This document shows positions 1-64,000 of a stretch of DNA of 64,000 bases, piece by piece. This stretch comes from an uncultured Gammaproteobacteria bacterium (GTDB taxonomy: Bacteria; Pseudomonadota; Gammaproteobacteria; CAWCPV01): positions 384,001-448,000 of the forward strand of contig CAWCPV010000014.1 in NCBI GenBank assembly GCA_963797555.1, written 5' to 3'. How positions within the stretch are numbered: the first letter of the stretch is position 1; each line of letters begins with the position of its first letter. The notes beneath the pieces are model-generated. The model did not search any database. It saw only the letters and a program-made list of their open reading frames with translations, and was not told where the DNA came from. A program made the position numbers and the translations under genes.

Positions 1-685
1 CAAAGCCTCTGACGGTCCTGATCCGCTGCGGTCGGCTCGGAGACGTTTCAATCTTGCGCCGCAGCAAGTGTATGAACTGCTGCACGTCGCTGGCTGTCGC
101 TTTGGAGTTGGTAGGCCAGATGCGCTGGAGGATTTCCCCCACGGAAAAGACACGGCCCGGCTCGGTGGCGAACAGGTGCAGAAGCTGGTACTGCCTGGGG
201 CTGAGAGGGATGAGCGTGCCGTGGACGCGCACCTGCTTGAGGCGATCATCGATATGAAGTTCAGGGGTGCCGGGCGAACCCCCGACGGACGCCAAAGGAA
301 GTCCCGGCCTGCGGCGCTGCACCCTGCGGCGCTCCAAGATCGGGGGTAAGGCGCTCGTCGGGGCCAAGCTGCGCCGGGCTAGCAGGAGATCTAAGCGGGT
401 TTCCAGTTCAGCCAGTTGGAACGGTCTGAACACGAAGTCATCGATTCCAATGTGGGGCCCATTTAGTATCGCCTCACGGTCACCCAACGAAGCGACGCAA
501 ATGGTTGGCGGGTTGCCTAGCGACCCTCTCAGCAGCGCGATCTCCTGTATACGCTTGGCGGGATAGGCGCCCAGGTCCGCGACTATGACAGTCGCCCCTT
601 CTTGCGGCTCGTTTGGGTGCGTCTCCAGGGTCCTGAGGATACGATAACCCTTGGTGCCGAAAACGCGTTCCAGCAACGTGGCCAT
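1..685 (-). CDS. OmpR/PhoB-type winged-helix response regulator, atypical receiver; 3' end runs off the window
   Basis: Manual minus-strand translation from ATG 685 (absent from the ORF track): VIVADLG...GIDDFVFRPFQLAELETRL...LSPKQYQLLHLFATEPGRVFS...LRRKIE...IRTVRGFG. Confidence 0.8.
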   Translation of the reverse strand, partial: MATLLERVFGTKGYRILRTLETHPNEPQEGATVIVADLGAYPAKRIQEIALLRGSLGNPPTICVASLGDREAILNGPHIGIDDFVFRPFQLAELETRLDLLLARRSLAPTSALPPILERRRVQRRRPGLPLASVGGSPGTPELHIDDRLKQVRVHGTLIPLSPRQYQLLHLFATEPGRVFSVGEILQRIWPTNSKATASDVQQFIHLLRRKIETSPSRPQRIRTVRGF

Positions 686-1222
686 AGAACTGGTCCGTCA
701 TGAACAACCGTATAGACGGTCGGACCGGCTCACGCGAACCAACGCCGTGGGTCGGGGAAGGGATTTCGGGATGCGTGACCATTACCGCCAATCAGGATAA
801 TCCGCGGCAACTCTCCCCACCGTCACCCGTCGGCAGTGAAGTACCATTGTGGGTCCCTCGGACTTCCCCTCTGTTCCCGGCCCGGTAGATGACCTCAACA
901 TAAGAAACGGACATGCCACACGGCGGGAGTGGGCGGCCGGGCGGGAACCTAGCTACGGCGGCGTCCCGGTCCGCAACTAACGAATCTTGGCTCTGGCGTG
1001 CAAGCGAGACCAGGTGGGAGAACCGGCGGACTACGGGCAATACTGACCTACAGCGTCATGTCTCAGTCGGTGAAGCAGGTCCATGTCACGCGGTGGCGGA
1101 CAGAGGACGGGGGCTTGGGGTAGTGATGAGATCACTCTGCCGTCGGACCTGCCTCAGGCGCGGAGGTGACGGTACACTGAAGCAGGTCGACCCCGAGGTG
1201 CCGAATCTTGTCTAGAGCTTCG

Positions 1223-1600
1223 TCACGACTCGTTGCGAGCAGGGTATAGTCGAGAGCTACGGGGATAGCGGAGAACCCCGCATATCCGGTGCCGCGTATC
1301 CTGTACATATGGTTCGCTCCTTTTCAGCGGAAAAACGCCCTCGTGCGACAGCAGCCACCGCCTATCGGTCGCTGTGTCCTCGCCCTGTGAGGCAGGCACA
1401 GATGGGCTGACGGACACTAACGTTCCCGAAAGCACCCAAGCCTTCTGGCTCGGGGCAAACCGGGGCGCCAGCAGCCCGTCGTTAATCTCCCGACAGCAAA
1501 GCGGTTGAACTGGGTGGCCGACAGCAGGGAATTCGACCACATTAGCGGCCAACAGTACAAACCCACAAGCTTCAAAACTCGACCCAGAGCAGTCCTTCAT
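1223..1600 (-). CDS. hypothetical protein
   Basis: 125-aa ORF with GGAGG RBS before the ATG; no recognisable domain. Confidence 0.3.
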   Translation of the reverse strand: MKDCSGSSFEACGFVLLAANVVEFPAVGHPVQPLCCREINDGLLAPRFAPSQKAWVLSGTLVSVSPSVPASQGEDTATDRRWLLSHEGVFPLKRSEPYVQDTRHRICGVLRYPRSSRLYPARNES

Positions 1601-2091
1601 GGGTTGCCTCCAGCATGGTCAATCCCGATCCCTGCATGGGTTAGATACATCCGAGAAGATGAACGTTCGCTGCGCCCTCAACGTGAAACCCGAGGGCGAC
1701 CTGGATCGTTCGTCTTTCACAGACGACTGGTGAGAAACCCACGGCTGCTCAGTGGTGCCGTACGCTTGTTTTTTGGCTTACCCAAAACTTTGCGGGTGTG
1801 ACCCGGTTTTGAAGCTCCTTGGCGATCCGGGAGGTTCCCTTGCCTTCCGCCAGGGTCGTCAGGACTTCCAGTTCCCGTGCGGTGAGATCCACATGGGGTC
1901 GTCTCGTTGCAAGGCGTTGGCCGAATTCCAGACCGCTGCGCGCTCACATTTCGTCCAACTCCGCGGGTTCGTCCTGCGGCTTAACTATAGGTTCAAACAA
2001 GGCCGTGCTGGACCTGCGAGCTCGGTCCACGTACGTATGGCTTGCTTTCCGATTGGGGGGAGTCCCGCCGGTTGTGCCCCCACGCAGCCGT

Positions 2092-2490
2092 TAACTCCCT
2101 GAGGTAAGCCCCCGGCTTTGCCGGGGGACTCACCGAGGTTTGACCTATACGACGGTCGTCGTGAATCTCCAATCTCCGCCAAGAGAAGGGGATCCACGAT
2201 GAAAGAGTACCAGAGTCTGAGCCACACGAAGTGGGACTGTAAGTGCAGGAAAAAGCGGATCTTCGGGGCGCTGCGCCGCCACCTGGGACGGATCTTCCAC
2301 GAGTTGGCGGGCCATAAGGAATCGAAGGTAGTTGAAGGGCTTACATCCGGAACCAAGAGCAAGAGGAGGAGCGCTACGATCAACTGACGCTGCGGACACA
2401 GGTCCAGCCGCCTTGGGCGGCTCTCGGTATTATGGCGCCTTTGAGGCGCTCACCCAATAAGCCCCCGGCTTTGCCGGGGGTGAGTTAACT
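2092..2490 (+). mobile_element. tnpA: internally deleted IS200-family element (tnpA pseudogene), copy 1
   Basis: MKEYQSLSHTKWDCK...KKRIFGALRRHLGRIFHELA plus out-of-frame YIRNQE; subterminal hairpin CCCCCGGC-TTT-GCCGGGGG at both ends; HUH core missing. Confidence 0.85.
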
Positions 2491-2735
2491 GCGGAAGCAG
2501 TTCCCCGGCGGTCGACCCTTGGTCATATTGGTCGGGGTCCCCGGTCATCCACCACGCGGCGGATCGCCTCACCGCGAGGGTCTCGTCAGGGGTGTGCTGT
2601 AGCTCCTTGTCAAGTTGCCTTGCCATGACACACTCAACGACGGCACGAGCCTCCTTTGCCCGCATGGCACAAGCTTGGGTGATGAGGCTATCGCAGGTAG
2701 CGCGCCCCGCCACGCATCCCTGGCTTTCCTTCAAG

Positions 2736-3201
2736 CTAAGGGCAGCGGGAGGAATCGCTCGGAACCTTGCCCACGATGCGCAGGAAGGCCCCGAAAAGCC
2801 CCATGTTGCCCATCGCCTCCATCTTTGGGCCTCCGAACTTCAAGCGGCCGAACATCATCGCCTTGAACGGCCCGTACTCTCCCGTCGGCACCGACATCCA
2901 AATTCTTGGTTTCGACCGCACCGCCATAACCGCACATGGCCTTGCTGTCCTTCTTGTTGAATCGAAGCTCCACGCGCGGGCTATCGGGGCAGTCGGTGCG
3001 GTACATTTCGATCACCTTGAAGCCGCGGCCCTTGTCGTTCTCTATCCACTTCTCCAGACCCTCGGTCAGCGTCGAATCCGCGTTCCATGCTTCACAGGCT
3101 TGCTTGGCCCATTCTGCCGACATCAGAACCGGTTCAGCAGCGACCGCGGTGCCGAGCACAAAGCAGGCGAAGCTCGCCAACGCTACGAGACGGTATTTCA
3201 T
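2736..3201 (-). pseudogene. secreted SCP2 sterol-binding-domain-like protein, broken near 2885
   Basis: Signal peptide, then MSAEWAKQACEAWN...YRTDCP...CGYGG in one frame; C-terminus GEYGPFKAMMFGRLKFGGPKMEAMGNMG in another. Confidence 0.65.
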
Positions 3202-3325
3202 GGGGGCTCTCCTCGCTTTTTGATGTCATGACAACCGGTTACGGCTTCACTAGCTTGCCACAACTCAAGTGGCGGGGACCACTGGGGCAGCGCAACCCGT
3301 GCGGCTGCCGATGTCATGCCGGACG

Positions 3326-3382
3326 CGAATGGCCGTTGTGGGTCGGAAGCGGTCATCGAAAAAAGAGAGAGTCAGCGGGTTG
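3326..3382 (+). repeat. ~55-bp dispersed intergenic repeat, copy A
   Basis: CGAATGGCCGTTGTGGGTCGGAAGCGGTCATCGAAAA...AGCGGGTTG resembles the reverse complement of 10783-10840. Confidence 0.6.
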
Positions 3383-3643
3383 CGAGGGGCTTCTCTCCGC
3401 TGGCTCCCACGTCGCCGCCCTGCATCCGGACCCGGCGGGGTTGAGCGGAAGCGGCTTTTCATTGCACCGAACGTGCATCATGATGCCTCCAGTCCCACGG
3501 CGCAGCGTCAACAACGGCAAGATCGCCATCGTCACCAGAGATAAGATCACGGGCTCGCCCTGCCGACCCGAGGTGCACGGAGCCGCGGGGCGGTTCAAGC
3601 CTCACCGACATTGGCCAACAATAGAGGTGAGTTGGAGGACAGC

Positions 3644-4093
3644 GTGCAGAAGACAGTGCGAAAGGCTCGGGCCTTCATCCGTCATCCGTCCGATATTCCG
3701 ATCGAGATCGGTACGGAAATGGCGCCACAAGCGGCACGCCACAGGCTGAACAACGTCAGCCTGGGGGGATTGTGTTGCGAGTGTGCGGCGCCTCTGACGC
3801 CCGGAGCGTTGGTCAAGATCCGTTTCCCGGTCGTACGGCCCGCCTTCGAAACCAAGGGCAACGTCGTCTGGTGTCACCGGCGTCAGGGCCACTTCGATCT
3901 GGGCGTCCAGTTCACGGAGCGAGAGGACGCCTTCAGGGCGCGCATGGTCGAGCAGATTTGCCACATCGAGCACTACCGCAACGAGATCCGAGACGCGGAG
4001 GGCCGCATCTTAGACGGAGAGGCGGCGGCACGTGAGTGGATCAGCAAATTCGCGGCCCAGTTCCCCGATGCGGGCCTGTCCGGCCGCCAGTAG
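3644..4093 (+). CDS. PilZ domain protein
   Basis: RAFIRH (RxxxR) and NVSLGG (D/NxSxxG) motifs, VVWC...GVQF; GGAGGA RBS before GTG 3644. Confidence 0.85.
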   Translation: MQKTVRKARAFIRHPSDIPIEIGTEMAPQAARHRLNNVSLGGLCCECAAPLTPGALVKIRFPVVRPAFETKGNVVWCHRRQGHFDLGVQFTEREDAFRARMVEQICHIEHYRNEIRDAEGRILDGEAAAREWISKFAAQFPDAGLSGRQ

Positions 4094-4449
4094 TGAGGGC
4101 CTGATGCCCGAGAAGGCACCATTCTGCCGTCTCTGAAAGGCTAAGGTTCAGTGCGGGGCTCCCCAGGCAGGCCCGCACAGTTCCCGGCGGAGCAGCGGAA
4201 CAGGCGGGCTCTCGCATCGATCGAAGGGCATGCCAAACGCTACCACCAAGGCCGCGTACCCGCGAGCAAGGGAGACGCGCTGTCCTGATTGCCCGCTAGA
4301 CGAAGAGGGCCTCACCGTCCATTGCGTGATTCATTCTCGGAGCGAGCGCGGAAGCCCGTTGCCGGATGTAGCAATCCGACTGCACGTGACCCCCTGGGTC
4401 AGTGTTGCTTCGTCCTCAGTCAGTTCTTTCCGACAATCTCGCCCGCAGG

Positions 4450-5535
4450 CTAGTGTAGTGCTTCATTCTGTTTAGAACTTAAACGTGCGTTGGCGCGGAT
4501 GACCTTCTGCAGGATGTCCTTAGCCTTGGCGGTCCAGATGAAGGGTTTGGGATTGGCGTTGTGGGCATCGACATAGCGGTTGATGGCATGGATCAACTCG
4601 GGGACGCTTCGAAACACGCCACGGCGCAACCGATCCACAGTCAGGTCGCGGAAGAATCGCTCGACCATGTTCAACCAGGATGCTGAGGTGGGCGTGAAAT
4701 GGATGTGGAAACGCGGGTGTTTTCCCAGCCATTTCTGAACGTTGGGATGTTTGTGGGTGGCGTAGTTGTCGCAGACCAAGTGCAGTTCCTTGTCCTTGGG
4801 CGTCTCGCGGTCGATTTGGCGCAGGAAGGTGAGCCACTCCGTGTGGCGATGGTGCGGCTCGCAGCGGGCAATCACGGAACCCTCCAAGGTGTTCAGGGCA
4901 GCAAACAGTGTCGTGGTGCCATGGCGCTTGTAGTCATGGGTCATGGTCGCAGCCCGCCCCTTCTTCAGCGGCAGGCCAGGTTGGGTACGATCCAGCGCCT
5001 GAACCTGACTCTTCTCGTCGCAGCACAACACCAAAGCATGCTCCGGGGGGGACAGATACAGCCCGACGATGTCCTCCAACTTCTCGGTGAATTTCGGGTC
5101 GCGCGATACCTTGAAGGATTCGACACGATGCGGCTTCAGCCCATGGGCATGCCACACGCGCAGCACCGTGGTGTCGCTCACTCCCATTTCCTTAGCCAGG
5201 GTCCGCGTACTCCACTGTGTCGCTGCTAAGGGCTGGGTCTGAGTCGTGCGTCGCACGATCTCGGCGGCATCCACCTTGGGCTGACGACCTCCGCGCGGCA
5301 GGTCACACTCGATGGCCGCCAGCCCGCCTTGCGCATAGCGCTCCCGCCAACGCCCAACCTGCACACGCCCAATCTTGAGTTCCGCCGCGATGGCCTTGTT
5401 CTCCATGCCCACCGCCGCCAACAGCACAATGCGCGCTCGGCGGGCCAGCCTCACACTCGTGGTGTTCGAACGCGACACACGCCTCAGGCTCCGCTGTTCT
5501 TCCGCGCTCAGTCGGACCATCGGGGCTACTCGCAT
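4450..5535 (-). CDS. IS630 transposase
   Basis: HTH N-terminus; DEK...QAL, THDYKRHGTTTLFAAL, DNYATHK, SWLNMVERFF motifs. Confidence 0.95.
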   Translation of the reverse strand: MRVAPMVRLSAEEQRSLRRVSRSNTTSVRLARRARIVLLAAVGMENKAIAAELKIGRVQVGRWRERYAQGGLAAIECDLPRGGRQPKVDAAEIVRRTTQTQPLAATQWSTRTLAKEMGVSDTTVLRVWHAHGLKPHRVESFKVSRDPKFTEKLEDIVGLYLSPPEHALVLCCDEKSQVQALDRTQPGLPLKKGRAATMTHDYKRHGTTTLFAALNTLEGSVIARCEPHHRHTEWLTFLRQIDRETPKDKELHLVCDNYATHKHPNVQKWLGKHPRFHIHFTPTSASWLNMVERFFRDLTVDRLRRGVFRSVPELIHAINRYVDAHNANPKPFIWTAKAKDILQKVIRANARLSSKQNEALH

Positions 5536-5615
5536 CAGTGCTCTCCTGTCTTGGCTTCATAGCCCTGGACAGCGATAGATCATATATGTTCCGTTAATTA
5601 CCAAGCACTACACTA
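4451..5615 (-). mobile_element. IS630-family insertion sequence, copy 1
   Basis: Terminal IRs TAGTGTAGTGCTT / AAGCACTACACTA, TA duplicated within a CTAG target. Confidence 0.95.
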
Positions 5616-5685
5616 GCTCCAAGCTTTTCGCTGCGAACCGGTCGTCAGGGCGCTTCCCGAGGCGGCCAATTCTCCCATGCCTGTA

Positions 5686-5701
5686 TGGCATGCTGGTTGC
5701 T
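5686..5701 (+). promoter_or_regulatory. putative sigma-54 promoter
   Basis: TGGCATGCTGGTTGCT has the GG-N10-GC -24/-12 consensus. Confidence 0.5.
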
Positions 5702-5992
5702 TCTCAGGTGATGAGGCTGCCCAAAAACCGCGTCGGGCGTCCCCTTCGGGCTTGAGCAGTTGGAGATCGCCGTCATGCGTATGTACGCGTTAAAGTTCAA
5801 GAACGTGGACCCGTTGGCGCCTGACTGATGTTCCCCCTAGATCACCGCATTTAAGCTTCTGGATCAACGGTTTATCCAGATTCGTACTGGGTACATCCTA
5901 GCTTGTTGATTCGTTTGGTCAAATTTAGTGATGCCGCCCGGCTTTCGTCAAGCCTGATACATGGCTACGCCAACGCCCCCAGATATGGCGAT

Positions 5993-6431
5993 AGTTAACT
6001 CACCCCCGGCGAAGCCGGGGGCTTATTGGGTGAGCGCCTCAAAGGCGCCATAACACCGGGAGCCGCCCAAGGCGGCTGGACCTACGTCCCCAGCCTCAGA
6101 TGATCGTAGCGCTCGTCCTGTTGGTCTTGGTTCCGGATGTAGGCCCTCACCATCGCCTCATCTTAAGCCGACTGCGGACACCTTGTGGCCCGCCAACTCC
6201 TGGAAGATCTGTCCAGGTGGCGGCGCAGCGCCCCGAAGATCTGCTTCTTCCTGCGCTTCGGGATGAATACCACATGATACTTACAGTCGCACTTCGTGTG
6301 GCTCGGACTCTGGTACTCTTTCATCGTGAATCCCCTTCTCTTGGCGGAGATTGGAGATTCACGACGACCGTCGTATAGGTCAAACCTCGGTGAGTCCCCC
6401 GGCAAAGCCGGGGGCTTACCTCAGGGAGTTA
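5993..6431 (-). mobile_element. tnpA: internally deleted IS200-family element, copy 2 (inverted relative to copy 1)
   Basis: MKEYQSPSHTKCDCKYHVVFIPKRRKK...; same terminal hairpins as 2092-2490; different internal deletion. Confidence 0.85.
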
Positions 6432-6655
6432 TGTAAAAACACAAGGTTGCGGGTCAGAAAGCCGCGTTCGAGGGGGGAAGATCCGCCTGAGCGTCCGCTG
6501 GGAGGCGCGCCGCCCGCGCCTGCGGGCCGCAGCGTGGCGGCCGGCTCCAGGTCTCGAACGGTGACTGGGCCAGCCGCGGTCGCGACAACGGTACCCCAAA
6601 GTGAGTAGTTTGCGATCTAGAGGAGAAAGATCGGCGGGCAGCTTAGCCCATGTCG

Positions 6656-7990
6656 TTATACACATCTCGGGCTCTGTGAGGCCCGTTGTGCGTCCATGGC
6701 GAGCACGAAGTCGCGGGTTCGCTGCAGCCCGATCCACAGGCTTTGCGGACCCGGGAAGCCGTCGCCCTTGCGATTGAGGAAGCCGCCGAAGCTCGCCACC
6801 ATACGCACCATCGCATCGAGCGAGGGGGGTGTCTCAGGCGGGGGCTGGCGCTTGGTGACGATATACACCGCGCGCCATTCCTCCTCGGCGAACACCACGT
6901 TGCAGGGCATCTGCGGGCAGTCGCGCCCGAGCAGGGTGAGGTAGAGCACCCGCCAGGCGATGATGAGGTAGAAGGCGAGCGCGGGCTCCAGGCGTTCGAG
7001 GGTCTCGAGCTGCAGCTTCTCGATGCGGCAGCCGCTTTTGAGGATCTTGAAGAACACCTCGATTTGCCACCGGCAGAGGTACCATTGGAGCTTCTCCAGG
7101 GCCTGCTCGGCGGTCTCGACGGGGAGGCTGGTGAGGAGCAGCCACTCGATGGGCTCCTCGCCCTGGGGCGGGTCCACCTCGCGGGCCAGCACGGCGCTCA
7201 CCTCGATGTCCGCCAGGGTGCGGTCCGAGCGATGCGGGGCCTTGAAAGTGAGGCGTGCGACGCGCAGTTGCTGGTGGATGCGCCGCGCCGGACGCCTAGC
7301 GGTGGCGGGCAGGTCGAATTCGGCCTCGGCCAGCACCGGCGCGCTTGCGAGCCGGGCGCGCTCGGCGCGGATGAGCCACTCGGCGCAGGGCTGCGTGGCG
7401 GCGCGTTCCGCGAGCACCTCGTAGATGTCGGCCTCGCGGTCGGCGACATAGACCAACTGGGTCTCGGGCAGGGACTCGATGAGCTCCGAGACGCGTCGAT
7501 AACCCTCCAGCCAGCGCAGGCTCTCTTTTTCCTCGATGGGCCGGCGGCCCTGCTCCTTGCCCAGACTGCCCGCCTCGCGGGTCCAGCTCCATAGATCCAA
7601 TAGCCCCAAGGGCACCCGCTCGGGGGTCACGGCGAGGGTGGGGTGCAGGTACAATCCACGGCGGGTCTCGTAGTTGAGCGGGCCCAGCCCGACGATGTCG
7701 TTCTTGCCGCTATAGTCCCCTTCCGTGGTGTCTTGGATGCACAGCACCACCGAGTATTCGCGCATACGCTGCTCGGTGCAGGCGTAATGGGGCTCGAGCA
7801 CCGCCTGGGCGGTGACCTGGGGATGGTCGAACAGCCGATAAGCCGCCAAGGTCTCGGCCCAGCCGCCACAGGCGGTGGGAATGCTCTGCATGGGATGGGC
7901 TCCCAGCTTCTCCAGGGTGCGTCGCGCCCGGCGGTTGAGGCGCGCATCACCCAAGTCGATGGCGGCCAGCTCCTCGGCCAGGGCATTCAT
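6656..7990 (-). CDS. IS4-family (Tn5-like) transposase
   Basis: LGDARLNRR, IQDTT, EKESLRW, ADREADIYE, Y-x2-R-W-x-IE-x5-LKSG (YREK), GGFLNRKGDGFPG. Confidence 0.95.
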   Translation of the reverse strand: MNALAEELAAIDLGDARLNRRARRTLEKLGAHPMQSIPTACGGWAETLAAYRLFDHPQVTAQAVLEPHYACTEQRMREYSVVLCIQDTTEGDYSGKNDIVGLGPLNYETRRGLYLHPTLAVTPERVPLGLLDLWSWTREAGSLGKEQGRRPIEEKESLRWLEGYRRVSELIESLPETQLVYVADREADIYEVLAERAATQPCAEWLIRAERARLASAPVLAEAEFDLPATARRPARRIHQQLRVARLTFKAPHRSDRTLADIEVSAVLAREVDPPQGEEPIEWLLLTSLPVETAEQALEKLQWYLCRWQIEVFFKILKSGCRIEKLQLETLERLEPALAFYLIIAWRVLYLTLLGRDCPQMPCNVVFAEEEWRAVYIVTKRQPPPETPPSLDAMVRMVASFGGFLNRKGDGFPGPQSLWIGLQRTRDFVLAMDAQRASQSPRCV

Positions 7991-8859
7991 GCGGCTCCCC
8001 CGAGCGCCCGGCGAAAGCGGCCATCGAGCGGATACACATAGACATCCTTGATGGGCAGCGCCTCACGGTCGAGCTTGCCCCGCCCGGTGGTCTGCCCCAG
8101 ATGATGCCAGTTGGCCGCCCGGTAGCAGGTGCCCGCGAACCGGCCGGCCTCGACAAAGGTCTCCAGCAGCACCGGGCGTACCCCGTAGCGCTCTTCGAAC
8201 TCGCCCGGCACCTGCCGCGCGGCCCGCCCGAGGACCTTGGAGGCCAGGTTCGCCACCCGCACCCACGGCAGAATGAGAAACCGCGCATGGTTCAGCACCT
8301 GCCCCAGGTGCTGCGCACGGCTTGGCGCATCCCAGCCAATCCAGCGGTTGCGCACGCCCACCTTCCAGGCCGCGGCCCCGAAGCCCATGGCCCCCACCAC
8401 ACCCCCGTCCCAGCGAATCAGATAGCGCAGCTGGGCACCGGGCAGCGGCCGGTAGCCCAAATAATGGTACCGGTCGATGAGCCCATTCCACAGCGCCGAG
8501 TCCGCCGGGTCAGCAACCGGCGCCAAGTGCAGACCCTGCAAATCCCGCACTGCGCCCACCACCGGTACCTCAGCGGGCCAATCTTGCGGCTCGCGCGACA
8601 GCCCCTTCCCATTGCCGTTACCGTTGCGCGGCGCCGGCAGCTCGATCCAGCCTGCCCGATGCAGCCGCAGCAGCCCGACTCGACAGCTCATCAGCTTGGG
8701 CCTACCGGCTGCATCGGTCCACCCCAGCACCCGACACACCCGCCGCGCCACCTCGGCTCGCACTCGGGGCTCCGCCAGCCAAGCCTCCCGCCGTATGCTC
8801 TCAAGCTCCCCCGCGCTCAGCACGCGCCCACCCAACCACCTCGGCAACCCCTTCTCCAT
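7987..8859 (-). CDS. DUF4338 domain protein (DruA-like domain) carried by the IS
   Basis: YHYLGY...GAQLRY, AAWK...R..WIGW, RFLILPWV...NLAS, LLETFVE...GTCYRAANW...G.T.GRGK; ATGA overlap with the transposase start. Confidence 0.85.
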   Translation of the reverse strand: MEKGLPRWLGGRVLSAGELESIRREAWLAEPRVRAEVARRVCRVLGWTDAAGRPKLMSCRVGLLRLHRAGWIELPAPRNGNGNGKGLSREPQDWPAEVPVVGAVRDLQGLHLAPVADPADSALWNGLIDRYHYLGYRPLPGAQLRYLIRWDGGVVGAMGFGAAAWKVGVRNRWIGWDAPSRAQHLGQVLNHARFLILPWVRVANLASKVLGRAARQVPGEFEERYGVRPVLLETFVEAGRFAGTCYRAANWHHLGQTTGRGKLDREALPIKDVYVYPLDGRFRRALGGAA

Positions 8860-8958
8860 CTGCTCCCCCTCGTCACCTGGTGAACGATGGGGGCATTGAA
8901 TCAGCTTCCGGGGGCTGTGTCCAGAGGGGCAGCAGCCCTAGCTACGGGGAGACGTGTA

Positions 8959-9755
8959 TCCGCCGTAGGGACGGCGGTCACCCGCCGCCCCCGGCACAGA
9001 CCCGGACGTGCAGTTTTTCCGCATCCGGTTCCTCGGTTGTACTCGCTTCCGCGCAGACGGCCACTCGCCGTCTGTTGGCTATTGCCCGCAGTGAGGTTCG
9101 CTTGCGTTCTCCGGCCCGACTCTGTCCGGCGCAAGTTTCCTATACGGGCTGCGTACTTCCGCCAGGTCCTTCCCCTTGTAACGGGCTTTCCCCGTCTCCG
9201 AGTACTATGCCTGGTAAGACTCCCCACCAGCATACGGCGGGCGTTCCCTTTGACAGTACTTCTCCGCCTGCCTGCTCCGAAGTTCCCTTCGTCCACTTAG
9301 GTTCCGGCTTAACCCTGTGTCCGGGTTTCCCCTTCCGTGCCTCAATAGCCGTATACCGTATGACCGAGCTTCCCTCCGGCCAGGAGCCGATGGGGCCTCC
9401 TGGGTTCTCCGACGCCTCTCTTCCTGCATGCCACGGCCTGAGGACTCCGGCGGACCTCCACGCCCTCGCCAAAACGGGCGCTTCGTGTAGCCTTCGGGCA
9501 CGTTAAAACCCTCGGCATCCGCAACAAGCTTATCTCGAAGCTGTACCAGCACTTCAGGGAGCGCGGCCTCCCCTACGGCCTACAGGATACTCTGCCTACG
9601 CTTAGCCCGTCTTGTTCGCAGCCTCTCGGCTACTCCGCCACGGACCCAAGGCTTCGATACGGGTGGGTGGCTAACCCTTATGAAGATGCCTTACGACCTC
9701 TTCTCCCGACAGGGACTCTCACCCTGCAAGAAGCGCCGAGCTTTGCCCAGCGCGA
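8959..9755 (-). ncRNA. ORF-less (non-autonomous) group II intron, boundaries +/-1 nt
   Basis: Domain V GAACCGGATGCGGAAAAACTGCACGTCCGGGTC (8999-9031); domain VI GGGGCGGCGG...CCGCCGTCCCTAC; 5' end TCGCGCTGGGC...GGGTGAGAGTCCC; excision restores the IS inverted repeat. Confidence 0.85.
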
Positions 9756-9866
9756 TAACGCCATGAGCTTAGCCGCTTCGTGTGAACGCCGTCTCTACTT
9801 CACTTCGCTGAACTGCCGATGGACACTCGCGGCTGCGCCTCGAAGCCGTGCGGCTCGGTACGTCGG

Positions 9867-10152
9867 TTATTTGATTCCGGCGATGAAGTCGTCGATCGGT
9901 ATCGCGGGGAGCGTCTCGATCTTCACACTCCCCCGAGAACCGATCTCCATGGAGACCCGGCTCACGGTCATGTTGTCCGGCGCGTCGATGATGGTCACAA
10001 AGTCATACGGCCCGAGCACTGCGTACTGCGCTACCACGCGGACTCCGAATGACTCCACCTCGCGGGCAACGGTCTTGATGCGCGCAGGATTCTCTTTCAC
10101 GGTTTCCGAGCCCTTATCCAGTCAGCCTACTGAGCATGATATATGTAGCCAT
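9867..10152 (-). CDS. GYD domain protein (one extra base near 10118)
   Basis: MATYIMLSRLT / DKGSETVKENPARI...YAVLGPYDFV...GSVKIETLPA. Confidence 0.8.
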
Positions 10153-10275
10153 ACCTTGTCTCCTTCATGGCTCTCACCCTACCACTATCGCGGTTCCCCG
10201 GCAGCGGGCCTTGAAACACCGCGGGCCGCCCAGCGCGAACCAAGCGGCCCTCACGTGACGTTTCGGCGCAGTGTC

Positions 10276-10626
10276 TCAGGCCGCCTTCAGGACGACTTCG
10301 GCCTCCTGACTCAGTACGCGATAGATCTCGTTGAAGTCCGCTTTGGCGGTCTCGACGAACACGCCGATGTAGCCCAACACGCAGATGGAGTAGTCACCGG
10401 CCGACAATGCCCAGCCGTGGAAGGGTAGCCAGTCCATGCCCGTTATCCGGCTTAGACCAGCCACCTCGATAGCTCCGGTGAGAGCCTTACCCGCGCACAG
10501 CGTTGCAATGTAGCGAGCCGTCTCTCTCGGGAAGTCACCCTTGTACGAGACTAGCCCTCCGTCGGCAGAAAACTCGCCAGCGGCCACCGCGCCGCCCAAG
10601 GTCATCAGTCGGTTGAGGTTTGCCAT
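10276..10626 (-). CDS. DUF2173 family protein
   Basis: LMTLGGAVAAGEFSADG...GMDWLPFHGWA...SICV...ADFNE; GAGGAG RBS. Confidence 0.8.
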   Translation of the reverse strand: MANLNRLMTLGGAVAAGEFSADGGLVSYKGDFPRETARYIATLCAGKALTGAIEVAGLSRITGMDWLPFHGWALSAGDYSICVLGYIGVFVETAKADFNEIYRVLSQEAEVVLKAA

Positions 10627-10782
10627 GGTCTCCTCCTCGCTCTGCAGGTAAAGCGTCTGCGCAAACCGCGAACATCCCTTTCCCAAACCTTCACCATAAA
10701 GAGTAGCACGGCGCTCCGAGTCTCTGGGCTGAGGCTGCTGCAGCGTAAGCCTTGCAACCCACACGATTTCGGTAGGAGCCGC

Positions 10783-10840
10783 CAACCCGCTTACCGCTCT
10801 GTCTTTTCGATGGCCGCTTCCGACCCAAGGCAGTCGTTCG
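10783..10840 (-). repeat. ~55-bp dispersed intergenic repeat, copy B
   Basis: Reverse complement resembles 3326-3382. Confidence 0.6.
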
Positions 10841-11160
10841 TGATGAGCCTCGGCGGCCCGCCTGGCCAACCGAAAAACGGGAAATTTTCCTATAGACAGC
10901 ACCACCGCTGTTTGCTAGACATAGTGTCAGCAGCCACCCTGCGCCAGAAAGTGACCGTAGGCGGAGGGAGGGTATAGGACTGGCGCATGAGCCTGTAGCA
11001 GCGAAGACGGCGGGGAAACGCCCGCTGACGGGATGCTTGACAGCCCGAGACATTCCGGTAGACATCCCCACACACTGCGCCGTTTTGCCTCGCGGCGTCT
11101 ACACTGTGTCTACACAGATGTTTCTGTCTTTGGTTCCCAGTAGCTAAGTCTTTGTTTTCT

Positions 11161-11206
11161 TGGTGCCGGCGAGTGGACTCGAACCACCGACTCACTGATC
11201 ACGAAT
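11161..11206 (-). pseudogene. 3' half of tRNA-Thr(CGU); probable att scar
   Basis: ATTCGTGATCAGTGAGTCGGTGGTTCGAGTCCACTCGCCGGCACCA: partial anticodon arm, T arm, acceptor 3' strand with CCA; no 5' half. Confidence 0.7.
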
Positions 11207-11700
11207 ATGCTAGCCGGCGCTACCGGGGTCCCCGGATGGGAGCACGCTCTCGCTGTCCCGATCTCGTCTCCTGGCTCGCGAGATGGCCCTTCTCGCCGTC
11301 ATCCTGGACCATCCAGCCCTGGGAGACCGAGCACAGCCAGGACGGACCACACATTATACGTTGAAGACCTCGCCTGCGGATCCGGCTGCTGGAAGCTGTG
11401 GCAGCATGATGATGTAGTTCCTCTCGCAGGACCCCGACCGACTTCCCGGCCACCATCCTGAAGACCCACGTACCCTGGAGGGCGCCATGGCGGACATCGA
11501 GTACGAGATGGACTGCGGAAGCTTGAGGCGGGAGACGGCGAGTCGCTGGGAGCCCAACCCCTACAAGGAGCGCCTGGCGGAACTGCAGGGGCGGCCCTCG
11601 AACGTGGTCGACCTCCTCGCCGCCTCGGTAGCCGTCCCACAGGAAGCGACCCATGAGACCTCTCGCAGCCGTGCTCGCGCTGCTGACAGCCGGCCCCGTC

Positions 11701-12786
11701 CTAGTGTAGTGCTTCATTCTGTTTAGAACTTAAACGTGCGTTGGCGCGGATGACCTTCTGCAGGATGTCCTTAGCCTTGGCGGTCCAGATGAAGGGTTTG
11801 GGATTGGCGTTGTGGGCATCGACATAGCGGTTGATGGCATGGATCAACTCGGGGACGCTTCGAAACACGCCACGGCGCAACCGATCCACAGTCAGGTCGC
11901 GGAAGAATCGCTCGACCATGTTCAACCAGGATGCTGAGGTGGGCGTGAAATGGATGTGGAAACGCGGGTGTTTTCCCAGCCATTTCTGAACGTTGGGATG
12001 TTTGTGGGTGGCGTAGTTGTCGCAGACCAAGTGCAGTTCCTTGTCCTTGGGCGTCTCGCGGTCGATTTGGCGCAGGAAGGTGAGCCACTCCGTGTGGCGA
12101 TGGTGCGGCTCGCAGCGGGCAATCACGGAACCCTCCAAGGTGTTCAGGGCAGCAAACAGTGTCGTGGTGCCATGGCGCTTGTAGTCATGGGTCATGGTCG
12201 CAGCCCGCCCCTTCTTCAGCGGCAGGCCAGGTTGGGTACGATCCAGCGCCTGAACCTGACTCTTCTCGTCGCAGCACAACACCAAAGCATGCTCCGGGGG
12301 GGACAGATACAGCCCGACGATGTCCTCCAACTTCTCGGTGAATTTCGGGTCGCGCGATACCTTGAAGGATTCGACACGATGCGGCTTCAGCCCATGGGCA
12401 TGCCACACGCGCAGCACCGTGGTGTCGCTCACTCCCATTTCCTTAGCCAGGGTCCGCGTACTCCACTGTGTCGCTGCTAAGGGCTGGGTCTGAGTCGTGC
12501 GTCGCACGATCTCGGCGGCATCCACCTTGGGCTGACGACCTCCGCGCGGCAGGTCACACTCGATGGCCGCCAGCCCGCCTTGCGCATAGCGCTCCCGCCA
12601 ACGCCCAACCTGCACACGCCCAATCTTGAGTTCCGCCGCGATGGCCTTGTTCTCCATGCCCACCGCCGCCAACAGCACAATGCGCGCTCGGCGGGCCAGC
12701 CTCACACTCGTGGTGTTCGAACGCGACACACGCCTCAGGCTCCGCTGTTCTTCCGCGCTCAGTCGGACCATCGGGGCTACTCGCAT
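11701..12786 (-). CDS. IS630 transposase
   Basis: 361-aa protein identical to 4450-5535. Confidence 0.95.
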   Translation of the reverse strand: MRVAPMVRLSAEEQRSLRRVSRSNTTSVRLARRARIVLLAAVGMENKAIAAELKIGRVQVGRWRERYAQGGLAAIECDLPRGGRQPKVDAAEIVRRTTQTQPLAATQWSTRTLAKEMGVSDTTVLRVWHAHGLKPHRVESFKVSRDPKFTEKLEDIVGLYLSPPEHALVLCCDEKSQVQALDRTQPGLPLKKGRAATMTHDYKRHGTTTLFAALNTLEGSVIARCEPHHRHTEWLTFLRQIDRETPKDKELHLVCDNYATHKHPNVQKWLGKHPRFHIHFTPTSASWLNMVERFFRDLTVDRLRRGVFRSVPELIHAINRYVDAHNANPKPFIWTAKAKDILQKVIRANARLSSKQNEALH

Positions 12787-12866
12787 CAGTGCTCTCCTGT
12801 CTTGGCTTCATAGCCCTGGACAGCGATAGATCATATATGTTCCGTTAATTACCAAGCACTACACTA
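11702..12866 (-). mobile_element. IS630-family insertion sequence, copy 2
   Basis: Same IRs and CTAG target as copy 1; identical translated ORFs at offset 7251. Confidence 0.95.
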
Positions 12867-14344
12867 GCGGGTATCCCCGCAACCCCGGTACTGACCCTCT
12901 ACAAGTTCAACGGCGACCTGGACATCCCCTACTACAGCGTCGCGGGCTTCGGGCGGTCCGGCCCGGGGCCGCGGGCCGGTACCCTCGCCCAGGGGACCTC
13001 CGTCATCCCCTGCCTGGTGATCCGTGACGGCGAGCCCCTGACCGACAGCAGCGGGACGCCCTACGTGGGCTTCGACATCGTGGTGGACACCCGCAAGGCG
13101 ACGCGGGCATCCACTGAGCAGTTCAGGAGCGCCGTCGCCCGCCGCCAGTCGACGACCGTGGCGAACCACCACTGCGGCAGCCGGGTGAAGTACGTCATCG
13201 ACGCGCGCAACCTGTATCCCCTCACCAAGGCCCCCTTCTTCGATCCCCCGCCCTCGGGCCGAAGGCGGGCGGCCGGCGGCAAGGGCGACTTGGACGAGAT
13301 CGTCCGCGCCTTTCACAACTCGGAGGCCTGCGAGCAGGCCAACCGCTCCCTCATCGGCAGGCGGGACGCCCTCGACCGGGCCTGGGAGCGCTTCGGCGCG
13401 GTAGGCCGCGGCGGCTGGCCGGCCTCGTCCCTCGCCCAGGCCCGTCACCTCGACTACGCCATGCGCACCGCGCTCTTCGAGGGCCATCTCGACCGCGGCT
13501 GCAACGCCTACGGTGCGTGCGAGCGGGACATAGTGGCGCTCTCCATCCGCAACCGTGGAAAGGAGCTTTGCCTCAGCGGTCAGGGCTGCAGCCGCCCGGG
13601 CGACTTCGAGGGAGTCGCCTCCAAGGTCTCCCAGTACAACATCTGGGACGAGTACCTCACTCAGGTCTCGGGCCTCACCTCCTGTTTCCTGCGCACCGAC
13701 CTGGACGGCACCTACTACGACAAGATCCGCGCGATGTACGAGCAGAGCGTGGGCGACGTGCAGCGCATCCTCTTCGGCGACGACACGGATCTCCGCGAGA
13801 TCTTCCCCGGCGAGTCCCTAAGCGACCTCAAGGCGCTGCGTCACTACTACCACGCCCCCGCGATGGGCAAGTGCTTTCCCAACGACCCGCGGGTCGAGTA
13901 CATCTCCGCCGCGGTGGCGCGCAAGGGCAGCGACTACGCCCTGCTCGTCAATACCCGCATCCGGGCAGACGCGCCCAAGGACGGCGGCTACCTTTTTCGC
14001 GACTTCAGCGTCAAGGAGGCGGACGACCGGGACGTGACCTCGGTCGTCGACCGGTATCCGGGCTTCGTTGTCGACGGCCGCAAGGTCGACCTCAAGGGGT
14101 CCTCCGGCTGTGCCCCGTACGGCATCCCCCCCGGCTGCCGCTTCAAAGACATCAGACGCTACCGCCGTACGCCCTCTTGGCTCTCCGGCGGCCGGCCGCT
14201 GGAGATCTCCTGCCGGGTCCGCGCCAGAAGCGCTGCCTGCCAGGGGCCGGAAACGCTGGAGACGGTACGGGTGGGCGAGACCTGCGATACCCAGATGCGG
14301 CCTGTCGCCGGGATTCGCTGAGCGTCTTGGGGGCACCGCGGCCG

Positions 14345-14700
14345 GACCTCGACCTGTCGCTGTTCGACGGACAGCCCCGCTCGGCCACGGCCAGGGCGGT
14401 GCTTGACTCGCGCATCATAGAGATTGGCGGCGAGCCGTTTATGACGGCCATCGCGAAGACGCCCAAAGTGGCGCTGAGAGTCCTCGCCGAAATCGCCTCC
14501 CGGATTCGACGCACGGACGAGACCGTCTGCGAGTTGGCAGACGAGGTGTACCGCGACGCATACTACGACGCGCTGACGGGCCTCGCCAACCGCGCACTGC
14601 TGCACGCTGCGCTGGAGCAGGCGAGCCGAGCGGCGAAGCGGTCCGGGAGGCAGGTGGCGTTGCTGTTCATGGACCTGGGCCGGTTCAAGATAGGTAATGA
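14345..14700 (+). pseudogene. fragment of a cNMP-binding plus GGDEF diguanylate cyclase gene
   Basis: LSLFDGQPRSATARA (cNMP) and AYYDALTGLANR...VALLFMDLGRFKIGND, truncated before the GGDEF motif. Confidence 0.7.
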
Positions 14701-14880
14701 CCATCCTCGTCGGCACCACGTCGCGGACCGACCCCACCCTGATCTATCCGCCCGAGGTTCGCACGGCCAAGGACCGGCTGCGCTACTGCGCGAGCCAGTT
14801 CCCCATTGTCGAGGTGGACAGCTCCTACTACGCCCTGCCCACGGCCCGGAACTCCCAGCTCTGGGTCGAGTGTACCCGCG
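14697..14880 (+). pseudogene. N-terminal fragment of a DUF72 family gene
   Basis: MTILVGTTS...YPP...RLRY.ASQFPIVEVDSSYYALP...W, then similarity is lost. Confidence 0.7.
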
Positions 14881-15227
14881 GGTCCGGACCCGGACACCAC
14901 CGAGCGCCTCAACCCGCGCTCCCGAGCTGTCCCCCTCGCCCGAGCCTTGACGGTTCCGCGCCCCCAGGACTACGCTTCTCCCGCCACATACGGCTGAATT
15001 TCCAATCCGTTCCGCTGGGAGAGAGGCGATGAAGGCCGTCGTCACATCGTTTCTTCCAGCAGGCTGACGCGAGTTGGGCGTCCCCGACGTTGGCACAGGA
15101 GCAAGGCTTGTAGCTGCTCCTTCTCCTCGATGCCGGACACGGCACGCGCTGCGGCGGCGTTCCTAATAACCTCCAGACGCCCGCACCCGGTCCTCGATAG
15201 GGACTAATCCACAAGGAGACAAGCACG

Positions 15228-16064
15228 ATGCAACCAGTCAAGTGCGGTCACGCCTGTGCGATCTTGGCACTCAGTCTCTTGTCAACCAACGGCGTTGCTG
15301 GCGACGCCGCCCCATCGGCTGCTCATGCGGCGCCCACTGCTGGACCGGCCTGTGTCGGTTTCGGGCCTCAGGCGCCCCGCGACATCGACAGCGGCGGGGG
15401 AGAGAACAGAAGCGTGTTCTCCCTGGCGCCCGGTTACCAGAGAATGAATCTCTGCAACATCCATTTCCACAGCCCGGCGGAGCACAAGGCGAAGGACTTT
15501 TCTATCTTGGTCAGTGACGGCGATCACGGCCACGGCGGAGGGTTCCAGTGCGACATCAGCAAGAGCCTCTCCGAATCTGAATTGAAGGCGCCTGCCGAGA
15601 ATCACTGCAAGGACCTAAGGCCCGGTGACACCATCGAGGTGCACTGGGTGTACAGTTCCTGCGACGTGAAGCCTGGTAAGGGCCTCGGTTCCTGCCTGTC
15701 GCAGCAATGCTCCAATCCCAACCTGCGGGTCGAGGCCCAGGTATTCACCGTGGTCAACGATCCGAAGGCCCTGAACTTCATGGATTACGCGTACAGGGGC
15801 AACATCGTCAACGGCTACCCTCAAGCCAAGGCATTGCCGCAGGATACCGGAACTCCCGTCCAGTACCTGGGTTCTACCACTGGCCCCCAATACTCCGAAA
15901 GCACCTGCTCCCCGCTGCAGGTGACCTGGAGCGTGCGCCCCCAGTGCGCGAAGGTCGACATCAACAGCGTCAGCAAGTGGTGCAAGGATAACGTCTTTCG
16001 GGAAGACCATGCCCACGGAATCAGGAAGCTGGTAGTTAACCCGCAGCTATTGGCTCCCTTCTAA
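15228..16064 (+). CDS. secreted delta-class carbonic anhydrase-like protein
   Basis: Signal peptide; GPQAPRDI, LCNIHFH..AEH, GDTIEVHWVYSSC, GSTTGP, CSP.QVTW.V, DHAHG.R motifs; AAGGAG RBS. Confidence 0.8.
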   Translation: MQPVKCGHACAILALSLLSTNGVAGDAAPSAAHAAPTAGPACVGFGPQAPRDIDSGGGENRSVFSLAPGYQRMNLCNIHFHSPAEHKAKDFSILVSDGDHGHGGGFQCDISKSLSESELKAPAENHCKDLRPGDTIEVHWVYSSCDVKPGKGLGSCLSQQCSNPNLRVEAQVFTVVNDPKALNFMDYAYRGNIVNGYPQAKALPQDTGTPVQYLGSTTGPQYSESTCSPLQVTWSVRPQCAKVDINSVSKWCKDNVFREDHAHGIRKLVVNPQLLAPF

Positions 16065-16149
16065 AGGTGGGAGACCGGCCAACTGCAATCGCTCGGTGAC
16101 AACGGCCCTGGCGATGGCATCAGTCCGTATACGCTCGGTGCCTCCGCCT

Positions 16150-17640
16150 TGCAGCTCCATCTCTTGATACGCAGAACCCGCGAGCTTTTCCAAGGACCTC
16201 GGCGGGCTCGACCGGCGCGAAGTTCTCCTTCAGGTGGCGATCGCATATCATCCCGGAACCGTCGTTTCCGGCATACAGCACCTCCCTCTCGCTCAGCGCG
16301 CAAGCCACGCCGGAGAGGTCTTCCGCGCGGCTCGCAGGGTCACCCAAGCCAAGGGCGTGGTGGCAAGACTGCCGAACGAGTTCGACGGGATGGTGCTCGC
16401 GGACAGGGACGGAATTCTGGCTCCGGTGCGAAAAGACCGATTCCGGTCACTGGAGCCGCTGACTGCAGTGAAGCGATCCTCGACGTGGGGGCTAGGCCCT
16501 GCGCGGCTAGAGGGTGGCGCCATGGCCGTGCAGACATCGCAGGCGCGCTAAGAGCCCCACATTCCGCGGCCTGATACAATGTGGTCCATGAGCAGCGCCG
16601 AGCGTCAGGCGCGCTGGCGCAGGAAGAATTCTCTGCGGCGGGTGGAGCTGTACCTACCAGCCGAGGTAGTCGAGAACGGCTCGATGAGCTGGTGCGGGAG
16701 CACGCCGCCTCCGGGCGCGCCGCGGTGGTCGAGTCCCTCATCGCCGGGACGCTCCCGCCGGTCGACGATAGCCGCCGCGACGCTCCCCACTTCCAACGCG
16801 GGCAAGATCCGTGCGCTCGGCAACCTGAGGCACTACCGCGATGCGCCCGACCCGCAGCGGGTGCCCGTCAAGTACATCGGCCAGAAGCCGGTCAAGAGCG
16901 GGACACCGTGTGCGGCACCGGCCTGCAGTGGACGCCAGGACAGGTGATCGGGGTCCCGAGAGAGATGGCCGAGCGTCTGCTCCGGCACCCCGATGTCTGG
17001 GTCGTTGGCTAAGGTCGATCAACCGGGCGACTTTGCACCGGTTTGCACTCCCCGCGCGTCTCGCGTGCGCGTGACAAGGGACAACCGAGCGACAAGCTCG
17101 CTGGTATGCCAGTGAAAGACTTCGTTTGCCGGAATGTTGCTTCGGTCGTTACCGGTAGACGTGCGCCGCCAGTTGCTGGAGGCGCACCAATCGGTGTGGC
17201 AGGCCGGTACACGGCGCCCGCTGTGGGCGGGGCAGGTGCGCGCTATCCTGGGCTAAGCAGGGCTAAGGCCACGCAGCGGCTTCGGGAGGGCGGTACGGCT
17301 CGCTCGTAACACGTGTAACAGCACTGATACCCCCGGACCTGGCACCTGTCGTAACGGTGAATCCGTTACAGCACAAGGCTTTCGAGGAGCTGTAACGAAT
17401 GTAACGGCCGTAACATCCAAAAAAGAGCCAACCGGACCCAAACCCGAACAACGCAGTGCTCAACAGACCCGCTGATCACAATTTCGCATGGGAGTTCCGT
17501 GACACTGTGGAGGTTGTCCTGTGGCCACAGTGCCCGGATCGGCACCTGAAGCATTCGGGTGACGGCGGCTACTGTCGGAAACGCTACCCATATCGCTACC
17601 CATCACACCGCTTCCCTCGACTGCTCTCGGTGACTCCTTG
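16150..17640 (+). mobile_element. decayed phage- or satellite-like remnant next to the tRNA-Thr 3' end
   Basis: Broken phage-like ORF (VKYIG..PVK / DTVCGTGLQWTPGQV.GVP.EMAERLLRHPDVW) and a cluster of GTAAC/GTTAC repeats; no integrase seen. Confidence 0.4.
17300..17420. repeat. GTAAC/GTTAC iteron-like cluster
   Basis: About seven GTAAC/GTTAC words within ~115 bp, in both orientations. Confidence 0.55.
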
Positions 17641-17649
17641 ATTATATGA

Positions 17650-17722
17650 AGCTGGCGACAGGATTCGAACCTGCGACATGCTGATTACAAATCAGCTGCT
17701 CTACCGACTGAGCTACGCCAGC
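17650..17722 (-). tRNA. tRNA-Thr(UGU)
   Basis: GCTGGCGTAGCTCAGTCGGTAGAGCAGCTGATTTGTAATCAG...GGTTCGAATCC...CGCCAGCT; CCA not encoded (TCA). Confidence 0.95.
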
Positions 17723-17795
17723 CTGGGAAGGGGCCTCAAGAGGCGATTGTAAGAACTCCCCGGCTCCGGAACAACACCCCCGACGTGGGCGTCGA

Positions 17796-18545
17796 CTAGC
17801 GCCCGGCGGCGATCGCCGCCAGACCCTGCAGCACCAAGTGGGGCTCGTGCTGGAAGTCACGCGATAGCAAAGGCAGGACTCTTGAGGCATCGCCGCCGCA
17901 GATGAGGCACTTGGGCGTAGCATCGAGTTCTGTGGTCAGGTCGGCTATTACCCGGTCGATGAGGGCGACGACAGCGTAGAGAGTTCCGCCTGCGACTCCT
18001 CCCGCCGTATCCCGGGCGAATAGTGCCACCCGGCTGTCGACTTTCAGCTCAAGGGCTGCGGAGATGCCCTGAACGTTCTCCACTAGCGCACGCCGCATGA
18101 CTTGAAGGCCGGGCACGATGAGCCCACCCAGGTGCTCGCCCTCCGATGACAGCACATCCATGGTCATGGCGGTCCCGCAGTCGACGATGCAAACCAAACT
18201 CCTGTGTCGCTCGCGGGCGGCCACCAACGCGGCCCAGCGGTCCGCCCCAAGCTGGCTAGGTTCGACGTAGGCGTTGACTACGCCGTAGCCCGACGCCTGG
18301 GGCACCACGACCTCCGGCCGAAGGCCCCAGCGCTCCGTGCTCCATTCTGCCAGAACGGCAGATAGGTTCCTCTGGGTGACACTCGCCACGACCCGTGTCG
18401 GTTGCGGCAGATCGGCCCACAGCGACTCAGCCAACGCAGGGAGCGGCAGATCCCGATGACCGCAGCTGCCCCCGAAGTGAAAGTCGCATCCGTCCAGCGA
18501 GGCCCATTTGATGCGCGAATGGCCGATGTCGATGAGGAGAATCAT
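17796..18545 (-). CDS. coaX: type III pantothenate kinase
   Basis: LIDIGHSRIKW, LGADRW, VDCGTA.T.D, GG.IVPG; follows birA. Confidence 0.95.
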   Translation of the reverse strand: MILLIDIGHSRIKWASLDGCDFHFGGSCGHRDLPLPALAESLWADLPQPTRVVASVTQRNLSAVLAEWSTERWGLRPEVVVPQASGYGVVNAYVEPSQLGADRWAALVAARERHRSLVCIVDCGTAMTMDVLSSEGEHLGGLIVPGLQVMRRALVENVQGISAALELKVDSRVALFARDTAGGVAGGTLYAVVALIDRVIADLTTELDATPKCLICGGDASRVLPLLSRDFQHEPHLVLQGLAAIAAGR

Positions 18546-19528
18546 CCCAAGCGTAAGGTTACGTCGCCGGAAGAATAGTGGCGAATGCCCCCGTCGTGGT
18601 ATAGGGTCAGTTCACCTGCAGGCGTAACGCCGAGGGCCACGCCGGTGACTGCGCGGTCATTCCAGCGGAGGTTTACCGGCCTGCCGGCCGTGAGATCCAG
18701 ACGCACCCAGTCATCGAGGAAAGGCTGGAGCCCCAACCGCTCATACGTATGCAACGCCAAGAGCAGGTGATGCAGTAACCTGCCGGCGACACGATTGCGA
18801 GACGCGCGAGTTCCGAGGACTTCTTGGAGGTCGCAGCATGGCTGGTCGATGGCTCGAGCCGATGCGTCCGGCATGCGCACATTGAGGCCCACGCCGACCA
18901 CGCACCCGTGCGGCGCCGAAGGGCCGGATACGGCTTCCACGAGCACACCGCCCAGCTTCCGTCCCTTCCACAGAAGGTCGTTGGGCCATTTGAGTCCGAT
19001 GTCCCGCGCTCCTGCCTCCTCCACTGATCGGGCCACGGCCACGCCCATGGCCAGACTCAATCCGCCCGGGGACTCCGACCGCGCCCTCAAGTGCCAGAGC
19101 ACTGACAGGCAGATACTGGACGCCAATGGCGCCACCCAGGCACGGCCGCGCCGTCCATGTCCGGCAGACTGGTATTCCGCAAGACACGCCCACCCCTTAT
19201 AAAGATCTCCCGCCCGATCCAGCAGGTGACGGTTGGTGGAATCCAAGACATCACCGATGTCGATCCCGCTAAGGAGCGAACGGGATCCCTCGTCCAGCGC
19301 CGACAGCACCGCGCCGCGGCGCAGGAACTCCAGGGGCTCTGTCAGCCGGAAACTCCCACCCGGTGCTGGCTGCACTTGGACCCCCAAGCCCTCGAGTTCC
19401 CGAACACCGCACTGGAGGGCCGCGGGGTCTCCGAACTCCTCGCTCAACTCTACCCTGCTGCGGGATTCTCCATCCGCCAACAGACGCGCCAGCTTTAGAG
19501 CGACTTCCATGGCAGCGGCTTCAACCAT
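18542..19528 (-). CDS. birA: biotin--acetyl-CoA-carboxylase ligase / repressor
   Basis: DSTN, AEYQSAGHGRRGRAW, LKWPND...KLGG.LVE; start uncertain. Confidence 0.95.
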   Translation of the reverse strand: MVEAAAMEVALKLARLLADGESRSRVELSEEFGDPAALQCGVRELEGLGVQVQPAPGGSFRLTEPLEFLRRGAVLSALDEGSRSLLSGIDIGDVLDSTNRHLLDRAGDLYKGWACLAEYQSAGHGRRGRAWVAPLASSICLSVLWHLRARSESPGGLSLAMGVAVARSVEEAGARDIGLKWPNDLLWKGRKLGGVLVEAVSGPSAPHGCVVGVGLNVRMPDASARAIDQPCCDLQEVLGTRASRNRVAGRLLHHLLLALHTYERLGLQPFLDDWVRLDLTAGRPVNLRWNDRAVTGVALGVTPAGELTLYHDGGIRHYSSGDVTLRLG

Positions 19529-19681
19529 GACTGGTAATTTTCGGGGCTCGGATTCTAGCATGCGGCGGCAAGCGCACCGTACCGCCGTCGCGGTCACCTA
19601 TAGAAGAGTCTCCTGGAAAATCCGGGAGGTGTTTACCATACTTGACGGGCACCACTCGACTGGAGGATAGGAGCAGCAACC

Positions 19682-19981
19682 ATGAAGACCCTATTTATCG
19701 CGTTGTGGCTCGCGGGCAGCGTAACGGTCGCTGCGACGGCCTACGGTGATATCCCATGGGAATTCGGCACCGCGCGGGGGCACGCACAGCAACAGCAGGC
19801 GAATGCAGTCGCGGCGGCGATGAATCAGCGGTGGGCGCAGTATACGACGCCGCCTGTGTGGAGCAGTATCGGCCCGGTGCTCGTCCCCTGGAACGGCCGT
19901 CCTCAGATGCCACCTCCCGGTATCCGAGGCGGCGCTTGTTACGCCGGCTGGATGGGAGGACCGCCCTCCGGGCGCTGTTAG
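19682..19981 (+). CDS. small secreted hypothetical protein
   Basis: AGGAG RBS and signal-peptide-like MKTLFIALWLAGSVTVAATAYG. Confidence 0.45.
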   Translation: MKTLFIALWLAGSVTVAATAYGDIPWEFGTARGHAQQQQANAVAAAMNQRWAQYTTPPVWSSIGPVLVPWNGRPQMPPPGIRGGACYAGWMGGPPSGRC

Positions 19982-20087
19982 CCGCTCCGCCCGTAGGATG
20001 GGGTGGGGCATCCGACGGGTCTTCAGCCACTCACGAATCCGCGCGGCCGTCCGGGAACAACCCGTCGATTTGCCCCGCCCCTTCCTC

Positions 20088-20113
20088 GGGCTCAGTCCCC
20101 CGGGACTGAGCCC
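20088..20113. terminator. GC-rich hairpin between convergent genes
   Basis: GGGCTCAGTCCC / GGGACTGAGCCC inverted repeat; no clear U tract. Confidence 0.4.
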
Positions 20114-20153
20114 CCGTAAATAGACCTGCTGCGACCATTTCTTCACAAAGCTC

Positions 20154-21272
20154 TCAGCCTTGGCCCGCCTCCGACTCCACCGGGGCATCCGCCGAAGGTC
20201 TGTCGTCAGGGGTAACCTCAAGACCGTGGGTCGCTCGTGGCCAGGCGGTAATGACGGCCTGCACCAGGGTCGCTAGCGGGATCGCAAAGAAGATGCCCCA
20301 GAACCCCCACATATCCCCGAACACTAGGAGAGCGAGGATGATCGCCACGAAGTGTAAGTTCACCACCTCCGAGAAGATGAGCGGCACCAGCAGATTGCCA
20401 TCCACCACCTGGATGATCGTATAGGCCAGGACCGAATAGGCGAACCCGGCGCTCCACCCCCATTGGAAGTAAGCCACCATCGCCACGGGTATGGTCACGG
20501 AAATGGCTCCGATGTACGGAACGATGGTCGACAGACCCACCAGCGCCCCGAGTAAGACGGCGTAGTTCAACCCCATGAGGGCGAACACGACGTAGGAACC
20601 TAGGGCAACGATGAGGATCTCGAGAAACTTCCCGCGGACGTAGTTGCCGATCTGTTCGTTCATCTCCTTCCAGACCTGCGCCGCGAGGCGCCGTTCGTGC
20701 GGCAGAAACGTAGCGATCCATTCGAGGATCGTATCCTTGTCCTTGAGGAAGAAGAACACGAGCATCGGCACGAGGATCACGTATACCAGCAGCGTGATGA
20801 GGTCCGGGATGAACGCCAGCGAGTGAGACAGGACCTCCTGGCCCCAAGCCGCCACCTGATTGCGGATGGCGGTAATAATCTCGCGCACCAACGCCTCGGA
20901 CACCGTCTCCGGATACAGCTCGGGCAGTCTGAGAAGGAGCTGTTGTCCCTTCACGATCATGTTCGGAAGCTCCTGAAAGAACTGCGTGATCTGCCCGGAT
21001 AGCAGGGGCAGCAGCCCGAACAGCGAGTAAACCAAGCAGGCGAAAAACACCGAGAAGACGATAGTCACCGCCGGCAAGCGCGGGATGCGATAGCGCTCCA
21101 GGAATCCGATCACCCCCTCCAACAGATAGGCGATGACGATCCCAGCGATGACCGGCGCCAGGGTCCGCCCCAGCAGCATGATCGTGGCGAAACCGACCGC
21201 CAACAGCAGTCCCAGGATGACCACCTGAGGATCTGCGAGGTAGCGCTTGAACCAAGCGCTGATGACATTCAT
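20154..21272 (-). CDS. AI-2E (PerM) family transporter
   Basis: Multi-TM protein; FFFLKD, YVRGK..EI, VPYIGA, DGNLLVPLIFSEVVNLH. Confidence 0.9.
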   Translation of the reverse strand: MNVISAWFKRYLADPQVVILGLLLAVGFATIMLLGRTLAPVIAGIVIAYLLEGVIGFLERYRIPRLPAVTIVFSVFFACLVYSLFGLLPLLSGQITQFFQELPNMIVKGQQLLLRLPELYPETVSEALVREIITAIRNQVAAWGQEVLSHSLAFIPDLITLLVYVILVPMLVFFFLKDKDTILEWIATFLPHERRLAAQVWKEMNEQIGNYVRGKFLEILIVALGSYVVFALMGLNYAVLLGALVGLSTIVPYIGAISVTIPVAMVAYFQWGWSAGFAYSVLAYTIIQVVDGNLLVPLIFSEVVNLHFVAIILALLVFGDMWGFWGIFFAIPLATLVQAVITAWPRATHGLEVTPDDRPSADAPVESEAGQG

Positions 21273-21625
21273 TTGGAGGCGTCGTCGGTCCCAGCCAGGT
21301 GCTCATAGTGCCGCCTGAACAGCACCTCCAGCTCGTCGATGACCTCGACCGCGTCCCGGCCGTGCATCACGTGCTGACTGACCAGAAGGGAGGTCTCGTT
21401 CAGCAGTACCGCCTTGTCCAGCATCGGGTAGGTAGCCGAGAGGCGCTTCAAAGCCCCAATGACCGACTCGCGCTCGGGACGCTGCACCGCTATCGGCGAA
21501 CCCACGGACTGAGGCGTTGCGGCAAGCCGACTTTCCAAGAACTCCGCGAAGGCGAGGACGGTCGCCCGCCCCTCCTCACCCAGGAGGCGAAATATCTTCA
21601 ACAGCCTACGCTCGTCCGAGGCCAC
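21269..21625 (-). CDS. conserved hypothetical protein
   Basis: FAEFL...RPERESVIGALKRLSATYPMLD...VIDELE; ATGA coupling to the AI-2E gene; start uncertain. Confidence 0.7.
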   Translation of the reverse strand: MASDERRLLKIFRLLGEEGRATVLAFAEFLESRLAATPQSVGSPIAVQRPERESVIGALKRLSATYPMLDKAVLLNETSLLVSQHVMHGRDAVEVIDELEVLFRRHYEHLAGTDDASK

Positions 21626-22278
21626 TGCTACTCCCGTTGAGACCGAAGACCGAAGCCTTGTGGCGCTCGCTGTTTCAGGTCCGGCTCCTTGACCAGCGCC
21701 GCCATCACGGGATCCTCCGTCGGCTGCATACGGTCCCACGTCTGGCGCGTCCTCGTGAGAGGCTGCCCGATGTCGTCCGGCGGGTCCCGACCGACTCCAT
21801 CACTATGCCCTCTGACATGGCACCCTTCATCTCCGGCACAAACAGTGGGCCGTGAGTCTGGTGGTGGGGCCGGACGGCGAACCACTTGCCTGAGTGGTCC
21901 ATAACGATAGGGCGGAGCCCTTCGGGCAGCTCCGCGGAGCCGTTGTACGCGACCAACCCGCGCTCCGAGCACGGCTTGCACAAGGCTGTTCTTGGTGCCA
22001 ACCTCGGTGGCAAACGCCGTGGTCCAACAGGACGTTCGGGAAGACTCGAACCACGGCGGCCGCGCCCCGGCCCCTGCGGGCACCAGGCGGCGGCGAATGC
22101 CGATACCCACGACGGGCGCGTCCGTCTGTTGAAAAAAGCTGATGAGCGGCTTCTGGCCGACAAAGGGCCGAAATGGTTAAAACCGACGTTGCGCAACTCC
22201 AGTCGGCGCTCAATCCGGCCCACGCCCTCCCGATAGGAATGCTCCACGACGGCGTAAAGTCTCATTCCACGCGCCGCC

Positions 22279-23196
22279 TTAGCGGCCCGCAGCAGCCGTC
22301 GCGTGCGCCTTGCAGTAAGTGCGGGCGAAACTCAGGATCTCATCCACGGCCCGCATGCGGAACTTCTGTTTCTGGTAGACGAAGGAAAACGGCCGTTCCA
22401 AGGGCGGATCGAGTTGTGCTGCGGCCAGTGATCCCAGCTGCAACTCCTTGACGATCGTCACCCGGGACAGCACAGAAATCCCCATCCCTGCCTCGACTGC
22501 GCCTTTGATGGCCTCTGGACTGCCGAGCTCCATGACGATGTTCAAATCTCCCGCGCCCAGCCCCGCGGCACTCAGATAATCGAAGATCACTTCGCGGGTG
22601 CCCGAGCCCTCCTCGCGGCAGATATAGGGGTAGCTGGCCAGCCGGTGCACCGCGACCGGCTCGGGGCCGGCCAAGGGATGATGGGCTGGCGTCACAACGA
22701 CCAACTGGTCCATGCGGCACACCTCTACGATCAGGTTCTTGTTATTCACCGGGCCCTCTACCACGCCTAGATCGATGGCGTTGCTCTCCACCATATTCAC
22801 CACGCCCTCGGTGTTCGAGACCTTCAAGCGGATGTTGATCTCCGGGTATTTTGACTTGAAATCCCCAAGCAGCGCCGGCAGCATGTACTCGGCGATGGTG
22901 GTGCTGGCGCCAATGATCAGCACGCCGCTGATGTCGCCGGTCAGTTCGCGCACCGCGTTGTCCATGGCGCGGTACTGCTCCAAGATACGGTCTGCATACT
23001 GGAACACCAGCTTGCCGGCGTCGGTCAGGGTGATGCGGTTATGCGTCCTGTCGAACAGGCGCGTGTTGAAATACTCTTCAAGCTGGCGCACCTGGAAGGT
23101 CACGGCCGGCTGGGTCATATGCAAGGTCTCGGCCGCCTTGGTGAAACTGAGCAGCCGGGCCACGGTATGAAAGACTTGCAGCCTCCTGTCCGCCAT
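22279..23196 (-). CDS. LysR-family regulator (CysL/YeiE-like)
   Basis: SFTKAAETLHMTQPAVTFQVRQLEE HTH, GASTTIAEY, REEGSGTR. Confidence 0.95.
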   Translation of the reverse strand: MADRRLQVFHTVARLLSFTKAAETLHMTQPAVTFQVRQLEEYFNTRLFDRTHNRITLTDAGKLVFQYADRILEQYRAMDNAVRELTGDISGVLIIGASTTIAEYMLPALLGDFKSKYPEINIRLKVSNTEGVVNMVESNAIDLGVVEGPVNNKNLIVEVCRMDQLVVVTPAHHPLAGPEPVAVHRLASYPYICREEGSGTREVIFDYLSAAGLGAGDLNIVMELGSPEAIKGAVEAGMGISVLSRVTIVKELQLGSLAAAQLDPPLERPFSFVYQKQKFRMRAVDEILSFARTYCKAHATAAAGR

Positions 23197-23678
23197 CACA
23201 TCCTGACCCACGCCTCGGGCGTCATTGCAGAACCTTCCGAAAGACTTGACTATATTCTAACGCGCGAGACCGACACGGGTTCTGTGCGCGCATCCCCATG
23301 CTTAGCAACGGTCGTCCCATGAGATAACAGACGCGGGGTAAGAGTTCGACCTGCGGGGCGTGAGTCTGTAGGCGGTTAACTGCACCCGAGCCGCCCGCGC
23401 AAGCTGCGGCTGCGCGCGCACCCACTCCGGGGTGCGTTCTCGCTGGGCCTCCAGCGCTGCTATCTGCCCAGCGCCGCGCACGGACAACTTCCGTGGGCGT
23501 CAGGGTGACGAGTATTCGTTGAGCGGTTACCCCCAAGGTCAAGTCACATCCCAGAGACGGGTCCTTCCTGTCCTCTCGGGGCGGACGACCCTCGTCTCTC
23601 GCCAAGCAGCAGGCGCTGCTGCGCCGGCTCACACGGCGCGCGACGCCCCAACCGCCGCGCGGGTTCGCTGCCGCGCTG

Positions 23679-24071
23679 TCACAGCGCGTCCATAACCCGC
23701 ACCAGCCGCTGGCGCACCTCGGTGGCCAACTCCGTCACGGCAGGATTATCCACGAGTTGCAGGACGGCCTGGGGGTCCATGAACTCGATGTGTACCGTAC
23801 TGTCGTGGTCCTGCCTGACCACGACGTTGCACGGCAGCAGCAGACCGATGCTCGGCTCCGCCGCCAGTGCCCGGTGCGCCAGGGGCGGATTGCATGCCCC
23901 GAGGATACGATAAGGCGGAATCTCGCTGCCCAGTTTCTGCTTGAGCGTCGCGGCCACGTCGATCTCGGTGAGTACCCCGAACCCCTCTGTCTTGAGGGCG
24001 TCGGTGACCGACTGAAGCGCCCGTTCGAATTCCATGTGCACTTGTTTGCCGAAACCATAACTGACAGCCAT
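23679..24071 (-). CDS. DUF302 domain protein
   Basis: GFGVLTEIDV..TLK.K, ILGACNP, IGLLLPCNVVV. Confidence 0.9.
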   Translation of the reverse strand: MAVSYGFGKQVHMEFERALQSVTDALKTEGFGVLTEIDVAATLKQKLGSEIPPYRILGACNPPLAHRALAAEPSIGLLLPCNVVVRQDHDSTVHIEFMDPQAVLQLVDNPAVTELATEVRQRLVRVMDAL

Positions 24072-24102
24072 GCGGGTTCACCTCTATAATTGTCGGGCGC
24101 GG

Positions 24103-24187
24103 CGGAGAGGGTGGGATTCGAACCCACGGGAGGTCACCCTCCAACGGTTTTCAAGACCGCCGCTTTCGACCGCTCAGCCACCTCTCC
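24103..24187 (-). tRNA. tRNA-Ser(UGA)
   Basis: GGAGAGGTGGCTGAGCGGTCGAAAGCGGCGGTCTTGAAAACCG, long variable arm, GGTTCGAATCCCACCCTCTCCG. Confidence 0.95.
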
Positions 24188-24347
24188 GAACGCGTGACAG
24201 AATACCCGATGGCCCGGTCCGGATGCCACCTTGGCCCCGGACGCGGCATGCAGTAAGCTGGACGCCTCGGAATGAAACGCCCGGCCGCCTGTCCAACGGG
24301 TAGCCGGTATTGAGCCAAGCCACAAACCAAGAGGGAGACATCATCCG

Positions 24348-25013
24348 ATGCCTACGCCGCCGCAGATCCTGACGCGCCGCGTCGATACGACACTCGCCAC
24401 CAACAAAGTCCTGCGAAATACCTACGCCTTGCTGGCCATGACCTTGATGTTCAGTGCCGCAACGGCCGGCGTTTCCATGGCGCTGAATTTGCCCCACCCT
24501 GGGGTCCTGATCACCCTGGTGGGTTATTTCGGGTTGCTGTTTCTGACTACGAAGTTCCGTAACAGCGCCCTGGGACTGGTTTTCGTGTTCGCTCTGACGG
24601 GCTTCATGGGGTTAACCTTGGGACCGATCCTGCACGCCTATCTGAAGCTGTCCAACGGGACCCAGATAGTAACTCTCGCACTGGGCGGCACGGCTGCCGT
24701 CTTCGTCGGCCTGTCCGCCTATGCCGTGACGTCACGAAAAGACTTCAGTTTCCTGGGCGGGATGCTGACGGCCGGTATCCTGGTGGCGTTCCTGGCAGGG
24801 CTGGCCGCCTACTTCTTTGCTATGCCGACCCTCGCTCTCGCCGTATCCGCCATGTTCGCGCTTCTCATGTCGGGCCTGATCCTCTTCGAGACCAGCCAGA
24901 TCGTCCAGGGGGGTGAGACCAACTACATCATGGCAACCGTCACCCTCTACATCAGCATCTACAACCTCCTCCTCAGCTTACTCCAGCTCTTGGGCTTCGC
25001 GAGCGAGGAGTAG
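24348..25013 (+). CDS. yccA: Bax inhibitor-1/YccA family membrane protein
   Basis: NKVLRNTY.LL, FALTGFMG.TLGP, GGETNYIMATVTLY; divergent from tRNA-Ser. Confidence 0.92.
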   Translation: MPTPPQILTRRVDTTLATNKVLRNTYALLAMTLMFSAATAGVSMALNLPHPGVLITLVGYFGLLFLTTKFRNSALGLVFVFALTGFMGLTLGPILHAYLKLSNGTQIVTLALGGTAAVFVGLSAYAVTSRKDFSFLGGMLTAGILVAFLAGLAAYFFAMPTLALAVSAMFALLMSGLILFETSQIVQGGETNYIMATVTLYISIYNLLLSLLQLLGFASEE

Positions 25014-25246
25014 TGGTTGATGACGGGCACACCGGCTTGTGGGGATCATTCTCGACGGTCGCGGCCCGGGAACCCCCACAGATCGGATTTGCGCGCACTC
25101 CGCTTCATACTGGCGGTCGCAAGCGTCTCCGATACTCGTAGTCGGCTCGCCCTCGGTTAGACGGGTGCAAGGCGCGCTGGCAAGGACGCTTCGAATTCTT
25201 CCGCGCGCCGCTCGAGAAATGGGACAATCACGGCAAGAGGCATGCT

Positions 25247-26905
25247 CCTGATTCCGTGACTTCGCGTCTCAGCGGATGGCCGCAACCTGCTGATTTATCA
25301 TTGCAGTTCAGCTAAAATCGGGCCGCACTCCAGCTCACCCGGCAGGTGAACGATGAAGCGGTTCATCTTGGAGCAGTCCGATGAGGAATTTTACACCTCC
25401 CATTCTGGTCTGGCCTTGGTCGGTCTTTGCGGCAACCGCTTTAGCGGGTTGGGCAAGGCGCTGAAGCAGGCGATCCCGCTACGCCACGGCATCTCCCATG
25501 AAGACGTAGCCAAGAGCTATCTGGGGTTGATGTGTTTGGGCAAGAGCGACTTCGAAGCGGTCTCCAACGTCCGAGAGGACGATTTCTTCCGCCAGGCGTT
25601 GGGGCTGGAGCGGGTACCCTCGCCAGAAACGCTGAGGCAGCGTCTCGACGAGCACGCAGCGGTCCTGCGGGAGGTCATTGACGAGGCCGATATCGAGTTC
25701 ATGGTCAACGCCAAGGCACCGGTCAGTGCGCTCAAGACCGGTCATGTGCCGGTGGACATCGATGTCTTTCCCATGGACAACTCCGGGACCAAGCAAGAAG
25801 GAGTCTCGCGCACCTACCACGGCTATGACGGTTATGCGCCGATCGCGACCTACGTGGGAACCGAAGGGTGGTGCGTCGGCTGTGAGCTGCGAGAAGGCAA
25901 GCAGCACAGTCAGAAGGAATTCGGCTAGGTCTGGGAGCGCATCCTGCCGCGGGCCAGGCGCCTGACCAAACTGCCGCTGCTGGTGCGCCAGGACAGCGCC
26001 CACGACGCCTTGGAGAACCGGCTGCGCTACCTCGAAGAGGAGGTGGACTTCATTATCCAGTGGAACCCTCGGGGCGAGGACCCTGCCCATTGGCTGGAGC
26101 GCGCCGAGCGCCAAGGGGCATGGGAGACACCCCGACCCGGCAAGCGCGTGGCGCTGTTCAGCGTCGTCGAGGAGCACCCCCATCGGGAGCACACCTACCA
26201 CGTTCGCCGGGTGATGCGGGTGACCGAGCGCACCATCGACAAGAAGGGCCAGGCGCTGTTGGTACCGGAGCTGGAGCTCGATGGCTGGTGGACCTCGCTC
26301 GCCTATCCGGACGCGGAGATCGTCGCCCTGTACCGGAGGACCTCCGAGCAGTTCCACAGCGAGTTCAAGACCGACCTCGATATCGAACGGCTGCCCTCCG
26401 GGAAATTCGACACCAATGACCTGGTGCTCGCCTTTGCCGTGTTCGCCTACAACATCCTGCGCTTCATCGGGCTCATCGGGCTGACCGGCGAGTCGGCTCC
26501 CCTGCGCCATCCGGCCAAGCGCCGGCGGATCAAGACCGTCCTCCAGGAACTGATGTACCTCGCCGCCCGGTTGGTCGCCACCGCCCGCAGACTGAAGCTG
26601 CGCTTCAGCCGGCTCTGTCCCGGCTTCCGCGCCTTCGAGCAGGTGTATTACCAACTCGCCTTCGGGTAGCTAGGACGACCTCCATAGAAACTCGACCCGG
26701 GCCTCACCAGACCCCGGTGTAAACCTACGCCCGAAATTCAGCGTCCAAGCCTCAAAGCCCCGCCGTCACTCCTGCGCCGACGAGGGTCTACGCCCGCTGT
26801 ACATAGCCGGCGTCACCGGTTGGCTAAAAACTAACCAACTCAACTGAGAATAGCTCCCATTCTCTCGCGCCCCGGGCGCTCGGAGATTCAAGTCACGGAT
26901 CCAGG
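25247..26905 (+). mobile_element. IS1380-family insertion sequence
   Basis: IRs CCTGATTCCGTGACTT / AAGTCACGGATCCAGG; 5-bp duplication ATGCT on both sides. Confidence 0.9.
25353..26669 (+). pseudogene. IS1380 transposase with in-frame TAG at 25926
   Basis: YTSHSGLALVG, PSPETLRQR, DIDVFPMDNS, EQFHSEFKTDLD.ERLPSGKF.TN, AYN. Confidence 0.9.
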
Positions 26906-27016
26906 ATGCTGCTAATTTGCCCGCGCGGGAAGTCGCAGTCGTCACGCAGCGCCCGCCGGCCTTGCGAAGCTTCGTTCGTTGTGGGCTTCAGCCTGAAGGG
27001 GCTGAAGGGCATCTCA

Positions 27017-27158
27017 GAACTGGTGAAGAAATCGTCGCGAGGTGCGCAAGAGGAAGGCGCACGGAGCACAACGCCGAGACAGATCGAGTAGGCAGGCTAG
27101 ACGCTAGCGCCTCGCGACGCCCCTGTCGGGGCACGCAGCAGATTTGTTTCACAAGCTA
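27017..27158. mobile_element. MITE family A, degenerate copy
   Basis: Flanked by TCA/TCA; similar to 53928-54142 (AAATCGTCGCGAG...AAGGCGCACGGAGC...CACGCAGCAGATTT...TTCACAAGCT). Confidence 0.7.
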
Positions 27159-27602
27159 TCAGGCCACGGACCGTTCCTCGGAGACAGTGCGCTTATCCAG
27201 ATTGGGTGCTGCACCAGTCCAATGTACGCTGTCGATGAGCTGCGTCAGGGTGATAGTCTCCAAAAAATCTCTCACTCGGCGGCTCAGGGCGTGCCAGAGC
27301 TTTTGCGATGGTGCAAGTGCCACGTGCGCCTCTCTTGCCACCAGAGGGCCATCCACCGTCGAGACGATGTCGGCGATGCTTATCTGACTGGGCGGCTTGC
27401 TCAGGCAGTAGCCACCACCTGGACCGCGTATGCCTTCGACCAGCCCCTGCCGGCGCAGGCGCGAGAATATCTGCTCCAGGTAGGACAGGGAAATGCCCTG
27501 GCGCTGCGAGATCTGGGCCAGGGTTACCGGGGCCTGCCCCGGTTGCAGCGCGAGATCCAGCATAGACGTGACTGCATAGCGAGCCTTTCTCGAAAGTCTC
27601 AT
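27159..27602 (-). CDS. Rrf2-family IscR-like regulator lacking the Fe-S cysteines
   Basis: RYAVTSMLDLA, ISQRQGISLSYLEQIF, RGPGGGY; no Cys triad between VDGP and LW. Confidence 0.88.
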   Translation of the reverse strand: MRLSRKARYAVTSMLDLALQPGQAPVTLAQISQRQGISLSYLEQIFSRLRRQGLVEGIRGPGGGYCLSKPPSQISIADIVSTVDGPLVAREAHVALAPSQKLWHALSRRVRDFLETITLTQLIDSVHWTGAAPNLDKRTVSEERSVA

Positions 27603-27671
27603 CGTGGAGCTCCGTTTATCGGTTGACATGCCAGTAGCGCGAAAATTTGACTGACACGGCAAATTGTACAC

Positions 27672-27696
27672 ATACTTGATTAAAGCAGTCAACTAA
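27672..27696. promoter_or_regulatory. IscR type-1-like operator
   Basis: ATACTTGATTAAAGCAGTCAACTAA matches ATASYYGACTRWWWYAGTCRRSTAT at 22/25 positions by hand count. Confidence 0.65.
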
Positions 27697-27829
27697 TAGG
27701 GCACTCCCGGGCATGCCCGGTGTGACACCCCGCCTTACCCCCGTCGATGGTGGGGCGGGTTGATTTCAGACTGACTCCGCAGACGATCGGCCCGGCTGGG
27801 CCCAGGGGCAAGTGTAAGGACACAGATCC

Positions 27830-28534
27830 ATGCCTGAAAGGACCACTAACGGTATCCAAGGCATGCTGCGGCAGATCCCCTTGTTCAGCGCTCTCTGCGA
27901 GCAGGATCTGGACCCCATCGCCAGAGCGGCGCGCATCCTCAGCGTGAAGAGGGGAGCCGTGGTATGCCAAAAAGGCGACCGCCTGCCAGGTTGCTACTGC
28001 GTGTTGAGCGGTCAGGTCAAGCTGGCGCTCTTGTCCCCTTCGGGCTTCGAGAAAGTGGTCGATTTGATACATCCGGGCATGAGCTTCGGCGAAGCCCTGA
28101 TGTTCGTCCGGGAACCCTGCCCCGTCTATGCCCAGGCACTGATGGACAGCACCTTGGTGTTCGTCCCCGAGGACCCGATATTCGGAGCCCTGAGTCGCAG
28201 CCCAGATTTCAGCCGCAACATGCTCGCGGGAATCAGCAGGCGCCTGCACCAGATCATCCTCGACCTGGAAAGCCAGTGCCTACAGCCCGCGGCCCAACGC
28301 ATCATCGGCTACCTGTTGAGGGAAGTCGAAGCCCAGCGGGAGAATGGCACGGGCCGGTCCGCCCGCATACGCCTGCCGGTAAGCAAGGTGATCGTCGCCT
28401 CCCACCTCAACGTCACCCCCGAGACTCTTTCGCGCACCCTGAACTTCCTGTCCCAGCAGAACCTGATCAGCGTCAAGGGCCGTCTCATCCACATCCGGGA
28501 CCTGGAAGCCCTGCGCTCCTGCGGGCGAAGCTGA
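27830..28534 (+). CDS. Crp/Fnr-family regulator, Dnr-like
   Basis: cNMP-fold PGMSFGEALMF, recognition helix TPETLSR, no N-terminal Fnr Cys cluster. Confidence 0.88.
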   Translation: MPERTTNGIQGMLRQIPLFSALCEQDLDPIARAARILSVKRGAVVCQKGDRLPGCYCVLSGQVKLALLSPSGFEKVVDLIHPGMSFGEALMFVREPCPVYAQALMDSTLVFVPEDPIFGALSRSPDFSRNMLAGISRRLHQIILDLESQCLQPAAQRIIGYLLREVEAQRENGTGRSARIRLPVSKVIVASHLNVTPETLSRTLNFLSQQNLISVKGRLIHIRDLEALRSCGRS

Positions 28535-28546
28535 GCTCTCTCTAAC

Positions 28547-28560
28547 TTGATGCAGATCAA
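28547..28560. promoter_or_regulatory. FNR/DNR box upstream of napD
   Basis: Perfect TTGAT-GCAG-ATCAA. Confidence 0.85.
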
Positions 28561-28620
28561 GGCATACTCGTCGGACGCCTTGGTACAAAGACTTTCGATG
28601 TGCGATCGCTGGCCTCGCCC

Positions 28621-28935
28621 ATGAACCTGTCCGGAATCCTTGTCGTCGTCACGCCCGAACGGACTCCTGACGCCGCACAGCGCCTTGCCGCTCTGCCGGG
28701 CGTGGAGGTACACCACACCGAGGCAGCCAGCGGACGCATCGTCGTTACCCAGGAGGCCGGATCAGTGGCCGAAGAGGTGGACGGTCTCAAGCGCATCAAG
28801 TCCCTGCCGTGGGTCGTACTGGCAGAGATGGTGTACCACTACTTCGAGGAAGATTCGTCTTTCTCGGCGGGTCCGCCCCCGGGGCTCGACGCCATGACCG
28901 GTATCCAGGTTCCCGACCAACTCAAGACAACCTAG
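28621..28935 (+). CDS. napD: NapA chaperone
   Basis: [30 protein letters not shown]; precedes napA. Confidence 0.9.
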
Positions 28936-28972
28936 GGCGCGTTCTGGCTATCCAGCTTGGAGGGATGCGGAA

Positions 28973-31720
28973 ATGGAGGTGAGCCGTCGCGACTTCATGA
29001 AGACCGGCATTGCCGCTGCCACCGCCATGACGGTCGGTTTGGACGTAACGCGGGAAGCCCGCGCCGCCGCCCAGCAAACGGAGGCTGGCTGGCGCTGGGA
29101 CAAGGCCGTCTGCCGGTTCTGCGGGGTGGGCTGCGGCATCATGGTGGCCACCAAGGGTGGAAAGATCGTGGCCACCAAGGGCGACCCAGACGCACCGGTC
29201 AACCGCGGTCTCAACTGCATCAAGGGCTACTTCAACGGCAAGATCCTCTACGGCAAGGACCGGCTGACCCAGCCCCTCATGCGCATGACGGATGGTAAGT
29301 TCGACAAGAAGGGCAAGTTCTTCCCGGTCAACTGGGAGCAGGCATTCGACGAGATGGAGCGGCAGCTCCGCAAGGCTTACCAGGAAAAGGGGCCTGCGGG
29401 AATAGCCATCATCGGCTCTGGACAGTACACGGTCCAGGAGGGCTACGTCGCAGCCAAGCTGATAAAGGCGGGCTTTCGCAGCAACAACATCGACCCCAAC
29501 GCGCGCAACTGCATGGCTTCGGCCGTAGCCGCCTTCATCCAGGCGTTCGGCATCGACGAGCCCGCTGGCAACTATGACGACATAGAGCACACCGATACCG
29601 TAGTGGCTTGGGGCGCCAACATGGCGGAGTGCCATCCCATCATGTGGTCGAGGGTGGCGGATCGGCGGCTCTACCACGACAAGGTGCGCGTGGTGAACAT
29701 CAGCACCTTCCCCAACCAGACCTCCGCCATCGCGGACACCGAGATCATCATCAAGCCCCAGACCGATCTCGCGCTGTGGAACTACATTGCCCGCGAGATC
29801 GTCAAGCGCGACGCGGTCAACTGGGACTTCGTCAACAAGCACTGTGTTTTCGCGACGGGCCCGTATGACATCGGGTTCGGGCTACGTGCCACGGACAAGT
29901 ATGCCTTCCCAGCGGAGCACGACACTCAGGCCAAGGAGCTGGAGGTGGTCCTGACGCGCGAAGAAGCCATCGCCCAGCGCAAGGACCCGGAAAAAGTCTG
30001 GCGGATCAAACAGGAGAACCGCGAGACGGCGGGCAAGCACTGGCTCATCAGTTTCGATGAGTTCAGGAAAGGCGTCGAGCCCTACACCCTGGATTTCGTG
30101 GCGGCACTCGCCAAGGGCAGCCCCGATGAGTCGTTGGAGGAGTTCAAGGGCAAGCTCCGGCATCTCGCGGACCTGTACATCGACCCCAAGCGCAAGGTGG
30201 TCAGCTTCTGGACCATGGGCTTCAACCAGCACAATCGCGGTACCTGGGTCAACGAGCAGGCGTACGCGGTCCACCTGCTGCTCGGCAAGATCGCGCGGCC
30301 GGGAAACAGCCCGTTCTCCAACACCGGCCAGCCTTCGGCCTGCGGCACCGCGCGCGAGGTGGGCACATTCTCGCACCGTCTGCCCGCCGACATGGTGGTG
30401 GACAACCCCAAGCACCGGGAGCGGGCGGAGCACCTCTGGAAGCTCCCGGCCAAGACCATCAATCCCAAGGTGGGCAGCCACATTACCAAGATCATGCGCG
30501 ACTTGGAGGATGGCAGCGTCAAGTGGGCCTGGGTGCAGGTCAACAACCCCTTCCAGCACTGCGCCAACGCCAACCATTGGACCAAGGCGGCCCGGGACAT
30601 GGACAACTTCATCGTGGTGTCCGATTGCTACCCGAGCATTTCCTGCAAGGTGGCCGACCTGATCCTGCCTTCCGCGATGATCTTCGAGAAATGGGGGGCC
30701 TACGGTAACGCCGAGCGGCGCACGCAGGTCTGGCGCCAGCAGGTGGCGGCGCCGGGACAGGCCCGCACCGACGTGTGGCAGGTCCTGGAGTTCTCCAAGC
30801 GATTCAAGCTCAAGGATGTTTGGAGCGAGCAGCCGCTGCCCGGTCTGAAGGAGGCCGGTTTCGAGGACGGAAAGCTTCCCAATGTGTTGGCCGAGGCCGA
30901 GAAGATGGGGTACACGCCGGAGATGACCCTGTACGAGGTCCTGTTCGCCACGCCGGACAACAAGAAGCACAGGTGGCCGGATCCAGTAGCCAAGGGACAC
31001 GACAACGACACGGTCACGGCGCTCGGCGAGGACTGGTTCGTGGAGAAGGCTGTATTCGAGGAGTATGCCCAGTTCGGCCGCGCACACATGCATGACCTGG
31101 CGCCGTTCGACACTTACTACCGAGACGACGTACGGGGGCTAAGGTGGCCGGTGGTGGGCGGCAAGGAGACACCGTGGCGTTTCAACGAGAAGCACGACCC
31201 CTACGTCACCAAGGGAGCCGGCATCGAGTTCTACGGGCCGGCCATGAAGGAGCTCCCGCAGGGCGACCTGGACAAGGTCACGAAGCCCGAGAAGGTGAGC
31301 CTCAGAGGCAAGGCGAAGATATTCTTTCGACCCTATGCGGCGCCGCCGGAGGTCCCGGACCGAAACTATGACCTGTGGCTCTGCACCGGCCGCGTGCTCG
31401 AGCAGTGGCACACCGGCACCATGACCCAGCGCGTGCCTGAGCTCCACCGGGCGGTCCCGACGGCGTTGCTTTACATGCACCCCGACGATGCCAAGGCGCG
31501 GGGGCTGGCCCGGAACCAGGTGGCGTGGATCGAGTCGCGCCGCGGCAAAGTCAAGGCCGTCGTGGAGACGCAGGGCCGCAATCGGCCGCCCAGAGGGTAT
31601 GTGTTCGTGCCCTTCTTCGACGAGGCCGTCTTCATCAACAAGGTCACACTGGACATGACCTGTCCCATCTCGAAGGAAGAGGACTACAAGAAGTGCGCGG
31701 CCAAAGTCTATAGGGCCTGA
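28973..31720 (+). CDS. napA: periplasmic nitrate reductase catalytic subunit (long type, 915 aa)
   Basis: Tat signal [57 protein letters not shown]. Confidence 0.97.
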
Positions 31721-31788
31721 CCGCGTCACTGCTTCAGGGGGTGCGGGGGCGCTGGCCCGCCACCCGCACGACCAGGAGAGTTTGGACC

Positions 31789-32190
31789 TTGTCCCAGCAC
31801 TCGCGCCGTGAGTTCCTCCCGAGGGCGGCCTGCGTGTCCACCCTGGCCCCTGTCGGCGGCGGGCTTTGGTCCTCTCTCTTGGAGGAACAGGCCCGACCAG
31901 TCCGTTTGCCTTGCGCCCGCCAAGCTCTCTGGCAGAGGGCGGTTTCAGCGCCGTTTGCATCAAGTCATCGACATCGAGAACTGCCCCTCTTGGCGGTGCC
32001 CGCGCTGCGAGAGCTCCCACGGGGCCCGTCCTCGTACGCCGGTGTGCCTCGGAGGGGCGCTTCGCTTCGACTGGCGGCTGTGCATTGGAGTGGGCCAGTA
32101 TCGACGCCCCGGTATGCATACGCGGCCGAGCGGACCGGCAGGCATCACGGCCCATGGCCTGAAACCCTTTGCAGGCAGTTACTACGCTAC
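31789..32190 (+). pseudogene. napG: napG(/napH)-like ferredoxin remnant
   Basis: Tat-like SRREFL...GGGLWSSLL, then scattered Cys fragments in different frames, only ~0.4 kb between napA and napB. Confidence 0.55.
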
Positions 32191-32206
32191 GAACGGAGGA
32201 GACAGC

Positions 32207-32686
32207 ATGAAGAGTAGCCGGCGTGTCGCATTTCTGGCTTCGCTTCTCGGCCTCACTTTGACCGCTGGTGCATGGTCGGCGCAGGCCATAGACCCCAACG
32301 ACCTCGGCTTGGTCAAGGGCGGCGTGTTCGACACGCCGTCACCGAAACCCTTCACATACAACGAAGCCTCTCCTGGTCAGGCTGCTCCGCTGCCGCGGGC
32401 CTACAGGGGAGCACCGCCGCAGATTCCCCACGACATCCAGGCATTCCTTCCGATCACGGCCAAGAGCAATGCTTGCCTGAGCTGCCATGACCAGCCCGCC
32501 CTGCGCGGCAAGAAGGCGCCCGGCGTCGCGACCCCCATGCCGGTAAGTCATTATCTGGGCGTCCGAACGCAGTCACACGAGGTCGAGAAGCACGTGGACG
32601 GCAGCCGCTTTCTTTGCGGCCAATGTCACGCAGCGCAAGCAAAGGTCGAGCCGCTGGTTCCGAACACTTTCGCCGGCGGGCAGTGA
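32207..32686 (+). CDS. napB: nitrate reductase dihaem cytochrome c subunit
   Basis: GGAGGA RBS, signal peptide, APPQIPH, CLSCH, P.SHY, RFLCGQCH, PLV.NTF. Confidence 0.93.
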   Translation: MKSSRRVAFLASLLGLTLTAGAWSAQAIDPNDLGLVKGGVFDTPSPKPFTYNEASPGQAAPLPRAYRGAPPQIPHDIQAFLPITAKSNACLSCHDQPALRGKKAPGVATPMPVSHYLGVRTQSHEVEKHVDGSRFLCGQCHAAQAKVEPLVPNTFAGGQ

Positions 32687-32914
32687 GTCGGGCCACATGC
32701 GTCCGGAAAGGCACGCCTTCCTGGGCGGCAGCTTCCTGGCGCGGGACGGCCCCAACCGGCGCGCCCACACGCAGCGGACAGGGGGGCCGGTATCAGCCGA
32801 GGTCGACCAGGGGGCCCTGGCCGGCCCGAGGCCGCCGGGCCAGCGCCCTCAAGGCAGTTTCCCCCCCGGCCGGGCCTCTGGCATCGGATCGCGTGGCCTG
32901 CCAAGTATTGAATC

Positions 32915-33058
32915 ATCCTAAAAACCGCAGTTGGACCGTATGTATCTGATTTATCAAGAACTGCTCCAACTGCTCCGCATCTAGCGTTTTCGCGCTGGAA
33001 GCCGCGCCAACATAAGGCTTTCAGCTCAATTTCGAAGAACAACTGCGTCTTTTAGGAT
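32915..33058. mobile_element. MITE family B (~144 bp)
   Basis: IRs ATCCTAAAAACCGCAGTTG / CAACTGCGTCTTTTAGGAT (17/19), AT-rich interior. Confidence 0.7.
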
Positions 33059-33495
33059 CATCGGGTCAGCATGCTCTGGCGCCGATACGCCAGGTAGTCG
33101 CCCCGGCGGACGCGAGGCCGGAAACGAATCGGCCGGTTATAAACGTATACCCAGCCGGACACTGCCCGCGCTGCCGGCAGCAGATAGACGACAGTGCGCC
33201 GACGCAGGAATTCGCTTGCGCCAGGCTGTGTCGGACGATACCCCTCATAAGAGTCCAGTGCGGCCAATGCGCGCGTCGGGCGCAGGAGCCGATAGACTAT
33301 CCCATAGACCTTGGACAAAGCGCGCCGCGTGCACGGCATGCCTGGGTAGTCACCCATATCGAACAGCTCTCCGTAAGCGAAAGCGGGCCCCACCCGCATG
33401 CAGCAGGAGGCAAGAACCCGGTCGCTGCGGCGGTCGCCGGTCCCGCTTATAAGCGTTCCGTAGGCGAACAAATATTGGGGCCCCACGAAGGGCAT
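33058..33495 (-). CDS. gamma-glutamylcyclotransferase family protein
   Basis: LFAYGTL, YPG, LDSYEG, WVYVY. Confidence 0.85.
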   Translation of the reverse strand: MPFVGPQYLFAYGTLISGTGDRRSDRVLASCCMRVGPAFAYGELFDMGDYPGMPCTRRALSKVYGIVYRLLRPTRALAALDSYEGYRPTQPGASEFLRRRTVVYLLPAARAVSGWVYVYNRPIRFRPRVRRGDYLAYRRQSMLTR

Positions 33496-33532
33496 CAGAG
33501 CATGGCGGGACCCGGCCGCGAGCAAGAGCGTA

Positions 33533-34018
33533 TCAGAACCTGCGTTCTTGGCCACGAAGCAGATCGGGGCGCAGCATCCACACCAGGGTCCAGCGAGAAG
33601 CCACTTCCGTCTTTTCCAGACACACCGCCGTCCCCGTGGAGAAAGCCGCGATGTCCGCGTCGTCTCGACCCGTCACCAACCGCGACAACAGCGCTCCAAG
33701 CAGAGGCATGTGGCCGACCACCAACTTGTCCTGACCCCATCCCGCAACCTGCCGAAACAATGGCTCCACTGGATCGAGGGGGTTCAGGCCCTGCAGCAGT
33801 TGCACCTCCCGCCCGGGTGACACCACAGCAGCCAGTAGCTTCGCCGTCTGGCTCGCCCGCGTCTTGCCGCTGTGCACCACGCAACTCACCTGGATGGCGC
33901 ACGCACGCAGCAAGTCCGCCAAGCGCACCACATGCTGCCGCCCCTGGTCACTCAGCGGTCGGTCTGCGTCGATCTCCTCGGGCAGTGCCTCCCCGTGCTG
34001 CACCAAATAGAGCTTCAC
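33533..34018 (-). CDS. sixA: phosphohistidine phosphatase
   Basis: MKLYLVQHGEA...RPLS..G, HS...RA.QTA, VVGHMP. Confidence 0.88.
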   Translation of the reverse strand: MKLYLVQHGEALPEEIDADRPLSDQGRQHVVRLADLLRACAIQVSCVVHSGKTRASQTAKLLAAVVSPGREVQLLQGLNPLDPVEPLFRQVAGWGQDKLVVGHMPLLGALLSRLVTGRDDADIAAFSTGTAVCLEKTEVASRWTLVWMLRPDLLRGQERRF

Positions 34019-34379
34019 GATTCCTTCCTGCGGGAAGCTCCCGCGGTTGGCACCGGTCCAGCCGCAGTGCCGTGGCTCCCCGTACTCGAGGGCATCTGGT
34101 CGCCTGTTACCTAGGCAGGTTGCGGACGGCCTCAGCGCTCGGGCGGCAGCAGCCGGTCGCGGGACGCTCCGTCCCCAGAAGAAAGCGGGCGCACCAAGAG
34201 CCCTGCAGACGCAGCCAAGACGTTCTGGGCGGACCGAAAAGCGGGGCGAACTCGCCACAGGCCGCTGCGGCGCCACGAGGCGGAGCTTCACCTCGTCCAA
34301 GTGCAACCAGGCGGCCGGGCTCCCAGCCCTCATGCCCTCAGCCGACGGTAAACCCACGGTCATATGCCTTGATTGTCCG

Positions 34380-35513
34380 CTACTTGAGCTGCTCGTACAG
34401 CACACCGAGGATACTGTCCGCGGTCTTGCTGTTGTCCTCGTTCCCGGCCTTGTCCAGCACGGATACCCGCGTCGTGTCCTGGTCGCCGCGCAACCTTATC
34501 AAGTACTCGTCGCTCTTCGTGCCGTTGCCACGCTGCCAGAACGCCAGCTTCGACAGGAATCCCTTCTTCTCCCCCTGGCCGGGCCCCTTATAGCGCACGT
34601 AATACAGACCCCTGGAGCGATCCCGGTCCTCGAGAGTGAATCCGGCGCGATCCAGGGCCACACCCGTCCGACGCCACGCGCGCGAGAAGTCCTCGCTGAG
34701 CGTGATGAAAACGCGCCCACCGCTTTCCCGTGTCAGCCGCGCGCGCTGCTGCTGACTCTTCCCTTCCGCCAGCAGGGAGCGGGCTTTCTGCTCCTGCACA
34801 CCGAGGAACACCATCAGGCGTTGCAGCATCTCCGCCTCCAGTTCCGGATCGCTAGGGCGGGCTTGCCATAATGTACTGTCCCCCTGGACGACCTCTTCCA
34901 TGCCGCGGTGGCTCAGGTACAGCTCCGTCGTCCCGGGTGTCTTGCCTCGTTCCAGACGCACCCGGTACTTGTCACGGGTCGCGGCCGAATATACCTGTTC
35001 CAAGACCTTGCCCAGGAGCTTGCGCATGTAGCCCTGAGGGATATCGGCACGGTTTTCGGCCCAGTCCGTCTCCATGATCCCTATGGCTGGGTTCTCGACC
35101 TTGATGGTCAACCCGTTCTTGACGAAAAACTCCCGCACTTCCGGCCAGACCACGTCCGGCGGCTGGGGAATGAGCAGCCAACGCAGGTCGCCTTCGTGCT
35201 CGACCCGGATGCCGGCCATCTGTGAGGGAGCTGTCGCCGGCCGCGGGCCCTGCTCGCCGCGGGGCTGCTCCTTGAACTGCGAATAGGTGGCACCGCCTTT
35301 CGCCGCAGCTTCGGGTATGAGCGTTCCGGTGTCCTCCGGGGGGGAAGCAAGGTCCGGCGGCACTTCCAACGGCGGTAGGGAACGGGCGCTCTTGTACTCC
35401 ACCTGCTTGTCGCCCACGACCTGGTCTATGTTGCGGATCGCGCTGCACCCTGCGATACCCCCGAGGACGTGGCACGCGGCAAGCAAGAAGAAAAAATGCC
35501 TCATCTTTCCCAT
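34380..35513 (-). CDS. bamC: outer membrane assembly lipoprotein BamC (NlpB/DapX)
   Basis: Lipobox [39 protein letters not shown]; follows dapA. Confidence 0.88.
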
Positions 35514-35521
35514 GACGGTAA

Positions 35522-36410
35522 TCAACCCTCGAACTTGGTAACCCGCGCTTGGCGCATGGCATCCCTGACAGCCTCGTGGTGCCAGGCTGAGAGTGGGGTC
35601 AACGGCAGGCGGATTCCCGGCGGAATGAGCCCCATCTCGTACAAGGCCCACTTGACCGGAATGGGGTTCGACTCGACGAATAGCGTTCGGTGCAATGCCT
35701 CCAATGAGGCGTTTATCTCCTGCGCACGCTCGCGTTCGCCGCGCACTGCGGCCGCGCACATGTCCCGCATGGCGTGTGGAGCAACATTGGCGGTGACCGA
35801 AATCACCCCCCTGCCCCCCGCCAACATGAGATCCAGGGCGGTGGCGTCGTCCCCGCTGTAGACGTTCGAGCCGATCGCCACAGCGCTCCATGATCTGCCG
35901 GGCACGATCCACGTTGCCCGTAGCCTCCTTGATACCGACGATGTTGGGGATGGCCGCCAAGCGCTCCACGGTTTCCGGCTGCAAGTCGCAGGCGGTGCGT
36001 CCGGGAACGTTATAGAGGATTTGGGGTATCGGAACGGTCTCGGCGATCGCCTTGTAGTGCTGGTAAAGCCCCTCCTGCGTGGGCCTGTTGTAGTAGGGCA
36101 CCACCAGTAGGCAGGCGTCCGCCCCCGCACGCATTGCGCACCGGGTCAAGCGGATGGCCTCAGCGGTAGCGTTGGAGCCAGTCCCGGCGATGACGGGAAG
36201 CCGTCCATCCGCCAGTTGCACTACCCGGCGGATGATCTCGCAATGCTCGTGCTCATCCACTGTAGGCGACTCGCCGGTGGTGCCCACCACCACCAGGGCG
36301 TCTGTGCCATTGGCGACATGAAACTCGACGAGCCCTTGCAGGGCGATGTAGTCGAGGGCCCCGTCCGCCCGCATCGGGGTGACCAGGGCGACCATACTTC
36401 CGTGAAACAT
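35522..36410 (-). CDS. dapA: 4-hydroxy-tetrahydrodipicolinate synthase (extra base near 35865)
   Basis: GTTGES, PYYN, YNVPGRT, GIKEA in one frame; YSGDD, ISVTAN, NPIPVK in the other. Confidence 0.93.
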
Positions 36411-36624
36411 AGCGCCTCTAAACTCCAAAAAAACGTCGTTGAATGTCACCTGCCAGTAGGAAACGCATCGACGCAAGCCCTGGCCTGTTATCTGTTGGGG
36501 TCGTCCATAAGGAGCCCGATTCTACGCCATCCTCAGTCGGCCGGGGAACGTTGCCCCGGCGGTTACAACGTTACAGCCTCGACCCGAGTTCAAGCGGGCC
36601 GCGTCATCCTCTCGTCCACGCCGG

Positions 36625-37422
36625 CTAGACGGGAACCTCGACAGCGGGAAGCCGGAATAGGCTCAAGTAGTTGTGCGTGGTCGCCGCACCGAGATCCTGC
36701 ACCGTCAAGCCCCTCAGCTCAGCCAAGTGCTCGGCGACGTGGCGCAAGTAGGCGGGCTGGTTTGTCCTGCCCCGATGCGGGACCGGGGCCAGATAGGGTG
36801 AATCGGTCTCCACCAGCATGCGCTCCAACGGCACACGTCGCGCCACGTCTCTGATGTCTTCGGCCTTGTTGAACGTCAGAATTCCGGAAAAGGAGATGCA
36901 GAACCCGAGATCCATGGCCTGCTGCGCGCTCGCCCAGTCCTCAGTGAAGCAATGCATCACACCCCCAATCTCCTGGGCGCGTTCCTCCCGCAGGATGCGC
37001 AACGTATCCGCACAAGCCTGGCGGGTGTGCACGATGAGCGGCTTTCCCGCAAGGCGGGCCGCGCGGATGTGGCGCCGAAAACGTTCCTGCTGGAGTTCGG
37101 GCTCGATACCGTGACGGTAATAATCCAGTCCCGTCTCCCCGAGCGCCACGACCTCAGGAGTGGCGGCCAGAGCGGCGAGCTGCTCGACCGAGGGTTCCAT
37201 GTGGCTGCGCACGTTAGGGTGCGCGCCGACCGAAGCCGCGACGCTCGGGTAACGACGCGCCAGCGCGACCACTTCGGGAAAGGTCTCCAGGTCCACCGAC
37301 ACGCACAGCATATGCGCGACACCTGCAGCACGAGCACACTCGACCACCCCGTCCACATCGGTGTCCAGGGCGTTCCAATCGAGCAGGTTTAGGTGACAGT
37401 GAGAATCGCTCAGCACGAGCAT
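36625..37422 (-). CDS. TatD family nuclease (YcfH-like)
   Basis: DSHCHL, GETGLDY, HTR, HCF, ETDSPYLAP. Confidence 0.93.
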   Translation of the reverse strand: MLVLSDSHCHLNLLDWNALDTDVDGVVECARAAGVAHMLCVSVDLETFPEVVALARRYPSVAASVGAHPNVRSHMEPSVEQLAALAATPEVVALGETGLDYYRHGIEPELQQERFRRHIRAARLAGKPLIVHTRQACADTLRILREERAQEIGGVMHCFTEDWASAQQAMDLGFCISFSGILTFNKAEDIRDVARRVPLERMLVETDSPYLAPVPHRGRTNQPAYLRHVAEHLAELRGLTVQDLGAATTHNYLSLFRLPAVEVPV

Positions 37423-37479
37423 CACAACATGTGGAGACCTAGTGACCACCCGTCGGACTGAACGCGGGTAGGAAGGCGG

Positions 37480-37839
37480 TTACATGGTGTAAGTCACGCG
37501 GTCCGACTGTAGCAAACCAGCGAGGTAGGTCTCAATCTTGTTGCGGGCGTGCCCCTTGTCAATATCGCTAAACTGGACTCCGACCCCGGGCACACGGTTC
37601 CCCTGGGCCCCGGGCGGCGTCACCCACACGACACGTCCGGCGACCGGCAGCTTTTCCGGCTCATCCATGAAAGTCAACACCATGAAGATATCGTCGCCCA
37701 GGCTGTAGGACTTGGTGGTCGGAATGAACAAGCCGCCGTTCTTGAGGTACGGCATGTAGGCAGCATACAGATCGTTCTTGCTCTTGATATTGAGGGACAA
37801 AATGCCCTGCCTCGGAGTAGTCGGATGGTCTGGCGGCAC
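37480..37839 (-). CDS. pilZ: type IV pilus assembly protein PilZ
   Basis: LYAAYMPYLKNGGLFIPT, VVWVTP.GAQ; holB-pilZ-tatD order. Confidence 0.93.
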   Translation of the reverse strand: MPPDHPTTPRQGILSLNIKSKNDLYAAYMPYLKNGGLFIPTTKSYSLGDDIFMVLTFMDEPEKLPVAGRVVWVTPPGAQGNRVPGVGVQFSDIDKGHARNKIETYLAGLLQSDRVTYTM

Positions 37840-37853
37840 GGCTCAGGCCTCAC

Positions 37854-38852
37854 TCATGTCCGTTTGTGCATGCCCGCCCAGTCCACCAGCAGGTCTTCCA
37901 AGAGTAACTGACCGTTGACGTTGGCACGACTGAGGACCACCTCCAGTGCGCGCGTAACTCGCTCCCGCCGGGCGTGCAACACCTCCGTTGGTAGAGCGCC
38001 ACCGATGTCTCGCAATGGCTCCCTGAGATCCGGGTTCTCCAGCCGCGGCGGCTGAGCCACAAACGTCAAGCGTATCATATCGCGAACCCACGCCGCCATC
38101 CAGCGCAGCGCCACCTCAACGCCCACGCTGGTCCACTCCTTGCTGACGGCACACGGATCGTCGCCGCCCCGAACGACCTCGTGGAACCGGGAGAACAACG
38201 CCAAGCGCTGTTTAGCGGCGCCCGTCCGCGCCAGCTCCAGGGCGGCGAGGGGAGCACCGGCGGTCAGCGCGAGGAGCAGCCCTGCATCGGCCTGCGGAGC
38301 CCGCTCGGATAGCCACGCTTGCGCCGCAGCCCCCGCGTGATGGCCGAACCACAGCCGCTGACAGCGACTGCGCACCGTCGCAGGCAGCCTGCTGGGCTGG
38401 CCGCTAACCAGCACCAGGAACGAACGCGGCGGTGGCTCCTCCAACGTCTTCAGCAGGCTGTTGGCGGCGGCCGCGTTCATCTCGTGGGCGGGTGCAATGA
38501 TCCCCACCTTGTACCCCGCACTCGTCAACGCCATGAAGTTGCAAAGCGCGCGCGCCTGATCGATCCGGATGACCTTACCTGGCTCCTCCGGCGCCACTTC
38601 GCGCATGTCAGGGTGACTGCCGGCACGGTAAGTGAGGCAGGATGAGCATTCCTGGCACGGCTCCCCGTGCGGCGCGGGATGTGCGCAACACAAGGACTGC
38701 CCGAGCAGTTTGGCAAAATGAAGCTTTCCCATGCCTGGTGGACCGTGAAACAGCAACGCATGGGGCAGTCTTCCGCTGCCATGCCAGTCCATCACGGATC
38801 GCCATTGTGGTGCATGCCACGGCAATAGGCCGGGGGGTAGCGGCTCAGCCAT
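37854..38852 (-). CDS. holB: DNA polymerase III subunit delta'
   Basis: HALLFHGPPGMGK, Zn-binding Cys motif, HPD, AANSLLKTLEEP, TVRSRC. Confidence 0.95.
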   Translation of the reverse strand: MAEPLPPGLLPWHAPQWRSVMDWHGSGRLPHALLFHGPPGMGKLHFAKLLGQSLCCAHPAPHGEPCQECSSCLTYRAGSHPDMREVAPEEPGKVIRIDQARALCNFMALTSAGYKVGIIAPAHEMNAAAANSLLKTLEEPPPRSFLVLVSGQPSRLPATVRSRCQRLWFGHHAGAAAQAWLSERAPQADAGLLLALTAGAPLAALELARTGAAKQRLALFSRFHEVVRGGDDPCAVSKEWTSVGVEVALRWMAAWVRDMIRLTFVAQPPRLENPDLREPLRDIGGALPTEVLHARRERVTRALEVVLSRANVNGQLLLEDLLVDWAGMHKRT

Positions 38853-39477
38853 GACTCGTCGAGACAAACTGCTCCAGCACCCGCCCCACCTGGACCTGAA
38901 CCTTCTCCAAAGGGGGAGCCGCATCGACGACCCGGTAGCGTGTCGGCTGTGTGCGCGCAAGGGCCAGATACGTCTCGCGTACACGCTCGAAGAATGCCAC
39001 CTCCTCAACCTCGAAGCGGTCGGCACTGGCGCGTTGACGGGCCCGCGCGAGTCCCAGCGACACGGGGACATCCAAGATCAGCGTCAGATCGGGCCTGAAG
39101 TCTCCTTGCACCCACTCCTCGATCGCCGCCACCCGAGCCAGGGCGACACCACGGCCCCCCCCTTGGTAGGCATAGGTCGCGTCCGTGAATCGGTCCGACA
39201 CCACCCAGACCCCGTCCCGCAGGGCCGGACGAATGACCTCTTGCAGGTGAGCCGCGCGGGCCGCAAACATCAGCAAAAGCTCGGTATCGAGGTTCATCGT
39301 CTCGGCCCGGTGTTTCAGCAACAGGGTCCGAATCTCCTCGCCCACCGACGTACCCCCCGGCTCGCGGGTCATGCGTACCGGCAGTCCCATGGCACCGAGA
39401 AAACGACGCAGGGTCGGTAGGATACTCGTCTTACCCGCACCTTCGATGCCCTCGACGGTGATCAGTCGTCCCCTCAT
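38845..39477 (-). CDS. tmk: thymidylate kinase
   Basis: EGIEGAGKT, TREPGG, DRFTDATYAYQG. Confidence 0.96.
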   Translation of the reverse strand: MRGRLITVEGIEGAGKTSILPTLRRFLGAMGLPVRMTREPGGTSVGEEIRTLLLKHRAETMNLDTELLLMFAARAAHLQEVIRPALRDGVWVVSDRFTDATYAYQGGGRGVALARVAAIEEWVQGDFRPDLTLILDVPVSLGLARARQRASADRFEVEEVAFFERVRETYLALARTQPTRYRVVDAAPPLEKVQVQVGRVLEQFVSTSHG

Positions 39478-40482
39478 TGAGCCCCACTGTCCTTCCAAAG
39501 TTGATAGCGGCGCACGGCCTGGTTGTGCTGCTCGAGGGTCTCCGAGAACTCGTGACTGCCGTCCCCACGCGCAACGAAATACATGGCCTTGCCCTCCCCA
39601 GGATGCAGCACGCCGCGTAATGCCGCGACGCCCGGCATCGCGATGGGCGTTGGGGGCAGTCCCTGGTGGACGTAGGTATTGTAGGGGGTCTCCGCCCGAA
39701 GATCTCCACGCCTGAGACTGCCGTCGAATCGCCCGTCTAGGCCGTAGATTACCGTCGGGTCGGCCTGCAGGGGGATACCGCGCTTGAGTCGTCGGACGAA
39801 CACCCCAGCCACCCTCTCCCGTTCACTCGGACGCGCGGCCTCCCGCTCTACGATCGAGGCCAGAATCAGAGCCTGGTAAGGGGTCTTGTAGGGCAGCCCG
39901 GATTCGCGCCTCGCCCACTGCGTTGCCAGGCACCGTTCCATGGCGTCAAAGGCGCGGCCTAGCACGGCGATGTCTTTCGTTCCGCGGGTAACGAAGTAGC
40001 TGTTCGGTATGAACCGACCCTCGGACAGCAAACCGGGGTGTCCCAGGCGGACCATCACCGCCGCCCCATCCAGCCGGCCCAGGGTGTGCTCCAGATAGTC
40101 TGCACTCTGCAATGCGTGCAACAACTGCCCGAAGGTCCAGCCCTCGACCAGGGTGAAAGCATGCTGCATTACCTTTCCGTATGAAACGCTCCAGCAGATC
40201 CAACGCGGTGGTACCGGGTGCGAACTCGTACTCTCCTGCTTGTATCCGAGTGTCTATCCCGCGCAGCCGCGCGAGCAAGATCCAGTAGCGCGGGCGCGTC
40301 ACCACCCCGCGCTGCGCCAAGTCGTGGGCCACTGCCGACAGGCTCCTGCCCGCAGGGATGACATAGGGCATCGGCCCGGAGAGCCGCACGGGCGCGTTGG
40401 CGAAGTCCCAGAGGTCCAATGCCATCAGCACCACTGCCAGGACGAGCACCAAGCCAGCCAGGGCCGCGAAACGTAGTCGCAT
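39474..40482 (-). CDS. mltG: endolytic transglycosylase (frameshift near 40178)
   Basis: IQAGEY in one frame; LVEGW, LASIVERE, LQADPTVIYG, PYNTY, GLPPTPI in the other. Confidence 0.9.
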
Positions 40483-40514
40483 CCATCAAGCCTTCGGCGG
40501 CGACGGCCGCAAGT

Positions 40515-41375
40515 TTATAGCAAGCCTGCCGCGCCGAGAGACGCCGCCAGGTAGGTCGTGACCGCCGACGTGAGGTGCCGCACCTGCTCCACTTGGCGAA
40601 CCGGCCAGATTCCGATAACACTGCTGCACAGAAAGACTTCGTCCGCACTTTGAACATCCTCCACGCTCAGCGCACATACCCGCACCTCTAGGCCAAAGCA
40701 CGGCGCGTGCTCCAAGATCAGGCCGCGCATGACGCCGGCCACGCCCGACCGCGATACATCGGGGGTGAGCAGGCGGTCCTCCCGGACGATGAACAAGTTG
40801 GTCTGGGTGGCCTCGATGACTCGACCGTCGCCGTCCAGCATGAGGCCCTCCGGGACGTCCGGGTCCTCCCACTCCGCCCGCGCCAGCACGTGCTCCAGGC
40901 GGTTGAGGTGCTTCAGCCCGCCGAGGCTTGGGGAGGTTCCGATGGGGGTTCGGCAAATCCGTACCTTTACCCCCTCCTCCCGAAACACGCTCGGATAACA
41001 CGGGGGCGGGTACAGCATCAAGATGCGGGTGGTCGCCCCGGGACCCGGGCGATAACCGCGGCCGTCCGCGCCCCGAGTGTAGAGGAGCTTGAGCACCCCC
41101 CGCTCGACACCCGCGCAGAGGCTCAGGGCCTCATCGCACAACACCGTGGGATCTGGAGCAGGCATCCCCAACCGCGCACAGCCCGCCAGTAGCCGCGCCA
41201 AGTGCCGATCCCAGTGACGTGGGGCACCGAGCGCGACGTCCATGGTCTCGAACAGACCGTCCCCGTAATGGAGCCCGCGATCTGCGACGGACACCACAAA
41301 TGTCTCCGTACCATCGACCAGTACCCGTGCAGGCAACGCTGAACGGTCAGATGGTAACCCGGAGTGCGTCCTCAC
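40515..41375 (-). CDS. pabC: aminodeoxychorismate lyase
   Basis: DRGLHYGDGLFET, LKHLNRLE, GVAGVMR. Confidence 0.92.
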   Translation of the reverse strand: MRTHSGLPSDRSALPARVLVDGTETFVVSVADRGLHYGDGLFETMDVALGAPRHWDRHLARLLAGCARLGMPAPDPTVLCDEALSLCAGVERGVLKLLYTRGADGRGYRPGPGATTRILMLYPPPCYPSVFREEGVKVRICRTPIGTSPSLGGLKHLNRLEHVLARAEWEDPDVPEGLMLDGDGRVIEATQTNLFIVREDRLLTPDVSRSGVAGVMRGLILEHAPCFGLEVRVCALSVEDVQSADEVFLCSSVIGIWPVRQVEQVRHLTSAVTTYLAASLGAAGLL

Positions 41376-41377
41376 CC

Positions 41378-42740
41378 CTACCGGGCTCCGGCCGGACCCG
41401 ATGGCCGTGCTTGCTCATCAGGAATTTCCAGAGCACGCAGCATTCCTGCGGCCTTTGAGCGCGTCTCCGCCACCTCTTGGTGGCCAACCGAGTCCGCCAC
41501 GATGCCCGCGCCCGCCCGCAAGGACACCCGGCGACCTTCGAGCGTAAGGGTACGGATGAGGATGTTCAGATCCAGGCTGCCATCGCGATTCAGGTAGCCC
41601 ATCGAGCCCGTATAAGCGCGGCGTTCGCAACCTTCCAACTCGGCGATGATCTGCATGCACCGCACCTTGGGGCAACCCGTGATGGTGCCGCCCGGGAACA
41701 CGGCACGAATGACCTGCCCCGGGGTCACCCCGGACCTCAAGCGACCGCGTACGTTGGACACCATATGGTGTACGTGGGCGTAAGACTCCAGTGTCAGGAG
41801 CTCGCTCACGTGGACGGTACCAGGTCTGCTGATGCGCCCGAGATCGTTGCGTTCGAGGTCGACGAGCATGATATGCTCGGCCCGCTCCTTGGGATGCACC
41901 AGGAGCTCGCCGCGCAACATCCGGTCGGTGTCTTGCAAGCGGTGCCGTGGACGCGTCCCGGCGATGGGGCGCGTCTCCACCCAATCGCTGCGCACTCTGA
42001 CCAGGCGCTCAGGAGAGGAACTCAGGATGGTGCATTCTCGCCAGGTCGCCAAGCCGGCAAAGGGCGCCGGGTTGCAGCGCCGCAGCCGCTGGTAAACATC
42101 GCACGCGTTCACGCCTGGCCCCAGGCTTCCCCCCCAGCCGCGGGACAGGTTCACCTGGAACACGTCGCCTGCGCGGATATATCGATGCACCTGCGCCAAG
42201 CCCTCCAGGAAGCGCTCCGGCGGCTCCTCCGCAACCGCCCCAAGGATGCCATCGGGAACGACCGCACTGCACCCCACCTCACTCAGATCCTGTAGCATGC
42301 GCCCGATCCGCTCCTCGGCCGGCTCCTCCGCAACCAGCCACACGCGGTCTCCCACATGGTCTCGGATCATCGCGGCGGGGAAGCGCGTGGCGAACGCTAC
42401 CGGCAGACCCCCCTCTCCCTCCGGAAGGGAAAGGCGCGTCTCGATCTGCGCACTCAGCTCGTACCCCAGGTAGAGGAACCAACCGCCCTCGAAGGGCAAG
42501 ACCCCCTCTCGTTGCAACACCCGGTCGCGCTGCCAAGCGCGATCCAGGTCGTCCAAGAAATCGAAGTCCGACAGCCGCTCCAGCATGAGCGTCTGGCCCG
42601 GGAAGGCAAACAGGATGTCAAAACGGCCATGGGGTCCCGAGGCCGTGCTTTCGAGCAGGTGCGGGTAACGCCAAGGGTGCAGGCGATGCAGTTGCAGCAG
42701 GTCGAGGCTCGAGGATTCCGCTCGCGCGACGCATTGGACT
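41378..42740 (-). CDS. pabB: aminodeoxychorismate synthase component I (start uncertain)
   Basis: AGDVFQVNL, SSSPER, PIAGT, KERAEH.MLVDLERND, FPGGTITGCPK, AGAGIV. Confidence 0.88.
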
Positions 42741-42827
42741 CTGCGTCGTCGGTCTGGACCAACCGCTGAACAGGCACGCACGGACGGCGGTGAATAGTGC
42801 CGACCCCTCGGACCGGCGGCCTCCGCC

Positions 42828-44069
42828 TCAGTGCAGGCGGCGGAACACCAGGGTACCGTTGGTGCCGCCGAAGCCGAAGGAGTTGGACACCACGGCATCT
42901 ATGCGCATGGAGCGCGCCTGGTGCGGGACGAAATCCAGATCGCACTCCGGGTCTGGGTCGAAGAGATTGATGGTGGGAGGCGCTACCTGGTCGCGGATGG
43001 CCAGGACGCTGAACACCCCCTCCGCCCCGCCCGCCGCGCCGAGCATGTGGCCGGTCATGGACTTGGTAGAGCTGATCGCCAGGCGATAGGCGTGCTCCCC
43101 GAACGCCGCTTTCAGTGCCCTGGCCTCGGCCAAGTCCCCCAGTGGCGTCGAAGTCCCGTGGGCGTTGACGTATTGGATCTGGTCGGGGTTCAGGCCGGCG
43201 TCGCGCAGCGCATTCCGCATGCAGCACACTGCCCCCTCGCCGCCTTCTGGCGGTTGGGTCATGTGGTACGCATCGGCACTGACACCGTATCCCACCAGCT
43301 CTGCATAGACCCTCGCCCCACGTCGACGGGCATGGTCGTATGCTTCCAGGACCATCACCCCCGCCCCATCGCCGAGCACGAAACCGTCCCGGTCCCGGTC
43401 CCAGGGGCGGCTCGCCGTCTCGGGATCGTCGTTGCGGGTGGACAGGGCACGAGCCGCCGAAAATCCGCCCAAGCCGAGCGGAGTGATGGCCATCTCGGCA
43501 CCGCCGGCGACCATGACGTCTGCGTCGCCGTAGGCGATCATGCGCGCCGCCTCACCGATGTTGTGGGTCCCGGTGGTGCAGGCGGTGACGATGGCGATGT
43601 TGGGGCCTTTGAGACCGAACATGATGGAGAGGTTCCCCGCGGCCATATTGATGATGCTGCCCGGGATGAAAAACGGGGAGATCTTGCGCGGACCGCCGCT
43701 CAAGTACGCTGCGTGCCACTTTTCGATATACGGTAATCCGCCGATGCCCGAGCCGACCGCCACGCCAATGCGGGCCGCGTTCTCGCCGGTCACCTCCAGG
43801 CCCGCATCTCGGATGGCCTGCGCCCCCGCAGCGACCGCATAGTGTATGAAGACGTCCATCTTCTTCGCCTCTTTGGCGGAGATATACGGCGTGACGTCGA
43901 AGCCCTTCGTCGCTCCGCCGATCCGGCTGGCGAAGCCGGAGGTGTCGAAATGGGTGATAGGGCCAATGCCGCTTTTGCCCTCAAGGATGTTGTTCCATGA
44001 CTCATCGACGGTCAGGCCCACCGGAGACACCAACCCCAGCCCCGTCACCACCACACGTCTCCTAGCCAA
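42828..44069 (-). CDS. fabF: beta-ketoacyl-ACP synthase II
   Basis: [26 protein letters not shown]. Confidence 0.97.
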
Positions 44070-44107
44070 CCGACGTCCCTCTCAGCCGCAGGGCCTGAAG
44101 CTGCGCA

Positions 44108-44350
44108 TCAGCCCTCCTGCTGGTGTGCAGTGATGTAATCAATGGCTTGCTGGACGGTGGTAATCTTCTCGGCCTCCTCGTCCGGGATCTCGCATGCGAA
44201 CTCCTCCTCCAAGGCCATCACCAGCTCAACCGTATCCAGAGAGTCGGCGCCAAGATCGTCGACGAAGGACGCCTCGCCGGTGACATCTTCCTCCTTGACG
44301 CCGAGCTGCTCCACGACAATCTTCTTGACGCGCTCCTCAATCGTGCTCAT
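44108..44350 (-). CDS. acpP: acyl carrier protein
   Basis: [20 protein letters not shown]. Confidence 0.98.
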
Positions 44351-44508
44351 GAAAGACCTCCCAAGAAATGCCGCTCGGGCAACCCGAGCTGCGAGCGGTA
44401 GTTTAGTCAAAAACCCGTACCCATTAAAACCCAGCGCATCCTCCAGCAAGCGTTGGCCGTGACGGCATTTCCCCTCCCCTTCGGGCAGGAATTGCCCCTC
44501 GCGCCGCC

Positions 44509-45252
44509 TCAGCCCATGTACATGCCGCCGTTGACGTGCAGGGTCACGCCGGTGATGTACGCGGCCTGAGGAGAAGCCAGAAAGACTACGGCAGCGGCGA
44601 CGTCTTCCGGACGACCCAGTCGTGCTGCTGGGATCATCTGCAACAGGGCCTTCTGCTGCGGCCCGTCCAGCGCGCGCGTCAGGTCCGTCTCGATGAAGCC
44701 GGGGGCCACCGCGTTGACCGTGATGCCGCGCGCTGCGACCTCCCGCGCGAGCGCCCGCGTGAAACCGAGCATCCCAGCCTTCGCCGCGGCATAGTTGGTC
44801 TGCCCGGGGTTCCCGATCTCGGCAACGACCGACGAGATGTTGATGATGCGGCCCCGACGCGCCTTCACCATCGCACGCAGACACGCACGACAGAGCCGGT
44901 ACACCGACCCGAGGTCGGTGTCGACCAGGGTATTCCAATCGTCGTCGCTCATGCGCATCAGCAAGCTATCCCGAGTAATGCCGGCGTTGTTGACGAGAAT
45001 GCTGGGCGGGCCGTCGGTCGCGCCTATGTGCTTGGCCAGCCCCGTGACGCCCTCGACATCCGTGACGTCGAGCACCTCGCCTCTCCCGTCGACGCCCGCC
45101 GCTCGCAGCGTCGCGGTGATACGCTCGGCTCCCTCCCTCGAGGTCGCCGTGCCGATAACTTTGGCACCCTGCCGCCCGAGCTCCAGCGCGATGGCGCGGC
45201 CGATGCCCCGGCTCGCCCCTGTCACGAGCGCGATCTCGTCGTCCAATGTCAT
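44509..45252 (-). CDS. fabG: 3-oxoacyl-ACP reductase
   Basis: [28 protein letters not shown]. Confidence 0.97.
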
Positions 45253-45317
45253 GGCCTGAGGATCCTGGTGAATTGACGGGCTCGGACGGGGGCGCGAGAG
45301 TCTCCTAACGGAGCTGC

Positions 45318-46301
45318 TCACGCCGCGACCGTCGCCACCAGCGCCTCGCGCAAGCTTGCACGATCGCGCACGGAGTGCACGGTCAGCGCCGGCACTGTGC
45401 GTTTGGCGAGACCGCCAAGGGCCGTGCCGGGGCCGCACTCGACGAGCGCAGCGATGCCATCAGCCTGCATGCGACGCAATACCTCCACCCAGCGCACGGG
45501 CCTGTACAGCTGAGTGGCCAGTGCCTCGCGAATAGCGCTCGCGGACTGGTGTGTAAGCGCGTCCACATTGTGGATAACCGGAAATTCCGGACGGCCAAAG
45601 TCAACTTGGTGCAGGCGCTCCGTGAAACGCTCGGCAGCGGTCTTCATCAGGCTGCAGTGGGAGGGAACACTTACCGCCAGCCGTACCGAGCGCCTCGCGC
45701 CAGCCTCACGCGCGAGTGCGATAACATGTTCTACGGCGACGGTCTCTCCTGCCACGACCACCTGTCGAGGGGCGTTCAGGTTCGCCGGCTCAACCACCGC
45801 CGCCGCAGGGACCCGGCGACACAGCTCCGCCACCCGCGCATCGTCCAGCCCCAAGATCGCAGCCATCGCGCCTTGACCTTCCGGGACGGCTTCCTGCATC
45901 AACCGTGCCCGCTCGGCCACGAGCGCCACCGCTTGCTCGAACGGGAGGCTGCCCGCGCAAACCAGTGCGGTGTACTCCCCCAGGCTGTGCCCCGCCATCG
46001 CCGCAGGCGGCGCACCACCGGATGCACGCCAAACGCGCCAGGCCGCCACCCCGGCCGTCAGCATGACCGGCTGCGTGCGCTCGGTACGGTTAAGCTCCGC
46101 CTCGGGTCCGTGTTGGGCCAGGGTCCAGAGGTCGTAGCCCAGCACGCCCGATGCCTGCGAAAACGTTTGTCGCACCTGAGCGAAGTCCTCCGCCAGGTCG
46201 GCAAGCATACCCAAGGACTGGGAACCTTGTCCTGGAAATAGGAACCCGAGCGGTTCCTCGCCATACGCCTTTGGCACGATGGGCAGGTAGACTAGCTCCA
46301 T
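45318..46301 (-). CDS. fabD: malonyl-CoA:ACP transacylase (start uncertain)
   Basis: FPGQGSQ, GHSLGEY, VSVPSHC. Confidence 0.95.
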   Translation of the reverse strand: MELVYLPIVPKAYGEEPLGFLFPGQGSQSLGMLADLAEDFAQVRQTFSQASGVLGYDLWTLAQHGPEAELNRTERTQPVMLTAGVAAWRVWRASGGAPPAAMAGHSLGEYTALVCAGSLPFEQAVALVAERARLMQEAVPEGQGAMAAILGLDDARVAELCRRVPAAAVVEPANLNAPRQVVVAGETVAVEHVIALAREAGARRSVRLAVSVPSHCSLMKTAAERFTERLHQVDFGRPEFPVIHNVDALTHQSASAIREALATQLYRPVRWVEVLRRMQADGIAALVECGPGTALGGLAKRTVPALTVHSVRDRASLREALVATVAA

Positions 46302-46378
46302 AGATGTCGGCTGCACGCCTGGAATAAACCCCGCGACTTTCCACGGCACCGTCGCGACCGGATGGCCCTGGTGCATCG

Positions 46379-47347
46379 TCACCAGCGCAGCAGCGCCGAG
46401 CCCCACGTGAAGCCGGCACCGAAGGCTTCCAGCAGCACGAGGTCTCCGCCTCTTACGCGCCCGTCCTTGACCGCCACGTCCAGCGCGAGAGGCACCGAGG
46501 CGGCCGAGGTGTTGCCGTGCTCCGCGATCGTCACCACCACTCGCTCCATCGGCATCTTGAGCTTCTTGGCGGTAGCCGCGATGATGCGTGTGTTAGCCTG
46601 ATGGGGCACCAGCCAGTCGATGGCCGATCGCTCCAGGTTGTTGGCGCTCAGCGTCTCGTCCACGATCCGCCCCAGAGTGTTGACGGCCACTTTGAACACC
46701 TCGTTGCCCTGCATCTGTATATAGGCGCGGCCCTGAGTCAGGTCCGTGTACCCCTGGGAAACACCAACAGGCACCGTCAGCAGCTCCTTGTAGCGTCCGT
46801 CCGCATGCAGGTGGGTGGATAGAACGCCGGGCTCCTCGCTGACCGTCATCACTGCTGCGCCTGCACCATCGCCGAACAGCACGCAGGTCGTCCGATCGGT
46901 CCAGTCGATGATGCGTGAAAGCGTCTCCGCCCCGACCACCAAAACGGTCTTCGCGGCTCCCGCACGGATGAACTGGTCCGCGATGCCCAGCGCATAGATA
47001 AACCCGGTACACACGGCCTGGACGTCGAAGGCCGCACAGCCGTGGATGTGCAGCCGCTCTTGTAAGAGGCACGCGGTGCTTGGAAAGACTCGATCTGGAG
47101 TCGTGGTGGCAACAATGAGGAGATCGATAGCGCCGGCCTTGATACCAGCCGCCTTCAGTGCGCGGCGCGCTGCTGCCTCAGCCAGATCACAGGTACTCTC
47201 GCCAGGCGCCGCGATATGTCGTTCGCGAATCCCAGTGCGCTCCCGGATCCACGCGTCACTGGTGTCCACCATCCGCTCAAGGTCGGCATTCGTGAGCACC
47301 TTCTCCGGCAGGTAGGCACCGGTCCCCACTAAGCGCGCGTGGGTCAA
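46379..47347 (-). CDS. fabH: beta-ketoacyl-ACP synthase III
   Basis: [26 protein letters not shown]. Confidence 0.96.
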
Positions 47348-48366
47348 ACAGCGCGCCTTTCTGCCAGCGCAGGCGTCAGATACTTGCTGATGCGTTGGGG
47401 AACGTCCTTCTGCACCTCCAGCGCCGCCACCCGGACCGCATTGGCAAAGGCGACAGCATCGGCGCCGCCATGGCTCTTGATGATGATGCCGCGCAAGCCA
47501 AGGAGGCTGGCTCCGTTGTACCATCGAGGATCGATGCTGCGACGCAGCGAGCGCAGTGCCGGCGCGGCCACTACCCCCGCCAGACGCGTCAGAAGATTAC
47601 GACTGAATGCCTGGCGCAGGTAGTGGCTGACCAAGCCGGCCGTACCTTCCATGGTTTTCAAAGCCACGTTTCCCACGAAACCGTCACAGACCACAACGTC
47701 GGATGCCCCTTGGAAGATCTGGTGGCCTTCGACATACCCCACGTAATTCAGGTCACTCGCCGCCAGTAAACGCGCGGCCTGCTTGACTCTGTCGTTACCC
47801 TTGATTTCCTCCGCCCCGATGTTCAGCAAGCCGACGCTGGGGCGTTCGATGTTCTGCACCGCCCGGACTAGCACAGAGCCCATCAAGGCGAACTGCAGGA
47901 GATGCTCCGGGGTACAGTCACTGTTCGCGCCCAGATCCAGCATGTGTGTGGATCCTGTCCGAGTCGGTAACGCCGACGTGATGGCCGGTCGGTCGATGCC
48001 GGGCAGGGTCTTGAGGACGAAGCGCGCCATGGCCATCAGCGCTCCCGTGTTGCCCGCACTAACACACGCTTGTGCTGCACCCTCCTTGACGAGGTTGATG
48101 GCGATGCGCATGGATGAGTCCTTCTTGGTCCGTAGCGCTTGAGATGGCAGCTCATCCATCTCTACCCGCTGCGAGGCGTGATGCAAGACGAGGCGCGCGC
48201 CCAGCTCGGCCTTGTTGCGACGCAGTTCCTGAGCCACTATCTCTTGCTGGCCTACCAGTACCAGCTTGAGAGCAGGCAACTCGTCGAGCGCCCTCAGCGC
48301 GCCCGCGACCACCACCCGGGGACCGTGGTCCCCGCCCATAGCGTCCAGGGCAATGGTGGCGTCCAA
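47344..48366 (-). CDS. plsX: phosphate acyltransferase
   Basis: DAMGGD, SAGNTGA, DLGAN, DGFVGN, KSHG. Confidence 0.96.
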
Positions 48367-48369
48367 AGC

Positions 48370-48546
48370 TCAGTCTTTGCCTTGGATGACCTTGCGCCCG
48401 CGATAATAGCCCGAGGGGCTCAGATGGTGACGCCGATGGGTCTCTCCCGTCGCCGGGTCGGCGGATAGCGTGGGCGTCTTGAGAGCATCATGGGCGCGAC
48501 GCATACCGCGCCTGGAGGGCGTCTTGCGACTTTTCTGTACTGCCAT
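48370..48546 (-). CDS. rpmF: 50S ribosomal protein L32
   Basis: Manual translation [20 protein letters not shown]...GETHRRHH...GYYRGRKV (below the ORF-track cutoff). Confidence 0.95.
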
Positions 48547-48573
48547 GCAGGGGCACTCCTCGAAAGGTTGTGT

Positions 48574-49089
48574 TCACTCCGAGCCATGCGGCTCCTTGAG
48601 CCGGGCCAGCACGGCGAAGGGACCGTCGCGTGCCGGGCCGACTGCCATCTCCGCAGGGACCTCAGCGTCGCATACCGCCCGCGGATGGAGCGGCGCGATT
48701 GGTAAGGACAGGATGAGATCGTCCTCCACCATTGCCGCCAGCGCGATAGACCGCGACTCCAGCAACAGCGGTTCGTAGCATTCGGGCAAGCACTCCGCCT
48801 GCGCTTCAGAATCCACTATTCCCAGAGACATGCGGCTCTGCACGGAAATCTCCAGCGGCCTCAGACACCGTTGGCAAGTCAGCCTCAGCCGCGCTTGCAC
48901 CGTCCCCGCGACGTAGGGCGTGCCAACACCGTCTATCCCGAACGCCAAATCCACATGAGCCGCACCCTCCGCACTCAGCAGACTCCGCCCCAATCGGGGC
49001 ATCTGCGACAGTGGTATGTCACCCTGCAGGCTGCGCCCCTGATCGGCTAAGCGGCGAGGATCGATGCGTTGAGGCAGGCGGTACAACAT
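48574..49089 (-). CDS. yceD: DUF177/YceD protein
   Basis: CQRCL, VEDDLILSLP, PFAVLA.LK; upstream of rpmF. Confidence 0.92.
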   Translation of the reverse strand: MLYRLPQRIDPRRLADQGRSLQGDIPLSQMPRLGRSLLSAEGAAHVDLAFGIDGVGTPYVAGTVQARLRLTCQRCLRPLEISVQSRMSLGIVDSEAQAECLPECYEPLLLESRSIALAAMVEDDLILSLPIAPLHPRAVCDAEVPAEMAVGPARDGPFAVLARLKEPHGSE

Positions 49090-49294
49090 AAATTTGCAAA
49101 CATATACGCATTCTCCCCTCTCTGTCAAAAAGAACCGGGTTCACCAACGCACGGGCTGCTATTATAAGCGAATCTTCGTTTACCTCTGGGACCGATGGGT
49201 CTCGCAGCTTGAACTAGCGCTCGGCATCCCGACGCCGCGAGGACCAGCGGCACGGCCTGGAAACGTCGTACCCTCGAAATCTCCCCAAAGGCCA

Positions 49295-49873
49295 ATGAGC
49301 CCCCTGGTACTGGCGTCCACCTCGCCGTTCCGGCGACAGCTTCTGGCGCGTTTGGGCCTGGAGTTCCGTGCAGTCGCGCCCCATACCGACGAACGCCAAC
49401 GACCGGGCGAGAGCCCGGAACGACTTTGTTTGCGTCTGGCCGAGGAGAAGGCGCGATCGGTGGCCTCGGCTTATCCCAACGATCTAATCATCGGCTCAGA
49501 CCAAGTGGCCGTGCTGTCCGGCCAGGTCATGGGGAAGCCAATCAGCCATGAGGCGGCTGTCGACCAACTGCGCCAGGCATCAGGTCGTACCATGACGTTC
49601 TGGACCGCGTTATGCCTGCTGAATAGTGGCGCCGACCGGATACAGCGCGAAGTCGCACCCTACCGGGTGCTGTTCCGCTCCCTCACCTCTGACCAGATTG
49701 AACGCTATCTGGAGCGCGACCAGCCTTACCACTGCGCCGGCGCGATTAGGTCCGAGGCGCTCGGCATCGCTCTGATAGAACGTATGGAGGGTGCAGACCC
49801 CACTGCCTTGGTGGGACTGCCTCTCATCGCCCTCGTCACGATGTTGCAGCGAGAAGGAGTCAACATACCCTGA
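49295..49873 (+). CDS. Maf-family nucleotide pyrophosphatase (YceF-like)
   Basis: LVLASTSPFRR.LL, IGSDQ, GKP, CAG. Confidence 0.92.
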   Translation: MSPLVLASTSPFRRQLLARLGLEFRAVAPHTDERQRPGESPERLCLRLAEEKARSVASAYPNDLIIGSDQVAVLSGQVMGKPISHEAAVDQLRQASGRTMTFWTALCLLNSGADRIQREVAPYRVLFRSLTSDQIERYLERDQPYHCAGAIRSEALGIALIERMEGADPTALVGLPLIALVTMLQREGVNIP

Positions 49874-49965
49874 GTCGGCGCTGGTCGGTCCAGCCACTTC
49901 CATCCACGGCCCCGGTATCAGCGCCGCTGCGAGAGGGTAACCAGGAGTCGCGACTTGCTCCGAAA

Positions 49966-49994
49966 CACTGGTAAAATCCCTAGCGGGCGTGGCC
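49966..49994 (+). promoter_or_regulatory. JUMPstart/ops-like element
   Basis: CACTGGTAAAATCCCTAGCGGGCGTGGCC upstream of sugar-nucleotide genes; imperfect match. Confidence 0.35.
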
Positions 49995-50131
49995 CTTGTC
50001 TTTACATCGGCTAACCGGGTACGGCTCGTGGTAACGCCAACTCCAAGGCCGGCATCTCCGTACGCGGTTCCACTGCAAGCGCTCTGCGCCGACCGCGGAC
50101 CGCGACTAAACGAGGGGGGGTCATCACGCAC

Positions 50132-50791
50132 ATGCGAGGCAAGACACGGCAGGAAAGTAAGCCTGAGGTCGGTCCTGTCATCGCCGGCCGGTCAGACAAC
50201 ACTGTGTGGCACCACGCGACGGTGACGCGGGCACGCCGCCAGCGCCAGAACGGGCACCGTAGCGCCATTCTCTGGTTCACCGGCCTCTCTGGCGCCGGCA
50301 AGTCGACGCTCGCGCACGCAGTGGAGGAGGAGTTGCACCAGATCGGTTGCCGGACGTTCGTGTTCGATGGCGACAACGTCCGCCACGGTCTCTGCGGCGA
50401 CCTCGGATTCTCTGCGGAGGACCGCGCGGAAAACATCCGGCGTATCGGCGAGATGGCCAAGCTATTCATCGAGGCTGGGGTCATCGCCCTTACGGCCTTC
50501 ATCTCTCCCTACCGGGCGGACCGCGGCCGCGTGCGTTTCTCGGTGGGGGAAGGCGATTTCATCGAGATTTACTGCAAGTGCTCGCTGGAGGTCTGTGAAC
50601 GCCGGGACGTCAAGGGTCTCTATCAGCGTGCGCGGGCCGGAAAGATCCCCGAATTCACCGGCATCTCGTCGCCCTACGAAGAGCCGGAGCATCCCGAGTT
50701 GGCTATCGACACGGCCGAGACGACATTGGAAGAGTCCGTGGTTCAAGTCCTGTCCTTCCTGCGACAACAGCGCATCATCGAGGCGCCTTGA
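50132..50791 (+). CDS. cysC: adenylyl-sulfate kinase
   Basis: [37 protein letters not shown]. Confidence 0.96.
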
Positions 50792-51921
50792 ACCGACGCG
50801 CGCTCATCACCGGCATCACCGGCCAGGACGGAGCCTACCTCGCATCTTTTCTGCTGGACAAGGGCTACGAAGTCCATGGTATCAAGCGCCGAACCTCGCT
50901 GTTCAACACGGATCGCATCGACCACCTCTATCAGGACCCCCACGAGTTTCCGCGGCGGCTCATCCTCCATTATGGGGATATGACAGACTCCAGCAGCCTC
51001 GTACGTGTGGTTGAGCAGGTACAACCGGACGAGATTTACAACTTGGCCGCGCAGAGTCATGTGGCCGTCTCCTTCGAAGAGCCGGAGTACACCGCCGACT
51101 CCGATGCGCTGGGTACCCTGCGCCTCCTTGAGGCAGTGCGTATCCTCCGCCTGAAGGACAAGACGCGTCTATACCAGGCATCGACCTCCGAGCTCTACGG
51201 GAAGGTGCGAGAGATGCCCCAGCGCGAGACGACGCCCTTCTATCCGCGGTCGCCATACGGAGCCGCCAAACTGTATGCATACTGGATCACGGTCAACTAC
51301 CGTGAGGCATACGGCTTGTTCGCCTGTAACGGCATCCTCTTTAACCACGAATCCCCGTCGCGGGGGGAGACTTTCGTTACCCGCAAGATCACGCGCGGCT
51401 TGGCCCGCATCATGCTGGGGCTGCAGGGCACCTTGTACCTCGGCAATCTGGGCGCGCGCCGCGATTGGGGCCATGCCCGCGATTTCGTGGAAGCCATGTG
51501 GCTCATCCTGCAACAGGACGTTCCGGAGGACTTCGTGATCGCGACCGGGCAACAGCACTCCGTGCGCGATTTCGTGGACAGGGCGGCTGCCCATCTCGGC
51601 ATCACTCTAGAGTGGCAGGGGAGCGGTATCGACGAAGTCGGCGTGATCGCTGGCCTCAGCCCCAGCCCGCTGCGAGCCGAAGCGGCGAGCCTCAAGCCGG
51701 GTGCCGTGATTGTGCGGGTGGACCCGCATTACTTCAGGCCGGCTGAAGTCGACACCTTGTTAGGCGACCCCAGCAAGGCGCGAGAAAAACTGGGGTGGTC
51801 ACCTCGGACCCTTTTCGCCGAGCTGGTCGCGGAGATGGTACAGGAGGACGTCGCCCTAGCGGCTCGCGATGCCCTGCTGCACCGGGAAGGCTTCAACGTG
51901 TGCCACAACCGGCTGGAATAG
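50788..51921 (+). CDS. gmd: GDP-mannose 4,6-dehydratase
   Basis: [33 protein letters not shown]. Confidence 0.97.
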
Positions 51922-51964
51922 GCACGCTGCCCTCGGACCACCATTCGCGCCCTCTCCCTCCCCA

Positions 51965-53008
51965 GTGCAAGCGAGCGACGCCTCAAGCCCTTCACTGCAG
52001 TGCACGCCCATTGCGCGGGACGCCCGCGTCTACGTCGCGGGACATCGCGGATTGGTGGGGTCGGCACTGCTGCGTCGCCTTGAGCGGGCGGGTTTCCAGA
52101 ATATCGTGACCCGTCGCCACGACGAGGTCGACCTCACCCGTCAAGATGCGGTGGAGGCATTCTTTCGACAGGAGCAGCCGCAATATGTCCTGCTGGCCGC
52201 AGCCAGGGTTGGGGGCATCCATGCCAACGCCACCTGCCCGGCCGACTTCATTTACCAGAATCTGGCAATTCAGACCAACGTCATCCACGCCGCATACCGA
52301 ACCGAGGTTCGACGTCTGCTATTCCTCGGCAGCTCGTGCATCTACCCCCGTCTCGCCCAGCAGCCGATGAGCGAAACGGCGTTGCTCGCGGGCGCTCTGG
52401 AGCCCACCAATGAGCCGTATGCGGTGGCCAAGATCGCCGGGATCAAGCTCTGCGAATCCTATAACCGCCAGTATGGCACCCAGTTTCGCAGCCTCATGCC
52501 CACTAACCTTTATGGGCCCAACGACAACTTCGATCTGGAAGTAAGCCACGTCATTCCAGCGCTCATCCGCAAGTTCCACGAGGCGAAGATCGCCGGCAAA
52601 CCAACGGTTGAGGTCTGGGGCACCGGACAACCTCGGCGCGAGTTCTTGCACGTGGACGACCTCGCGGAGGCTTGCCTCTTCGTCCTCGAGATCGCCGAAG
52701 AGGTGTATGCGAAGCACACGGCCCCGACGATGTCGCACTTGAATGTGGGTACGGGCACGGACATTAGTATCGCCGAACTGGCTCAAATGATAGCCCAGGT
52801 GGTGGACTTCCAAGGGACCATCGTCTTCGCATCCTCCATGCCGGATGGTACCCCACGCAAGCTGCTCGACATCAGCCGCATCACGGCGCTTGGATGGCGT
52901 CCAAGGATTCCGCTGCGCGCCGGCCTGGAATCCGTCTACCGTTGGTTTTGCGAACACCTTCTGGAGCCCGCCCGCCCTCACGACGGAACATCAGTTTCAA
53001 TCCAGTAA
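51965..53008 (+). CDS. fcl: GDP-L-fucose synthase (start uncertain)
   Basis: [46 protein letters not shown]. Confidence 0.96.
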
Positions 53009-53194
53009 CAGCCGTCCAGCAACTCGGCATCCTGCCTGGTCCTGCCGTTTAACCTCAAGCCGACAAAGCCGGCGAGCTTGTGACGGCGCGCCCATTCCTG
53101 CAGGTTTTTCAGTCCCGACTCGGGTTCGGATCGGGCCGAATGGGTGACGAAGCCATTGGGTGTCGTCGACCAAATAGATTTAGCGGCGCATTAA

Positions 53195-53335
53195 CAGGGT
53201 GTTGAAAAAGTCCGGCCGCAGGCTGCTTTTCGTGTCCGGTGGCCGAGCGCGGCCACATAAGTCGTTGATTCTTTACTCTTGAGTCACCATTGACTGGCCC
53301 CGATCCAATGTCCGCAGGAGTTTTTCAACAGCCTG
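53195..53335. mobile_element. MITE family C (141 bp)
   Basis: IRs CAGGGTGTTGAAAAA / TTTTTCAACAGCCTG with TTAA on both sides. Confidence 0.8.
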
Positions 53336-53394
53336 TTAAATGCGCTATGGGTCTCAGGACGGAGTTTCTCACCCTATGAGGCGCGTTTGGGCAT

Positions 53395-53625
53395 ACCGAG
53401 CCTGTTCATGCGGTTGAGCAGCCACCGGCGTCGGCCTCGGTGATCCGGGTGTCCGGCAGCCGAGCGCTGATGCAGGGACCGAGGATCTGTTGGTAGCGGA
53501 GCATGGCGGTCTCGGCGTTGCTGCGCCGGTGGTAGCCCACCGCCCCTTTTTCAGGCCGAGCGTCCTTGGGTGCGGTAAGCTCGACCGCCCAGGATCTCGT
53601 GGCGCTCGGCGTCTGCCGCAAGGTG
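53395..53625 (-). pseudogene. IS5-family (IS903-like) transposase C-terminal remnant
   Basis: GYHRRSNAETAMLRY. Confidence 0.65.
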
Positions 53626-53927
53626 GAGCTCCGTTAGGTGCGCCGCTTGCCCATGCCGGCTCGCAGGTGTGCGCCTGCCTTGCTTCCGCCCGCGCGCGCT
53701 CATCGCAGACGATAGAACTCGGTCGTCGTCCTCAACGCTGGTGGATGGGTGCGCCGGCCACGGAGTTCGAGCGTCGATGGCTGGCCGCGTTGGATGTCTA
53801 TAATCTCTTGGATCGCAAGGTCAGCGACATCGCGACTACGACTATGCTTCCCGCCTATCCGGCGAGCCTGCCGACGGGCCTGCCGAGGCCCCTACCCACC
53901 CGGCCGAGTCGCGCTCGGCGGGGTTCA

Positions 53928-54142
53928 GAGCTTGTGAACAAATCGTCGCGAGCGGCCCGAGAGCAAGGCGCACGGAGCGCAGCGACGAGACATATCGAGT
54001 AGATGGGCGAGGAGCGACCGAATGGCAGGACAGCCATTCGGCACGTCCGCGGGACGCCCCGAAGGAATGGCGTACAGGAGGTACGCCATGAACACCGCGC
54101 AACGCCGCTATCGGGACACGCAGCAGATTTATTCACAAGCTC
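53928..54142. mobile_element. MITE family A, long copy with internal GGA hairpins
   Basis: IRs GAGCTTGTGAACAAATC / GATTTATTCACAAGCTC with TCA duplication. Confidence 0.8.
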
Positions 54143-54226
54143 TCAGTGTCACCTGCACCTTCCAGACCCGATGCCTCGCGGCTGGCCGGAGTGGCCAAGG
54201 TGTTGCAAGGTCGCTCGCAGCAAACC

Positions 54227-54952
54227 ATGGCGACCGCGCTGCTACTCTCCATGGCGCTGCATGTGGGTGCGTTGGGATGGCTCCCGATACGGCCTCGACC
54301 GTCGCCGGGCGATGTCGGTCCCCACAGTATCACGGTCCATCTCGTGGCCGGGGGCGCCCTAACGTTCAGCCCCTCCAAGCCGAGCGCAGGCGACGCATCG
54401 TCTCGGCCCGAGCATCCGGCCGTGTCCCCTGCGGCACCCGCGCTGCAGGGCAGCCCGCTCGAACGGTCCGCGGACGCCGCGAGGCGACCGGGCACGCCGC
54501 AACTTAAGCGGCACAGGGCGCGACCTGTCCGCCTCACGAAGCCAACGCCCGTGCCTCGGGTGGCACCGGGCACCGAGCCGGCACCGGCCGCGGTGCACGC
54601 GCTTCCCGGCTCCCCGGCGGCGCCGAGCCGGCATTCGGACCGCTCAGCCGCGTCTGAACAGCCCGCCGCGACATTGCCGCGCTACGCCGCAGATTACCTG
54701 CGCAACCCGCCGCCCGTTTACCCACCCCTTGCGAGACGGAGGCGCTTGCAAGGTACCGTCCTTCTCAGAGTGCACGTGGGAGTTCAAGGAGCGGTGCTCG
54801 ACGTACAGGTAGAGCGTTCCTCGGGGCACGAGATCCTCAATCGGGCAGCACTGGGTGCCGTGCGGGCCTGGCGGTTCCTGCCCGCGCGACGCGGTGCGAC
54901 GCCCGTGGAGGCATGGGTGCGCGTCCCGTTAGACTTCCGGCTCGTGGAATAG
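54227..54952 (+). CDS. TonB family protein
   Basis: N-terminal TM with SxxxH, Pro-rich linker, NPPPVYP..ARR, SSG..ILN.AA, F.PA. Confidence 0.85.
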   Translation: MATALLLSMALHVGALGWLPIRPRPSPGDVGPHSITVHLVAGGALTFSPSKPSAGDASSRPEHPAVSPAAPALQGSPLERSADAARRPGTPQLKRHRARPVRLTKPTPVPRVAPGTEPAPAAVHALPGSPAAPSRHSDRSAASEQPAATLPRYAADYLRNPPPVYPPLARRRRLQGTVLLRVHVGVQGAVLDVQVERSSGHEILNRAALGAVRAWRFLPARRGATPVEAWVRVPLDFRLVE

Positions 54953-55069
54953 TGGACCCTGGCACGAGCACGGCAGCGACGAGCATCGCCATACCGAGCC
55001 GCTGACCTGAAGAGAGGAATCGCCTTCCGGCAGGCGATCGTGCAGCGGTCGCGGTGGAAAGGTGCCATC

Positions 55070-58000
55070 TCACGGCCCCTTGCTCCCGCCCCCGAGCACG
55101 CCCTCGATACCCTTCACGCTCTTGCGGATGGTGCCGCCGACGCCCTTCACCGCCTTCCCAACGTCCGAGACGACACCCTCGACGGCGCCACCCACGCCTC
55201 CCGCCCCGTGCCGGGTCGAAGCGCCGGACTTGAGCATTCCCACACAGGGATTGTCGCGCACTGACCCCTGCAGCGCGTCTGCCGCAAACGCATAGGCGGC
55301 GTAGCTCGGCGTGAGCTTGGCCAGAAACACGCCGAGGTGGAGTAGAGTCGAGGTTTTGTCGACGGAATGTCGGGGATCGGAGAGCGGACCGCTGAGAGCG
55401 ACGGGGACGGCCACGTTTAGCCGGAACAAGCCCTTCGAAAAGGGCGTCACCCTGAGATCGAGGGTCTCCTTCGCCAGGTTGACCTTGCCCTCGACCCAGA
55501 CGGTGGAGTACTCGGTATCGACGAGTCCCACGCCGACCGTCGCCGCCCCGCGCTTCATCTGCAGATCGCAGATGGCGCAGTTGAGCGTCGCCAGCTTTGC
55601 GTCTTGGCTGAAGAGCTGGCCTAGGGTGAGCCGCACGCCCAGCACCAGATGATCCAGGGGCCGAGCGTCCAGCTTCCCGTGCCCGACGGCGAAACGGGCG
55701 TGTCCATCCAGACTGGCCATGAGATCGGCCAGCGAACGGCCCTGACCCCGGAGGTCCACGTCGATGGCGGCGCGACCTTCGAGGAACCCTGCGGCCTTGG
55801 TTCTGGCGAGGACCTTCGTGAGATCCATGCCCGGGTCCTGCACCCGGAGCTTCACGGCCGGGAGCTCGCCAGTGCCGTTGACCTCGAGTTCCAAGCGCGC
55901 CTGGGTTGCGGAGGTCTCCGGGATCACCGCGGTCGCCCGCAGCAGGCCCCCGTCCAGCGCGACCTGCGCTTCGATCTCGTTTGCGACCCGGTAGGGAAGC
56001 CGCAAACCCTGGCCGTGGAGGGTGAGGTGCGCGTCCAGCGCCGACAGCGCATCGAAAGGCAAGGGTGTGGGCGAGAATACCCGCTTGGTGCCACCGGATT
56101 GGCGAGGGGGCTTCGCTTCCGCGCCGCGCGGAAACCAGGCCGCTACGTCCAAATCCTCCGCCCTGATCTCCGCCTCGATCGAGGGCCGCAGCGGCCCGTG
56201 CCGGAAGCGGGCCGTGCCCGACACACGCCCGTGGTCCAGGCGTAGGTCGAGCCCGGATACGTCGAACGAGCCCGGCTCCCCGCGCAGCGCGAAGGCAGCT
56301 TTCACCGGGCGCACTTGGGGCACCCCGCCACCCCATGCCTGGCGAATCCTGTCGAGGTCCTGGGCTTCTGCCGTGACCGCGAGGTCCAGCCCCTTCGCTG
56401 CCAGGGGATCGGCCACCGAGCCCTTAGCGGTCACCTGCACCCCGAGCACCGTGCCCGCGACGTCGACCGGATAGCCACCGGTCCTCGTCAACCACCAGGC
56501 CGGGGTCCCCAGGCTGCCCGTCGCTTCAAACGCCGTACCCCCCCAAGTCCCTTTGCCGCTCAACGCGATCGGGGTGTTCGAGGTAAATCGAGCGTCGCGC
56601 AGGCGGCTGAGCTCCACGTCGACGCGGTCCCCACGCTCTTGGCGGACATAACTCGCGTGGACGTTGCCTTCCAGGCCCCGCAGCAGCTCCCCGAGCGTCC
56701 GGCCCCGGGCCTTGCCCTCCCCGATCAACGACAGCACCGCATCCTTGAGCTTGGGCGCCCGTTCGGGGCCGAGGAGGCGCCCGGGCTCGATACGGAGTGC
56801 GCTCACCGTCACGGCGACAGTCGGGCTCGCCGCCCGCACGACCGCGCTGCCCTCGACCTCCAGACCCGTCGCCTGAACACGCAGGTCTTTCGCCGAGAGC
56901 GTGCCGTCCTTCAGGCGGATCCCCAGCGCCAGGGTCTGCACGGACAGGCCGGGCAGCGAAACGCGCTCGCCACGCAACCTCAGGCCCGCATCCAGCTTCT
57001 CCAAGACCTGGTAAGGCAAGGGCTCCTCGAAACGTGCGTTCCATGGTTCCCGCTTCGCGCTGGGAGACGAAGGTCCGGCCGCGGACAGCCATGGCGCCAG
57101 GTCGAGGTCTCGAATGGCCAGGTCCCCCTGGAGACGGGGTCTGCGGGCACCACGGACCAGGGCGAGCCGGCCGGCGATCTTGGCGTCACCCAGCGCCGCA
57201 TCGAGCGACCCCTTGGCCGCCTCGGTGCCCCCCGTGACCTTCACCGAGAGCCGCAGCGGAATCCCCGGCGGAACGACCTCGCCGAAGGCCGAGCGCAGCC
57301 CGTCGAGGTCGTGCGCCTTTGCGGTCACCGTCAAATCCAGTCCTTTCCCGGCGAGAGGTTCGGCGACTGTTCCCTCGACCTCGGCGTTCACCCCAAGGGC
57401 CGTGGCGGAGAGACTCACGGGCAGAGGTCGACGCGTCTCGGGCCTTGCGCCGGGGGCGCCCACGTGCCCCTTCACGTCGAAGGCGCGGCCCCCCCAGGCA
57501 CCTTCACCACTGACCGCGGCCGAGATGCCCGCCGCCGCGTCGTCCGCCAGTCGCTGGAGGGCGAAGGACACGTGATCGCCGCGCTTGGCGGCGATATAGC
57601 TTCCATCGACGGTTCCGTTCAGGTTCGCTAGCGAGATCTCCAAGCGTCTTGCCCCGGGATTTCAGATCACTCTTCAGGGACAGCACGGCGTCCCCGAGGG
57701 CGGCCCGGCCCAGAAGCCGGCCCAGGTCGACGTGCGGCACCTGCACCGTGAGCGCGACGCTCGGCTCCGGCGCTCGGCCCAGGACGGCGGCTTTGCCTTG
57801 CAGCTCCAACTCGGGTGCTCTGAGGTCCAGTCGGCTGACGGAGAGCGTGCCGTCCTGGAGGGAGAGCTGCAGGTCAATCGACTCCAGAGACAGTCGGGGC
57901 AGCGCGACCCGTTCGCCGCGGAGCCGGAAATCCGCGTCCAGCTTCTCCAAGACCCCGAAGGGCAACGACTCCTCCAAACGCGTGTTGGGCTGGTCCCGCT

Positions 58001-58850
58001 TCTCCTCGGGAGAGAATGACCGGGCGAAGGAGAGCCACGGCCGCAGGTCGAGGTCGCGAAGTTCAATCCGAGCCTGCAGGTGGGGTCGCGCGGCGCCGCG
58101 GCGCAGCGCAAGCGTGCCGGTGACCGTGGCGTCGCCCAGCGCGCCATCGAGCGAGGCCCTGGCCGCATCGGCGTTTCCCGTAGCCTTCATCGACAACCGC
58201 AGCGCAGTCCCGGCGGGCACGGCGTCGCCGACCACCTCCCGTAACCGGTCCAGCGAGCTGGCCTGGACGCGGACCTCGAGATTCACGTCCTGCAGTTGCA
58301 GCGGCTTCCCCAGGACGCCTCTGACTTCGCCGGTGATCCCGAGGGCGGTCCAGGTGACGTTGAGCGGGTACGGCCCGGTCCCACGGACCAGCCCGGCAAG
58401 GACACCCGGAGGGCCGCCCCCTCCTCCGCCCTTCCGAGCACCCAGTTCTGCCGGCCGGTCGCGCCCCTCTCCAGGTCGAGCCGGGCGTCTTCCAGGACCA
58501 GCCGAGTCACCGCAAGGTCACCTCGCAGCAACGGCAGGAGCCGGACCTGCAACTCAATCCGGCCCGCCGACAGCAGGTCCGGGGCAGTTCCCCAGCGGGC
58601 GTTCGCGACCCGGACCTGCGTGACCACGAGGGTGGGTCGAGCCGAGAGGGACAGGGTCAGCGCACCGCCCAGGGAGACCTCGCGGCCGGTCGCGTGGGTC
58701 AGCAGCCGGGCTACGAACTCCCGGTGGTCGGAGAGAGGTCGCTCTACCTCGGTAGAGCAACCACCCCGCCAGCGCCAGCCCCAACAGGACGGGCACCGCG
58801 AGTAGCATGAGCAGTGCGCTGAGCAGGAGCTTCGGGAAACTGAGCGACAT
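55070..58850 (-). CDS. large AsmA-family protein with internal repeats, split over at least four frames
   Basis: N-terminal TM; ATGREV.L.G...P.L...V.VANA.WG...LLPLL.G; C-terminal LNCA..D...G.VNL..E.LDL...V...G.LSDP. Confidence 0.75.
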
Positions 58851-59331
58851 CGCGTCCTCCGGAGGGTACGGTTCGCGGTGCTCTGGAGCGCTGCCGCCCA
58901 GCGTACCATTTTCGGGGCTTCGTCGGAGGCGACGACGCCGCCAGCCGCGCGGCCCGGACGCTCAGCTACCAGCAGCGGACATCCACCGCCGAGTGCGTCA
59001 TTGCCATCGCGAGAAACCGCGGAGGATGCCAAATCACCGTGCGTGGGCCGCGGAAGGTGAAAAGGGTGTTGCTGTGCTGGGTGCGTGCTCGCAACCTGAT
59101 GCAGGCAGCCTTGTTGCCGACCAATGATTATCAGCGCCCTTCATAAGGTATGCGCTTGTCTGGTAAAGAACTCGACACGAGCTCTGACTCCCCATCCTGG
59201 CCCCAGAGTCCTCATCCGGCCCAACACAAGACGAAACAAGTACCCGCATTTGCCTCATGGCCCGACGAACCTGGGGTATGATTTGACACCAACGCCGAGA
59301 GGTCCCAACTCGGTCTCTGGGAGGGGGAAAG

Positions 59332-61414
59332 ATGCGCTGGGAAGGGGTGGTGCTGGAGGGGCGTTACCGCATCACGCGCTCGCTCGGCAAAGGCGGCATG
59401 GGGGAGGTCTATTTGGCAGAGGATGCCCGAACCTCGGGCAGGAAGGCGGCGATCAAGGTCCCCCTCCCCCACGTGCTGGCCCAGGAGGGGTTCCGCGAGC
59501 GTTTCGCGCGGGAGATCCGCAGTCTTCTCGGCTTCGAGCACGCCCACGTGGTGCGGGTCTACAACGTCGGCGAGCACCAGGGCACCCCTTATCTGGTGCT
59601 GCAGTACCTCTCGGGCGGCTCGCTGGAGCAGCGCCTGTCCAAGGGCAAGCAGTCGCCGAGGGAAGTGTTGGAGTGGCTGCCGAAAGTCGCCTCGGCGCTG
59701 GATGCCTTGCACGCGGGCGGTCTGGTACACCGCGACATCAAGCCCGGCAACATCCTGCTCGACGAGCACGGCGACCCCTTCGTGTCGGACTTCGGCATCG
59801 TCAAGGTGCTCGGTGAGCTGAGCCTCACCCCAATGGACGCGGATCTGGGCTCGCCGCAGTACATGGCCCCCGAGTCCGGGACGAAAGGCGGCTACACCGG
59901 AGCCTATGACCAGTACAGCCTGGCAACCGTGGCGTATCAGGCGCTGTCGGGGCAGCTGCCTTTTGGGTCTTTCGACAGGTTTCGGGACTACTTGGCGGCG
60001 GTGATGACGCAGCCGCCCCGGCCGCTGGCCGAGGTAGCACCCAACGTGCCGGCGCGGGCCTGCGCCGCAGTCATGAAGGCCCTGTCCAAGGAGCCGGGGG
60101 AGCGCTTCGGGTCCTGTCAGGCCTTTGCCAAGGCGTTCGAAGCCGGGCTGACGGTGCGCAAGCCCCCAGGACGGCCGGATGACACGGTCAAGACACCGCC
60201 GGGCGGTAAGCAGGCCGGGACGAAACCGGAGCAGGAACCGAACGGGGAAGATCGCCGTCCCCCTCCACGGCCGGTGTGGATTGGCGTGGTGGCGGTCATG
60301 GCGCTTGCGGGGCTGCTGGCCTATTGGGTTTGGCCGAGCGGCAAGCCGCTGCCCGAGCAGCTCGCGGCGTGCCGGGTGCATCTCGAGGCGGGTCGGCTGA
60401 GCGAGGGGGCGGGCGGCAACGCACTGGAGTGCTACCAGGGGGTGCTGCAGCGGTCCCCCGGCAATGCCGAGGCGCTCAAAGGGTTGGAAGCCATCGCCGA
60501 GCGCTCCTTCAGCGCCGCGGAGCAGGCGCTGGCGAGCGGAGAGTACGACCAGGCCGAGCATGATCTGGAGCGCGCGGCGCAGGTGAGCCCGGAGCACCCG
60601 CGGCTGGCGGCACTCACACGGAAGCTCAGGGAAGCTCGAGTTGCCAAGGCGCCTCCGCCAGCGGCGGAACGACCCATCTCCCGAGCCGCCGCCGCCAGAA
60701 CCGGAACCGGCACCACGGTGGCCGTCCCCTCGGAGCCCCTCGACTTCGAGCCCGAGATGGTGCGGGTCTCGCGGGGCTGCTTCCAGATGGGCAGCCCACG
60801 CACCGAGGCGGATCGCGACAAAGACGAGCGCCAGCACCGGGTGTGCGTGGAGGATTTCGAGAATCGGGAAATACGAGGTCACCCAGTCCCAGTGGGCTGC
60901 GGTGATGGGGAGCAACCCCTCGACGTTCGCCGGCTGCGACGACTGCCCCGTGGGGAACGTCTCATGGAACGATGCCATGCACTACATCGACAAGCTCAAT
61001 GAGCTGACCCACAAGCGTTATCGGCTGCCGACCGAGGAGGAGTGGGAGTACGCCTGCCGGGGCGGTCGGCCCGGGGAGCGTTACTGCGGGGGAGACGCTG
61101 TGGACGCCGTGGCCTGGGACGAAGAGAACAGTGGTGGCAGGACCCACCCGGTGGGGCAGAAGCAAGCCAACGGCTTCGGGCTGTCCGACATGTCGGGCAA
61201 CGTGTGGGAGTGGACCTGCTCGGTGTACGACGCGGTGTACAGTTACAATGGCGGTCAGCACCGCTGCGCCGACCAGTTTGATTCCGGCGATCGTGCGCTG
61301 CGGGGCGGTTCCTGGCGCGTGGGATCGGGGGACGTGCGGGCCGCGGACCGCAACTGGTATACGCCGACGCACCAGTACGACGACTACGGCTTCCGTCTCG
61401 CCCGGGACCCGTGA
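59332..61414 (+). CDS. membrane Ser/Thr kinase with C-terminal FGE/SUMF1 domain (extra base near 60862)
   Basis: LGKGGMGEV, HRDIKPGN, DFG, YMAPE; TM; FQMGS / KYEVT, RLPTEEEWEYA, DMSGNVWEW, RGGSW, GFR. Confidence 0.88.
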
Positions 61415-62125
61415 GCTTTGTACTTTGCGCTTTGTCCCTTTGCGCTCCCTCCCCTGCTTGCGGGGGAGGACCGGGGAGAGGCGGCGGATGGTCAAGAAGG
61501 CATTGGCGGTGCCGCGATCGCGCGCACAGCCCAGTGATCGGCCCCGGTACCTTCCGCAGCCTCAGCGAGACGAAGTGAAATCCACGATCTCCCGGTCGCC
61601 GCCGGCTCCCCGGTCGCGCCGAAGCCCCGCTCGGGCTTCGGGCCGTTTGCCCGGTTATCCGCCCAGCCACGGTCTAGGTGCAGACGCGGATCCCCCGCGC
61701 TTTGGCACCGCGAAATGCCGCAGCAGCGCACGCTCGCCGATGCGTCCAGCCTATGCGCGGGCTTCTCGGTACTCAGCCTTGCGCGCACAATGCGTCCGAC
61801 CAGCCGGCGCAAGCACCGCTAGCGGCTGGGTCGAGCGGAGGGCTATTGCTGCACGATCGTTTCGGCCGTCGCACGCTCCTGGAACGCGAGAGGTAGCCGA
61901 GAACACCGCGAATGGCTAATGGGCATTGAGCCCATCTGCATACTGTCGCTGATCGAATAAGCGGTCGGAATCTGGAACTAGCGCCCCCCAGTCAGTCGCC
62001 CTCGCCACGGCACTCACGATCAAGGCGAGCATCCCGATTCCCGCCAACTTCTCTCTGATCGCCATACGCTTCGTCCTCCCCTAGTTCGGACGCTGGGTTA
62101 TCTCTCGGTCACCCCAAGTCTGGCA

Positions 62126-62518
62126 TTATCGCCGCAGCTTCCTTGCATAACCGTAGGCAGCGTTAATCTGCTGCGACTTGAGCTCGGCAAGCTCGCGTAT
62201 CTCGGCGCCCATCTGTGCGACCTTATCTGGATGATACTGATGGATCTTCTGTTTATAGGCCGTTACGATCTGTTCCTGAGAGGCATCCTCGGACACCTCA
62301 AGGATTCTGAACCAGTTCACTGGCATATAATCCGCCTCGCTCGACTCTTCGCGGCCCGGCGATTTTTCGTGCGCTTTGTCCTTATGTGCTCGAGATCCCG
62401 AGCTATTCCCGGAACGTGTCTCGTCCGAAGCATGACGCTTCCTGTTTAACAGACTACCTACAACCCAATAGCCCAACAATAGGCCACCTACAGTGACTAT
62501 TACCTCAATGGAGGTCAT
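62126..62518 (-). CDS. membrane-anchored J-domain protein
   Basis: N-terminal TM, ILEV...AY...YHPDKV...INAAY. Confidence 0.85.
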   Translation of the reverse strand: MTSIEVIVTVGGLLLGYWVVGSLLNRKRHASDETRSGNSSGSRAHKDKAHEKSPGREESSEADYMPVNWFRILEVSEDASQEQIVTAYKQKIHQYHPDKVAQMGAEIRELAELKSQQINAAYGYARKLRR

Positions 62519-63205
62519 AACAGCAGACTCTTAAGTCGACTTTGATAAGTTTTGAGTGCGTTATATCGAGAACTCTTTTCGTCCTCCAATTCAAGTTCTT
62601 CATCCAGTCGACTACACACGGTGTTTACTAACTGAGTAAACGTGGAAACGTCGAACACTTTCTGAGCGAAACTGATCGGGTCACCTACCAAGGAATGGTT
62701 CAAAGTAATTCTTCGCACCAAATTGAGCGCCAAAGGGACACACGCCAGAGCATCCAGCGCCAATTTGGCGCAACCCAGTCTTGTCAGCCGTAATTCCTCC
62801 CGCCGTCGGTAGATATAGATCAGCATTCCCGAAATAGTGACGTAGACAACTCCAAGCAGTGGTAGAAATCCCAAACCTGCGCCAAGTCCAAACAACACCA
62901 CCGGCAGTCCAATAAGCAAAAACGCCAAAAGGGCAACTGTCATGCACCGCAAGGGATTAAGCGTAAAGAAAAACTCTCGCAATGCATCCTCGTCCTCTTC
63001 GTGTTCACTGGACTCCGAAGCCAACCAGCATACCCGAAATATGGGCCTGTCCGGTGTTAATGGATTTGGCAGATAAAGACTTTTGCCAAATATCTGCCAT
63101 TGCGAATGAGGGCAGGCGAATACCCACCGCCGGTCTTTTTGTGTGTACACCAGTTCGTTGGAATAGAGCAACATTGCCGAATCAAAGACGTAGAACCCGA
63201 CAAAT
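62515..63205 (-). CDS. hypothetical membrane protein, 5' end apparently lost
   Basis: Frame reads VGFYVFDSAMLLYSNEL...LPNPLTP, two TM segments; ATGA coupling to the J-domain gene. Confidence 0.6.
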
Positions 63206-63689
63206 CAATTGCCCATTCGAGCCGTTGTGTTGCTGGATCGTAGAAAGGTTTATACCTCCATCCAAGCACTGTCATCGGTGCCCAGCCGTGCGTGGCACGT
63301 TCTTTATTGGCCTCTGCAGTTCCTCGTCTGATCGAGTCCAATAAAGAGTCGGCGTCTATCTTCTCGTCATCCGGAACGTGACCTGTGTCGTTATACTTGA
63401 AAAGTCCAAACCATCTCTTATCCTTTGGCCCAAAATAATATTCCTTTCCAGAGGAAGGATTTTCCATGAGTTCCATAACGCGTCGAGTATCGTCCGAGTT
63501 TAGGAAGACGTAGTCGGCGGGGACCGTAAACTTCGCATTTGAGCCAACAGTCACTATCGTTGGGCCTTCAACCCAGCGGAGGCTTTGAAGCACCTGCCGT
63601 GCTTGCTCAGAAGTTGGGTCAGCTGCCGCGGTAATTACCGTAGCCACCGCCATAAACACTAAAAGAATGGCCCAGCCCAATTGTTTCAT
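63205..63689 (-). pseudogene. DUF2167 family protein, N-terminal half only
   Basis: Signal peptide, GHV.DD.KIDAD.LL..I..GT..AN.ER...GW...P.YD....LEWA, then abrupt loss of similarity. Confidence 0.75.
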
Positions 63690-64000
63690 CTGAAACTCCC
63701 TATCTCGTTCAGATATTAGCGTTGATAAAGCCTAACATGGAAGTCGACGGTCCAAATAGCGGCACTGATCGTGCCACGGTAGCATGTAGCGGGCCAACGG
63801 TTGTCGGAACCCATTGTGAGGCTTATCAGGTGGCTCGCTAAACGAACTGCTCGCCGCCCCGTCGCATCCACTACCCAACGACGGCCCGCAACAATTCCGG
63901 GCTGCTTCAACGGCTCCAGCACGCGATCCGGCTCCGGGGCAGTGGGGACAGTCAGCGGTACTGTAACGCCTCCCACAGCGTGGACAGGGTCGAAGCCGCC

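What the first reader, a model, noticed from the sequence alone, without database searches (positions are those of the whole stretch)
6640..9774. ORF-less group II intron inserted inside the terminal inverted repeat of a DUF4338-carrying IS4 element
Seen: identical 9-mers AGCTTAGCC flank a 3.1-kb element. One end reads CATGTCGTTATACACATCT; the other reads CATGGCGTTA, then ~797 nt, then TACACGTCT, so deleting the insert rebuilds a 17/19-matching IS50-like end. The insert ends in group II domains V and VI. Known: IS50/Tn5 ends are the transposase binding sites, and group II introns often home into mobile elements, usually within ORFs or after hairpins. Inference: this intron family targets a transposon end. 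That gives a multicopy non-essential landing site and probably immobilises the IS, because RNA splicing cannot repair a DNA end. This is a three-layer nest: intron in IS, within an IS630-bracketed segment.
Basis: partly seen in the sequence, partly recalled or inferred. Interest (0 to 1): 0.85.

Follow-up and report, generated by a model that had tools for sequence, protein, structure and literature searches.

The report
Stray intron inside a transposon end
A small self-splicing intron with no gene of its own really does sit inside the end of one jumping gene, but this looks like an off-target landing by an intron family that normally homes to integron recombination sites and that has an unusually altered catalytic core.

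Summary
A 797-nt ORF-less group II intron (minus strand, 8959-9755) splits the right 19-bp inverted repeat of one Tn5-like IS (6649-9765), which has 9-bp target duplications.

The reading that this family targets transposon ends is not supported.
- Twenty other ends of this IS in the genome are intact; only this one is occupied.
- The three other ORF-less copies lie elsewhere: the target duplication of an unrelated IS, an attC-like site, and unique DNA.
- None of 75 distinct metagenomic 5' exons carries the IS end, nor do the 38 relatives from genomes that I parsed.

Covariation across 40 introns fixes EBS1, EBS3 and gamma. The family consensus target is ..CGTTA|GGC, the R' core of integron attC sites, in the sense orientation. 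The IS end plus its flanking duplication mimics IBS2 and IBS1 but mismatches IBS3, so this is ectopic retrotransposition. The split end probably immobilises that IS copy (inferred).

A published precedent exists for introns in IS inverted repeats: RmInt2 in ISRm17.

More novel is the clade itself. Its termini are 5'-UCGCG...GA-3', and its domain V triad is AAC, matched by a J2/3 change. It is nevertheless multicopy and widespread.

The parts
6640..6648 (.). Left copy of the 9-bp target-site duplication AGCTTAGCC
   Evidence: Other copies of the IS also carry 9-bp duplications.
6649..6667 (+). Left 19-bp inverted repeat of the Tn5-like IS (CATGTCGTTATACACATCT), intact
6656..7990 (-). IS4/Tn5-type transposase, 444 aa
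   Evidence: Pfam Tnp_DNA_bind, DDE_Tnp_1 and Dimer_Tnp_Tn5; NF033590 at 406 bits
7987..8859 (-). DruA/DUF4338-like protein, 290 aa, first gene of the IS
   Evidence: PF14236 at E 2.6e-43. It is present in all full IS copies, which are 99.6-99.9% identical.
8950..8958 (-). Inner 9 bp of the split right inverted repeat (TACACGTCT on the minus strand); this is the 3' exon. G at +6 is unique to this copy; the 20 intact ends have A.
8959..9755 (-). ORF-less group II intron, 797 nt, running from 5'-UCGCG to GGA-3'
   Evidence: Boundaries come from empty sites and from four copies with different flanks. Rfam hits. No Pfam hit in its ORFs.
8959..8997 (-). Domain VI, with bulged A at 8966 (8th from the 3' end) and terminal GA at 8960-8959
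   Evidence: Read from the sequence and from the alignment with relatives
8999..9031 (-). Domain V. The triad is AAC (9030-9028). Its middle A lies opposite G9001. The loop has 5 nt.
   Evidence: Rfam alignment; alignment of 60 relatives
9215..9217 (-). J2/3 (UUA). Gamma is U9217, which pairs with the last intron nucleotide A8959. U9216 co-varies with the middle base of the triad.
   Evidence: 40 of 40 introns are complementary at gamma. The next column reads U in all 15 AAC introns and G in all 25 AGC introns. Alignment shown.
9442..9442 (-). EBS3 (C). It pairs with G at +1 in the other copies and mismatches the U at +1 of the IS site.
   Evidence: this is the top-scoring column against 3' exon +1, 82% complementary. 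The only U/C cell is this window's copy.
9500..9505 (-). EBS1 (UAACGU) in a terminal loop of domain I. It pairs with IBS1 GCGUUA (9761-9756).
   Evidence: Compensatory change in copy C2:14491. Covariation at exon positions -1, -4, -5 and -6.
9525..9533 (-). Candidate EBS2 (AUAAGCUUG) in an internal loop. It pairs with AAGCU.CAU (9772-9763), most of which lies in the flanking duplication outside the IS.
   Evidence: This is inferred; no covariation test was run.
9756..9765 (-). Outer 10 bp of the split right inverted repeat (CATGGCGTTA on the minus strand); this is the end of the 5' exon
9766..9774 (.). Right copy of the 9-bp target-site duplication
9867..10100 (-). GYD-domain gene upstream of the intron on the same strand, a possible source of read-through transcription
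   Evidence: Pfam GYD. No terminator-like site on the minus strand between the gene and the intron.
4450..5617 (-). IS630 copy, 1168 bp
11701..12868 (-). IS630 copy, identical to the first and in direct orientation

Best explanation
The 797-nt insert is a deletion derivative of a group II intron. It has lost its reverse-transcriptase gene but keeps the whole ribozyme. It is mobilised in trans by the endonuclease-less reverse transcriptase/maturase of a related full-length intron in the same genome.

The intron recognises DNA through three elements: EBS2, EBS1 (UAACGU) and EBS3 (C). These fit the family's usual target, ..AGCUU..RCGUUA|G. In relatives that target is most often the R' core (GTTA|GGC) of integron attC sites, read in the orientation of the cassette.

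At one copy of a Tn5-like IS, a look-alike of that target arose by chance. The outer 7 nt of the right inverted repeat (GGCGUUA) give a full IBS1, and the adjacent 9-bp target duplication gives an IBS2. The intron reverse-spliced there and was copied into DNA. This was an ectopic retrotransposition, not homing to transposon ends.

The 19-bp transposase-binding end is now split 10 + 9 by 797 bp, so this IS copy can very probably no longer use that end, although its genes remain intact.

Shown: the anatomy, the empty sites, the pairings and the distribution of copies. Inferred: the trans mobilisation, the order of molecular steps, and the loss of IS mobility.
For: It is an intron with exact boundaries.
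- RF02005 scores 90.6 bits.
- The ribozyme is 81% identical to a 2025-nt intron at C4:299460. That intron carries a 414-aa open frame with RVT_1 and matches TIGR04416 at 345 bits against a cut-off of 300.
- Empty sites fix both ends.

It has been mobile.
- Four ORF-less copies exist at 100, 99.9, 99.9 and 93.5% identity, each in a different flank.

The pairing elements are real.
- Relative C2:14491 has EBS1 UGAACA and exon UGUUCA.
- Across 40 introns, exon positions -1, -4, -5 and -6 are 97, 97, 100 and 85% complementary to reference positions 251, 254, 255 and 256.
- 3' exon +1 pairs with position 314 (82%).
- The last intron nucleotide pairs with position 539 (40 of 40).

The site is off-target rather than end-specific.
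- 1 of 21 ends of this IS is occupied.
- The occupied end is the only one whose flank gives an in-register IBS2 (AAGCU plus CAU). The other ends reach runs of 2-4, except the mis-spaced other end of the same copy.
- Of 1659 RCGTTA sites in the genome, only 24 have an IBS2 run of 5 or more, and this site is one of them.
- Its +1 base is the only U opposite EBS3 C among the 40 introns.

The family's usual target is different.
- 62 of 75 distinct metagenomic 5' exons end in GTTA, 53 end in CGTTA, and none carries the IS end.
- RYYYAAC lies 45-150 nt upstream in 23 of 70 exons, against 2 of 70 controls.
- The exon-proximal 100 nt fold more stably than their own upstream control in 55 of 66 cases.
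- Own copy C7:294062 sits in GCCCTAAC...GTTA|GGC. The same cassette end at C16:31698 is followed by different DNA.
- The genome has an integron integrase, TIGR02249 at 502 bits.

Public runs.
- A soil DNA run holds an intron-free end of this IS, the C4 and C3 junctions, and one further junction.
- Contigs from two peat RNA libraries cover only the intron span.
Against: - Two of the four ORF-less copies lie within 10 bp of an IS terminus. Besides the window copy, C4:743176 sits inside the 5-bp duplication, 1 nt outside an unrelated 1668-bp IS. That is more than site density alone would predict and may reflect a real bias toward IS ends.
- Other equally good or better IBS1+IBS2 sites in the genome are unoccupied, so sequence match alone does not predict occupancy.
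- EBS2 is inferred from one loop. It was not tested by covariation, and published IIE/IIF work found that EBS2-IBS2 did not matter for splicing in vitro (PMC3753933, passages read).
- The attC assignment rests on motif and hairpin statistics without an attC covariance model. The folding control differs in G+C (0.53 against 0.47), and only a third of exons show a strict R'' motif.
- The only intact IEP found is on an intron 81% identical to this one. The assembly is 84.6% complete, so the true helper may be missing.
- No direct evidence shows splicing at this site or loss of IS mobility.
Confidence: 0.78

Rival explanations
1. RmInt2-like homing to the inverted repeat. On this view the intron lineage uses the IS end itself as its homing site, gaining two multicopy, non-essential targets per IS.
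For: The repeat gives a perfect 6-7 bp IBS1. A published precedent exists: all RmInt2 copies lie in the ISRm17 inverted repeats (PMC4615759). The left repeat also contains CGTTA.
Against: 20 of 21 ends are empty, although at least three near-identical intron copies and an IEP are in the genome. None of 75 metagenomic exons, and none of the 38 genome relatives parsed, carries this end. EBS3 mismatches the site. IBS2 lies outside the IS.
Confidence: 0.07
2. A mechanistic or selective bias toward IS termini in general. On this view, DNA at or next to transposon ends is preferentially invaded or preferentially retained, whatever the IS family. Possible causes are strand-transfer or repair intermediates, stalled forks, bound transposase, or simply the neutrality of such sites.
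For: Two of four ORF-less copies lie within 10 bp of the termini of two unrelated IS families. In the second case the intron arrived after the IS, because it splits the left ATTAG duplication. Bacterial introns are known to cluster with other mobile DNA (PMC4424553, passages read).
Against: There are only four copies. The two positions differ: one is 10 bp inside, the other 1 bp outside. In both cases the intron-sense 5' exon keeps a plausible IBS2/IBS1. The second site looks like a pre-existing ..ATTA|GG target that the IS happened to hit. Metagenomic exons are dominated by attC-like sites, not IS ends.
Confidence: 0.12
3. The insert is a normal part of the IS, or is some other repeat rather than an intron.
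For: Domains V/VI score below Rfam's gathering threshold (29.8 against 40). The termini and the triad are non-consensus.
Against: Intron-free IS copies are the rule. Domain I-IV scores E 4.5e-24. The insert is homologous to an RT-encoding intron. EBS1, EBS3 and gamma all show covariation.
Confidence: 0.01

Closest known systems
RmInt2 of Sinorhizobium meliloti GR4, in the inverted repeats of ISRm17 (PMC4615759; passages read; its Fig. S1 not seen)
   Same: It is a bacterial group II intron with an endonuclease-less IEP, found inside the terminal inverted repeat of an insertion sequence. It shows relaxed target specificity, and EBS/IBS pairing decides the site.
   Different: All RmInt2 copies lie in those repeats, which are its homing site. 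Here only 1 of 4 copies and 1 of 21 IS ends are involved. The intron here is ORF-less, its consensus target is attC-like, and the IS family differs (Tn5-like IS4).
Group IIC-attC introns such as S.ma.I2 (cited in PMC4424553 and PMC7923331; passages read)
   Same: They are endonuclease-less bacterial introns whose preferred targets are integron attC sites.
   Different: IIC introns lack EBS2, recognise a DNA stem-loop, and lie opposite to cassette transcription. This clade matches Rfam D1D4-6, has an EBS2-type loop and a long EBS1, and lies in the cassette (sense) orientation at GTTA|GGC.
IIB-type introns and class E fragments in integrons and CALINs of halophiles (PMC7923331; abstract and sections 7 and 11 read)
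   Same: They are non-IIC introns next to or in attC arrays, in the same orientation as the cassettes. One has predicted non-consensus boundaries (UUGCG..GU). Class E fragments occur in a Halorhodospira CALIN, and relatives of the present IEP occur in Ectothiorhodospiraceae and Chromatiales.
   Different: That paper reports single cases with no conserved exon. Here a whole clade shares ..CGTTA|GGC, with EBS1 and EBS3 covariation, and boundaries are fixed by empty sites.
Bacterial classes E/F (IIE/IIF) ribozymes (PMC3753933; passages read)
   Same: Shared features are a compact IIB-like ribozyme, a 5-nt loop in domain V, an endonuclease-less IEP, and a long domain VI as described for IIF.
   Different: Class membership was not tested by IEP phylogeny. 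The published members were chosen with consensus-type splice sites. The clade here has UCGCG...GA termini and an AAC triad.
ORF-less bacterial introns served in trans by a related IEP (PMC4424553; passages read)
   Same: It is an ORF-less copy in a genome that also holds a related ORF-containing intron.
   Different: The review treats IEP-less introns as mostly splicing-only elements. Here three copies at 99.9-100% identity in different sites indicate recent mobility.

Membership tests
Group II intron (ribozyme) | Domain I-IV architecture recognised by a covariance model | tested here: met
   RF02005 scores 90.6 bits against a gathering score of 49, E 4.5e-24. All six genomic copies tested also hit it.
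Group II intron (ribozyme) | Domain V with the AGC (or CGC) catalytic triad | tested here: not met
   The triad reads AAC (9030-9028), with A opposite G. RF00029 scores only 29.8 bits, below 40. The same holds in 15 of 40 relatives and in 17 of 17 metagenomic introns that could be parsed. This is a deviation inside a clade that nests among AGC introns, so homology still places it in the family.
Group II intron (ribozyme) | Boundary consensus 5'-GUGYG...AY-3' | tested here: not met
   The boundaries are 5'-UCGCG and GA-3', fixed by empty sites. Relatives grade from GUGCG..AC through GCGCG..AC to UCGCG..GA.
Group II intron (ribozyme) | EBS1-IBS1 pairing that defines the 5' splice site | tested here: met
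   85-100% complementarity with compensatory changes.
Group II intron (ribozyme) | Gamma-gamma' pair between J2/3 and the last intron nucleotide | tested here: met
   40 of 40 are complementary (C-G 14, U-A 18, A-U 5, G-U 3). This column has the highest mutual information of all columns.
Group II intron (ribozyme) | Domain VI with a bulged branch-point A 7-8 nt from the 3' end | tested here: met
   A8966 is unpaired between CCC and CGGC and is 8th from the end. This was read by eye, without a covariation test.
Mobile group II intron (retroelement) | RT/maturase ORF in domain IV | tested here: not met
   No Pfam hit in 4 internal ORFs. Nucleotides 655-1928 of the ORF-containing relative are missing.
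Introns that home to IS inverted repeats (RmInt2 type) | Most or all copies lie in the inverted repeats of one IS family | tested here: not met
   1 of 4 copies, 1 of 21 ends, 0 of 75 metagenomic exons and 0 of 38 genome relatives.
Group IIC-attC introns | Class C ribozyme without EBS2, inserted antisense to the cassettes | tested here: not met
   The best Rfam model is D1D4-6, with an EBS2-type internal loop. Copy C7:294062 lies in the sense orientation after a cassette ORF.
Bacterial class E/F introns | IEP groups with class E or F; 5-nt domain V loop; alpha' in a terminal loop | tested here: inconclusive
   A 5-nt loop and an endonuclease-less IEP were seen. No IEP tree with named class members was built, and alpha' was not examined.
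IS4 family, Tn5/IS50-like | DDE transposase with a Tn5 N-terminal DNA-binding domain and C-terminal dimerisation domain; 19-bp ends; 9-bp duplication | tested here: met
   The resemblance of the end to the Tn5 outside end is recalled, not tested.

The most novel reading that the evidence does not exclude
The window's intron may belong to a widespread, still-mobile clade of group II introns whose active site has been rewired in a coordinated way.
- The domain V triad is AAC instead of AGC. Its partner base is swapped (G.A to A.G), and the J2/3 nucleotide next to gamma changes from G to U. From recalled crystal-structure work, not checked here, those three positions form one layer of the catalytic triple helix.
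- In a subclade the first nucleotide is U instead of G, and the penultimate nucleotide is G instead of A. Those two positions are recalled to contact each other.
- The clade homes to the R' core of integron attC sites in the sense orientation. That would be a second, independent invention of attC targeting, outside class C.
Probability: 0.45. Interest if true: 0.78.

Novelty: new variant of a known kind. Interest (0 to 1): 0.58.

Why it matters
Its main value is as a worked case showing how a chance match of IS end plus flank creates an ectopic intron target and freezes one IS copy.

The clade behind it matters more. [quoted passage not shown] A natural, multicopy, transcribed lineage with AAC, a matching J2/3 change and UC...GA termini would give a ready-made set of compensated active-site variants for testing how the catalytic triplex and the first/penultimate nucleotide contact work.

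Sense-strand attC homing by a non-IIC clade would also bear on integron biology. An intron inside R' is removed from the RNA but splits the recombination site in the DNA.

Tried and rejected
- A single-sequence minimum-free-energy fold of the whole intron (z -2.65) did not give a usable domain map. I relied on comparative columns instead.
- An exact 24-nt search for the intron's 5' end in metagenome contigs found nothing. A degenerate pattern was needed.
- Searching 60 same-class genomes with the intron DNA gave matches in only 4 of them, and the genome has no close relatives in the set. One of the four, G039, is unpublished. No claim here rests on it.
- The idea that gapped transposition intermediates expose the target strand was considered for the copy next to the second IS. 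I dropped it because the intron-sense strand across the duplication is the strand that is missing in such an intermediate. This is reasoning only.
- Paper searches found no description of UCGCG termini, of non-AGC/CGC triads, of non-IIC attC homing beyond PMC7923331, of Rfam D1D4-6 class identity, or of the DUF4338-transposase pairing. The library lacks most subscription journals and the Zimmerly intron database, so this does not prove novelty.
- The runs laid are contigs. Parts without cover, such as the window-specific flank in the soil run, say nothing. The call showed neither a spliced nor an intron-free form of this particular locus.
- The first shuffle-based folding test failed (division by zero) and the second timed out. 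I replaced it with a paired upstream control.
- The scan's earlier notes held nothing for this genome.


Full report
**1. What is there**

On the plus strand the window reads AGCTTAGCC (6640-6648), then CATGTCGTTATACACATCT. About 3.1 kb further on it reads ...AGACGTGTA (8950-8958), then 797 nt, then TAACGCCATG (9756-9765), then AGCTTAGCC (9766-9774).

The two long ORFs between lie on the minus strand.
- One is a 444-aa Tn5-type transposase with Tnp_DNA_bind, DDE_Tnp_1 and Dimer_Tnp_Tn5. It matches NCBIfam IS4 model NF033590 at 406 bits.
- Upstream of it, overlapping by 4 nt, is a 290-aa DruA/DUF4338 protein.

The 797 nt are a group II intron on the minus strand.
- Rfam RF02005 (D1D4-6) scores 90.6 bits, E 4.5e-24.
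- Domains V/VI give only a sub-threshold match, RF00029 at 29.8 bits against 40.
- None of four internal ORFs hits Pfam.

**2. Empty sites and copy census**

BLAST against the laid genome (5.35 Mb, 20 contigs, 84.6% complete) finds many copies of the IS at 99.6-99.9% identity. All of them stop matching exactly where the intron begins. Their right ends read CATGGCGTTATACACATCTC on the minus strand without interruption, and they have their own 9-bp duplications.

A regex scan finds 20 intact ends and one occupied end. The inserted block is therefore UCGCGC...GGCGGA. There is a 1-nt ambiguity on either side at this locus, and the other copies resolve it.

The intron has four full-length ORF-less copies: C14 (this window), C4:743176, C3:686125 and C7:294062, the last at 93.5% identity. 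All are bounded by TCGCGC...GGCGGA in unrelated flanks.

A 2025-nt relative at C4:299460 is 81% identical in the ribozyme. It carries a 414-aa open frame with RVT_1 and TIGR04416 (345 bits, cut-off 300) and no endonuclease domain. The ORF-less form lacks nt 655-1928 of that relative.

Paralogous empty sites confirm the boundaries for C4:299460, and the 5' boundary for C2:14491 and C5:203336.

**3. How the intron reads its target**

Relative C2:14491 has UGAACA in the loop where the others have UAACGU, and its 5' exon ends UGUUCA instead of GCGUUA.

To widen the comparison I fetched 78 loci from species genomes by IEP similarity. Of 83 sequences (78 loci plus 5 own), 41 could be parsed for both ends by anchored regexes. 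The rest were cut by contig ends or missed the regexes. I dropped L063 because its domain V did not parse, which left 40.

In a MAFFT alignment of the first 600 nt of those 40 introns:
- Exon positions -1, -4, -5 and -6 are 97, 97, 100 and 85% complementary to reference positions 251, 254, 255 and 256. This is EBS1, window 9505-9500.
- 3' exon +1 finds its best partner at position 314. This is EBS3, C at 9442, with 82% complementarity.
- The last intron nucleotide is complementary to position 539 in 40 of 40 introns (C-G 14, U-A 18, A-U 5, G-U 3). That column has the highest mutual information of all. It is gamma-gamma', with gamma at U9217.

A candidate EBS2 (AUAAGCUUG, 9533-9525) lies in the internal loop where the Rfam model leaves an unpaired stretch. 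I did not test it by covariation.

**4. Why this IS end, and only this one**

In intron sense the occupied site reads GGCUAAGCUCAU-GGCGUUA|UACACG.
- IBS1 is complete.
- IBS2 (AAGCU.CAU) is in register, and most of it comes from the flanking duplication, not from the IS.
- +1 is U opposite EBS3 C. This is the only U/C cell among the 40 introns.

None of the other 20 ends has an in-register IBS2. Their runs are 2-4 nt. The other end of the same IS copy has AGCUUA, but 6 nt too far upstream.

Genome-wide there are 1659 RCGTTA sites. Only 24 have an IBS2 run of 5 or more, and this site is one of them. Several others in that set are unoccupied.

The occupied end also differs from all intact ends by G instead of A at +6. 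I cannot say whether that came before or after the insertion.

**5. What the family normally targets**

*Own genome.*
- Copy C7:294062 follows a 205-aa ORF and a GCCCTAAC...GTTA|GGC hairpin. The same 400 nt recur at C16:31298-31698 and are followed by different DNA after ..GTTA, as expected for a mobile cassette.
- Copy C3:686125 sits at GACGTTA|GGC in unique DNA, about 500 nt from an ISL3 transposase gene.
- The genome encodes an integron integrase, TIGR02249 at 502 bits.

*Species genomes.* Nearly all relatives have 5' exons ending CGTTA.

- Of 79 introns with at least 20 nt of exon, 75 exons are distinct. Of these, 62 end GTTA, 53 end CGTTA, and none carries the IS end.
- RYYYAAC lies 45-150 nt upstream in 23 of 70 exons, against 2 of 70 intron-internal controls.
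- The last 100 nt of the exon fold more stably as DNA than the 100 nt further upstream in 55 of 66 cases (mean -18.0 against -9.9 kcal/mol). G+C also differs, 0.53 against 0.47.
- Individual examples are textbook attC shapes, such as L119, L125 and L127.

Where 3' ends could be parsed, a constant A precedes GGC, GCC or GGG. I read that A as the last intron base, which gives GTTA|GGC as the target. That reading is inference.

The orientation is that of the cassettes. Published IIC-attC introns lie the other way round (PMC7923331 section 11).

**6. The second IS-end case**

Copy C4:743176 is followed, after one G, by a 1668-bp IS. That IS has inverted repeats CCTGGATCCGTGACTT, about 24 matching places in the genome, and one copy in this window at 25246-26905. 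It makes 5-bp duplications.

Here the right flank is ATTAG, and the left flank with the intron removed is ...CCATTA+G. So the intron split the left duplication after the IS had arrived.

Two of four copies therefore lie within 10 bp of IS termini. I keep this as an unexplained excess and as a minor rival explanation. In both cases the intron-sense exon carries its own IBS elements.

**7. Consequences at this locus**

These points are inferred.
- The 19-bp end is split 10 + 9 by 797 bp. Transposases act on DNA, so this end should be dead. The IS genes are intact, and the copy differs from the others by about 2 nt in 2311.
- The intron lies upstream of the IS genes, with only 10 nt of IS as 5' exon. 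Any precursor must therefore start outside the IS.
- A GYD-domain gene ends 112 nt upstream on the same strand, and no terminator-like site lies between on that strand.

In public runs, contigs from two peat RNA libraries cover 8959-9762 and nothing of the IS interior or the flank. They continue into other 5' exons after TAACGC. This shows near-identical introns present in RNA libraries at other sites. It does not show splicing here.

**8. The unusual ribozyme**

The clade's domain V reads GAACC...GGGUC, so the triad is AAC with its middle A opposite G. Relatives with consensus termini read GAGCC...GGAUC, with G opposite A.

The J2/3 base next to gamma is U in all 15 AAC introns and G in all 25 AGC introns. 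From recalled structural work, that base stacks on the middle triad pair in the catalytic triplex. Because the AAC group looks like one clade, this is one concerted change, not a statistical covariation, and other clade-specific columns score as high.

Within the AAC clade the 5' end grades from GUGCG (L047) through GCGCG to UCGCG. All eight UCGCG introns have G rather than A as the penultimate base, if the three 'AG' ends are read one base longer. The first and penultimate nucleotides are recalled to interact.

All 17 of 17 metagenomic UCGCG introns that could be parsed have GAACC, and 3 of the 17 are ORF-less, at 598-782 nt.

The review PMC4424553 (passages read) gives AGC or CGC and GUGYG...AY as the rule. 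My searches found no description of this variant. The intron database and most subscription journals were not searchable, and the supplements of the papers cited were closed.

**9. Verdict**

Its central inference, a family that targets transposon ends, is wrong.

The best reading is an off-target insertion by an attC-homing, trans-mobilised ORF-less intron.

As an intron in an IS repeat it is a new member of a known kind, with RmInt2/ISRm17 as the precedent. The clade's termini, triad and sense-strand attC preference make it a new variant worth bench work.

Noticed in passing
G000 C5:219787-223362 (locus L005, about 2951-3069): The second ORF-containing copy of the family is interrupted at nt 1379 of its IEP gene by about 1.8 kb. 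The inserted DNA contains a different group II intron (RF01999, D1D4-2, 112.7 bits), so this is an intron nested inside an intron's RT gene.
   Followed up: partly
window 25246-26905, and about 24 places in the genome: A 1668-bp IS with inverted repeats CCTGGATCCGTGACTT and 5-bp duplications. Its transposase frame appears split into 192-aa and 248-aa pieces in the copy I read (C14:488518). The family was not identified.
   Followed up: partly
G000 C2:14492-14545, C4:651292-651351, C4:34873-34925, C3:840693-840745, C3:160599-160649: A repeated element of about 100 nt with a perfect hairpin (GGATTGAGGCGACCCGAAGGGTCGTTTCAATCC), preceded by CCTAAC and followed by GTGTTCA|AGAAGCC. One copy is occupied by a family member whose EBS1 has changed to match. 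Its nature (attC variant, REP or other) is unknown.
   Followed up: partly
window 7987-8859, and every copy of the IS: A DruA/DUF4338 protein, named after a Druantia defence component, is the first gene of a Tn5-like IS with about a dozen copies. Its role in the IS is unknown. NCBIfam has no model for it, and the paper search found nothing on the pairing.
   Followed up: no
G000 C7:47556-48500; C16:31-35 kb: An intact integron integrase (TIGR02249 at 502 bits), and cassette-like arrays located elsewhere (CALIN-like). One array includes a 3' fragment of an ORF-containing intron at C16:34193-34690.
   Followed up: partly
loci L061, L085, L087 (genome contigs); L143 (metagenome): Head-to-tail or closely spaced intron pairs. 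In some, the 3' exon of one intron is the 5' end of the next. In L143 two introns sit in consecutive similar attC sites 1 kb apart.
   Followed up: no
window 4450-5617 and 11701-12868: The 1168-bp IS630 element has about 20 copies at 99.8-100% identity genome-wide, which suggests a recent burst. This region of the genome is very rich in IS elements.
   Followed up: partly
loci L098-L105 (Psychrobium, Psychromonas, Shewanella): Relatives with consensus termini (GUGCG..AU) in marine gammaproteobacteria sit after ..TTA-N6-GGGCGTTA| with T at +1. From memory this resembles the ends of Vibrio-type chromosomal attC repeats. EBS3 co-varies accordingly, with A opposite T.
   Followed up: partly
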